Positions 1-64,000 of a stretch of DNA of 64,000 bases are shown here, piece after piece. Source of the DNA: Eledone cirrhosa. Lineage: Eukaryota. A program made the translations under genes and the position numbers. The number at the start of each line of letters is the position of its first letter. Position 1 is the stretch's first letter. The notes below the pieces were generated by a model that searched no databases, was not told where the DNA came from, and saw only the letters and a list, made by a program, of their open reading frames with translations. The stretch covers positions 11,408,001-11,472,000 of the forward strand of contig OZ024752.1 of assembly GCA_964016885.1 (NCBI GenBank), read 5' to 3'.

Positions 1-50
1 TCACCACTCCCCTACACACCCTTTGAACTCTCTTCCCACACACTTTTCAC

Positions 51-81
51 CTGAAGAAGGGCTTATGCCCGAAACGTCGTT
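51..81 (+). ncRNA. Degenerate minimal hammerhead ribozyme motif (Penelope-type)
   Basis: CTGAAGA-A-GGGC-TTAT-GCCC-GAAAC-GTCGTT. Stem I is not recoverable. A related, more decayed copy lies at ~4560-4590 (CTGAAGAAGGGCTAAAGCCCAACACGTCG). Confidence 0.45.
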
Positions 82-169
82 CCCCACCACTACCCCACTC
101 TCAAGAGCGTGAAATTAATAAACATTCGTTGTACTGCCTCTCTGTTTTGTTCCTGTTAAAATTTTCCAT

Positions 170-348
<179 letters not shown>

Positions 349-620
349 GTGATGGTGAGAGAGAGCCGCATACACACCCATTCTCCTTCAACACTCACCC
401 AGGTTTTTTATAACATATCTATAATATTGTCCTCTCTATTTTACAATTAAGTTCCCCCAAAGATTTAATAGAATCACTTAGGCGACACCATTAATTACTT
501 TATATCTACAATGTCTCATATCTCATACATTGTCTGTCATATCACTGCCGCCATTGTTACTTCCTTACTTTCTTTGCTGTTGTTGTTCATTGTGTAGTGT
601 CTTGGTTATTGATGTTGTTG

Positions 621-935
621 GTCATGATGATGATGGTGGTGGTGGTGGTGGTGGTGATGATGTAGATCATGATGATGGTGATCATGATGGTGGTGGTGAT
701 GATGGTGGTGGTGGTGGTGATGTTGTAGATCATGATGATGATGATGGTGATCATGATGATGGTGGTGATGATGATGATGGTGATCATGATGAGAAGGTGG
801 AGGAGGATAAGGGTGCTTGTGGTGGTGGTGATGATGATGATGATGGTGGTGATGATGATGATGGTGGTGCAGATGGTGATGTGGAGGAGGGTGGTCGTTG
901 TGATGGTGGTGATGATGATGAGGGAGATGAGGGAA
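621..935. repeat. GAT/GGT trinucleotide low-complexity tract
   Basis: Degenerate (GAT)n/(GGT)n runs; the source of the poly-D/G and poly-H ORFs. Confidence 0.9.
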
Positions 936-1074
936 TTTGAGGTGCGGTGGCTTATGGGAGGAAGTGGGTGTTGTTGAGTGGTAAATGGCGCTGAGATGCT
1001 GCACGTGACTTCATTGTTGCTGTCACTCGCGTTCATATTAATATCTTTATTAGAATACATATGACCAGGCGCAT

Positions 1075-1495
<421 letters not shown>

Positions 1496-1645
1496 ATGGA
1501 TACTATCTTTATAAATGTTATTGATATTATGCTCCAGAAGAAAATTGTAGAGTGCTTCGAATCTGTTATAAATAAATAAATTTGTTGAATAACCAACAAA
1601 TTGAATAACTCTTTGCTTATATATATATCTATATATATATATATA

Positions 1646-1706
<61 letters not shown>

Positions 1707-1922
1707 CATTTATTTTGTTTTGACCTGTTTAGCTTCATTTGGTTTTTGGCTTGGGTGGTTAATGCCTTCTTGACCACCTTTTTCAGTTTTGTATGGCTTC
1801 TTAACACATTGTTCAGCTCTGGTTTTTAACTATTGAGCACTTTGCCAGTATCATTTCTGATTTTGGCGTTTCGCTTCGCTTTTCCTGCCTGCCGAAAATG
1901 CGATTCTCGCTGAATCTTTATT

Positions 1923-1991
<69 letters not shown>

Positions 1992-1993
<2 letters not shown>

Positions 1994-2198
1994 CGAAGGA
2001 AATGTGGTAAGGAACCAGGTGAACCAGAACGCAACAAAGTACTCAATACTTAGCGTAGTAGAGTGGGTAATAGGAACGAGTAAGACCCCGACGGCTGAGC
2101 TCAAGCCGTTTCGACGGCTAATTCTGGACCGGAATTAGCCGGGTCCAGAATTAGCCGTCGAAACGGCTTGAGCTCAGCCGTCGAGGTCTTACTCGTTC

Positions 2199-2202
<4 letters not shown>
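1992..2202. mobile_element. Fold-back Penelope-like terminal-repeat remnant (family with HHR 3' half)
   Basis: Inverted arms ~2070-2130 / 2142-2202, flanked by (TA)n on both sides; contains GAAAC-GGCT..AGCC-GTC. Relatives at ~6198-6335, 9062-9185, 9966-10100, 31735-31792, 42328-42445 and 45930-46258. Confidence 0.6.
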
Positions 2203-2230
<28 letters not shown>

Positions 2231-2310
2231 TATGAAGAGAGAAGAAACATTTAGATATAATTAGTAATAAAATGTATCATACTTAAACTGTTCCTAAATT
2301 CCTCGACTAC

Positions 2311-2397
2311 CCTCTTGATAAGTCGGCAGACCTCGCAAGGACTCTATATCTTTGATATATTGTTTTTGTTTATGCCACGAAACTACGTAGTCGAGGA
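2311..2397 (+). ncRNA. Type I hammerhead ribozyme, U3-A8 core variant (copy 1)
   Basis: CCTC-TTGATAA-GTcGGCA...TGCCAC-GAAA-CTACGTAG-TC-GAGG. Confidence 0.75.
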
Positions 2398-2903
2398 ATT
2401 TAGGAACAGTTTAGGTATGATACATTTTATTACTAATTATATCTAAATGTTTCTTCTCTCTTCATAATGTATTTTTAACTCTGATACTGGTTCAGTCTGG
2501 TTCAAACTGAATTGGTCTGTCCCAGTCATTCATTGAGCAACATCGGTGAAGTTGGCACCCTTAACTCACAGTTGGGTGCGGATGCATTCATGTATATATG
2601 TGTGTGTCCGCATGTATCTGTGTGTTTCTAAATATATTAATAACTCCCTCTGGTCGAGCAATCTTTGAAGTGTGGGGACAACTGGAAAGCTTCCATTACT
2701 CATACTTCTCGCCTTCTTCACTACCTCTTCTACGGCCTCGATATGAATACCCCCCCCCCCGCCTCCGTGGTATTTTCTTCGTGGTTATAAGAGGCTTAGC
2801 TCTGTTTCTCGACCGTTATATCGCGTGACTATCTCCCCCTCCGCCTTTTGGGATTCTTTCTCACGTCGTGTAGACGCGTTCTTGAGACTAGTAAAATGAG
2901 GTA

Positions 2904-2991
2904 TCCTCTTGATAAGTCGGCAGACCTCGCAAGGACTCTATATCTTTGATATATTGTTTTTGTTTATGCCACGAAACTACGTAGTCGAGGA
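2904..2991 (+). ncRNA. Type I hammerhead ribozyme, U3-A8 core variant (copy 2)
   Basis: Stem I TCCTC/GAGGA; core TTGATAA (2909-2915); stem II GT(c)GGCA/TGCCAC with long loop; GAAA 2973-2976; palindromic stem III ACTACGTAGT; GUC cleavage triplet ending 2986. Confidence 0.8.
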
Positions 2992-3222
2992 ATTTAGGAA
3001 CAGTTTAGGTATGATACATTTTATTACTAATTATATCTAAATGTTTCTTCTCTCTTCATAATGTATTTTTAACTCTGATACTGGTTCAGTCTGGTTCAAA
3101 CTGAATTGGTCTGTCCCAGTCATTCATTGAGCAACATCGGTGAAGTTGGCACCCTTAACTCACAGTTGGGTGCGGATGCATTCATGTATATATGTGTGTG
3201 TCCGCATGTATCTGTGTGTTTC

Positions 3223-3262
<40 letters not shown>

Positions 3263-3445
3263 AACCCATACTCCTTCATATACATTCCACTGTCAACAAT
3301 AGTTATCTGTAGAATCGGTAGCAACATCAAAAGAGCCTCGGCAACCATCACCACTATTCCTCTGGGACTCTTTCCAATTTTTAAAGCGAAATTACAAGAA
3401 GAGTAGAGTTGCTCTAATTTCTTTTATATTAAATTTATTCTAGAG

Positions 3446-3494
<49 letters not shown>

Positions 3495-3516
3495 CACATA
3501 CATACGTACATATTGT

Positions 3517-3765
3517 GGAAGGCGCATGGTCTAGTGGTTAGAGCATTGGGCTGGCAATCGAAAGGTTGTGAGTTCAATTTTTGGAGCGGGTGATGTGTTG
3601 TGTTGTCTCCTTGAGCAAGACACTTTATTTCACGTTGCTCCAGTTTACTCAGCTGTAGAAATGGGAGGATAGGACTGGGGTCCCTATCATTAAATCACCC
3701 AAGACACCTGCAACGGGATATACCTTGGAGGAGGCCAGCTAAACCTCCATAGGTGTGAGCTGTCA
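3517..3765 (+). mobile_element. tRNA-derived CORE-type SINE (family B)
   Basis: tRNA-like head (GGCGCATGG..TAGTGGTTAGAGC, GTTC box) followed by CORE-like CCTTGAGCAAGACACTTTATTTCAC. Other copies at ~8010-8285(-), 16424-16745(-), 27455-27782(-), 45775-45897(-), 47803-48047(+) and 61070-61450(+). Confidence 0.85.
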
Positions 3766-3891
3766 CACACACACACACATATATATATATCCAGGGAGGG
3801 TAACGTGGAGTTACTGTAGGTTCACTCGGGTGAGCACTATAGTAAAATAAAACAAGGACTAGTGGTTACTCCTTCATTACGTTTATTGCTT

Positions 3892-3976
3892 GGTGACGGG
3901 CGTTTCGCCACTGATCAACTCAAGGTTCGATCTGTATCGATTTAGCCCGACTCTGCAATCCACGGCTCGTCAAACC
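3892..3976 (-). ncRNA. Type I hammerhead-like motif with long stem II
   Basis: Minus strand: GGT-TTGACGA-GCCG...TGGC-GAAA-CGCCCG-TC-ACC, inside a ~215-nt insert (3790-4005) bounded by TA runs. Confidence 0.55.
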
Positions 3977-4004
3977 CCTTTTAATGGCAATTATAAAATG
4001 ATTT

Positions 4005-4039
<35 letters not shown>

Positions 4040-4210
4040 ATAATATAAGTTTGATTAAAATAACAGGAGGCAGGATTGGTGAAATTCCCTTAAAGTTTTA
4101 TTGTGGTTATAATAAAACTAATATTTAACCCCATTTCTGTACCACTCACAGGATTGAACATCAACAATGGATGTGTTACGTAACATTGAGTGCATTACTT
4201 ACTATACATC

Positions 4211-4244
<34 letters not shown>

Positions 4245-4662
4245 ATATATATATATATATGTATATGTATGTATAAATATATATATATATATGTATAAAT
4301 ATATATATATATATATGTATAAATATATATATATATAGATAGATAGATAGATAGTCTGTGGTACTGGGACCTGAAAGCCTGTCTTCCTATATATATGTAT
4401 GTATACATATATATATATATGTGTGTGTGTGTGTACATATATATTTATATAGAGCACCTAACTGTCTGCGTTATTTATATTCATTTTTTTTTTACTTTAC
4501 TTGTACGGCTTTTATTTTCTCTATCCATCCTTTGTGACACTGTCTCTTTTTTTCTATTCCTGAAGAAGGGCTAAAGCCCAACACGTCGGATTCTCTTTCC
4601 AGTTTTCCATATAAGACCTGAAACTAATAAGTAATTTTGTACTTCTGTTTATTGTTTCCTTG

Positions 4663-4731
<69 letters not shown>

Positions 4732-4732
<1 letters not shown>

Positions 4733-4990
4733 CAGCTCAAAAGTGACACAGGGGAGACTGAGGTTAGCTGGACATGCTCGCCGACATCCAGAGTTGACAT
4801 TGCTCTCAGTGCTCCTGTGGGAGCCCCTACATGGACACACTGGAAGAGGAAGACCAAGGTTAACGTATGTTGATGCCCTAAAGACACACACTGGTCTGCT
4901 GGAAACGCAGGACATGGCAGCGATAATGAGGGACAGAGACCGCTGGAGAGAATTCGTCCAAGGATCTCGTGAATTTTACCCGCCCTAGAA
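4732..4990 (+). mobile_element. RTE-type LINE 3' end remnant
   Basis: Translation RLRLAGHARRHPE..VLLWEPLHGHTGRGRPRLTYVDALK..MRDRDRWR matches the RTE-clade ORF2 C-terminus motifs (GH..R, GRP..TY.D, DR..W). Confidence 0.8.
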
Positions 4991-5010
4991 AAACATACAT
5001 ATATACATAT

Positions 5011-5072
<62 letters not shown>

Positions 5073-5404
5073 GGTGGCTGCCAACTCGTTTTCGAGTACG
5101 GCCACTACTTTATATCCATGTAGGAGAACTCCTACCGATGCGCTGAACGAGTGTGACTTTTTAGTCTAGCCTGCGACTTGAAATCTCTGGTACAAACACT
5201 ACACTTGTGACAATTATTGACACATAGTGCTGGGCCCATGGTACCATGTGACGACAAGTGCAGAGAGATCTCCAGATATAAAGTAATGCCTGTGCCGTGA
5301 AGCTTTTATAGTGAGCAAAGGCACTGCACAAAGCCAGTCCCACTCTCTTAACCAAGATGATATTTACCAAAAAGAAGAACAAGTCAACATCATTGGATAC
5401 CATC

Positions 5405-5677
5405 AGGGTTGCAGGTGTTATATCAGAGTTTTCCTTCTCCTAGAATTCTGCCTTGACAAAGGCTAAGGGGTCATCTCTCCCGGTGATTTTGGATAGCCAT
5501 TGACTCTTAAGAGCTCCTTTGCCCTTTGACAGGTTTTGTTTTTAGTCCTGCAGGATGTCCAAAGTCACCCTCCTCACAAAGAAACCTTGGTGGGGTTGCC
5601 AGTTTAGTCGCCAACGACCCGACCATGAGACAGGTTGTACTGAGATACATGTTACCAGTAGCACCAACTGGTGACCT

Positions 5678-5680
<3 letters not shown>
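5405..5680 (-). mobile_element. RTE-type LINE 5' UTR remnant with decayed HDV-like ribozyme
   Basis: Minus strand begins GGTCACC-hairpin-CAGT..ATGGTC-GG-GTCG TTGG CGA-CTAA-ACTGG; the downstream sequence resembles RTE 5' UTRs. Confidence 0.45.
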
Positions 5681-5713
<33 letters not shown>

Positions 5714-5769
5714 CATATAAAATAAAGTTAAATAAAAAGTCAAATGTTTAAAATTTAGCTTCGTTTATT

Positions 5770-5824
5770 GCTGCTATATATATTTCAGTGACAGCCATCT
5801 TTGGCTGTGACCTCTTCAGGCAGT
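5770..5824 (-). ncRNA. Type I hammerhead ribozyme (ACAGCCA-stem family)
   Basis: Minus: CTGC-CTGAAGA-GGTC-ACAGCCA AAGA TGGCTGT-CACT-GAAA-TATATA-TA-GCAG. Same family at 18567-18621(-), 46608-46662(-) and 46885-46939(+). Confidence 0.7.
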
Positions 5825-6095
5825 CCGAATTAGTGTGGTATAGACAAGTACATACGTTGTTGAGGTGTATAATATTGTCAATACACTGATATGCCCAGTT
5901 CCTGGTTGGGTTGTTATTTCACTGTGTGTGTGTGTGTGTTAAATATTTCTGTGGAAAAGTAAAGGAAAGCAGAATGTTCTAGGTATAGTACAGAGCTATT
6001 TAATTATGTATTAAACTCCATATAATTATTCCATAAAAATCTATTATAATAGATAATAGATTTTAATTTCATATCTTATATCCAAAATAAAAATC

Positions 6096-6163
6096 ACATC
6101 TGATGAGCGATATCAGCCGTTTCTGTTAGAATCGTCTAACTTCCTGAAACCTTGCGTAATGGA
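6096..6163 (+). ncRNA. Decayed hammerhead motif (family shared with 18821-19064)
   Basis: CTGATGA (6100-6106) ... GAAAC-CTTGC-GTA-ATGGA. Confidence 0.45.
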
Positions 6164-7579
6164 ATAATTATATTGTGTTCTTATATATATATATATAAAC
6201 AAAGAAAGTGTGGTAAGATACAAGGTGGGCCATAACGCACCAGAGTACTCGATACTTAGGGTATTGTCTAGTGTTAGATCGGATCTAGCTGTCGAAAGGC
6301 CGGAGCTCACCCGTCGGGGTCCTGACTCTTTTCCTATATATATATATATATCCGAAATAAATTAAATTAAATTAAATTAAATTAAGGGAGTCATGTCCGA
6401 GACATGCGCCATATCCTCCGTAGAATAAGCTCAAAGATTCCAATGAATAGATCCGAACATTTTATATCAACTAGAAAACTTTAATTAGTTACCTACCTAG
6501 CTATGTGTGATTACACACTTTACAAATTATCCCCTGTGATTGTTTCATGTGTTTATTTCTAGTTGATATATATATATATTGTTTAACTTTTGGTTATATA
6601 TATATATATATGTGCACACGCACATATTTCGAAAAATGGTGAGAATAATTTTTTTTTTTTTCTATGGTTGTTTTTCATTAATGATCAAATGTTTTATAAC
6701 ATGTCGTTTTTGTATCTCTAGAGATGAAGTGTTTTGATAAAAGTTCTTGGTTTCAGAACAACTTTCAAACTTGTTATACCCCCATTAGTCTGTCTATTAA
6801 AAATAGTCTTGGCATCTAGCTGCTGATAGAGGCGGAGGGCGAGGGGTTGTAGAGTCGTAGTGGAGTTTATAAAAAATAATTGGCAAATCATATCCTGGTT
6901 ATATATAGACGTAAACATACACACACATACACACAAATACACACACATCTGGATGTATGTATACCTATACACACAAGTATACAGACATGCATATCCGCAT
7001 ATGACTACACGTACATATATTTATTCATATAGATACATGCATACACATATGCCTACATGCAGATATACACACATACACATACACACATCATATATGTGTA
7101 CAGGGTATACCAAAACAATGTATACACCATTCAAATAAGTATTGCCTGTAGAGGTAATCAAAATGTGTATATATTTTGAGGGACAGACTATATATATGTG
7201 TGTGTGTGTGTTTGTGTACACTAACATATATATATATATATGGTCGGAACCAAAAATTTAAGCCACTACCACCTCTGTTGGTCAACCCTAGCAGAGAACG
7301 AAAGAGAGCCTCGGACAGAAACGCGAATGTTCCTCTCTAAAAATGTATGTAAAAACTAATAATTTTTCTTCTCCATATTATTATTATTCGTATAAACATG
7401 CAATTTAACTGCACTTTACACTTCCGTCGTTGAAATAGCATATAACGCTGAAACCTGTACCACGATTAAATGCGAAAATCCCCACATTATAAATAAATGT
7501 TTTGATATTATACTGAAATAAATCCCTCCTGCATTTTCTACTGCATTTTTTTCCTTTTTACTATATATATATATATATA

Positions 7580-7900
7580 TATTGTTATACTTTGGGAGGG
7601 TCATGTTGCCAATAAGAAACACACGCACCAGTTGCTTTCACTTCAATTTATTATTATAAATTTATAAATTTAGGAATTTATAAATTTCCGGTTGGTTGGT
7701 TGGTTCCACAACCAGATGATTGTTTAACAATCATCTGATTGTGGAACCAACCAACCAACCGGAAATTTATAAATTTATTATAATAAATTGAAGTGAAATC
7801 AACTGGTGCGTGTGTTTCTTATTGGCAACATGACCCTCCCAAAGTATAACAATATCGGTTTCAACACACGTTTTCAGATAAAGAATCTTGCTAAACAAAT
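7580..7900. mobile_element. Fold-back (palindromic) insert in (TA)n
   Basis: Arms ~7580-7722 and ~7727-7852 are near-perfect inverted copies (identical ORF starts on both strands); contains GAAA-TTTATAAA-TT. Confidence 0.7.
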
Positions 7901-7966
7901 TCAAAAACGAAATATATGTATATCTATATATAAACTCGTGTCACTTTTCTACATTCCATATACATA

Positions 7967-8007
<41 letters not shown>

Positions 8008-8285
8008 TCTAAAGTCTGTCTTAAGCCACAAGACTCATTTGGCCGGTGCTTATCCCGGTTTCATGGCGTGAAGCGACTGAGTGTACAAGACTCCCCCCTG
8101 GACAGGACGCCAGTCTATCGCAGGGTTAAACCTCCAGCTATTACTAGTACTCATTTTCAGCTGAGTATACTGGAGCAACGTGAAATGAAGTGTTTTGCAC
8201 AAGAACACAACACGCAACCCAGGATTAGAGCCCACTACATTTATGATCGTAAGTGCAACACACTTACCACTAGGCCACGTGCCTC

Positions 8286-9000
<715 letters not shown>

Positions 9001-9010
9001 TATATATATA

Positions 9011-9060
<50 letters not shown>

Positions 9061-9410
9061 AAAATCAGAATGGATGCAGTAAAAACCAGTTAGGCCATTA
9101 CTCACCAGTATACTCGATACGCGTGGTAGTAGAGTGGGTAACATGAAAAATTCTGGACCCTGGCAGCTGAGCTCCCGATTTTTACATATATGTATATATA
9201 TGGTGCTCTCTTAGTCTACGGCTAGCCACACGATCCTGTAACAGATCCTGAACAAGCAATGCCTGCGCTTTGAATGTTTTTTAAGTGTACAAAGGCCTTG
9301 CATTCTAACCCACTCTCAGAGCATCGAAAACTCTACCCGAAAAGGAGAACTGGTCAACATCATCGGATGCCTCCGATATATATATATATATAAATGAAAA
9401 TAGATAAATT

Positions 9411-9599
9411 AATTGTCTCTACTTTAGGCACAAGGCCAGCAATTACCTAGTGCATTACTGGTACTTTATTTTATCGACCCCGTAAGGATGAAAGGCAAAG
9501 TCAACCTCGGCGGGATTTGAACTCAGATCGTAAAGGGACGTAACTATGATGGAAAGCATGGCGTCCGACCCTCTACTGATACTGCCAATCCACCGCCCT
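9411..9599 (-). mobile_element. SINE family A (~190 bp)
   Basis: Consensus GGCGGTGGATTGGCAGTATCGGTAGAG..GAGTTCAAATCCC..CTTTGCCTTTCATCCTTACGGGGTCGATAAAATAAAGTACCAG..AGTAGAAACAATT; about 27 copies in the window. Confidence 0.9.
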
Positions 9600-10240
9600 T
9601 GAAAATAGAGAAATTAATGTAAGCAAGAAGCCAACAGTAATTCAGACATATAAGTGACTATTACGTCAAGATGAAAAATATTTAACGTAAGATATGGGAA
9701 AATAATTTAATCCCAATTCAAAACAAGTCAAGACCAGAAATTTTCTCCACAGATTTTGTGTAATCCGGGGAAAAAACCAATAGAATCTTAACTCAAAATA
9801 AAATTAAGAGTAAATACTTATCCGTTAATTTGGAAAAATCTACAAATGCACTATATAGTCATAAAAAGACTAATTTACGAAACTTTTCAAATAGGTTAGT
9901 CACGGTTGGAGTCGTTCCTCAGTAGTGTTCGACAACGTTAACTAAGAGCCACAGCTAACATATGCCAAAACGACGGAAGTGTGGTATGGAACAAGGTGGA
10001 CCATAACGCACCAAAGTACTCGATACTATGTGTAGTAGAGTGGTTCAGAGATAGCTGTCGAAACGGCCGGAGCTCAACCGTCGGGGTCCTGACACTTTTC
10101 ATATATATATATGTGTGTGAAGACTAACACATGCATATATTAATATGTGTATAGCCAGATGCACATACCTATAGATACAAACATACATGTTCACATGAAT
10201 ATTGTGGTGGAGAATAATCTTTCATTACTTTACTACGGAA

Positions 10241-10429
10241 AGGGCGATGGATTGGCAGTATCGGTAGAGGGTCGGACGCTATGCTTTCCAGCATAGTTAC
10301 GTCCCTTTACGATCTGAGTTCAAATCCCGCCGAGGTTGACTTTGCCTTTCATCCTTACGGGGTCGAGAAAATAAAGTACCAGCAATGCACTGGGTAATTG
10401 CTGGCCTTGTGCCTAAAGTAGAAACAATT
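10241..10429 (+). mobile_element. SINE family A
   Basis: Full-length copy, flanked by the duplicated ATTACTTTACTACGG-like target site. Confidence 0.9.
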
Positions 10430-10559
10430 ACTTTACTACGGAGAGTTGATCCTCTCTCCAACGAAGCAATGTTTAAAAAAATACAAGTCTCTTGACAGTG
10501 TTTTGTTGACTTTGTCATGTCATGTTGAAATCTTTATAATGCTAATGCCGAAGATCAAA

Positions 10560-11090
10560 TGTTATCTTCTCTTTTGATCCGGCTTGTATTTTTTTATAAA
10601 ATATTGTTCTATGTATTTCAAAATGTGTTCGTTTTCGAACTATACCTTAAAGAACGGGAAAATTATCACTCTTCCCTGTTAGTATTGTTCAAAGATTTTT
10701 TCTGACAGAAAGATCCCTAATTTGTTGATCATGTTACCTTAATTTGTCATATAGCTAGTCCTGTTTCCCGTTTCTCCAATATATTACTATTTGCATTGTG
10801 ACCAATTAACATACTAGATCATGTTACCTGATTTGCCATTCATTGTATCAATAACCTTATTTTTGTTTTATTTCGTTGTTTGTTTGTTTTTTTAAACAAA
10901 TTGTTAACCCTCTTCAATAAATTTACATGTCTTGAACCATGGATCATCTAATTTTGAATTTGCATTAACTCTCTTTATGATGCAAATCTTGCCTTAATTA
11001 ATGCTTTATTTAATTTGGTTGTTTCGCATGTATTATGAATTATTCTTCATTCTGTCAAAATATCATTAATTTGGGGGTATGGACAGGAAA
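10560..11090 (-). mobile_element. Decayed Penelope-like element ORF C-terminus (GIY-YIG endonuclease)
   Basis: Minus-strand frames give KQP..LNKALIKARF, DPWFKTCKF, QCK..YIGETG, QQIRD, IFPFFK and EQYFIKK(Y)KP, with stops and frameshifts. Confidence 0.7.
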
Positions 11091-11109
11091 ATCTGCTTCG
11101 TAGAATCAA

Positions 11110-11205
11110 GACGTATCTGAGGACCTTGTGATTTTCAGAGTCAGGTTCCATCATCACATCGATCGTACCTCGAGCTGGTCGCCAGAGAAACGATTGTAAT
11201 ATGTC
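11110..11205 (+). ncRNA. Type I hammerhead ribozyme in inverted Penelope terminal repeat
   Basis: Stem I GACGTAT/ATATGTC (7 bp); CTGAGGA 11117-11123; decayed long stem II; GAAA 11187-11190; CGATTG-TA. Confidence 0.65.
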
Positions 11206-11672
11206 CAATAAATTCCATTCGTCGCAACACTGATTCTCTTTTTTTCGGTAATCTCATACTCTGCTCTGGGAGCATCGAGTGCTCATACGGCCTACCGCAT
11301 ACGGACGCTTTAAGCATCCAACACCAATTATAAATATATATATATATACAAAAATATGAAACAATCGTCTAAAAATCGTTTTCATTTATTCCTTACATGG
11401 ATGAAAACACTTGGTTTAATATTTCGGGTGATTGCGAGTGTAGCGTTCCGTCTAAGGTACATATCAGGTGTTGCATATGCTGGAGCTATGTTTGTACACT
11501 TGGCCGTTCTGTCAAATAAACAATAGTTATTGCACAAGACCACCGCCCTAACCTCTAACTCATACGCCTTCACAACGCATATATATAATTTTGGGGATTC
11601 TCAAATTACTGAAATGATACTTCAGTGATGACATGCACATATATATATGTATATATATGTATATATATATAT

Positions 11673-12204
11673 TAAGTACAGCGAATTTTTTAAAATTTAT
11701 TTTAAAACTTTTTCTCTATTTGCTAGACCTTGATTTTATATGTTCTGGCTTGTTAATTTATTAACCCGCCATAGAACCACATTGGAATACGGTTGGATAA
11801 TACTTGTTTCCCTATATATATTTTTTACACGTAGGAATTCATACTTTATTATTATTGATCTCCTCCTAAGGTAGAGATAAAACTTGGCCGTTTGGACTGC
11901 TGCTATTTCTAGTGGCAGGACATTGACCTGTCCACCCTGCCTTTTGTCTTTGCACACGGCACCAGACAGAGTTATTTCTTTCATCATTCGTTCTCATTTG
12001 GGAATGGTTTTGTATGGGGTCAGTTTGTGATTTGAACTCGGGAATTTTATATTCTCCGAGGGAGAAGAGCCTTCTGAAGATAGCTCCCTTCTCAATGGAA
12101 GTCCGTTTATTCTGCAGCTTGAAACCGCGGTAAAGGCACTTATAGTAAGTACAGCGAATTTTTAAAAATTTATTTTAAAACTTTTTCTCTATTTGCTAGA
12201 CCTT

Positions 12205-12212
<8 letters not shown>
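11673..12212 (+). mobile_element. Non-autonomous HHR retroelement, 473-nt unit with ~67-nt terminal direct repeat
   Basis: 11673-11739 is repeated at 12146-12212; HHR at 12069-12137; (TA)n on both sides. Confidence 0.8.
12069..12137 (+). ncRNA. Type I hammerhead ribozyme
   Basis: GCCTT-CTGAAGA-T-AGCT...AGCT-T-GAAA-CCGCGG-TA-AAGGC: 5-bp stem I, palindromic stem III ACCGCGGT, GUA triplet. Confidence 0.8.
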
Positions 12213-12253
<41 letters not shown>

Positions 12254-12280
12254 CTGAAGTGGATATATATATAGAGAGAG

Positions 12281-12765
12281 ACTAGCCGAATTACCCGCGC
12301 CATGCTTCGTTTCACACATTCTTTTTTTGTAAGAAAATGATGATTAAATTTAAATTAGTGATATAATTTATGGACAAAAACTTTGCATTTCAATATTACT
12401 CAATGTAAAATGCAATGCTTGAAAAATTGGAAAACATTATTTTTTGTAATATATCAAATCAAAATCACTTTATTAAATCTTATTCTATTCTCGTAAATAA
12501 TTGTTTTCAAAATATCAATTCAAAACTTTTGTGAATAGGCATCATATCTTGTCATTTTCCTATGGTTTAGATTTCCTATACATCGAAGAAAAAAAATTCC
12601 AGCGGGGGTTTGTGCCCCCGGCGAACCCTTGGATTAAAATGAAATATACTTATTCAAGTACACTGGGCAATGTAGTTTCAGAATATATATGGTTATGGGG
12701 GTCTATCTCCAAAACCAAAGTGAACAAACAAACAAACAGACAGGAACTACAACTTTATATATATA
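12281..12765 (-). mobile_element. Non-autonomous Helitron-like element
   Basis: CTAG-T 3' end at 12281-12285 next to a GC-rich decayed hairpin; the other end reads TATATATAAAG..CTGTCTGTTTGTTTG on the minus strand. Confidence 0.5.
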
Positions 12766-13247
12766 TATATACTGAAGTGTGTATATATATATATATATAC
12801 GAAAGTGGTTGCTTGAAATATTTGAATATTTATTGTTCTTAAAACACTCCAACATTGACCGAATTATCACCAAAAGCGTATAATATGAGCGTGTAAATAC
12901 ACACACACACATACACACACACATTATATATATATATTACTCGATGCTCGAGAAGCAGAGTGGGTATAATCCTTTATATACATATAAACAAGAAATACGG
13001 TTTCAATTGTCCATCCCTATTTATTTTGTTATACGTATTTCAAAGAGGTAAGGCAGTTGTATAACATCTGCTCTACGTGTTCTCTTCAGACAAATATCCA
13101 AACGAGATATAAATATCCTTTAATATTTTACCGGTCATACGTGTTATTCCCTTCGCCGACCAATAAACATATATCCGAAATTCTCAAGTAGCAGTTCATA
13201 TGTGTGCGGGATATAATTGTTCCTGTTGGCGTTGTTGATTGTAAACT

Positions 13248-13448
13248 GTCATCGCCTCCATTTCTCTCTCCCTCTCCCCATCTCTCCGTATGGTGAATAA
13301 ATGGAGTCCAACGTGCTGGTCTCCCCACAGCCCCGGTGGACAGAATGGAGAAGGCGTTTCCTCGGAGGATGGTAAGGGAGATGCGCTGGAAGAGCCATTT
13401 CAACTCGTGAGGCTCACACTTGGCCAGCTCAGCGCCTACAGTGGTAAG
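13248..13448 (-). mobile_element. CRE-clade (RLE endonuclease) non-LTR retrotransposon 3' end
   Basis: Translation WLFQRISLTILRGNAFSILSTG resembles the CRE C-terminal QRLS..IQRGNA motif. Relatives at ~16207-16320, 21470-21540, 21727-21905, 37440-37695, 48095-48350, 59275-59385 and 61548-61650. Confidence 0.65.
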
Positions 13449-13511
13449 TTATCTATATATTAATTAACGTTGAATTAATTATTTTGTGGTATATTTAACA
13501 ATATTTTAGTT

Positions 13512-14240
13512 TTAAATATATACTCTACGAAATATCTTATTAATTTTGTGTAAACAAGAATTTAAAATGTTAGGGCGTTTATTAATAATGTTATGTCTAC
13601 TATTTATGAGATGTAGACTCTCTCTAGTACAGAGGTCACATCCCTTAGACATAGATCCATTTATATATGAAAAATCATGTGAGTGTTTTGACCAAGAAAG
13701 GGAGTATTCCACTTGTTTATTTTTTAGCGACCAAATCAGTTCCGACAGGGCCGTGTTAGATCTTTTATCAGCTCTTTTAAATGGGTGGCGATGGTTGTAT
13801 AACCTTTCCTTAAATCTAGTAGAAGTTCCACCAACATAAGTTACTACTCGTTTTTACTTCACATTCATAAACAATATTTTTCTCTAAACAGTTATTTTTC
13901 AATAGTCAAATATTACGATTTCTGCAATTGCAATTATTTACGCGACCATTATTGTTCCCTCCCTGCGTCTGTGTGTCTCTTGGTTTATTTTACCTATGTT
14001 AGTGGTGTTATCCCTGTTATTCGAGTTGTTGTTTACTCTATCAGTGTTTCTGTGCTTGCTATTGTGAGTTATCTCTTTATGTTTAATTACCAGGTTTCTA
14101 TTGTTAATCTTCACTGTATTCTGGGCTATGCTTTTGGTAGTCGAGTAAGAAAGTCTGTGTGTCGATTAAAGATTTGACTGTATTTATGTGATCTAGGGAA
14201 ACATTTATCTAATGCAAAAAAAGCCTTGCTATGTTTTTTT
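13512..14240 (-). mobile_element. Decayed Naiad-like Penelope element ORF C-terminus (RT-EN linker + GIY-YIG)
   Basis: Frameshifted translation: LDKCFPRSHKYSQIFNRHT..LSYS..CNCRNRNI*LLKNNCLEKNIVYECEV..YVGGTSTRFKERLYNHRHPF..TALSELIWSLK..W..CDLCTRESLHLI..NKRPNILNSCLH. Confidence 0.85.
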
Positions 14241-14346
14241 GTAATACCAAGGAGTGGGGCGGGATCTCACCCTCTTATTTAACTTTATGGTGGTAGTTGA
14301 GTTATATCTATTTGGAGCCGTTATTTATATGTCTAAACTGTGCTAG

Positions 14347-14393
14347 TGCTCCGATGATTCCAAACGAAAGTTTGGAAGAAACGATTGTCAGCA
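14347..14393 (+). ncRNA. Type I hammerhead ribozyme, CCGAUGA core variant
   Basis: TGCT-CCGATGA-TTCCAAAC-GAAA-GTTTGGAA-GAAA-CGATTG-TC-AGCA; homolog at 57372-57418. Confidence 0.7.
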
Positions 14394-16049
14394 ATAAAAT
14401 GTTTTGAACAAAGTTTTGATTATTCTGTAATTTTTATTCCGGCTCTGTAAAACATCTGATGTATTTACATTGAGCTATTTTTCTTACTGGTAATAAGGTG
14501 GTAATGAATTACTGACCTTTCCTGTTTATAATTATATATAGTGTATATCATTTTCATTTTCATTTCATTTTTACGTCCGCTTTTCCCTGCTTATCAGTTG
14601 TCTATGTGTATGTAGTTGTAAAATTCCAGGAAGTTATATGTGTATTAAGTAAATGATTCAGTCCAGAGCACGAGCAGTATGTAGTGTTAATTACACAACG
14701 AATTAGCAAAGCATTTTTAAGATCACGGATGTATATAATTGTATATAAATATATATAAAAAAACCCACATCATCAGTATTATTGTCTACGTTCATACATA
14801 TGCATCTTTCGTCGCACTATATAAGCCGTTTTCGATTCCATTGAAAATCAATTATTGAGCCGTTTTATGAATCTCGTGAGTGTTCCTTTTTCTTTCTTTG
14901 TCTTTATTTTCTTAATATTTATATTTCTTTTGTCACTTTCCTAAATTTAATTCACATTTAAGCATGAGAATTTTACTACATAGAGTATTTCTTTCATAAA
15001 CACTTGTCCTTTTGTGTGTGAATAATTTTACTCTAATTATGGAATACATCATGAAAATACAGTTTAATAGAAAAAGCAATGAAAAAAAAAGAAAGAAAAT
15101 TTAGATTGGGAAGAATGGAATGTAAAATAGGAAAATCTAGAGAAAAAAGCAAAAAGGGAAAAAGAAAAAAAACGGGACGCAGATGGAATGGCAAGAACTC
15201 TGTCACAGAAGAATGGGGAGCGGGGGGAAAGGGGGGATGGGCTCTGGACCTAGGGCGTGGCTGTAGAGGGGCTGCGTCACGCTGACAAGACGGCACAAGC
15301 ATTCCCGCGGAGATTTTACTTTATTCTTCACTTTGGCGTTATGTGTGTATTGTGTGTATTGTGTATTAGGTTATATATTAGGTTATATATCCTGGCTGTT
15401 TTGTTTTTATGATGATATCTGATCTACTGGCAACGATTTCTTGGCTAGCTATCATAGGTATATCCTACAGAATGAACATGTTGGCACTTTCCATGACTGT
15501 CTTTTGTTGATGTTCATACCATTTGTCAGAGGTTTGGATGCCATGAAAGCGGCAGAACACTCAGTGCATGTATTTGCCAATGCGGTTGTCTTTTTGTATT
15601 GCAGTAATGCATATTCAAATTTGGATTAGAACGTTCATTGTATCTGTAAGTTTAAAATTATAATTATGTTGGTACCCTCTCTCTATCTCTTCTCTTTCCC
15701 TCCCAATTTGTTGGCTCTAATATATATCGATTCATTCAGCATCCTGCATAATATAATTATATGTAGATTTGTCTTCTCTCTTCCTAAAGGAAATGTCGTT
15801 CGGTTTGTATTTATATATGTCTGAACGTATCATTTAATATAGGCCGAAATTATATATTAGATTATGAGTAAGTTAATGAGGAATGTCTACCTCTCTAATT
15901 CAAAGGAATGTAATGGAGATGAATTCTATCCATTGTTAAAGGATTTGCCTTCTATTCTTCAACAACGGAGTGAAATGTAGGCATATAATACATATGATGT
16001 GGTTGTGTGTGTGTCTGTGTGTGTGAAGAGAGAGGCCATGAAACACATA

Positions 16050-16196
16050 CCGTATTTCCCGGCATCGAAGTCTCAAAAATCTACCATGCGTCCTGGAGGC
16101 CGAAGGTTGTTTATTATTATTTTTTTTCAAAATTTCGGTTGTCAAAATTAGGGTGCGTCCTCGAGGACGAAGCGTCTTCGGCGCCGGGAAATACGG
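16050..16196. mobile_element. pogo/Tigger-like MITE
   Basis: TIRs CCGTATTTCCCGGC / GCCGGGAAATACGG with TA on both flanks. Confidence 0.85.
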
Positions 16197-16934
16197 TATT
16201 TTTAAACACAAAGGAACCAAAATCCCACTGTCACTGCCTCTATGTCTCTTGCTCTCCCCATATCTCACTATTATAACCAAATGCGAGCCTACGCGCTGGC
16301 CGCCACGCCGCAGCCCCCGCTAATATATTCCTGGATATTATCCGTGATTATCAATATGAAGGATCTTTATTCATCAGCCAATGAAAATAAAGCTTATTCT
16401 GCTTTTCCGTCCGAGTATGTGTGTGGCACTCCGTCAGCTACGAAGACGAGTATTACAGTTAATATGATCAACGGAAGATTCTGCACGTGAAATTAACGTG
16501 TCAGTGGCTGAGCATTCTACAGGCACGCGTACACTTAACGTAGTTCTCGGAGATTCAACGTGACACCGAATGTGAGAAGGCTAGTCATTCGAATTATAGG
16601 TACAACTCATTTTTGCCAGCTGAGTGCACAGAAGTAACGTGAAATAAAGTGTCTTGCTCAAGGGCGCAGCAGGCCACCGGGAATCAAACTCATGACCTTA
16701 CGATTGTCAGCCGAATTTCCTAACCAGAAAGCCACGTGTCTCCTCATACGAGTATGTAAAGAAAGACAAACGGATACACCATGATATTAATAGAATATCG
16801 TTTGGAGGAAAACAATATTTGTTACAATGAAAACTGTGTCTACGTTCCGGAACTCTTTTGCAAAACCCACGCAAACATACACAAACATAAAACAGAAAAT
16901 ATATTGCGCCTCACTGAAATGTCCAACAAACATA

Positions 16935-17960
16935 CAGGATGCCCATAAAGGCTCTTTACAATTTAAAAGAATTATTACAAAAGCAAATGAACAAATATGT
17001 GAAAATTGTTACAAAATGAATAGATATTGAAGTTTTTATAAACTAATTTAATTGTTTCTACTTTAGGCACAAGGCCAGCAAATACCCAGTGCATTACTGG
17101 TACTTTATTTTATCGACTCCGTGAGGATGAAAGGCAAAGTCAACCTCGGCGGGATTTGAACTCAGATCGTAAAGGGACGTAACTATGCTGGAAAGCATGG
17201 CGTCCGACCCTCTACCGATTCTGCCAATATGGGTACCATTAGATGTAGGAAGGACATCAAGACGGTACCCGATTTCTTGCCATGTTTGCTGTAGTATGGC
17301 CTCATCAATGGTGGCAATAGCATCAGTGATCGTTTGCTTTAGATCACTGATGTCTGGTATATTTGTTCGATACACGATATCTTGAACATAACCCCATAGA
17401 AAGAAATCCAGGTGAGTGATATCTGGTGAACGAGGTGGTCAGGGAATTGGGCCATCCCTTCCAATCCACCGGTCTGGAAATGTTTGATTTAGGAACCCAC
17501 GAACATGCAATCCCCAATGTGGTGGTGCAGCATATTGCTGGAAAATGATGGTTGGTTGAAGGTCATCTAGTTGTGGTGCCACATATTCAGTAAAAAGGTC
17601 AAGGTGAACATTTGCAGTAATTGATGTCTCCTTGAAGAAAAATGGACCAATGATAAATTTCTTGTGCCATGCACGAATTGACGGACGAGACGGTGGATCT
17701 CTTCCATATTTAGTTCTGTAGTTTCGTTGAGTCCACGTATCCGATTTTGTTTGAATAAACCATGACACACATTGTGCCTTTTCTTGAGGAGTTCATTTAA
17801 CAGTACCTCTTTCATCAACAGGATACCAGAAATACTCAAATGCAATGTAATTAAAAACTGTAGTAACTCTGAGTATAGAGAACAAACCTGATAAAGATAT
17901 CTCATCAATTGCATTTTTGATATATTTTTAAAATTGTATAAGGACTTTATGGACACACTG
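16935..17960 (-). mobile_element. Internally deleted Tc1/mariner transposon with nested SINE A (~17050-17228)
   Basis: Imperfect ~55-bp TIRs (CAGGATGCCCATAAAG / CTTTATGGACACACTG) and TA TSDs; transposase motifs GPFFF, FQQ.AAPPH, RWIGR, PPRSPD, DFFLWG. Confidence 0.9.
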
Positions 17961-18820
17961 TATAACTACATATTCGTCTGCCGGGCTCAGCCGGGACATT
18001 GCTCTGATCTAGACGTAGAGTGTGTCATCCTCTCCCTTCCTCTCATTCTTTATTCCTTAGGCTAGTAGACATTGCTCTTCCCCTCATTCTGCTCTCATTT
18101 GTACCAATGCTATTCTTTTTCTCTATGTTCGACCAAATAAAAGTGTTCTAATTTAATATATCATTTACTACGATGCCAGAAGAGCCTCAAAGTTATTATT
18201 GTTTTTTTATAAATATTTCTAACATTTTTTTGTAAATATAATTTCTCTGAATTTCATTCACAAATACCGATTTCTTGGCTTTAAATATATAATTTCATTG
18301 CTTCACCCAATTTTCGTCAGTTTTACGAACATTTTCTTTCATTTCCACAAAAAAATAAATTTCCTCTAATATTTTTGGCACACATTTTTATATTGGCCAC
18401 TTGCACATTTTTTTTCCAGATACATCGCTACTACCGTTTACTCTCAAAAGGCAACATTAGGAATATTAAAAGGCAACATTAAGAATATTAAAAGCACAAA
18501 TATATATATATAAAATAAAATAATTAAGTCAAATATTTAAAATTTGGCTTCGTTTATTAAAGGTGTACTGCTATATATATTTCGGTGACAGCCATCCTTG
18601 GCTGTGACCTCTTCAGGCAGTCCGAATGGGTGTGGTAGAGATAGGTACACATGTTGTCGAGGTGTTTAACTCCGTCAATACTCCGATATGTCCAGCTCCT
18701 GGTTGCGTTGTTATTTCTCTGAGGAATTGGTATCATATGATTTATATATATATATATATTAAGTATTTCCGAAGAAAAGGCAAGGGAAAAGAGAGTGCTC
18801 TATGTATAAACAGAGCTATT

Positions 18821-19064
18821 TAATTAGAAAGTGAACAACACAACATATAACTACTCCATTACCAAAGGTTTCAGGACCCTAGACAATATTAACAAACGTC
18901 TAGGTTGCTCATCAGAAAGAGGGGTTATGAATATATGAAAATACGAAATATTCATAACCCCTCTTTCTGATGAGCGACCTAGTAGACGTATGTTAATATT
19001 GTCTAGAGTCCTGAAACCTTCGGTAATGGAGTAGTTATATATTGTGTTGTTCACTTTCTAATTA
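18821..19064. mobile_element. Fold-back Penelope-like remnant with HHR motif in each arm
   Basis: Diverged inverted arms 18821-18933 / 18948-19064; + arm reads CTGATGA(18967)-GCGAC..TAGAC..GTCTA..GTCCT-GAAA-CCTTCGG-TA. Confidence 0.7.
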
Positions 19065-19398
19065 TATAAATGTTTTTAGCAGCCAATAATGATAACAGAT
19101 ATATTCTAATTTATTCAGGAGTGTTTGTTGGCATCTGTGACCTTGGTGGTTGTAGGAATGCTAGTAATCTTAATATCATGTTACGACTGGTGATAAAAGT
19201 ATGTGTTAAATTTATGGATTATTGGAATCGTTAGTGAAAATTTCAAATATATATACAGATATGGGCCTATTAGACTGATGGAAAAAACATGCATGTATAT
19301 TAAGAGTCATGTTAATAAAAGAAAGTGTAAAATTAAAATCCATATTGCATATATATATATATATAATGTACCCTTTATATATATATATATAAAATCAG

Positions 19399-19499
<101 letters not shown>

Positions 19500-19502
19500 C
19501 AG

Positions 19503-19539
<37 letters not shown>

Positions 19540-19692
19540 CAGAATTTTATTTCTCGCCCAAGCACAGCTGGTACATACGCGTGCATAATTACGTTTACAT
19601 AATATACTATTATACTCTGCCCTGCGCGAGCATCGATTGCTCACCCGGCATACCGCCTACGGATGCTTTTTTCTTGCACCTCTATCTATCTC

Positions 19693-19734
<42 letters not shown>

Positions 19735-20699
19735 AATATATATATATATATATATGTGTACCCTTTAGAAGAATGAAAATAACTGTGCCTGCTAATCTAT
19801 ATTAAGAATGACATCTGTAATTTAATTATCACAGTTTGTATTGATGTAATTTGATTATCACAGTTTGTATTGTTGTTTATGAGTGAAAGAAATTAGGTTG
19901 GATATAGTTGGTCCTTAAGAAAACCAAAATATAAACAAAGGGTAGAGGATGAAACCCGAAGAGCAAAAATGTCTCGTGGGTGTAGATACCCAGTATTGGA
20001 TTCTGCCAATATATAATATCTCGCTAAATGGTTAGTGATTAGAGACGTAGAGTAGATTTAAGGAAGTGATAAAAAGGGGAAATTCTAAGCCAAATAAGGC
20101 CTGGGTCCAACGGCTAAGTTAGTGTGGCTCTAGGATATGCTTAGATGCAAGTAGAGACAAGAAGTTAAGTGATAGGAGCAGTAGGCGAGGTTGATGTATC
20201 TGGGACTCAGTGTAGTAGGGTTGCTATCCATATAGCTTGAGGAAAGTTCCCGTGCTTAGGTGTCGACATGTACAAAAGAAATCATCCCTATGATTGATTA
20301 TTTTAAATCTACACCTCGAATATCTCGAGGGACACTTGTGTGTTATTTGAGAGTGATTTTACTGCTAATTTTAGTAAGTTTAGCGACCAGGTAATAGCAG
20401 CAGCAGTAGTAGCAGCAGCATTAGTAGTAGCAGAGCAGCAATAGTAGTAGTAGTAGTTGCAGCAGAAGTAGTAGAAATTGTAGCAGAGTAATAATTGTTC
20501 TTGTTGTTTAGCCCCAGGTCAGTCCTGAGCAAACCGAACTATAGTCAATTCAATTTCAGTCATGATCACTTCGTGTTATTGTTGTAGTTATGCATACGTA
20601 TGATCAAATACGATAGGATTCGAGAGCATTTGGCTGTTTTTGTTTTCCTTTAGATGGGGTGACTACGTAGAGGTTAACCTATTAATAATATTGTTATTA

Positions 20700-21212
20700 T
20701 TGGCGATGGATTGCAGAATTGGTAGAGGGTTGGACATGCTTTCCAGCATAGTTACGTCCCTTTACGATCTGAGTTCAACTCCTGCCAAGGTTGACTTTGC
20801 CTTTCATCCTTACGAGGTCGATAAAATAAAGTACCAGTAATGTAGTGGGTAATTGCTGGCCTTTTGCCGAAAGTAGAAACAATTATGGTTAGTCTTTGTT
20901 GAGCAGACTTATGAACAACGGAAGTGCAGCCATTTGTTTAGCAGACTTACGAACAACGGAAGTGCAGCCATTATGTGTATTAAGGGCGGTGAATTGGCAG
21001 TATCGGTAGAGGGTCGGACGCTATGCTCTCCAGCATAGTTACGTCCCTTTACGATCTGAGTTCAATTTCCATCGAGGTTAACTTTGCCTTTCATCCTTAC
21101 GGGGTCGATAAAATAAAGTACCAGTAATTTACTGGGGTTATTGCTTGCCTTGTGCCAAAGGTAGAAACAATTATTTGTATTTATTGAGCTACATTGTGCA
21201 ATGTTCCTTATT

Positions 21213-21283
<71 letters not shown>

Positions 21284-21720
21284 GTAGTGGCAGCTATTTT
21301 GTAAACACAACTAAACTTTTAACTCAACAAAATACTTCAGCAATGGTGGTATAGTCATTGGCTTCGCTTCTCATGCTCTCCCTCTCTCTCACTATGATAT
21401 GCTATTGGTAGTAGGGAAATAAATGTGTGAGTAAGTGTCGGTGAAACATTCATATACAACAGGTCTGAACACAAAGGAACCAAACTCCCAATGTCACTGT
21501 CGCCTCCGTCTTTCCCGCTCTCCCCATCTCTCATTATTATCGGTGAATTGGCAGTATCGGTAGAGGGTGGACATGCTTTCCAGCATAGTTACGTCCCTTT
21601 ATGATCTGAGTTCAAATCCGGCCGAGGTTAACTTTGCCTTTCATCCTTACGGGGTCGATAAAATAAAGTACCAGTAATGTACTGGGTAATTGCTGGCCTT
21701 GTGCCTAAAGTAGAAAAAAA
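20700..21720 (+). mobile_element. Cluster of three SINE A copies (~20700-20884, 20983-21172, 21540-21720) with a (TAG)n tract
   Basis: Match to the family A consensus; (AGT)n at 21213-21288. Confidence 0.85.
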
Positions 21721-22996
21721 AATTATTATAAGCAAATGTGGACTGGGCTCTCGGGCTGAGGGCCCTGACAGCTCGGCGGCCCTGGCGGACAGAGCAAATG
21801 TGGACTGGGCTCTCGGGCTGGCGGCCCGGCGGCCCTGGCGGATGGTGAAGGAGATGCGCTGGAAGAGCCATTCCAGCTCACGAAGCTCACTTCGACACTT
21901 ATTTCTAGCTGGGTGAACGACCACACGTGGAGGTCTCTCCGTTAGTTGCTATCAATGAAGTTGTTGATGGTTATGATGGTCGTTACGATGTTTCTAAAGG
22001 TCGTTATGGTTGGTGGCCGTGCTCGTAGCAATTGTCGTCGCCATGACATCGTTATGTTTTGTATGTAGAGATGAGTAGATGGGGAGTTACAACAGCGATA
22101 ATTTCTTTGATGCTAATTACGATGATTTCAATGAGGAGGAGAATGAGGAGGAGAATGAGGGGGAGAATGGCAGTGATAACGACGATGATGTTGATGTTGA
22201 AGTTCATAAAACTCATGCTGAGGATTATCATAGCGATTATCCTGATATTGGTGGTACTAGTTACATTGATGAAGGGCAGTAAACTAGAGAGAATACTCCA
22301 ATTAATATGATACACCATTCAAGTCAACAATAATTTCGCATTAGCGAACACTGTTATGTTTCCTCATATTTCTATTTTTATCTGTGAATTTTTTAAAAAG
22401 TTTATTTATTTATTTTCATATCGTATTTCATTTTTTATTTTTTATTTAATTATTTAGTAATTTCATGTTTCTCCATATTTCTGTGTGTTTTTTTTTATTT
22501 TTATATCTTTCTCTTTCTCTGTTTTCAACCAAAAAAAAAAAAAAAAAATGGCTGCCATAGCAACTAAGTTAGTGTAATTTTAATTTTGTTTTATAGATTT
22601 CTTAAATTTTATTTTAGTATTATAGCTGATGTTAATTTACTTTTCAACGTGATACTTCATTAACGCCTCTTTTATCTCAGATTTGATAAAATAATTTTAA
22701 TTCAACTTACGCCATTAACCAGCATTGTTATACTTCTATTTTCTCTTGCTTTTGGTTATATTTTCTTTGGTTGTTTGCTTGAGATTTTTTTAAGTTTAAT
22801 TTTCTTCATAAAATACCCTCATTATGCAACTCAAGCGAGGTCATTCCATAACAGCCTTAGAGTTATAGCAGGTTTTACTGTTATGAACATTCTTAAAATA
22901 TCCCATTTCCATTCATCTATACGCATGCGCAGTTCATAATGTGTATTGATTCTAGTCTATTCAAATGGTGTGCACAAAATAATAAAACAGAATATT

Positions 22997-23044
<48 letters not shown>

Positions 23045-23366
23045 TATGTGTGTGTGTATCAGTATATGTGTGTGTTTGTGTGTGTGTGTTGAAAATAGTC
23101 GAATAAGTTGGAATATGGGGACATTCGATTGTTTTATAATTAAACCCGCCGAGGTTAATTTTGCCTTTCATCCTTACGGGGTCGATAAAATAAAGTACCC
23201 CGTAATGCACTGGAATAATTGCTGGCCTTGTACCAAAAGTAGAAGCAATTATTTTATAGTTAAACATTTGCTGTAGCAGCTTACACGAACCTAACGTAGT
23301 TTCAGAATTCAAGTTTCCTAAATGCATCTTTAAACAATTATATACAAATACACGATCTTCATAAAT

Positions 23367-23399
<33 letters not shown>

Positions 23400-23424
23400 A
23401 TATCATTTATCATACTATCCAGGA

Positions 23425-23586
23425 AAAACTTGAACCGTTAAGATCTCGTTCCTGGATATGTCAATATTTATAAAACAAACTTCGTATTTTATGTGATGAA
23501 AGCGTACCAAAGTTTTGGTACGCTTGAAATATATATAATAGAATAAATATGGTTTTATAAATATAGTTTCCATTTATTAATATCAT

Positions 23587-23590
<4 letters not shown>
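23425..23590 (+). mobile_element. HHR-bearing insert (GTACCAA-stem family), core C3 mutated
   Basis: TATTTTAT-GTGATGA-AAGCGTACCAAA..TTTGGTACGCTT-GAAA-TATATA-TA-ATAGAATA. Confidence 0.6.
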
Positions 23591-23659
<69 letters not shown>

Positions 23660-23664
<5 letters not shown>

Positions 23665-24012
23665 GTGAGGTTTTTTTTACAAAATGAAAAATAACCGAGG
23701 TGTCCTACACGAGTGGAAGTATAAAGAAAAAGGGATGAAATCGAAAATGCAACTGAAGTCTTATTTTTTTTTTAAATATATATATTTATTTGGTTCCTTT
23801 ACCGGTTTCGCAGTTCTTCTGCTTTTCAAAAGGTGAGTTGAGATGGAGGGTCTGTGGTTTTTCACATGAGAAAAACCACAGACCCTCCATCTCAACTCAC
23901 CTTTTGAAAAGCAGAAGAACTGCGAAACCGGTAAAGGAACCAAATAAATATATATATTTAAAAAAAAAATAAGACTTCAGTTGCATTTTCGATTTCATCC
24001 CTTTTTCTTTAT
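23660..24012. mobile_element. Fold-back Penelope-like remnant, perfect ~143-bp arms
   Basis: 23720-23862 is the reverse complement of 23871-24013, with an 8-nt spacer; flanked by (TA)n. Confidence 0.85.
23900..23937 (+). ncRNA. Minimal type I hammerhead ribozyme, U3-A8 variant (mirror copy 23796-23833 on -)
   Basis: CCTT-TTGAAAA-GCAG-AAGAA-CTGC-GAAA-CCGG-TA-AAGG. Confidence 0.8.
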
Positions 24013-25089
24013 ATATATATATATATATATAATGTGTGTGTGTGTGTGTGTGTCTAATAATACTAGTCTATTTTCTTCTGAAACTCTTTTCCCGTCTTAC
24101 ATCAGCATTGTTTATATTCTATTTAATTCATTGTTTCCTATGTACTACTCAGTTTACGCTTGGTTTAAGTCACTTAACTGTGTTTCTTTATCCAGCTGTA
24201 TATAAATCGATTCCTGTCGATCACCATCTGTTCCGAGATATCCATTAGTTCCTCAACTTTACATTGCAATTCGGAGCTACTATCATTTCATTGAGTCTAT
24301 AACTTGACTGACTACCTGAAAACACAGCAGTTTAGTTCAGAATAATGTATATTAGATTATACTTTTTTATTCTTCATCCTTTTGTTTCATTCTGTGTATT
24401 TTTATTCTTAATTCTTCGAATTATTTTACCATTCTACGATACTGATTCCGGTCTGACTCGTATTTCCTGTAGGACTTCAGGGTATAAGCTGCTTTCCGCC
24501 ACGCATATGATATTATATTTGAAAAAGTTTTGAATAAAACATTGGATTTGCGGACAAGAACATAATATTGATTCTGTCATTCGTTCCCAGAAAAATCTCA
24601 TTCAAATTTTTGTTATTCCTATCATATGCCAGACACTAGATATATTTTGTCTGTTATTCTAGAAGCAAATAATATTACAATGCTATTTTCATCTTTCTTC
24701 TTATCTTAAGCTTTTTTTTTATATTTTAACAAAAATGTTCAATGTTGTTGTTATTATTGTTGTTTTGTATCAGTTTCAATAAATCTAGTTGGAATTTCTG
24801 TTAGTTGTTGCCTAGCCACAGATCAACCATGATTCATCAGAACTTTGAATAACGGCATTCCAGCCATAAACTTGCCACCATTTTCTTTTCGGGAGTTCTG
24901 TACCTAGAAACATTATCGAAAATCCCTCCCCTTTTCGAAATGTAGACTATGATTTGAGGGAAATTTGACTGATATATCTAGCAGGGTGTGTGACCATATA
25001 ATGTTGGTTCTATTTCTTTTATTGAGTACAAGTTTCTAGGTTTTTCCAACATTTCCATTACTTGAATTCGTAATGATTTTTATATATTT

Positions 25090-25152
<63 letters not shown>

Positions 25153-26529
25153 CTCTCTTCTCAGCAGAACTTGAACTATTGTGTTCCCAAGACAATTTAT
25201 GTATGGATACATGGTCCTGTAACGCCTGATAGACTCATAGGGGTACCATATTGACATACGGCGTTTCTTGGGTATTTTAATCCTGGCAGAGCCCCCCTCC
25301 ATCTCCAGATCTGAATACAGCAAATTTCTTCCAGAGAAAGATAGTGAGAAAGAAATATGGAGGAAGATTCGACTCCAGTAATAGACTGGTATTTTTTTTT
25401 TTTTTTTGTAATCCGTCTCGAAAGGATGAAAGGCAAAGTTGGCTCAGTGGGATTTGAACTCAAAGAGCAGAGAGCCGGAACGAATACCGTAAAGCATTCT
25501 ACCGACGGTCTAACAATCCGCCACCTTCCCAAGACTATAACCTTCTCAAATTTCTAGCCGGCGATATTTTCCTTACATATCCATTGGGTCGGGTTGAATA
25601 TAAATCGTATCAATTTCACCAATCTAATAGAGGTTGCAATGATCACGCATCTTTCTTTTGTTTCTCTAACTATCGTGTAGTATCGTGTGTTCCTTCTGAC
25701 ATTCTTTTGACATATGTTTCATTCGGTCATTTTTTCATCGTCATTGGCGCTAATGCTGGGCATTGTTACGAAGGAGATTGTAAAGTCGTTCATCAGCTGC
25801 AAATGGTATCACTCGGATTTGAAACTCTGCTCCTCAGATCTACAAAAAGAAAGCGAGAAAAAACGAATAATTGTTCACGTGACTGGTTTGAAACATGATG
25901 CACGGGTGTTGTGTGCGTTTTACTTGCGGTAGACCATTTAAACCGGTGGAATTACCCTTGTAGGGAGTTGGTATAGGGTTGGCAGCGAGAGCAGTCGGTC
26001 TGGGGTATGGTAAAGACAGTTGGTCTGGAGTCGGCGGCGCGGTAAACACAGTCGGTGTAAAGTTGGTGATGTGAATAGTCGGCGTGAACTCGGGAACCCG
26101 GACGGCGAAGAACATTACAGAAGACATCCAGCCTGGTGGGACAATTTCTTCCGTTCTAAGTAAGTTGGCTTGCTAGGCAGGCTTGCGGTTTCCCAGCTGC
26201 TGACTTTGGGCTGTTGGAGCCGTGTTGTAGTTGGAGACCGCATTTAACAACAGTATTTTAATGTCATTGATATCTTTGCAGCTGGTGTTTAGCAGCAGGT
26301 CTGTCTTGTTTAAAATAACATATGATCGAAGCCGTTACAGAGATGACCATCCCATATTTTTGTATATCTAGGATAACATTGTCCAACTTATCCTTTCTTT
26401 TACTTTCGGACATAATAGTTCGACCTCAGGGAAATGTCTCTTCCATCTCTAGCTCCTACTTAGGAAGGGCAATTTTTTTCAGACTTCCATTCATGTCCGT
26501 TTAACTTCGTACCAAGTCATTGGTTACGA

Positions 26530-26940
26530 AGATTCTTCTTCGTCTTTTCCTTCCACTAATTCCTAAGAGGGTCGTGGGGACAGAGTCCTCAAACACTCCT
26601 TCCAGTGGGTCCTGTCAGAAGCAGCTGTTTCCAACTGATCCGGCCAAGCTCATGGGTGTTATCCAACCATCTTGCTCGGGGTCATCCTCTAAGTCTCTTG
26701 CCGGCTGGTTTTGCCCGTAAAATCTCTCCAGAGATTCTTCCCTGTGACATTCTAACCACATGCCCATAGCATCGGAGCTGTGATCTTTCAATTCAGAGAA
26801 GTGGCGGCTCTACCTGGAGCAACTCGCCTGAGACATTTTAACCAAATGCCCAAAGTTTCGGAGTGTTGAACTCTCAATTCGGAGAAGTAGTGTCTCTATA
26901 TGGAGTGACTCTCAGATCTCCGAGTTACGTACTTTATCGA
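26530..26940 (-). mobile_element. RTE/Expander-like LINE 3' end
   Basis: Homologous to 35098-35395; GHVVRMSQ motif and (GAA)-rich tail. Confidence 0.75.
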
Positions 26941-28244
26941 GTAACATTACTCCAAAGGCGCTTCGGAGGAATCCCATTTCGGCTGCTTGTATTTGCGAAG
27001 ATGTGGGGTATATTTTCACACATATATTTCCTACATTTTACACAGACAATTTAAAGTACCCGGTTCACCTTGTGGCCAGATCTATCCTGTTTCTTTTTAT
27101 CTGTTATTTCATTATTTTTTTAAAATTCGTTTTCCGAGTATTCCTGTTCACACACTGCACTAACAATGATATAGTAAGCCAAGAAATTTTAATTAATTAA
27201 AAATTACGTCGTTATTGATGAGTACTGATGATTATATAATGGCTAATTGCTCGGTCAAGAAACGCCGAAATTTTAATTAACTAAAATTAATTAAATATGG
27301 AATGCAGTAGAACAGGCGTCTGATCTTTAACACTTCAGCGACAGCTTCAAACTTTCAATACTATTTAAATATAGATTAATGTATTATATATATCTCCATC
27401 AATATACAGATACATTAGTATTATCAGAAGCTGTGTTACGCTATGTATGATGAGATACTTCGTCGGTTACGGCGACGAGTGTTCCTGTTGATCCAATCAA
27501 CGGAACAGCCTGCTTGTGGAATTAACGTGCAAGTGTCTGAGCATTCTACAGACAAGCGTACACTTAACGTAGTGCTCAGGGAGATTCAGCGTGACAGCGT
27601 GATTCAGATTATGACAAGAGTGGCCATTCGCACTAGAGATAGAACTCATTTTTGCCAGTAGTGGACTGGAGCAACATGAGATAAAATCTCTTGTTCAAGG
27701 ATACAACGCACTGCCGGGAATCGAACTCACAGCCTTATGGTTGCTAACCGAATACCCTAACCACAAAGCCATGTGCCTTCACGTTACACCACATATTTTA
27801 ATATCGGTAGAGCGTCAGACGCCACGCTTCGCAGCATAGTTATGGCCCTTTGCTTTCTGAGTTCAAATCCGCCGATGTTAACTTTGCCTTTCACCCTTAC
27901 GAGGTCGATAAAATAAAGTACCAGTGATGCACTGGGGTAATCACTGGCCTTATGCCAAAAGTAGAAACTATATCTCAGTATTAAGTCTACTGTTATTATT
28001 CCTTATTTACTTTCGGCTCTTTATTCTTCCCCATTCAAATCCTATCTAGGTTGACTTTCACATATACCTCTTCATTACGATTAATTATTTATGCACTGAG
28101 AGTTTTCAATTACTGAGGGCTAATTAACTGAGGGCTCTCTTAACGTATCCTTAATTAATGGGAGGTTTTACCAATGTTCAAGATAATCCTTATTACTACT
28201 GTTAGTTTTATTGATGTTGTTGTTGACGTTACATTAATTCATTA

Positions 28245-29158
28245 TCTATATATATATAAAACAGGATGTCTGTCTGTGTGAGTTTGAATACCTAAAACTC
28301 GAGAACCACTCAACCGACTGTTTTCAAACTTTACACATATAATACTTATGTTTCAGGGAGTGTTCTAAGCAAAATAAATTTCAAATTTTCAATGCCCTAG
28401 GGACCGCATTAGGCGATTTAGCGATCTCTCTCTATAATTCTTAGTCTTTCTCTTTTTAGATAGATACATACATGTAACGTCGCGCCCTTATAATATCTGT
28501 TTGTATGTCTGGCTGTCTGAATTACGTCACTTCCCTGAGGATGTCTGTGTGTCTGTGTCTAGGAGTTTGAATCCTTAAAACTCGAGAAGTACCCAACCGA
28601 TTTTTTCAAACTTTACATGTGTATTACTTATGTTTCAGGAAGTGTTATGCACGTAAACAATTCAACTTTTTCATCTCGTAGGGCCCTCATTAGTTGAAAA
28701 ACTCCGTTTTTTCAGGTTTTTAGGGGTTTTTTGAGGCGTTGCGTCAGACTGATTTCCTTGAAATTGTAACTATGTATTATTCAGTCTCTTTTTCATACCG
28801 TGCGCAAAGAAAATCCAACTTTTTTATGGTCTAGGGTCCGCATTAGGTGGAAAACTTCGTTTTTCAGCTTTTTAGGGCTTTTTTGAGGTGTTAAATCTAG
28901 CCGATTTTCCCGAAATTTCAAGGCATATTATGCACATGAAAAAAATCAAATTTCTTGATCCCCCAGGGCCCGCATTAGGAGAAAACCTGCTTTTTTCCTG
29001 CTTCATCGAGAAAAAATCTTAAAGATTATCCAGCCATCAGAGTATTCGGTTTATTCTCTTTACATATTGTCCACGCATGTAGTTTTTCCACAATTAGGTC
29101 TGTGGCAGCCCGCGTTCCAAAATACCTTATCCCGTGCAACGCCGGGTACCACTGCTAG
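28245..29158 (+). mobile_element. Non-autonomous Helitron
   Basis: 5' TC, 3' CTAG, inserted between A and T; subterminal hairpin CCCGTGCAACGCCGGG (29131-29146); internal imperfect repeats. Confidence 0.8.
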
Positions 29159-29170
29159 TTATAAATAAAA

Positions 29171-29560
29171 AGGGTGGTGGATTGGCAGTCTCGGTAGAGG
29201 GTCTGACGTCATGCTTTGCAGCATAGGGTTACAGCCCTTTATGTTCTGAGTTCAAATCCCGCTGAAGTTAACTTTGCCTTTCATCCTTACGGGGTCGATA
29301 AAATAAAGTACCAGCAATGTACTGGGTAATTGCAGGCTGTGTGCCAAAAGTAGAAACAATTATTATAAATAACAATAGGGTGGTAGATTAGCAGTATCGG
29401 TAAACCGTCGGACACCCTGCTTCAAAACATAGAGTTACGGCCCTTTAATATCTGAGTTTAAATCCCGCCGAGGTTAACTTTGCTTTCATCCTTACGGGGT
29501 CGATAAAATAAAGTACCAGTATTGCATTGGGGTCGATTTAATCAACTTCCCCTCCCCAAG
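29171..29560 (+). mobile_element. Two tandem SINE A copies
   Basis: Family A consensus at ~29171-29362 and ~29377-29560. Confidence 0.85.
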
Positions 29561-29805
29561 TTTGCAAGATTTCTTCACTCTAGGATTCTCTCTGGGGTCT
29601 AGGGATAGATAAGATTTGTGCCTCAATCCCACACATCTCAGTAAACGTCACAGGCCCTTCGCCAACGTTGGATGGAGACTACAATAAATTATACGAACAA
29701 GCCCCTCTCCCTAAAGTCAGAACTTCTCCCTTGTTATCCCGCGCGAAGGACGATGCTTTCTGGATATCTTCACTATTACAAGAAGGAGAAGAAGAATACA
29801 TACAG

Positions 29806-30456
29806 TCGGAGTGTGTATATGTCAGAGTGTATATATAAACAAAGTGTATATGTCAGAGTGTATGTGTCAGAGTGTATATATAAACAAAGTGTATATGTCA
29901 GAGTGTATGTGTCAGAGTGTATATATAAACAGAGTGTATGTGTCAGAGTGTATGTGTCAGAGTGTATATATAAACAAAGTGTATGTGTCAGAGTGTATGT
30001 GTCAGAGTGTATATATAAACAAAGTGTATATGTCAGAGTGTATGTGTCAGAGTGTATATATAAACAAAGTGTATATGTCAGAGTGTATGTGTCAGAGTGT
30101 ATATATAAACAAAGTGTATATGTCAGAGTGTATGTGTCAGAGTGTATATATAAACAAAGTGTATATGTCAGAGTGTATGTGTCAGAGTGTATATATAAAC
30201 AAAGTGTATATGTCAGAGTGTATGTGTCAGAGTGTATATATAAACAAAGTGTATATGTCAGAGTGTATGTGTCAGAGTGTATATATAAACAAAGTGTATA
30301 TGTCAGAGTGTATGTGTCAGAGTATATATATAAACAAAGTGTATATGTCAGAGTGTATGTGTCAGAGTATATATATAAACAAAGTGTATATGTCAAAGTG
30401 TATATGTCAGAGTGTATGTGTCAGAGTGTATATATAAACAGAGTGTATATATAAAC
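29806..30456. repeat. 45-bp minisatellite, ~14 copies
   Basis: Unit GTCAGAGTGTATATATAAACAAAGTGTATATGTCAGAGTGTATGT. Confidence 0.95.
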
Positions 30457-30671
30457 AAAGAAAGGAAAAAAAGAAAAACAGATCCTTAAATATATTTTCC
30501 GTGCTATTTCACCTTCTCCCTCTCTCTCTCTCTCTCCCCCTTCTCTCCCCCTCCCCCTCTCTCCCCTCTCTCTCCCTCTCTCTCCCCTCTCTCTCTCTCT
30601 CTCTCCCTATCTCCCCCTATCTCCCCTCTCTCTCTCTCCCCTCTCTCTCTCCCCTCTCCCGCCCTCTCTCT

Positions 30672-31047
30672 TTTTTGGAATGTTTTACATATTTTTACTG
30701 ATCCATTAATGGATTGTACATGTAATTTCCTAACTAGTTGTGTTCTTTCTGTTCCTGTAAAGCCTAGCTTCTCAATATTTGTATTGAGGCAGTTACTAAC
30801 ATATCCCAGTGCCCCAATAATCACAGGCATAAATCTGAAGGTGTAATCAGGGTGGAGTATCTGCAGATTTCTCATCAGTTCTGCATAAATATTCTCCTTT
30901 TCACTTATCTTTGATATTATATTGGCATCTGCTGGGCAGCTAATTTCCACTACTGTGCATGTTTTCTTCTCCCTGTCCCATATCATATCTAGTCTGTTAT
31001 GCCTGCATTTTATTGGGGTTTTTACTGGAACATTCCACCAGTACTCT
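30672..31047 (-). mobile_element. R4/Dong-clade non-LTR retrotransposon 3' end (RLE endonuclease)
   Basis: EYWWNVPVKT..HNRLD..WDREKKTCTVVEISCPAD....EKENIYAEL..PVIIGALG; bounded by microsatellites. Second fragment at ~58340-58545(-). Confidence 0.85.
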
Positions 31048-31414
31048 GTATGTATGTATGTATGTATGTATGTATGTATGTATGTATGTATGTATGTATA
31101 AATAGTATGTATTTCAGTGCTTAACTTACTACTATTATATATGACAGATTAGTGGATTGGCAGTATCGGTAGAGGGTCGGACGCCATGCTTTGCAGCAAA
31201 GAGTTACGGTCCTTTATGGTCTGAGTTCAAATCCCGCCGAGGTTAACTTTGCCTTTCATCCTTACGGGGTCGATAAAATAAAGTACCAGTAATACACTGG
31301 CTATTTGCTGGCCTTGTGCCAAAAGTAGAAACAATTATATATATGACAGAAGGAACTGTATAAAACACAAGTTCTGTGTGGGTTACATTCCACGAAATAC
31401 ACACACACATACAT

Positions 31415-31472
<58 letters not shown>

Positions 31473-31499
31473 GTTTACATACATATATATATATATATA

Positions 31500-31683
31500 T
31501 ATAAAGGTTTACATGTTTTGCAACGGGTCACTTTGATTATTTAATTTATTAACTTTTCATTGAGCCACAGAGCTATATATCATAAAACATGTCTATAGAA
31601 TCACCAGATAAAATATATACCATTGGGAGAGGAAATGGTATATATTTTATCTGGTGATTCTATAGACATGTTTTATGATATAT
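31500..31683. mobile_element. Fold-back insert in (TA)n
   Basis: Arms ~31575-31624 / 31635-31683 are inverted copies. Confidence 0.65.
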
Positions 31684-31789
31684 ATATATATATATATATA
31701 TATATCTGTGTGTGTGTGTATATATATATATATAGTCCAGAAATAGCCGTCGAAACGGCTCGAGCTCTGCCGTCGGGGTCATACTTTCT

Positions 31790-31823
<34 letters not shown>

Positions 31824-31859
31824 GGTTAATAAAGAAATCAACATGTTTATTATATGTGC

Positions 31860-32024
<165 letters not shown>

Positions 32025-32785
32025 TATATGTATATATAGTTAGAGAGAGTGTGTGTGTCTGAGACAGCCTGACATGTCATGTATTCACATCCCAATAAAT
32101 ATTCGTTGAGAGACGAATATTTCTGAGAAGAAGAATTTCATAGATTTACAAACGTCTATAAATGTGATAAAACAAATAGGCAGATAAATAATAATACTGA
32201 CAGCCGACACAATAAATCGATAATATTCGAGCAGCCATTCCATTTTGGCGGCATAGCTTGTTAGAGACTGACTCATTGTGAGTCAGAGAGAGAGATATGA
32301 TAATGATATTCGGAATGATAGCGATATTACGTTAATTTGTCATTATAAAAAGCTAACATAGAATCGAACTGAAGTAGCTAGGTCACGCCGGAGTTCGGCA
32401 ATACATATTGGGAATAGTTGCCAGAATAATAGTGGAAAAACTATCAAGTATATTGTAAACGTCCGAATTATTTAAATAGCTATTTTTCTCTGACAATGTG
32501 TTATCTTCAAATGGAAGTAGATATTCTCTACTATTGAAAGTATCCATAATGCGAGAAGAATATAAAACTAGTTACAAGCGAGATTTCACCGAGTTTGTGT
32601 GTTGGGATTAAAGTGACATACATATTCATGAGAGCAATATTTTCTCATTTTATAGAGAATTCTTTTGCCTTAATATATGGATGTTTCGCTACACACCATA
32701 AGCATGAATCAGCAGCGTTAATACATACATATTTCTAAAATGATCGGAGGATAAGGTTAGAGGGTGGCATTATTTCTATATATTA

Positions 32786-33227
32786 GGGTGATGGATTGGC
32801 AGCATCGGTAGAGGGTTGGACACCATGCTTTGCAGCTTAGTTACGACCCTTTACGATTTGAGTTCAAATCCCGCCGAGCTTAACTTTGCTTTTCATCCTT
32901 ACGGGATCGATAAAATAAAGTACCAGTAATACACTGGAGTCGATTTAATCAACTTTCCCCTCCCCCAAAATTGCTGGATTTGTGCCTATATAAGAAACCA
33001 TTTTATTTATATATATTAGGGGCGGTGGATTGGCAGTATCGGTAGGGAGTTGGACACCATGCTCTGCAGCATCGAGTTACGGCCCTTTGCTGTGTGAGTT
33101 CAAATCCTGCCGAGGTTAACTTTGCCTTTCCTCCTTACAGGCTCGATAAAATAAAGTACCAGTAATACACTGGATAAAATAAAGTACCAGTAATACGCTG
33201 GCCTTGTGCCAAAAGTAGAAACAATTA
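32786..33227 (+). mobile_element. Two tandem SINE A copies (long-tail and short-tail variants)
   Basis: Family A consensus. Confidence 0.85.
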
Positions 33228-33829
33228 TTTATATATATATTTTTTCTTCATAAGAAAATGCCGTAAATGCAGCGAATTAGTAGTTTCAGTAGTGTATTCG
33301 ATAAAATGCCTTATACAGGGGAGCCACTGAAAACCTTGATCATTTTCAATCTTTTTTCTTTTCTTTATTTTCCCTTTTTTTGCAGCCTATAGAGCATCCC
33401 TAGTTTCTTTTCACACATAATATTTCAACAAATTTAAAAAAACACGTGCATGTAAAAGTTATTTTTATATTATTCAGTCTTTTAGTGGCTACACTATATT
33501 ATTTCTTCTCCATCTTCATGCTCCATGTACATACTCTACTAAGACCAGCTTTACCTTCCAGCATTTCGTGCACGATATATAGAACAGATATTTGGGGAAT
33601 TGTTAGAGGGTCAGAGGAGATGGCTTGAAGTATCTCTTTAATAATTTACAAACATTTTCACTGTAATGGAGTCCCACTAAGCGTTGACAATATTATGCTA
33701 AATCGCTGACATTGAGACCCATGTATAAATGATATTGCCTGCATAATTCCAATTACATCACAAAACTACTTTGGAGCCATACAACTGGATGATGGATGAT
33801 GTAGTAGGACAAAAGAAAGATTTCTTCTT

Positions 33830-34050
33830 CACACTCACTCATGAGTCGAGTTTCCTCGATCCAATGAACAGTATCTTTCCATTTGTTTTGATCTATTCTA
33901 AGATCCGTTATATTTCCTCCCATGTCAGCATATACCATATTTAAATACGTTGTTGCAGGACGACCTCTACTTCTACGACCGTGTACAGGCTTCCATAAAG
34001 AAACATGGTTGACACACTCGTTTTTTTTGCCCTGTAACAATGTCACGCAA
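33830..34050 (-). mobile_element. RTE-type LINE 3' remnant
   Basis: LWKPVHGRRSRGRPATTYLN..D motif. Confidence 0.6.
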
Positions 34051-34230
34051 AACGCATCCTTCTTAGACGAACAATATCCGACATGGGAAGACTATCCAGA
34101 TAGTTTTACATTTGTCACTCTGTTGCCCAGATATGTCGAAAGTTTGTCTCAGGTGTCCCATAAATATTTTCTAACTTAAGCTCAATGCGACATATTTCTG
34201 ATTATTGTTACTAGATAAAGTGCATAGCTC

Positions 34231-35170
34231 GAGCCACTACTTCTCCGAATTGAGAGATCACAGCTCTGATACTATGGACATGTGGTTAGAATGTCTCAGG
34301 AAAAAAATAGCTGGACAGATTTGTAACTCAGAGATCAGAGAGTAGCTCCAGATAGAGCCACTACTTCTCTGAATTGAGAGATCACAGCTCTGATACTATG
34401 GACATGTGGTTAGAATGTCTCAGGAAAAAAATAGCTGGACAAATTTGTAACTCAGAGATCAGAGAGTAGCTCCAGATAGAGCCACTACTTCTCTGAATTG
34501 AGAGATCACAGCTCTGATACTATGGACATGTGGTTAGAATGTCTCAGGAAAAAAATAGCTGGACAAATTTGTAACTCAGAGATCAGAGAGTAGCTCCAGA
34601 TAGAGCCACTGCTTCTCTGAATTGAGAGATCACAGCTCTGATACTATGGACATGTGGTTAGAATGTCTCAGGAAAAAAATAGCTGGACAAATTTGTAACT
34701 CAGAGATCAGAGAGTAGCTCCAGATAGAGCCACTACTTCTCTGAATTGAGAGATCACAGCTCTGATACTATGGACATGTGGTTAGAATGTCTCAGAAAAA
34801 AATAGCTGGACAAATTTGTAACTCAGAGATCAGAGAGTAGCTCCAGATAGAGCCACTACTTCTCTGAATTGAGAGATCACAGCTCTGATACTATGGACAT
34901 GTGGTTAGAATGTCTCAGGAAAAAAATAGCTGGACAAATTTGTAACTCAGAGATCAGAGAGTAGCTCCAGATAGAGCCACTACTTCTCTGAATTGAGAGA
35001 TCACAGCTCTGATACTATGGACATGTGGTTAGAATGTCTCAGGAAAAAAATAGCTGGACAAATTTGTAACTCAGAGATCAGAGAGTAGCTCCAGATAGAG
35101 CCACTACTTCTCTGAATTGAGTGATCACAGCTCTGATACTATGGACATGTGGTTAGAATGTCTCAGGAAA
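34231..35170 (+). repeat. 124-bp tandem array (~7.5 units) derived from RTE LINE coding sequence
   Basis: Units start at 34231, 34355, 34479, 34603, 34727, 34850, 34974 and 35098. Confidence 0.95.
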
Positions 35171-35395
35171 GAATCGCTGAACAGATTTTACGGGCAAAAT
35201 CAGCAGGTAGGATACCCAGTGGTAGACCCAGAGCAAGATGGCTGGATACCATCCATGAGCTTGGCTGGGCATGCTTGGGTATCCAGCCGGATCAGTTGGA
35301 GACGGTCGCTTCTAACAAGGCCCGCTGGGGGGAGTGTTTGATGACCCTGTCACCACGACCCTCTCAGGAATAAGTGGGTAAAGAAAAGAAGATAA
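35098..35395 (+). mobile_element. RTE/Expander-like LINE 3' end
   Basis: YYGHVVRMSQERIAEQIL..GRIPSGRPRARWLDTI..LGI..LSPRP*. Confidence 0.85.
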
Positions 35396-36148
35396 GGGTT
35401 ATTGATCCCCAGTATTTGATTAGTATTTATAAATGACCCCAACAGCTATTTTTTTTCTTTTTTCAACTCTGAAACGATAGAATGATGGGAGAGAAAGATG
35501 ACTACAGCTTGATTGAAAATAGAAAGAAAAGAAACTTAATGCAACCGAATACCACAACATATTCGTTCGACGCTCTACGGATTCTGTCAATTCTGATTAT
35601 GTTGTAACAGAGACAATATGAAGAAATGTTACTGCTACTTGTTTGTTCGTTTATAAGATGTACTGTATCAAACAACATGATATTGATTTTGCATTAAACA
35701 ATATTTCTAGAGAATTGTGAGTATTATAAAGCTGGTGCTTAACATAGAACTTCGTTGACGATGGAAGATCAATAGTACTTTTAATAAGTTATCAATCTCC
35801 CTCTCTCAGACCATATTTACTGATAACCAGGTGATTATTTTCTACGGTTAGATTAACTGAATTCACATGCAAATAATGTTCATATTGAAAGACTTCAAGG
35901 AAAGCGGAACATCGGAGTTGATTGCTTTACAAATTCATTTGATGTTACATAGTCCTCTAACATATGTTATATTTATATATATAATGTGTGTGTGTGTGTG
36001 TTTAGATGTATGGACGCAAGTGTACATGAGTGTATGTGTGTGCATCTATATATATATATATATATTTAGGCCTTTTTATCGTTTACTTTCAGCATGTAAT
36101 ATATATATATGCACAAGTAATATACACATATGCATCCATACACGCATT

Positions 36149-36208
<60 letters not shown>

Positions 36209-36343
36209 TGCGTGTATGGATGTATATGTGCATATATTACTTGTATATATATATATTACATGCTGAAAGTGAACAATAAAAAGGCCTAAATATTGAGCAG
36301 ATGTAACATGTCTAACTCCTCACTAATATTTAAGACATGTACA

Positions 36344-36530
36344 AGGCGGTGGATTGGCAGTATCGGTAGAGGGGCGGACGCCATGCTTTCCAGCATAGTT
36401 ACGTCCCTTTACGATCTGAGTTCAAATCCCGCCGAGGTTGACTTTGCCTTTCATCCTTACGGGGTCGATAAAATAAAGTACCAGTAATGAACTGGGTTAT
36501 TGCTGGCCTTGTGCCTAAAGTAGAAACAAA
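36344..36530 (+). mobile_element. SINE family A with clear TSD
   Basis: ATATTTAAGACATGTACA on both flanks. Confidence 0.92.
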
Positions 36531-37049
36531 TATTTAAGACATGTACATAATTTCGACGTATCGATAGCTTCTATATAATATCATAACAACAACGTGACCC
36601 ATTACATATTGTAATGCAATAATAAGCACAAAAGGAATCTCTTTTATAGTGACATCTTCCTGCCTGCACATCAACTATCCCATTACTGTAGGGATTTTGT
36701 TGAAACAGCAACATAACTATGTCTGGAATGAATACATCTAGCTACATATAACTACCTATTTATTTTGAATTATGATGTCTGTAATACAATGTGGATTAAT
36801 CTAAAAATTCGCCACGGAAGTACGTAATGCTGAAGCTAGGTTTGAATAATACTAGTGCGTGATCTATATATCTATCTTCCTATTTATCGTAATATAGCAA
36901 CCAATCTTGCTATATGGAAGTGGAACATTGACGCTTTCATCCAAACAAAAAAAGCACCTTCATGGCACCTACACTCATATACTTCAACACATTCAGAACA
37001 TAAGCTGGTGACATCTGACTTTGAGAGAGATATATGCCGGCCTCCCACA

Positions 37050-37385
37050 CATATCTGTCGTATGTAAAAGGAGAGTAAGATTTGCTGGCCACTGCCATCG
37101 TGCCAGCTATGAGGCTGTGTCTCCATTAGTGCTTTGGAAACCACAAGCAGTCACTAACAACAGGAGGCGCAAGCTCTCCTATCCCAATTTGCTGGCCACT
37201 GCCATCGTGCCACCTATGAGGCTGTGTCCCCATTAGTCACTAATAACAGGGGGCGCAAGCTCTCCTACCCCGATGTCATCTATTGAGATTCTGGTATTGA
37301 AATCCAGGACTTGGCAACGGCCATGAACGACAGACCCACCTGGAGATCAATTGTTGAGTTGATTTCGGCTGAGGCCACCGGATGA
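37050..37385 (+). mobile_element. RTE-type LINE 3' end with internal duplication
   Basis: RRVRFAGHCHRA..LVLWKP..LSYPDVI..D.G..DLATAMNDRPTWRSIV. Confidence 0.75.
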
Positions 37386-38068
37386 TGTTTCATCGTAATA
37401 TCATTTAACCTATAACTATACTCCAGCAATGCTGGTATAGTCATTGCCTCTGTCTCCATCTCTCTCACTCTCTCCATCTCTCACTATTATGAGCAAATGG
37501 AGGCCCATGCAATGGCCACACCGGATCCCCGGTGGACAAAAATAGAGAAGCCGTTTCCTCATAGAATGGTGAAGGAGAAACGTTGGAAGACTCTTTCCAG
37601 CTCGCGAGGCTTACACTTACGGGTAGCTAACTCCATGCCGATGGTGGTGAGTAGGGAGGTGGCCCTAGGGTCAAGGATACCAGAAGTCTTCATGTAAGAA
37701 TGAATGGATAAGATCTCTGATTCATAATCAAGATACCCCAGAGTGTATTTCACTGCGTTTCATCTTGAGGAATCACCTTTACCATAGTCTAGGATGTACC
37801 TAAATCTCACGGGTGAATAGGGTAGATTGGATACTGTGGTAGCAAAATTAGTTCCACTTAGTTTTTCAAAGAGCTATTATATGTATTTCTCTAATCAATT
37901 ACTAAATTACCTCCCTGCATTTACATCCATATTATAAAATACTCAGTAAATCTATTTCTTATCTTTCTATATATTTGCGAGTTTCATATCGTATAATAAT
38001 ATTCGATTCGTTTGCAAACAAACAGCCACAATAGGCTATGTCATTTAGATGACCATCGAGATCCATCT

Positions 38069-38166
<98 letters not shown>

Positions 38167-38908
38167 CTATCTCTCGCTCTCTTTCTTTCTCTCTCTATCC
38201 ATATATATATATATATATATATGAAGTACTATAAATATTTACAAACGGAAAAGGCAGGGAAAAGCAATGGCTCTAGGGCCAAAGAGGAATAGAAAGGGGA
38301 TGGTGGGAGGATAATAAGCTCTGGGCCTAGGGCACGGCAGCGGTGTTGGGGCTGCGACCCGAGGACAACACCCCCAACATCATCGTCTCTGAAACTAAGT
38401 TGTAAATTGAGAAACAGTTTTATCCGCGTTCTTTGTTTAGTATGCAGTTAAATATATTTGCATATGTAGTACCTGTAGGAGCACTATTTCATAGTTATAC
38501 ATTATTTCTCATCATTTATGATATCTAATATCGGATACCTTATTGGAATGGATATTATTTAATGAAATATATTTATTGCCATGTAGTTCATAAGCAGAAA
38601 GTTTCTGTTTTTATTGAGGTAAATTTTCTACCTCACGGGACACTAACATTCGACATTAAAACAAAAAGAATTTATTAATATCCTACGTTCAAAGATGTCT
38701 TGTATTTCTGTGTGCTGATATTGTTAATATATTCCATATTAGTTAGGGTCAAGTAAGTAGGCTACGTCCCTTTATTCGTTTATCGTTTAGAGTGTTAACT
38801 CGTAAAAGCAGACTTTGGAGTGTTTCGCGTATCATATGGTCTTTATTATTCAGATAGACACAATTATTCTTCATATATATACACACCCACACATAAATAC
38901 ATACACAC

Positions 38909-39023
<115 letters not shown>

Positions 39024-39202
39024 TATGTATATATATACCATTTGAGTTAGTTTGCTTACCAAATACTCAAGTCCGTGGTTCTTTAATAAATATATATACA
39101 TTTATATACATATACATATATATATATATATATATATACATATATATACATATATATATATACATATATATATATGAAAAAATGGGGAGAAGAATACTGC
39201 AG

Positions 39203-39242
39203 GTCCGCTAAACTGATACGTACATATATGTATGTGTACCTG

Positions 39243-39292
<50 letters not shown>

Positions 39293-39718
39293 TGCTACTG
39301 TACGTCTGTATACATATATGTATGTACGTATACATACATACTTACATTTAAGTAAGTGCCGTACTAAGAGTGAGAAATGAAATTTCGTTTTCATTTTATT
39401 ACAACTTATCGTTTTCGGTACGCCTGGCGGAACTCACTCGATATGCAAATTAGACTGCTCAGCCGTTAATTTTCATAAGGAAAGTATATACTTTCGAACG
39501 ATCAACCATCTGGCAGAAGGGTATACGGTGCTGATGATAGCTAACAAGCTTGAAACTAGTACATCGTTCCTGTGTCAGTGTTGAACAAAAAGGTGACGTG
39601 GTTGCCTTAACACCGTACGGCATAAATTCAGGCTGTTCAGTTTGTTTACAAACGAACAAAGCGGGCGTTATAATAAGCGTCCGCTAAACTGATACGTACA
39701 TATATGTATGTGTACCTG

Positions 39719-39774
<56 letters not shown>

Positions 39775-39888
39775 TGCTACTGTACGTCTGTATACATATA
39801 TGTATGTACGTATACATACATACTTACATTTAAGTAAGTGCCGTACTAAGAGTGAAAAATGAAATTTCGTTTTCATTTTATTACAACT

Positions 39889-39889
<1 letters not shown>
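39203..39889 (+). mobile_element. Non-autonomous HHR retroelement, ~476-482-nt unit with ~205-nt terminal direct repeat
   Basis: 39203-39408 is repeated at 39679-39889 (the internal TA run differs in length); HHR between the repeats. Confidence 0.75.
39525..39567 (+). ncRNA. Minimal type I hammerhead ribozyme
   Basis: ACGGTG-CTGATGA-T-AGCT-AACA-AGCT-T-GAAA-CTAG-TA-CATCGT: 6-bp stem I, palindromic stem III ACTAGT. Confidence 0.82.
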
Positions 39890-39923
<34 letters not shown>

Positions 39924-40453
39924 TATATACATATGTGTGTATGAGAGTACATAGTGTAATATATTGTATATATACAAGGTTCAAGTGAAGAACCATATAG
40001 ACAATAGGAACTTGAGGAAGTACGGACGTTAATCCGATATAACAATACGCCAGTGTATTTGTACATTGGAAAAACTTTACTAGATAACATCTGAGTGCAC
40101 TTGTGTATATATGCACATTTCTTGGAAGCTGATAAAAATATTTGGAAAGAGGAACATAAGTATGAGGTTGAATTATTGCATCATGCAACCTATATCATAT
40201 TAGGAGGTTAGAAATATTTGATTTAAATATTAATCTGTACAATATTGTAGAATAATGTAACTGTTGGTGAAGCAATCTTTTGTAAATTGGTTTTAAATGT
40301 AGTTATTGTTCTAAGCCGAAATTCCATCGAATTATGAAATATTGTGAAATGTAATATTGCATATTATACGTATTATAATCTCAAATGTAATTTCAGGTAC
40401 GTAGTATAACCTGTACGATAGCATAAATTGTAAATATGACTGTCAAAGAGAGC

Positions 40454-41384
40454 CTGTGAGGTAGTGTTATACTACATAGAACTGTAATGTATCCTGTACT
40501 ATATAGAAGGTTAGATATGTTAATGTTACACTGTGAGGTAATAGTATACCTCATAGAACTCTAATGTATCCTGTACTATATAGAAGGTTAGATATGTTAA
40601 GGTTACACTGTGAGGTAATAGTATACCTCATAGAACTCTAATGTATCCTGTACTATATAGAAGGTTAGATATGTTAAGGTTACACTGTGAGGTAATAGTA
40701 TACCTCATAGAACTCTAATGTATCCTGTACTATATAGAAGGTTAGATATGTTAAGGTTACACTGTGAGGTAATAGTATACCTCATAGAACTCTAATGTAT
40801 CCTGTACTATATAAAAGGTTAGATATGTTAATGTTACACTGTGAGGTAATAGTATACCTCATAGAACTCTAATGTATCCTGTACTATATAGAAGGTTAGA
40901 TATGTTAAGGTTACACTGTGAGGTAATAGTATACCTCATAGAACTCTAATGTATCCTGTACTATATAGAAGGTTAGATATGTTAAGGTTACACTGTGAGG
41001 TAATAGTATACCTCATAGAACTCTAATGTATCCTGTACTATATAGAAGGTTAGATATGTTAAGGTTACACTGTGAGGTAATAGTATACCTCATAGAACTC
41101 TAATGTATCCTGTACTATATAAAAGGTTAGATATGTTAATGTTACACTGTGAGGTAATAGTATACCTCATAGAACTCTAATGTATCCTGTACTATATAAA
41201 AGGTTAGATATGTTAATGTTACACTGTGAGGTAATAGTATACCTCATAAAACTCTAATGTATCCTGTACTATATAAAAGGTTAGATATGTTAATGTTACA
41301 CTGTGAGGTAATAGTATACCTCATAGAACTCTAATGTATCCTGTACTATATAAAAGGTTAGATATGTTAATGTTGTTACACTGA
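40454..41384. repeat. 77-bp minisatellite, 12 copies, each with a 10-bp hairpin
   Basis: Units start every 77 nt from 40454; CTGTGAGGTA-ATAGTA-TACCTCATAG. Confidence 0.95.
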
Positions 41385-41419
41385 GTTTCACTAAACCTCA
41401 TCTGTCCATTTCTTACTTA

Positions 41420-41905
41420 CCCCTCTCACTGTCACACACACACGCACACACACACACACACTCTTTCTCACACACACACACACACACTCTTTCTCTCTCT
41501 CTGTCACACACACGCTCTCTCACTCTCTCTGTAACAAACACACAATCTCTCTTTTGCTCTCACTGTCACACACACACACACACTCTCTCTTCCTCACGCA
41601 CACACACACACACACACTCTCTCTATCTGTCACACACACACACTCGCTCACGTACACGCGCACACACACAAACTATCTCTCTCTCTCACTCTCACGCACA
41701 CACATTCTCTCTCACGCACACACAAACACTCTCTCTCACACACACGCACACACACACACACTCTCTCTCGCACAAACACACACACACACACACTCTCTCG
41801 CACAAACACACACACACACTCTCTCGCACGCACACACACACACACTCTCACACACTCACTCACACACTCACACACTCATACACACACACACACACACTCT
41901 CTCTC
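41420..41905. repeat. Mixed (CA)/(CT) low-complexity tract
   Basis: Directly visible. Confidence 0.9.
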
Positions 41906-42443
41906 ATTTTAATATTGTTTTTATCTCCTTACAGATGTTTCTTCTCTCACCTCATCTCTCCCTCCCACTCACCTATTTCTCTCTCTCTCGCCCTCTCTCT
42001 CTCCCTCTCTATGTATATATATTTATATATATATATATATATATACATTTACATATTATAAACATGTATCTCTTCCTTGCGTTTTCACAACTAAAAAAAA
42101 TTAAAGATAAGATAGCAACGCTTAAATATATATTTCATTTCCGTTTTAGTACAATTTCATCTTTATCAGGCTTAAAAGAAAGACAAACTATAATAGAGCT
42201 TTACCTACATATTAATTTCGCTTCATTTGCTTCTTAGAGACTTAAATATCTATGAATCCTCCTAAAATTTAGGAATGTCTCAAAGAAGTTGGTTTTCTTA
42301 GTTACTTATGCTGGTTTATATATATATAACGAAGGAAATGTGGTAAAGAACCAGGTGGACCATAACGCACCAAAGTACTCAGGGTAGTATACTTATGGTA
42401 GTAGAGTGGGTAATAGGAACGAGTAGGACCCCTACTCAGGTCC

Positions 42444-42474
<31 letters not shown>

Positions 42475-43164
42475 CATGAGAAGAAAGAAGAATACTGCGT
42501 GGTTTGCACATGGGTTACATATGATAAAAATAGTCCTTCGTCAGTGATTTTCCAACCATCATTGGTATTTCATCGCATTAAAAATCAGATACCTCAGATT
42601 GGTGCGAGCAATAATCTAAAAAAAGTTATTGGGACCAGTAATCGCGTAAAGCGAGGGGGACAAGTGAACAACATAGAAGGATAAAAACAAATATATATAT
42701 ATATATATATGCACACACATCCATTTATATAAATTGTATGTATATATGTATGTACATATATATATATGTGTGTATATATATAATGTATGTATATACATAC
42801 ATGTACGTACATATATATACATATATATATATATGTGCGGATATGTATGTATATACATATATATGTACATATGTGTATGTATATATATAATGTATGTATA
42901 TACATATTTATATATATATGTATGTGTGTATGTATATATAATTGTTTCTACTTTAGGTACAAGGCTAGCAATTACCCAGTGCATTACTGGTACCTTATTT
43001 TATCGACCCTGTAAGGATGAAAGGCAAAGTTAACCTCGGCGGGATTTGAACTCAGAATGGAAAGGGCCGTAACTCTAGTGTATGTATATATAATGTATGT
43101 ATATACATATATATATATGTGTGTGCGTATACATATATATATGTATGTGTTTATATGTATGTGT

Positions 43165-43246
<82 letters not shown>

Positions 43247-43409
43247 TGTGCAACGCCGTTCATCACTTAAAAAATCTTCAAGTATTGGCATCTCTTGATA
43301 TGTGACATTTTTGCGATGCGAGGCATGGCTGTCTCTAGCAGGAGGACAATTACTCGAAATCCAGTTTCAGCCATCATCATCATCATCATCTTATATATAT
43401 ATATATATA

Positions 43410-43762
43410 TACAATGATATTAAATAAATGGAAACTGTATTTATAAAACCATATTTATTTTATTATATATATTTCAAGGGCGGTAGATTGGCAGTATGGG
43501 TAGAGGGTCGGACGCCATGCTTTCCAGCATAGTTACGTCCCTTTACGGTCTGAGTTCAAATCCCGCCGAGGTTTACTTTGCCTTTCATCCTTACGGGGTC
43601 GATAAAATAAAGTACCAGTAATACACTGTGTAATTGCTGGCCTTGTGCCAAAAGTAGAAACAATTATAGATATGACAGAAACAATTATATAGATTTCAAG
43701 GGCAACCAAGACAACATTGGTACGCTTTCATCAGATAAAATACAAAGTTTGTTTTATAAACA
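43410..43762 (-). mobile_element. GTACCAA-stem HHR element interrupted by SINE A (~43477-43684)
   Basis: Flanks rejoin to give CTGATGA-AAGCGTACCAA..TTGGTTGCCCTT-GAAA-TATATATA on the minus strand; TSD TTATATA(T/G)ATTTCAAGGG. Confidence 0.75.
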
Positions 43763-44177
43763 TAGATAGAGACATACCCATGAAAACCATACCTTATCGG
43801 TTGGAAATTCACTGGATAGTGGAAATATATTAGGGATTATTCAAACTTATGAATATGTAAATAATTGAAAAACAACTGTTTATTTAAATGACACTGGAGA
43901 AAGAGAGAGTAAAAAGAGAGAGAGAAAAAATAAAAAATATTACGAGAGAGATAGAGAGAAGAAATTAACAAGAGGATGAATAGAACTCATGTAACGTTAG
44001 TATGGGGGAATATTTTTTAAGTATATATCTACTAATGTTACGTGTATTTACGATTAATTAGTTGTTAAAATTCTTTTCTACCATAATATTTACTAAGTAG
44101 ATCGAAAAATAGTTAGAAAAATATATAGATAGAAAAATAAATCAATAAAACAATAAATATATATATATATATATATA

Positions 44178-44431
44178 TGAAAAGTGTAATTTTCTACACA
44201 AAACGAAGGTTATAGAGAAAATTGAGGTTGGTAATGGCACATGGAATATATAAGAGACAGAATACTTTTTTGTGAAAAAACATAATTTTATAAGGTAAGG
44301 AAATAATAAAGGGTATAAAAAATGACCGGTTTTATACCCTTTATTATTTCCTTACCTTATAAAATTATGTTTTTTCACAAAAAAGTATTCTGTCTCTTAT
44401 ATATTCCATGTGCCATTACCAACCTCAATTT

Positions 44432-44437
<6 letters not shown>
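44178..44437. mobile_element. Fold-back insert, ~107-bp perfect arms
   Basis: 44214-44320 / 44330-44436; the spacer read on the minus strand is AAA-CCGG-TC (HHR stem III and cleavage triplet). Confidence 0.8.
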
Positions 44438-44467
<30 letters not shown>

Positions 44468-44470
<3 letters not shown>

Positions 44471-44771
44471 TAAAAGAGAAAACACAGGTAAGCATTAAGA
44501 GAAGGATTTTATCCAGGTATTTACGACCGTTTCATTGGTAAGTGCAACCTTATATTGCCATACTGCAAATAGCAGCCCCAACGGTCGTAAATACCTGGAT
44601 AAAATCCTTCTCTTAATGCTTACCTGTGTTTTCTCTTTTATACTTTATACTCCAAGATTGAACGGAATTCTTACAAACTTGTGGAGTTACCCCTAACCGT
44701 ACGTTGAAACCATCCATGAAACTGGCTTTCTTAACCAAAAACTGGATCACAACAAGCAATTTTTTGCTCCT

Positions 44772-44776
<5 letters not shown>
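44468..44776. mobile_element. Fold-back insert, ~64-bp arms plus tail
   Basis: 44468-44531 / 44580-44643; the arms end at GAAA-CGGTCG-TA. Confidence 0.75.
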
Positions 44777-44821
<45 letters not shown>

Positions 44822-45003
44822 AGGAGTTTATCCAAAATCTCTGAAGAAGTGACAACTGATTATACATTTGCTATCGAATACTTGCTAACATTATATGATT
44901 ACGCAAGCAGCGATACATAAGTATTCGGTCTGTTACAGAAACATATGTCAATACCTAATAAATTCCTTTTTTAACAAAAGCACTTTCATTTTATATTCAT
45001 CCT

Positions 45004-45041
<38 letters not shown>

Positions 45042-45184
45042 TCTGTAGCATAGAGTTACGGTCCTTTACGGTTTGAGTTCAAATCCCGCCGAGGTTAACT
45101 TAGTCTTTCATATTTACGGGGTCGATACCAGTAATCAGTAATGCACTGGGATAATTGCTGGCCTTGTGCCAAAAGTAGAAACAA

Positions 45185-45258
<74 letters not shown>

Positions 45259-46339
45259 TAATTGTTTCTACTTTTGGCACAAGGCCAGCAATTATCCCAG
45301 TGCATTACTAGTATCGACCCACCAAATTTAAACGTATATATATATATATATATACGTTTAAATTTGGTGGTTTACCACTGGGTAGAATTGGCCATTCTGC
45401 AATGTTAACCATAACGTAATATAAGAAAAGCTCTCGACATTATATTTATACACGTATTCTGAGTTCAAATTCCGCCGAGGTTAACTTTGCCTTTCATCCT
45501 TATGGGGTCGATAAAATAAAGTACCAGTAATGCACTGGGTAATTGCTGGCCTTGTGCCAAAAGTAGAAACAATTATATTTATGCACGTATTTGCCCTAGA
45601 TATTATGTGCTTTATATATGTACAAAATACTACGTTTTTCTCAAACGATATATACCGCTTTCTCTCTCTGTTTAAATAAGGAACGATCGACTTTCGTCAA
45701 ATCGGACCGAGGAAACAATGTTTCCATTGTTCTTTCCAATTGCTAATACAATCTATCGGTCGCAACTCCAGGTAGAAGGAGCAACGTGAAATAAAGTGTC
45801 TTGCTCAAGGACATAATGCATCGCCCGGATTTGGAATCGAACCCACAACCTCACGATTGCGAATCCAAATCTCTAACCATTCAGCCACGTGCCTTCTGTG
45901 TATATCTTTTAATTTGAAGTGTATACTTATATGAAAGAATCGGGACTCCGACGGGTGGGCTCTTGCCATATTAACAGCTAGTTGAAACGGCAAGAACTCA
46001 GCTGTTGGGGTCCTGTCACTTTCATATAACCATACTCCGGTGAATTTTTAATACAAGTATATACCAGAATAGAAGTGGTAAAAAACAATTAGACCATTAC
46101 TCACCAGAGTACTCGATACTTGGGGTAGTAGAGTGGAAAATGTGAAAAATTCCTGACCCCGACGGCTGAACTTCTGTCGTTTCAACAGGTAGATCTGAAC
46201 ATTCGTATCTAGCTGTTGAAACGGCGGGAGGACAGTTGTCGGGGTCCCGAATTTTTCATATATATATATATATATATATACATATATAACCGTTAAGGTC
46301 CGATTCCTGGGTATGTCACTATTTATAAAAAACATTTTG

Positions 46340-46400
46340 TATTTTATCTGATGAGAGCGTACCAAAGATTTGGTACCCTTGAAATATATATAATAGAATA
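46340..46400 (+). ncRNA. Type I hammerhead ribozyme (GTACCAA-stem family)
   Basis: TATTTTAT-CTGATGA-GAG-C-GTACCAA AGAT TTGGTAC-C-CTT-GAAA-TATATA-TA-ATAGAATA (8-bp stem I). Other copies at ~23485, 43460/43730, 55500 and 56192-56252. Confidence 0.75.
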
Positions 46401-46431
46401 AATATGGTTTTATAAATATAGTTTCCATTTA

Positions 46432-46465
<34 letters not shown>

Positions 46466-46466
<1 letters not shown>

Positions 46467-46990
46467 AGTTTATGTTCGTTGTATACCAACACCTAAGTAT
46501 GCAGGCTGGAGCACTCGACGAAGTGCGCAGGTTGGTTTGGTTACTCCGGAGTAGTGTAAAATAAAGTTAAATAAAAGTCAAATGATTAAAATTTAGCTTC
46601 GTTTATTACTGCTATATATATTTCAGTGACAGCCATCTTTGGCTGTGACCTCTTCAGGCAGTTTGAATTAGTATGGTATAGACAAGTACATATGTTGTTT
46701 AGGTGTATGCTATTGTCAATACTCTGATATGCCCAGTTCCTTGTTTGGTTGTTAATTCACTGAGGAACTGGAGTCATATGACTGGAGTGAATTAACAACC
46801 AAACAAGGAACTGGGCATATCAGAGTATTGACAATATTATACACCTAAACAACATATGTACTTGTCTATACCATACTAATTCAAACTGCCTGAAGAGGTC
46901 ACAGCCAAAGATGGCTGTCACTGAAATATATATAGCAGTAATAAACGAAGCTAAATTTTAATCATTTGACTTTTATTTAACTTTATTTTA
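46466..46990. mobile_element. Fold-back Penelope-like remnant, ~205-bp arms with an HHR in each
   Basis: 46556-46760 / 46786-46990 are inverted; HHRs at 46608-46662(-) and 46885-46939(+). Confidence 0.85.
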
Positions 46991-47002
46991 TATATATATA
47001 TA

Positions 47003-47210
47003 TTTAATATAGAAAAGGCTTCTACAGGACTAGAACTGTTTCATTCAGGAGAAATCATCAGGAAGGCCCTGATTATTTCCTGATGATTTCTCCCGAATGA
47101 AACAGTTCAAGTCCTGTAGAAGCCTTTTCTATATTAAATATTTATACTCTACTTTGTATTGAGTACCTTACTTACTGTGGTTACCCCCGATTGAACCCGG
47201 GATATACTTA
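47003..47210. mobile_element. Fold-back insert with hammerhead-like motif; second family member at 52000-52188
   Basis: CTGATGA(47080)-TTTC-TCCC-GAAT-GAAAC..GTC; in both copies the arms meet at or within the CTGATGA box. Confidence 0.65.
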
Positions 47211-48094
47211 TATATATATATATATATAATGTCTGTGTGTTGACTCTCGAGACTAGTGCTACAACCCACTAATGAGATTAGCTGTTATATTAACATGTTT
47301 ATCTAGATCTATACCAACAGGTGTCCATCAGGTGTCATATCATTGTGGATATGTTAATTAAATAGAACCACTAAATAAATAAATTGAATTCTTTTATGCT
47401 ATGCTGGTAGATCAATAAAAACATAGTTTGTTGCAGTAGTAGTAGTAGTAACAATAGTACCAGCCGTCGTAGTACTAGTAGTAGTAGCAGCAGCAGCAGA
47501 TGCAGCAATAGTAGTAGTAGTAGTGTTTGTCGTCGTCGTAGTAGTAGTAGTAGCAGCAGCAGCACCTTACCCACAAGTGAACCCTGATAAGGGACACTTA
47601 TCCTACCCTTTAAATTTTGAGACGAAATATCTTTTTGTATGTCTTCATAAATTCGAAAAGTATCAAAACAAAAAGAAAAGGTTGAGGTGTGCTACAAACG
47701 GTGAAGAAGCTTCCTGTAAAATACTGTGATGACACAACACTCGAATAGAATTAAATAACGGCTGGTACATTCTTTGAGGAACAGATACCCTCATAGAGAC
47801 ACAGAAGGCGCATGGCTTAGTGGTTAGAGCATTGGACTTGCAATCGAAAGGTTGTGAGTTCAATTCTCGAACCGGGTGATGTGTTGTTTCCTTGAGCAAG
47901 ATACTTTATTTCCCGTTGCTCCAGTTTACTCAGCTGTAGAAATGAGATGATAGGACTGGGGTCCCTATCATTAAATCACCCAAGACACCTCCAATGAGAT
48001 ATACCTGGGAGGAGGCCAGCTAAACCTGCATATGTGCGAGCTGTAACAAAAAAAGAAAATAAAAGAGAGAAAACTAGGAGTCCTAACACAAGCA

Positions 48095-48350
48095 ATCACT
48101 ACCTCTCTACGGACCAACTGACGTTGTACACCAGGTCCGCCCCACGGTGCCGGTGGATAGAATGGATAAGGGCGGTAAGGGAGATGCGCTGGAAGAGCCA
48201 TTCCATCTCGCGAGGCTCACACCTGCGGCTAATCAACTCAGCGTCTATGGTGGTAAGTAGGAAGGTAGCGCTAGGGCCAAGGACACCAGAAGTCTCCACA
48301 GATAGGGGCACGACTGCAAACCTATTGGTATAGCGACCGATAACTTTTAT
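48095..48350 (-). mobile_element. CRE-clade retrotransposon RLE-domain fragment
   Basis: RFAVVPLSVETSGVLGPSATFLLTTI.AEL....EPREMEWLFQRISL. Confidence 0.7.
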
Positions 48351-48512
48351 TGACTGTCATGTCAACTTATAAAGCTGGCGAAATTGTGTCGTAGTCCCTA
48401 CTCTGCCCGAACGAACCTGTCAGGAATATGTGGGGAAAGAAGAAGAAAATGCTATTCGAAGGTCTTATGATTCGACCAATCCACTGCCGATGGATTAAGT
48501 CCGACAATAAAA

Positions 48513-48882
48513 TAATTGTTTTAATTTTTGGCACAAGGGCTTCAATTATTCCAGTGCATTACTGGTACTTAATTTTATCGATACCGTAAGGATGGAAAAC
48601 AAAGTTAACCTTGGTAGGATTGAACTCAAACTGTAAAGGACCGTAACTCTATGATGCAAAGCATGGCGTCCGACCTTCTACTGATAATTCCAATCCACCC
48701 TCCGACAACAAAATAATTGTTTCTACTTTTGGCACAAGGCCAGCAATTACCCAGTGCATCACTGATACTTTATTTTATCGACCCCGTAATGATGAAAGAC
48801 AAAGTTAGCCTCGACGGGATTTGAACTCAGATCTTAAAGGGACGTAACTATGTTAGAAAGCATGGCGTCCGACCCTCTACCG
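48513..48882 (-). mobile_element. Two tandem SINE A copies
   Basis: Family A consensus, minus strand. Confidence 0.85.
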
Positions 48883-49449
48883 ACAACAAAATAATGAAGT
48901 TATATGTTAAATTCCTGGTTGAAGCACATATTTATTGAAAGAAAAGTGTTCAACAATTGTTTACAATGCTAATGAAGTAAACTTAACCAGAGTGAAATAC
49001 TGAAGTACAAGAAGGTGTAAAATAACATCAGTTCATTATATCTGGTGTGAGAAAATGCCTGTTAACAGTTTGTATATGTTTTACTAGTGTTTATGTATAC
49101 GCTATGTCTGTTAGTTTATGTTAAAAAGTGATTATGGTAAATGGAAACGTTTGTGTGTGTATGAATGTTCTCCTGTATAGTTTATGTATGTGTGGATGTT
49201 GATATACGGGCTGTTTATTGTGTATATTTTTCTGCTTTGTGTAACTATACACATAGTGTATGAGTGTAAATATTTGTGTGTTTACTTGGGAAATCAGTGT
49301 GTCTCTGTGTGGGCGAGGTGGATATAATCTAGCGCTTATATGAGAAGTTTATTGTGTAGCTGTTTGCGGAGTAGGCCTATGTATATGTATGAGTATGTGT
49401 GTGTGTTGGTGTGTCTTTCTGTGTTTGCGTCTGTCTGTATTTGTGTGTT

Positions 49450-49492
<43 letters not shown>

Positions 49493-50020
49493 TTGTGTGT
49501 CTGTGTTTAATCTGTATTTAGCTCTAAGATTCAGATTAATCTCCCGATTAAGAGGCATTAGTGAAACATAAAAACAACTGCATCAGCAATATGCATCAAT
49601 GACAAAGCTAGCAACACCATCATCATCACCATCATCATCATCACCATCATCATCACCATCATCATCATCATCAGTGATTAAAACAAAAACAATCAATGCA
49701 GCTTCCTCTAAAAACATCTATTACGTTCTGTGAGACAAGGTCAACTAAATATTCATGTCACACATGGAACCTCGAATATATTGGACCAATAGGATAATAT
49801 ATTTTGATATGACATCACCAAATGTTGCAGTATCTCTCTGGTCACTGGACGTGCTAAAAAGAAGAGCTAAATGTCCCTCAAACAACACAATATTACATTT
49901 TACGTTAGAATGCTAGATAATCTACTCGGGTACACACCATTCCTGAAAACAAAAGAGGCAAGCTCTGCTAGACCAAGGCTGATTTGAGGAAGAACAAAGC
50001 TTGTTAGGACCTGCTGTATG

Positions 50021-50081
<61 letters not shown>

Positions 50082-50434
50082 ATTTTAGAGAGAATGAGTA
50101 TTTGGTAGTATTTACATATAAAATATTTCCAATTCTATCTGCTGACCTTGTAGTACGTTTCAAGCAGTGGTAGAGCGTCGGACCCATGCTTTGCGGCATA
50201 GAGTTACGGCCCTTTACGTTCTGAGTTCAAATACCGCTGTGGTTACGCTTTCAACATCATCCTTACGGGGTCGATAAAATAAAGTACCAGTAATGCACTG
50301 GAGTCGGTTTAATCGACTTTCCCCTCCCCTCCCCTTCAAATTGCTGGCCTTGTGCTTAAATCAGAAACCATTAATATTATTTAAAAAGAACTACACGAAT
50401 GGTCAATTGTCTTCCATGCAATCACTTCGTAACC

Positions 50435-51009
50435 CATGACCGTAAATTAAGCCAAATCCCGCGACTTTCTTGAACAAGAAGCTAAAGTAGGAAAGTCGAT
50501 GCAGCCAACTTACCTACTAGATGTAGCAGCCAAATACCTCCCTCGTCGCATCATACCATTAAACAAGTATACAGGGTGCTTCAAAAATAATGACCCAATT
50601 TTAAACAGCTATATTTATTACAAAAAACGCTGTACAGTAATGAAACATGGCCGTAAATTAAGCCAAACCCCCGCCACTTTGTTGAACAAGATGCTAAAGA
50701 AGGAACGTCGATGCAACCAACAGATCTGCTAGAAATAGCAGACAAATACCCCTATAATCGCATCATCCTATTAAACAAGTATTCAGGGTGTTTCAAAAAG
50801 AATGAGCCAATTTTAAACAGCTATATTTATTACAGTAATGGAACGAAGTTCAGTTCGTGACACGCCGGCAAAGATATCGATTATAACCTCACAACAAGTT
50901 GTTGTCAGTTTTAAAATGATGTCCGCACAACAAAAGCGTTTATTTATTTTTTTTTTTGTAATTAATATAGCAGTTTAAAATTGGGTCATTCTTTTTGCAA
51001 CAGCCTGTA
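50435..51009. mobile_element. Mariner-type MITE (~50782-51007) plus 211-bp tandem duplication of its left end and flank
   Basis: TIR CAGGGTGTTTCAAAAAGAATGA.CCAATTTTAAAC / GTTTAAAATTGGGTCATTCTTTTTGCAACAGCCTG-TA; 50435-50640 is duplicated at 50646-50840. Confidence 0.7.
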
Positions 51010-51417
51010 CATTCAATAATGTAAACCTAATTATAATATTTCTGTTAAAAAGAAAGTAAATTATTTAAACGACATTTATCTTAGATCTCATTAATCAAAT
51101 TTCTCCTGGGTCCTGGGGCGAAAATATCTATATATTACTATATAAGCTTGCTTGCTTGTCTGTAATGTAATACAGCCAATGGAAAAATACTTTGAAAGAA
51201 ATACAAATGGATTAAAACAAGTTTCGCGTAAATCGGAGGGTGAGTTCCCAAGATATGGCGTTTTCCGGGTACCTTCATAAGCAGAAAGAGAGAAGGATAG
51301 AGATAAAGAGATAGTGGTTGCGAGAGACTAGATTGGAATAGAGGCATGGACAGAGGAGGAGAATGGAAGAGAGAGAGCTGGTGGTGGTGTTGTGTATATG
51401 TATATATATATATATAT

Positions 51418-51474
<57 letters not shown>

Positions 51475-51519
51475 ATGACGAGTGTATATAGATCCTAGAC
51501 ACCCACATATACACACACA

Positions 51520-51536
51520 TATATATATGTGTGTAC

Positions 51537-51613
<77 letters not shown>

Positions 51614-52000
51614 GTGTATATATATATATATATATATACATGTGTATATATATATATTTATATATACATGTGTATATATATATATTTATATATACATGTG
51701 TATATATATATATTATATATACATGTGTATATATATATATTATATATACATGTGTATATATATATATTATATATACATGTGTACATATATATATATATAT
51801 TATATATACATGTGTACATATATATATATATATTATATATACATGTGTACATATATATATATATATTATATATACATGTGTACATATATATATATATATT
51901 ATATATACATGTGTACATATATATATATATATTATATATACATGTGTACATATATATATATATATGTGTGCGTGTTCATATATATATATATATATATATA
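51520..52000. repeat. TA-rich minisatellite (TATACATGTGTA-punctuated)
   Basis: Directly visible. Confidence 0.9.
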
Positions 52001-52204
52001 AAGTTATTCCGGGTTGAATCGGAGGTAACCACAGGAAGTAAGGTACTCAATACATATCAGAGTTTAAATGTTTTAATATAGAAAAGCTTCTACAGGACTA
52101 GAACTGTTTCATTCGTGAGAAATCATCAGGAAATGATTTCTCACGAATGAAACGGTTCTAGTCCTGTAGAAGCTTTTCTATATTAAAAAAATATATAGTG
52201 TGTT

Positions 52205-52248
<44 letters not shown>

Positions 52249-53549
52249 AACATACACATTTATATATTTCCATACACACACGTATATATGTGGGCCTTCC
52301 AGTTTTATACATGTCTGTGTATATTTCAATTATTTAAAAATTATGTTTAAGTGAACATGATTTTTTTTTTATATTTTCAAATGAACGTGACCCAACTGGT
52401 CACGGGTGGTCTAGTATCAATTAAAATAATAGCAACGTGATATCTAGACGAACCAAACTGATTAACTCCGTGTTGTACATAAAGCATATACTGGATCATT
52501 CTAAGAGTTGTAAGAACTAGTTAGCTCATGCTTCACTTTTGATGTTTAACAAGAGACAAGCATATCAGGAGTTGTCATGGTAATTGTAAGATTTCGTCTT
52601 ACGCCACACTGGATACTATATTAGATTGATTTTAATCAATTTAAATTCGTGGTTATCTCACCGCTGTCTGTATTCAGAATTTTAATTGATTAATATTTGT
52701 TATCATTTCAAATGCAATTTTAATTCATTAGAATATCTTGTTTCACAAACAAACTTGAAGTGAGATTACACCAACTTCAATAAATATATTCTCATAATTT
52801 CTTTTTTATTTCGTATACAACTTTTACTTGTATATGAATACTCCACTTAACATAATGTTAAGTTACTATAAAGGTAAGTAGTAGCGTCGCTGGTGTGTGT
52901 TCCTATCACGGCAGCACTTGATTTTGTCACACACCACATCCAGAAAACACAACATATTACAGACAGACTCCTTCTTAAAGTGCCACCGCCTTGAAAATAT
53001 CCACCGCGACGGACTGTGGAAATGAATCAATCGGAAAGTTAACTATGGCGAGCTATTTTCTGTAAAGGGGTGTACAACTCTTTTTAGAATATGGTCTAAA
53101 ACATTTCTCGGGAAACCGTCTGGGTCTACTAAATATCTGCAGTATTGGTAAAGCGTCGAACATGCTTCACAGCATAGTTGCAACCCTTTACGTTCAGAGT
53201 TCCATTGCAGCCGCGGTCAACTTTCCCTTTCATCCTTACGGGGGTCGATAAAATAAAGGAGCAGTACTGTACTGGGATAATTGCTGGCCTTGTGCCAAAA
53301 GTAGCAACATTATAAGGAGTTGATATTTTTTTTTTTATTCCTCTTGTATCGATGAAATATTTGTTAGATCTGTCGTGGAGGTAAAATACAGCATCAGAAA
53401 CGCATCGGGGGCAATTAATCGAAATTCCTTCCCCTTTAAAAGATCTAGTGGCCGTGTGCCTAAAGTAGAAACAATAATTATTAATTGTATTATATAACAA
53501 AGTAGTTTAAACATTATTTTAACTAAGAAAATAGTCATGTATTTTATAA

Positions 53550-54224
53550 GATGCATGTAACCTTGATTCCCTGGGCATAGATACATTGAAGCTCCGACGT
53601 CTGGCAACTGACTTCGTAAACACCCACAAATCATTAACCATCTTGCCAACAACAACCCTGAGCACCTTTTTGATTTCGATGTGTTTAACACACATGGACA
53701 TGTCTAGAAAGTCAGAAAACAGCACAGCTCCCATGACTTTCGGAAACATCTTTTCACGTACAAAGTTGCTGAAGCATGGAACAAAGTACCTGCATCAGTT
53801 GTTAGCTGTCGAGACACTGCATCCTTTAAAACTTCCATGGAACAAACTACCTGCATCAGTTGTTAGCTGTCGAGACACTGCATCCTTTAAAACTTCCATG
53901 GAACAAACTACCTGCATCAGTTGTTAGCTGCCGGGAAACTGCATCCTTTAAAACTTCCATGGAACAAACTACCTGCATCAGTTGTTAGCTGCCGGGAAAC
54001 TGCATCCTTTAAAACATCCATGCTTCCTGAGATTCGCCAACACTACACTTGATGTGTGTGTGTCCCCCTCCTCCATACACACACACACACACATGTATTT
54101 CATGACACGTACACTGTTCATTTTCCTGACATTTGCACATTATTCTATGTACTACACATGTACATTTGATGAGTTGTAGTGCACCTGAGCACTGTACACA
54201 ATAATTTTATTATTATTATATTAT
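53550..54224 (+). mobile_element. CR1-clade LINE 3' end with internal 61-bp x4 tandem repeat
   Basis: LGIDTLKLRRLATD..HK..HGH..FRKHLF..VAEAWNK.PASVV..ASFK; 3' UTR ends in (TTA)n; repeat units at 53775, 53836, 53897 and 53958. Confidence 0.85.
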
Positions 54225-54227
54225 CCA

Positions 54228-54825
54228 GGGTGGTGGATTGGCAGTATCGGTAGAGGGTCGGTCGCCATGAATTGCAGCATACGGCCCTTTATGATGAGTT
54301 CAAATCCCGCCGAGGTTAACTTTGCCTTTCATCCTTACGGGGTCGATAAAATAAAGTACCAGTCCTGCACTGGGGTTGATTTAATCGACTTTCTCTCCCC
54401 CAAATTGCTGGCCTTGTGCCTATATAAGAAACCGGTGGATTGGCAGTATCAGTGGAGGGTCAGACGCCATGCTTTGACGCATAGAGTTACGGCCCTTGTC
54501 ATTCTGAGTTCAAATCCCGCCGAGGTTAACTTTGCCTTTCATCCTTATGGGGTCGATAAAATAAAGTACCAGTAATACACTGAGTAATTTCTGGCCTTGT
54601 GCCAAAAGTAGAAACAATTATTATTATAATATCGAGGGCGGTGGATTGGCAGTACCGGTAGAGGGTCGGACGCCATGCTTTGACGCATAGAGTTACGGCC
54701 TTTTCCATTCTGAATTCAAATCCCGCCGAGATTAACTTTGCTTTTCATCCTTACGGGGTCGATAAAATAAAGTACCAGTAATGCACTGGTATAATTGCTG
54801 GCCTTGTGCCCAAAACAGAAAAATT
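54228..54825 (+). mobile_element. Three head-to-tail SINE A copies
   Basis: ~54228-54433, 54434-54620 and 54636-54825. Confidence 0.9.
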
Positions 54826-55382
54826 ATATAATTATAACTTTACTTTTAGTTGTCTTATATTTTAGACTACTTTGTGTAAAAAGACACCAGTGATTTTCCT
54901 GAACTTCTGATACTCTGCTTGATCCAATCAACCAGCAGTATAAAGCACGCTGTTGTATATCACAATTCTAATGTATAAAAAAAAACGCATCAGTTTCTTT
55001 AATGAAATATTTATTACTCACGAGATTAAATAATATATCACTAACACAACTATATTGTAGTGGTTTGAAGCAGTAACAATATTTGTTCAAGTTTAAAGCG
55101 ACCGTTAGTTTATGCCTGCAGATGGCAATAGATTTCCATATTAAGGTGTGTGCATAATAAATATCTGATATATATCTTTCGTTCAACTTTAATATTTCAA
55201 TTTACAACCAGCATGATAGAAAATTAACATTGCCAGACTTATTGTTGATTTTAAGCGTGTTGCTGGATATTACTGTCGTTCATGCAGATAATTTTATTAT
55301 GTTAAACTTGCGCAATATAGCCCCATCAAATATGGCCTTGGATGGAGTTAGACTTAGTGGTAATTTTGGAATAGAGTTATTA

Positions 55383-55447
<65 letters not shown>

Positions 55448-55758
55448 ATTAAATAAATGGAAACTATATTTATAAAACCATATTTATTTCATTATATATA
55501 TTTCAGGGATATCATATTAACAATATGCTATGCCTTCCTCAGACATAAATTGTAAATATACTCCAAATACTTGTCGAGTGCTTTTATATCAGTTATAAAT
55601 ATTTACTAGTTGTAACCCAACAATTTAAATATAACTTTCCCTATATATATATATATATATATGCGTGCGTGCGTGTGTCTGTTTGTGTATGTGTGCATAT
55701 ACATACATATATATGAATATATATATATATGTATGTGTGTGTGTGTGTATGAAATATG

Positions 55759-55799
<41 letters not shown>

Positions 55800-56000
55800 T
55801 TATGTGTACATATATATCTTATATATACACACACACATTATATATATACATACATTGTATGTGGGCGTATGTCTGTAAGTTTGTGTACCTCTTTGTGTAA
55901 CTATATATCAGCATATGCATGAGTTATAATTTTCATTCGCGCGCGTGTATATATATATATATATATATATTACATATATATATATATATATACATATATT

Positions 56001-56134
<134 letters not shown>

Positions 56135-56293
56135 TAACTCACAACATTAAGTTCTTGTCTGAATATGTCACTATCTGTAAACCAACTTTTGTATTTTATC
56201 TGATGAGTACGTGCCAAAATGTTGGTACCCTTGTAATATATATAATAAAATAAATATGGTTTTATAAAGATAGCTTCCATTTATTAATATTAT

Positions 56294-56327
<34 letters not shown>

Positions 56328-56332
<5 letters not shown>

Positions 56333-56732
56333 GTTGAGAAGGTAACACACCAGAGAGAGATATATAGTGCGCTATCAATAATACAGGGAAAAAACCACCA
56401 GTGTATGGAATCTATAACCTATGAAAGGCAGACTATTGACACGATAATTAAAAATATAGATTAAAGCGTAAATAACTATATAGTTATAAAGGTATTTATT
56501 TACGCTTTAATCTATATTTTTAATTATCGTGTCTATAGTCTGCCTTTCATAGGTTATAGATTCCATACACTGGTGGTTTTTTCCCTGTATTATTGATAGC
56601 GCACTATATATCTCTCTCTGGTGTGTTACCTTCTCAACATATTATATTTTAAAGGGCTCAGGATCTCTTCTCCTTTGAGCACATTATTTACAGGGAATAA
56701 CGACGGCCTATGCCTCCGTTAATTTATCGTGA
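56328..56732. mobile_element. Fold-back insert, ~148-bp arms plus tail
   Basis: 56328-56475 / 56496-56643; the junction overlaps the palindrome AACTATATAGTT. Confidence 0.8.
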
Positions 56733-57155
56733 TATATATATATATATATATATATGCGTGTGTGTGTGTGAGTGCAGGCCAAAGGTAATACTATTATGGC
56801 ACCTACCATAATTATATGAAGTAAATCTTTGTAAGTGTTCGTACTTAAACACTCCTATCTAGCGACGTTAAAGGAACTTTAAATTGTTTCTACCGATCTC
56901 TCGGCCACAGCTATAAATAGGCGTTCTGGAAAATCTTGAATTCAGCCTGGAGAATGGTTGAACCGACGGAGATCCAGCAACAACAAAAATAATATATATA
57001 TCGTATATATCTCAGGAGAAATGGAAGAACTAGTCCCATGGAAGCTGTTAGAATAGCAAAATACCGTCGAAACGGCGTTGGGTAAAACCTCGAATTACAG
57101 AGATCAGCGGGTAGATGTTAGTTGGCTCACAGGAAGGAAGAGAAGATAGAAAGGA

Positions 57156-57220
<65 letters not shown>

Positions 57221-57371
57221 AATAATATTTATACTTATATATGTTTTATATACAGTTATAAATATGGAGGGTACTATTTTCTATATGATGTCTATGACAC
57301 TGACAGTAGTTATGCATCTCCCTAAATATTCTGAAGACTAGGATTTTAATTACCTGTTTAAACATTCTCTA

Positions 57372-57418
57372 TACTCCGATGATTCCAGACAACCCTCTGG
57401 AAGAAACAATTGTCAGCA
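57372..57418 (+). ncRNA. Type I hammerhead ribozyme, CCGAUGA core variant
   Basis: CCGATGA-TTCCAGA-CAACCC-TCTGGAA-GAAA-CAATTG-TC-AGCA. Confidence 0.65.
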
Positions 57419-57761
57419 ATTAAATGTGTTAAACTAAGATTTGATTGTTTTAATATTTTGTATGTATATATATATATACATACATACCTTCTCGGCCCAC
57501 ATACCACAACAAAATATATATTTTGTCACATCACCAGTCTTAGGAGCAGATCGATACTGGAGTCGGGTCCGTAACTCCTATGGGTCACTTTGAGCCAACC
57601 CTCTGCGAAACGCGCGTAACAGGTCGTGGCGCAATAAATATGTTGATTTGGTACCAACACCAGTATTTCACCGTATTACCAACACTATATATATATATAT
57701 ATATAATTGTTTCTACTTCTGGCACAAGGCCAAAAATTATACCAGTGTATTACTGGTACTT

Positions 57762-57800
<39 letters not shown>

Positions 57801-58661
57801 GTGTTTGTGTGTGTATGTATGTTTGCATCCAGTGATGTAAACAAGTTTTTCTGTTTGGGCAAATGATTTCGATATTCAGAGAGTGGGGTTGGCCCCGCGC
57901 AAAGCCTTTCTTCACTTAAAAAAGCTTCAAGCACAGGCATCGCTTGATATGTGACATTTTTTGCGATGTATGATATGGCTGGCCATCAGCATCTCCCATA
58001 CAGGACTAAAACGCTTCATCCGCGATGCTCATGCTTAAGTATCAATCGATGGCATTACATGTATGTATGTATATATATATATGTATGTATGTTCTTTTGG
58101 TTTCATAATTTTATAAATGTTTACCAATAGAGAGAGAGGCGGGTCGGTTTCTAACATAGACACAAGACTCTTTCATTGGAATTTAGACAACATCAACTAG
58201 ATACGTCTGCATGTGTGCGTCTGTGTAGAGGTATGGATGTTATTGTATGTGTGGATGTGGATGTTTTGAGTTATATGTGTGCAGGTTCATATATATATAT
58301 TGTATCTTTAGATGTGTATATGCAGTTATACATGAAGAATGCTTGGAATGTTTTACATAGTTTTACTGTTCCATTAATGGGTTGTACTTGTAATTTCCTA
58401 ACTAGTTGTCTTCTTTCTGTTTCTGTGGAGTCCAGCTTCTCACGATTTGTACTGAGTCAGTTACTAACATATCTCAGGGCCCCAATAATCACAGGTATAA
58501 ATCTGATGGTATAGTAAGTGTGGAGTATCTGCAGATTCCTCATTTTTGAAATTGGGTTTGTCATTCAGAAAACCAAATGGGCCACAGTTTGCCCATGACT
58601 GCCATAGTCATTTGATTATTGGTCAGCTCATTTGGAATGATCTCAGGCTGCTTTATAAGAA

Positions 58662-58853
58662 TAATTGTTTCTACTTTTGGCACAAGGCCAGCAATTATCC
58701 CAGTGCATTACTGGTACTTTATTTTATCGACCCCGTAATGACGAAAGGCAAAGTTAACCTCAGTGGGATTAGAACTTAGAACGTAAAGGGACGTAGCTCT
58801 ATGCGACAAAGCATGCTGTCCAACACTCTACCGATACTGCCAATCCACCGCCT
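58662..58853 (-). mobile_element. SINE family A
   Basis: Family A consensus. Confidence 0.88.
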
Positions 58854-59479
58854 GATATTTGGTGTTCTGTACTAAAATACGTAAACCGTAATCGCCATCG
58901 CCGTTCAAGAAACGGTTGTTGCTTTTAACCTAGGTTAGCCCGGATTGAGCAGATGTATAATAAAACCGTAAACCTCCGAAGGTTTGTATATCTAGGAATG
59001 GTATAGGTTTCCATGTCCATACTCCCTTCCATTCTGACGTTAGAAGGACATGATTTGTGTGCAATTTACCTGCTATTTGACGCACGTTAAGGGACCACGT
59101 AAAAAAGCTGTTTTGTTTGTAACAATCTCCATCTAAAGAATGAAAAAAAAAAAAAAAGGACCAAGCAACGAAAGAAAGGGAGGGAGAAATGACAGACAGT
59201 ACACCTCAGTCTGGAATTATCACCTGATCCACCTGACAGGTGCAAAGTGTCCGAACATCGTAGAGCCGAACGCCCACCGTCATCGCCTCCATCTCTCTCG
59301 CCCTCCCCATTTCTCTGTATAGCGAGCAAATGGGGTCCCACGTGCTGGCCTCCCCACCGCCCCGGCGAACAGAATGGAAAAGACGTAACCCCATCGTTGT
59401 TGTTTAACTGCTATAAAGTAATCATAGTCACATGAAGACAATCTGAGACTTATGCGCTGGGTTAAGTTAAGTACCCTAA

Positions 59480-59701
59480 CCCTTTAACATTTACATTACT
59501 CCATATTTACTATTGTATTTTCACCGTAAACCCTTTAATTCACATAATTATCTCACATAATATTGAATCTACGAGATATTGATATTATTTATTTTGAGAA
59601 CAATACCTTAACATCAGTATGAGAGGCTGAGAAACAGCCGGTTTGAAAAGAAAGAGATGAGAAAATTCTGGCCAGATTTGGCCGGTTTAAATGCTAAAGG
59701 G
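59480..59701. mobile_element. piggyBac-like MITE
   Basis: TIRs CCCTTTAACATTTA / TAAATGCTAAAGGG, flanked by CTAA and TTAA. Confidence 0.7.
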
Positions 59702-60027
59702 TTAAGAGTATGTATCTTAGTTTTTCAGTAGACGTCATTCATATTCGATTCACTCAAGCGCGAAACATTGTCTATTTCTAATTCTCGGATAAATCTTCTG
59801 AAGTGTAACATTAGTTTCAAAAATATAATGCATGATGGGAGATCACTCCCTCTCTATCTCTTTCTCACCCACTCACCTATTCACTCATTCATAGTTCTAT
59901 TATTTCCTATGCTCTCTACCCGTTCAGAGCAAATTGTGTAAATTACTCTTTAAATTTGTTATAAATCTTGGCTTCTTTTACTTATTTTATATTACTCTTT
60001 CCTCCACCTACTTCCTGCTTACATACA

Positions 60028-60712
<685 letters not shown>

Positions 60713-61699
60713 TATAAATAGGTATGCATCCATATACAAAATATAAATTAAGATTTTTTTCATCTCAAACTTAAATGGCAGTGAAATGTGAGAGTAACGC
60801 ATGCGATTATCGAATCATACGTTTGGTTGAGGCCGAAAATTGCATCAACCACTACACTATGTCACTATATGAACACCCAGGTATTGAATCTTGCTTATAT
60901 AGAACGGATAAGGGTATATTACTTTGTTAAATCTAACGCGCAGGACCGCAAGGAATATCGTTACACTAGAACTGTTGTCACGAAAATATAAATGCCAAGC
61001 ATTTCACCAGAGGACTTAGTAGTCACCATAATATTGATATTTAAAGTAATTCGAAGGAAGTATTAAAGTGAAGGCGCTTGGCTTAGTGGTTAGAGCATTA
61101 GGCTAGCAATTGAGAGGTTGTAATTTCGATTCTCGGACCGGTTGGCTTAGTGGTTAGAGGCTTGTAATTGAGAGGTTGTGAGTTCGATTCTCGGATCAGG
61201 TGATGCGTTGTGTCCTTGAGCAAGACACTTTATTTCACGTTGCTCCAGTTTACTCAACTGTAGAAATGAGTTGCAACGTCACTGGTGCCAAGCTGTATCG
61301 GCCATTGCCTTTGCCTTGGACAACATCGGTGGCGTGGAGAGGGGAGACTGGTATTCATGGGCGACTACTGGTCTTCCACAAAACAAACTTGCCCAGGCTT
61401 GTGACTTGGAAGGAAACTTTCTAAGTGAAAAGCCCTGGTCATTCGTTGCCGAGTGGGGCCATTGAGATATTAAGATTAAGTCCCTAATCTGGGATTATAT
61501 ATATGTGTGTATAGAAGAGGGATTAAGTCTAAAATCATTTTCTTCTGCGGCTCCACGGCCCCGACGGACAGAATAGAGAAAGCGCTTCCCCGGGGAATGG
61601 TAAGGAAGGGGGGTGCGCTGGAAGAACCATTTCAAGTCGCGAGGCGCTCTGTTTATTTTATTTGAGCCCTCGTTTTCCCCTCCTTTCACACTTTGAATT

Positions 61700-62908
61700 T
61701 TCTCTTCCTTACCCCCTCTCTCACTCTCCCACTCTCCTCCTCACTCACTCCCCTCCTCTCTCTCTATCTCACTTTCTCACTCCCCTCCTCTCTCACTCTC
61801 TCACTCTCCTCCTCTCTCACTCCCCTCCTCTCTATCACTCTCCCACTCCCCTCCTCTCTCTCACTCTCTCACTCCCCTCCTCTCTCACTCTCCCACTCCC
61901 CTCCTCTCTCACTCTCCCACTCTCCTCCTCTCTCACTCTCCCACTCTCCTCCTCTCTCACTCTCCCACTCCCCTCCTCTCTCACTCTCCTCCTCTCTCAC
62001 TCCCTTCCTCTCTCCCACTCCTCTCTCTCTCACTCTCCCACTCCCCTCCTCTCTCACTCTCCTTCTCCCCTCCTCTCTCTCTATCACTCTCCCACTCTCC
62101 CACTCCCCTCCTCTCTCACTCTCTCACTCCCCTCCTCTCTCACTCTCCCACACCCCTCCTCTCTCACTCTCCTCCTCTCTCTCACTCTCCTTTTCCCCTC
62201 CTCTCTCTCTATCACTCTCCCACTCCCCTCCTCTCTCACTCCCCTCCTCTCTCACTCTTTCACTCTCCTCCTCTCTCTCACTCCCCTCCTCTCCCACTCC
62301 CCTCCTCTCTCTCACTCTCTCACTCTCCTCCTCTCTCTCACTCTCCTTTTCCCCTCCTCTCTCTCTATCACTCTCCCACTCCCCTCCTCTCTTTCACTCT
62401 CCTCCTCTCCCACTCCCCTCCTCTCTCTCACTCTCTCACTCCCCTCCTCTCTCTCACTCTCTCACTCCCCTCCTCTCTCACTCTCCTTCTCCCCTCCTCT
62501 CTCTCTCTCACTCTCCCACTCCCCTCCTCTCTCACTCCCCTCCTCTCTCACTCTTTCACTCTCCTCCTCTCCCACTCCCCTCCTCTCTCTCACTCTCCTA
62601 CTCCCCTCCTCTCTCACTCTCCCACACCCCTCCTCTCTCACTCTCCTCCTCTCCCACTCCCCTCCTCTCTCTGTCTCCCACTCCCCTCCTCCCCTCCTCT
62701 CTCTCTCTCTCACTCGCCCACTCCCCTCCTCTCTCTCTCTCTCCCCGCTCCCACTCCCTCCTCTCTCTCTCTCTCTCGCGCTCCCACTCCCCTCCTCTCT
62801 CTCTCCCGCTCCCACTCCCTCCTCTCTCTCTCGCTCCCACTCCCTTCTCTCTCTCTCACGCTCCCACCCCCCTCCTCTCTCTCAATCTTCCCCTCTCTCT
62901 CACACACC

Positions 62909-62990
<82 letters not shown>
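61700..62990. repeat. Polypyrimidine low-complexity satellite (CACTCCCCTCCTCTCT-like) ending in (CT)n
   Basis: Directly visible. Confidence 0.95.
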
Positions 62991-62992
<2 letters not shown>

Positions 62993-63538
62993 TTCTCTGT
63001 ATTGACGTTTTCTTTGCATTCACCTCTTTTAATTTCGTTTCCACTCCACAACATCTCTACATTATCTCTTAATTAAGTTATCAAAGTTCAACTTTGAACA
63101 AATGAATGAAACCAAGTCGGTTCAGATGTAAAGTTAACGCCAATATTTTCATTTCTATCTAATCTAATATTTCTGAGTAAAGTCAGTGCTAACCTATTAA
63201 ACATAGTGTCACCCTCGTTTAAATTAGTATACATCATAGGGTCAAAATCGTCAGGGGAAGTTCCAAATATTCAGTTAATCAAAATTCGAATTACGCCTAC
63301 AGTAAGGTGAAGATTATAGTAACATAAAGGTGAATATTTATCTAATTTGAGACTTTAAAGTTCCTGTGATGTTTCAGGCTTATTAAATCTTATCAGTCAA
63401 TCATGTTATTTTACATATTTGGCAGCTTTCTAAGAGAAATACAATATGGTTGAATAAAATTGTATACGGTTGGAAACTATGTAAGAATACCGTCTCCATG
63501 AAAAAGTATATTAAATCAGTTATATTAAATGTTCTTCT

Positions 63539-63739
63539 NNNNNNNNNNNNNNNNNNNNNNNNNNNNNNNNNNNNNNNNNNNNNNNNNNNNNNNNNNNNNN
63601 NNNNNNNNNNNNNNNNNNNNNNNNNNNNNNNNNNNNNNNNNNNNNNNNNNNNNNNNNNNNNNNNNNNNNNNNNNNNNNNNNNNNNNNNNNNNNNNNNNNN
63701 NNNNNNNNNNNNNNNNNNNNNNNNNNNNNNNNNNNNNNC
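63539..63739. other. Assembly gap (N run)
   Basis: About 200 N bases. Confidence 1.
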
Positions 63740-64000
63740 AATCGTAAAAATTATAAAAAGATAAATTATGACTGAAAAGTTGGAGTAAAAAAATCAGAAA
63801 GATTTCACTTAGGTTACTTAGGCGAGCCATTCAGAAAGCTTCGCGGGCGGCAGGTGGCTCATGACTGCTCTAACCATTAAGCCATAATCCTTCACACAAG
63901 ATGTAATCTAATGTTAATTGGACACAGCAGTATTATTTCAACTTACATGTAATTCATTTTATTTAATGTAATTTAATATAAATTGATTAATTCAATTTTA

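What the first reader, a model, noticed from the sequence alone, without database searches (positions are those of the whole stretch)
39203..39889. Third retrozyme-like unit (~480 nt) with a clean minimal hammerhead
Seen: a ~205-nt direct repeat (39203-39408 / 39679-39889) brackets a unique 270 nt containing ACGGTG-CTGATGA-TAGCT-AACA-AGCTT-GAAA-CTAG-TA-CATCGT. The unit carries its own internal (TA)n. Its stem II base (U.U then AGCT/AGCT) is identical to that of the 12069 HHR, and the unit length is similar (473 versus ~480), although the bodies look unrelated. Inference: a class of ~0.5-kb non-coding HHR retroelements inserted as 1.1-1.6-mers.
Basis: partly seen in the sequence, partly recalled or inferred. 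Interest (0 to 1): 0.76.

Follow-up and report, generated by a model that had tools for sequence, protein, structure and literature searches.

The report
Self-cutting jumping RNA with own promoter
This is one of more than 23,000 genomic copies of a 476-base non-coding repeat that carries a hammerhead motif predicted to cut its own RNA and, just in front of it, a likely copy of the host's own snRNA-gene promoter, which would let tandem copies transcribe, cut out and re-insert themselves with enzymes likely borrowed from Penelope-like transposons.

Summary
39203-39889 is a 1.44-mer of a 476-nt unit with one type I hammerhead (39525-39567), ending in (TA)n. It is not a one-off duplication: the genome holds 23,477 exact copies of the ribozyme core, as solo copies, head-to-tail arrays and inverted 5' pieces. 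20 of 22 mapped 3' ends run into (TA)n, and one copy has a 9-bp target-site duplication. This fits a non-LTR retrozyme, a known class, likely moved by a Penelope-like RT; the partner was not identified. A model built only from this genome's U1/U2 promoters picks 39515 as the best start of 952 positions, and the octamer block matches the host's U6/MRP genes. A diverged sister family with a U3-A8 hammerhead keeps the layout. Compensatory changes show that the promoter stretch is part of the folded RNA. Precedent: newt satellite 2. Expression, cleavage and polymerase are untested; no RNA run was listed. This copy has one ribozyme and is likely a dead-end daughter.

The parts
38911..39175 (.). (TA)n-rich microsatellite, left flank and likely target
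   Evidence: TRF; sequence
39176..39202 (-). 27-nt non-family piece at the 5' junction; likely the inverted tip of another (TA)n-anchored repeat
   Evidence: Single in the window; one similar stretch next to (TA)n in L075; identity of that repeat not followed up
39203..39409 (+). 5'-truncated upstream partial unit (repeat copy 1): hairpin arm, internal (TA)n 39243-39289, 3' segment
39410..39678 (+). Remainder of the 476-nt unit (promoter region, hammerhead rod, downstream hairpins)
   Evidence: Family of 98-100% identical copies; architecture
39442..39453 (+). Octamer block TATGCAAATTAG, matching the motif at -77 to -79 of host U6 and RNase MRP genes (one mismatch in U6atac)
   Evidence: chance about 6e-4 per monomer
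39459..39464 (+). PSE-like TCAGCC at -56, in register with TCA(G/A)T at -56 to -58 of host U1/U2 genes; fifth base differs
   Evidence: kept in the sister family (0.87 identity)
39485..39490 (+). TATA box at -30
39515..39515 (+). Predicted transcription start (C|A), 16 nt upstream of the CUGA core
   Evidence: Best of 952 positions with a host-only U1/U2 model; same site in 63 of 77 distinct copies; not measured
39500..39586 (+). Extended stem I rod carrying the hammerhead (39500-06/39580-86, 39510-15/39573-78, 39518-21/39568-71, 39525-30/39562-67)
   Evidence: Fold; pair counts
39525..39567 (+). Canonical type I hammerhead; palindromic 39555-39560 predicted to pair between two ribozymes; predicted cleavage between 39561 and 39562
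39679..39889 (+). Repeat copy 2, ending at the family's fixed 3' end (predicted RT start site)
39889..39934 (.). (TA)n right flank, target microsatellite; masks any target-site duplication

Best explanation
This is a daughter insertion of a young, very abundant non-LTR retrozyme whose 476-nt unit carries a likely snRNA-type promoter (predicted to be read by RNA polymerase II) directly upstream of a hammerhead predicted to self-cleave, and which is likely copied into (TA)n sites by a Penelope-like reverse transcriptase. Steps: (1, inferred) transcription starts at about 39515, just early enough to include the 5' arm of stem I. (2, inferred) In a tandem array the polymerase reads on through the next unit's promoter, so the promoter becomes part of the RNA. 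(3, predicted) Two hammerheads pair through their palindromic stem III and cut out a monomer, which may be circularised as in other retrozymes. (4, inferred from genomic footprints) A PLE protein nicks (TA)n and starts reverse transcription inside the RNA at a fixed U-rich site. It runs more than once around the unit and gives 5'-truncated partial tandems, arrays and inverted 5' pieces. Shown directly: copy number, fixed 3' end, target preference, one target-site duplication, arrays and inversions, compensatory base changes, and the match of the three motifs to host promoters. This locus has a single ribozyme, so it would not release a whole monomer.
For: Family: 23,477 exact cores, control 0; 19,837 octamer-to-TATA matches, control 18. 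Insertion footprints: 20 of 22 true 3' ends in (TA)n; of 33 clusters, 9 tandem and 8 with ribozymes on both strands; 9-bp duplication in L112 against single empty sites in 9 distinct PLE copies. These features are listed for PLEs in 10.1101/2021.04.23.441226; internal RT initiation is shown in PMC11167929. Neptune-like PLEs are abundant (54,434 candidates, open frames up to 760 aa). RNA structure: 13 of 69 pairs change on both sides (5 of 500 shuffles reach this; slid controls 35-43% paired against 94%), including helix 39368-74/39433-39, which crosses the 3'-end junction into the stretch upstream of the promoter. Ribozyme: in contigs of a related source the only common variants in 39525-39567 are a G.U to A-U change, N7 and loop 2; a double hammerhead is strongly favoured over two single ones in core-helix energy. 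Promoter: 9 of 9 U1/U2 promoter types have TCA(G/A)T at -56 to -58 and a TATA-like box; the host-only model puts the start at 39515; octamer plus a score of 12 or more occurs at 1 of 127,780 window positions, this one; 26 of 30 sister-family copies score best at the homologous site. None of the ten other hammerhead motifs in the window scores above 11.0 upstream.
Against: The U1/U2-model score (14.0) is below the host genes' leave-one-out range (16-26), and 18 of about 128,000 window positions score 14 or more. Host U1/U2 genes lack the octamer at this place; it is a U6/MRP feature here and lies about 5 nt closer than in those genes. The sister family was found with the octamer+TATA pattern, so those two motifs are conserved in it partly by selection of the sample; the same bias affects part of alignment A1. 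The octamer also falls in a predicted hairpin, so RNA structure could contribute to its conservation. No T4 run occurs in the first 349 nt after the predicted start, which suits polymerase III. No pLTR homologous to the unit was seen among 40 PLE loci (output partly cut), so the partner is unnamed. The single-ribozyme active fold costs about 7.5 kcal/mol over the minimum-energy fold, the rod alone is not more stable than shuffles (z -1.5), and 8 of 9 Xenopus retrozymes tested in vitro did not cleave.
Confidence: 0.62

Rival explanations
1. Same element, but the promoter is a U6-type (type 3) polymerase III promoter. Most transcripts stop at the T tracts at the element's 3' end and leaky read-through in arrays supplies monomers.
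For: The octamer block and TATA at -30 are found in 5 of 5 host U6, MRP and U6atac promoter types and not at this place in U1/U2. With relaxed spacing the U6-type model scores 21.1 at 39515. T runs begin only 349 nt after the start. Schistosome hammerhead repeats use polymerase III (PMC6765202 passage).
Against: With host spacing the model scores -6.3. TCAG sits in U1/U2 register. Subfamilies with T6-T7 tracts at the unit junction still form arrays and carry the promoter, which needs efficient read-through.
Confidence: 0.2
2. A retrozyme with no promoter of its own: the motifs are chance matches or are kept for RNA folding, and RNA comes from read-through of neighbouring genes or transposons.
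For: AT-rich DNA makes TATA-like boxes common; the U1/U2 score alone is modest; the octamer lies in a predicted hairpin; the 12074 family spreads without these motifs.
Against: Three motifs and a C|A start fall in host register at the 5' edge of the ribozyme; the joint event is unique in the window; TCAGCC and the start context, which were not in the search pattern, are kept in a sister family that is about 63% identical overall in gapped alignment; the octamer strand stays fixed while its predicted pairing partner differs between subfamilies.
Confidence: 0.12
3. The repeat spreads by another route: a LINE RT, a Helitron-type rolling circle, or DNA-level satellite expansion from PLE ends.
For: No PLE with a homologous pLTR was seen. 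Li et al. (10.64898/2026.07.22.740005) propose local tandem expansion by unequal crossover. Internal microsatellites and tandem arrays occur in Helitron-derived elements (recalled).
Against: Dispersed copies share one 3' end with variable 5' ends, more-than-unit lengths and inverted 5' pieces. A 9-bp duplication argues against Helitrons (their lack of duplications is recalled). Compensatory changes point to an RNA stage.
Confidence: 0.06

Closest known systems
Metazoan non-LTR retrozymes (Cervera and de la Pena 2020, PMC7229834; Li et al. 2026, 10.64898/2026.07.22.740005)
   Same: Non-coding, low-GC (35.5%) tandem-prone unit with one type I hammerhead; self-paired predicted circle; coexists with PLEs. 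Helix III as in axolotl HHR_Amex1 (1 bp plus palindromic tetraloop) and U.U at the base of helix II as in HHR_Amex2.
   Different: Unit of 476 nt with an internal (TA)n hairpin, longer than the 170-400 nt in PMC7229834 though inside the 51-972 bp range of Li et al. The parts of those papers that I read describe no internal promoter. No homologous pLTR was found here, unlike 24 of 57 Xenopus families that matched known transposons, mostly PLE ends.
Newt satellite 2 (Coats, Zhang and Epstein 1994; seen only through citing passages in PMC2220036 and PMC6765202)
   Same: Hammerhead repeat with an internal snRNA-type promoter read by polymerase II; dimer-type ribozyme.
   Different: Here an invertebrate-type genome, dispersed insertions with PLE footprints, and a promoter that joins the host's U6-type octamer to a U1/U2-type core with TATA. 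No sequence comparison with the newt repeat was made.
Schistosoma Sm-alpha hammerhead repeats
   Same: Promoter placed before the hammerhead, so that tandem copies are needed for propagation (PMC6765202 passage).
   Different: Those use a polymerase III promoter; here the match is to upstream snRNA-gene elements, and Rfam found no tRNA-like part in 39400-39690.
Neptune and Naiad Penelope-like elements
   Same: 5' truncation, partial tandems, inverted 5' copies, microsatellite bias. The Neptune-like PLEs here also end next to (TA)n and carry pLTR hammerheads.
   Different: The unit encodes no protein, and its hammerhead and upstream region differ from the pLTRs sampled.

Membership tests
Non-LTR retrozyme | Type I hammerhead in each unit | tested here: met
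Non-LTR retrozyme | Short, low-GC, non-coding unit in head-to-tail repeats | tested here: met
   476 nt, 35.5% GC; arrays; only a low-complexity open frame overlaps it
Non-LTR retrozyme | Coexistence with autonomous PLEs | tested here: met
   PLE assignment rests on recalled RT and GIY-YIG motifs, since Pfam gave no significant hit
Non-LTR retrozyme | Self-cleavage of the transcript | not testable with these tools
   Only energy estimates
Non-LTR retrozyme | Expression as linear and circular monomer RNA | not testable with these tools
   No RNA holder listed
Active retrozyme locus (criterion of Li et al. 2026) | [quoted passage not shown] | tested here: not met
   One hammerhead at this locus; met by 9 of 33 other clusters
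PLE-mobilised element | Fixed 3' end, 5' truncation, partial tandems, inverted 5' copies | tested here: met
PLE-mobilised element | Microsatellite or AT-rich target, with target-site duplication where visible | tested here: met
   20 of 22 ends in (TA)n; one 9-bp duplication
PLE-mobilised element | Homology to the pLTR of an autonomous PLE | tested here: inconclusive
   None seen in 40 loci of one PLE group out of 54,434 candidates; output partly cut
PLE minimal hammerhead (min-HHR, PMC4209133) | Long helix II (7-8 bp), short helix I (4-5 bp), no helix III | tested here: not met
   Helix I 6 bp, helix II 4 bp, palindromic helix III: the canonical type
Host U1/U2-type promoter | TCA(G/A)T at -56 to -58, TATA-like box near -30, Y|A start | tested here: inconclusive
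   Register met and best site in the unit, but TCAGC instead of TCAGT and score 14.0 against 16-26
Host U6/MRP-type promoter | Octamer block at -77 to -79 with TATA at -30 | tested here: not met
   Both motifs present but the block is at -73; strict model -6.3
snRNA-type promoter | Measured start site, factor binding, polymerase identity | not testable with these tools
   No reads or assays
Sm-alpha-like SINE | Internal A and B boxes | not tested
   No box scan was run; Rfam showed no tRNA match in 39400-39690

The most novel reading that the evidence does not exclude
An old lineage of animal retrozymes (at least two families, about 63% identical, one with a U3-A8 hammerhead) has captured a chimeric host snRNA promoter, a U6-type octamer on a U1/U2-type core, and carries it inside its own circular RNA. 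The promoter is regenerated at each Penelope-driven insertion, making a self-sufficient transcription-cleavage-circularisation cassette in over 23,000 copies. With newt satellite 2 this would make snRNA-promoter capture a recurrent answer to how animal retrozymes are transcribed so strongly.
Probability: 0.45. Interest if true: 0.75.

Novelty: new variant of a known kind. Interest (0 to 1): 0.58.

Why it matters
The retrozyme papers read here report intense transcription but name no promoter in the parts I saw, and they propose PLE mobilisation from co-occurrence and pLTR similarity. This family offers a concrete, mutable three-motif promoter calibrated on the host's own snRNA genes, a base-precise predicted start, cleavage site and RT start, and genomic footprints of PLE-type insertion. 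Each step can be tested with one 1-kb dimer construct. At more than 23,000 copies (roughly 0.3-0.4% of the assembly if each core stands for one unit; my estimate) the family could also scatter octamer/SNAPc-type sites across the genome. The aligned U6, MRP, U1 and U2 promoters are a useful by-product for transgenic tools in this animal.

Tried and rejected
One-off duplication or mis-assembly: rejected, since the same unit, order and 3' end recur at many loci. A read-level check of this locus's left junction was not obtained, so the 27-nt leader junction rests on the assembly alone. Expression: no RNA holder listed; the four runs laid were contigs of unknown kind, two of which laid nothing; no inference drawn. 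Rfam over the whole window showed mostly (TA)n hairpin matches to miRNA models among the 150 of 224 rows shown. One search folded a stretch cut before the 3' arm of stem I and is uninformative. Folding z-scores of the non-repetitive part were not significant (-0.9 and -1.5); the low energy of the circle (-159 against -104 +/- 6 kcal/mol in 40 shuffles) is largely due to the (TA)n arm. Strict U6-type promoter: rejected on spacing, which changed my first reading from polymerase III to polymerase II. Kinship with the 12074 unit: rejected. PLE fragments next to copies (L030, L082, L083, L112) as native pLTR fusions: rejected for L112, where empty sites show an insertion into the PLE frame; the others abut through (TA)n. 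Pfam did not recognise the two PLE fragments. U6 loci L044, L045, L061-L072 and U6atac loci L212-L216 lacked promoter motifs at the expected place and were left out of the models as likely retrocopies; RNase P (L210) has a U2-like TCAG and no octamer and was used in neither model. Earlier findings: three look-ups, nothing shown. Coats 1994 and Cremisi 1992 were not held.

Full report
1. Observation. The two copies, 39203-39409 and 39679-39891, differ by one substitution and 6 nt of (TA)n. The period is 476 nt and the insert is a 1.44-mer between (TA)n tracts. A structural scan finds the hammerhead at 39531 among 11 type I motifs in the window. Rfam gives only a sub-threshold HH9 hit. By the definitions in PMC4209133 (passages) it is a canonical metazoan type I ribozyme, not a minimal one. 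Its 1-bp helix III with palindromic loop and the U.U at the base of helix II have counterparts in the two axolotl families of PMC7229834. The host is a 3.0-Gb animal genome; a cephalopod is my guess from recalled SINE motifs and was not tested.

2. Family. The 271-nt middle part has 1,356 candidates; the 40 scored are 98-100% identical. The 33-nt core occurs 23,477 times exactly (control 0). Copies occur as solo units, head-to-tail arrays and structures with inverted 5' pieces. In 46 loci from the start of contig C1 (the first listed hits, with L107-L123 chosen by me and tilted to the older subfamily) there are 33 clusters: 9 with two or more same-strand ribozymes and 8 with ribozymes on both strands. 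The script flagged 27 ends as non-continuing; I dropped 5 by eye (4 continue with mismatches, 1 is an inverted hairpin). Of the remaining 22, 20 run into (TA)n, one into (CA)n and one into (TC)n, all within a few bases of the same position. In L112 a near-dimer sits inside a PLE frame with a 9-bp duplication; ten loci (nine distinct places) show the empty site with one copy.

3. RNA structure. An alignment of 31 copies across subfamilies was counted against helices taken from the window copy. 94.2% of cells pair, against 35-43% for slid controls, and 13 of 69 pairs change on both sides (shuffle mean 9.1; 5 of 500 reach it). Relatedness inflates such counts, and one helix is poorly in register (78%). 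Helix 39368-74/39433-39 joins the 3' segment to sequence upstream of the promoter and has a two-sided change in 3 copies; helix 39500-06/39580-86 begins upstream of the predicted start and is 99% paired. So the RNA under constraint likely spans the whole unit. In contigs of organism A the only common variants in 39525-39567 are at tolerated positions. Energies: the single active fold costs about 7.5 kcal/mol over the best fold, while core helices of a double hammerhead score -20.0 against -3.2 for two singles. Cleavage is therefore predicted mainly in dimers. The non-repetitive part alone is not more stable than shuffles.

4. Promoter. Upstream of the ribozyme lie an octamer block (39442-53), TCAGCC (39459-64) and TATATA (39485-90). 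I fetched this genome's own genes. Three U6 promoter types and RNase MRP have TATGCWAATKAG at -77 to -79 and TATA at -30; U6atac has one mismatch. Five U1 and four U2 types lack it there and have TCA(G/A)T at -56 to -58, a TATA-like box at -28 to -34 and a Y|A start. A model from U1/U2 alone ranks 39515 first of 952 positions on both strands of the unit (14.0; host leave-one-out 16-26; U6-type genes -7 to -12). The U6-type model fails at host spacing (-6.3) and scores 21.1 if the octamer may lie 5 nt closer. Alone the U1/U2 score is modest: 18 of about 128,000 window positions reach it. With an octamer in range, only 39515 remains among 127,780 positions. 63 of 77 distinct copies give the same site.

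5. Sister family. The octamer-to-TATA pattern has 19,837 matches (control 18). By inspection 96 of the first 100 listed are this family and 4 are another. That second family (1,636 candidates) is about 63% identical in gapped alignment (25 of 30 copies used, those with an exact octamer). It has the same rod and a hammerhead with U3-A8 in place of C3-G8, a natural covariation reported in PMC4209133. Octamer and TATA are kept there partly because the search required them. TCAGCC (0.87) and the start context (0.78) were not required and exceed the spacers (0.38-0.59), and 26 of 30 copies score best at the homologous start. A promoter-motif search thus returned a second hammerhead family.

6. Partner. 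Neptune-like PLEs (RT, linker, Cys motif, C-terminal GIY-YIG; assignment from recalled motifs, Pfam silent) are very abundant, carry their own pLTR hammerheads and lie next to (TA)n. In the visible part no pLTR was homologous to the unit and none had the octamer; hits were separate copies of the family. The partner is inferred from footprints only.

7. The 12074 unit is another dispersed hammerhead family (2,544 candidates, 91-95%) with no similarity to this one beyond the core, a variable first pair in stem II and no octamer; its best U1/U2 score is 7.7.

8. Mechanism. Most likely: snRNA-type start just before the ribozyme, read-through of tandem units, dimer cleavage, probable circularisation, then PLE-type target-primed reverse transcription from a fixed internal site into (TA)n. 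I favour polymerase II because TCAG is in U1/U2 register and arrays persist across T6-T7 junctions. Polymerase III stays open because of the octamer and the absence of T4 runs in the first 349 nt. Nothing about expression could be tested.

9. Literature. Read: 10.64898/2026.07.22.740005, parts 1-3 of 5; PMC7229834, passages and parts 3-4 of 6; PMC11167929, parts 1-2 of 4; passages only of 10.1101/2021.04.23.441226, PMC2220036, PMC6765202, PMC4209133 and PMC6962438 (which counts 235 hammerhead 1 loci in giant squid). No supplements were read. The newt satellite 2 promoter is known to me only through citing passages; that it holds an octamer and a PSE is recalled. Six searches (top 20 listings each) showed no paper on this family or on an snRNA-type promoter in an invertebrate retrozyme. 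Subscription papers and Repbase were not searched.

10. Verdict. Real; a member of a known class by every genomic criterion tested; a new variant through its built-in, host-matched snRNA-type promoter, which has one precedent and is predicted, not measured. Interest 0.58.

Noticed in passing
L101, L104-L106, L164-L193 (e.g. G000:C1:30465139-30465379): Older sister retrozyme family without the internal (TA)n arm, with a U3-A8 hammerhead and the same promoter layout; some copies have a 3-nt insertion that lengthens helix III.
   Followed up: yes
window 11676-12215: Separate dispersed hammerhead family (473-nt unit, long helix II, ends in (TA)n) with no octamer; a B-box-like motif (recalled consensus) lies on the minus strand near 12030-12042.
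   Followed up: partly
window 5819(-), 18616(-), 46657(-), 46890(+): Four copies of another type I hammerhead family, two of them in inverted arrangement 230 nt apart.
   Followed up: no
window 46348(+), 13089(-), 47061(-), 47080(+), 52129(-): Further hammerhead motifs; the one at 46348 resembles the pLTR ribozymes of the Neptune-like PLEs in L154-L163.
   Followed up: partly
L112 3573-6696 (G000:C1:18484200-18491200): A retrozyme near-dimer inserted in a PLE frame with a 9-bp duplication; 853 nt of the chimera is repeated inverted at 96.8%, as if the PLE later moved with its passenger.
   Followed up: yes
L031, L032, L033-L043, L073, L211 versus L046-L060, L217-L236: Host snRNA promoter code: U6, MRP and U6atac have an octamer block at -78 and TATA at -30; U1 and U2 have TCAGT at -57 and also a TATA-like box.
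   Followed up: yes
L210 (G000:C24:12936134): The RNase P RNA gene lacks the octamer and has a U2-like TCAGTGG upstream, so it may be a polymerase II gene here.
   Followed up: no
L037, L038, L040-L043: Several genes of the tandem U6 array have a SINE-like repeat inserted between TATA region and start.
   Followed up: no
window 40454-41374; 34231-35188; 29813-30417; 54209-54837: Tandem arrays of 77, 124, 45 and 206 bp; the 206-bp one is built from a common SINE-like unit.
   Followed up: no
window 49295-49351: Highest U1/U2-type promoter score in the window (18.7), with no octamer; no snRNA checked downstream.
   Followed up: no
window 30507-31148 (-): Open frame with motifs like the C-terminal endonuclease of a non-LTR retrotransposon (recalled).
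   Followed up: no
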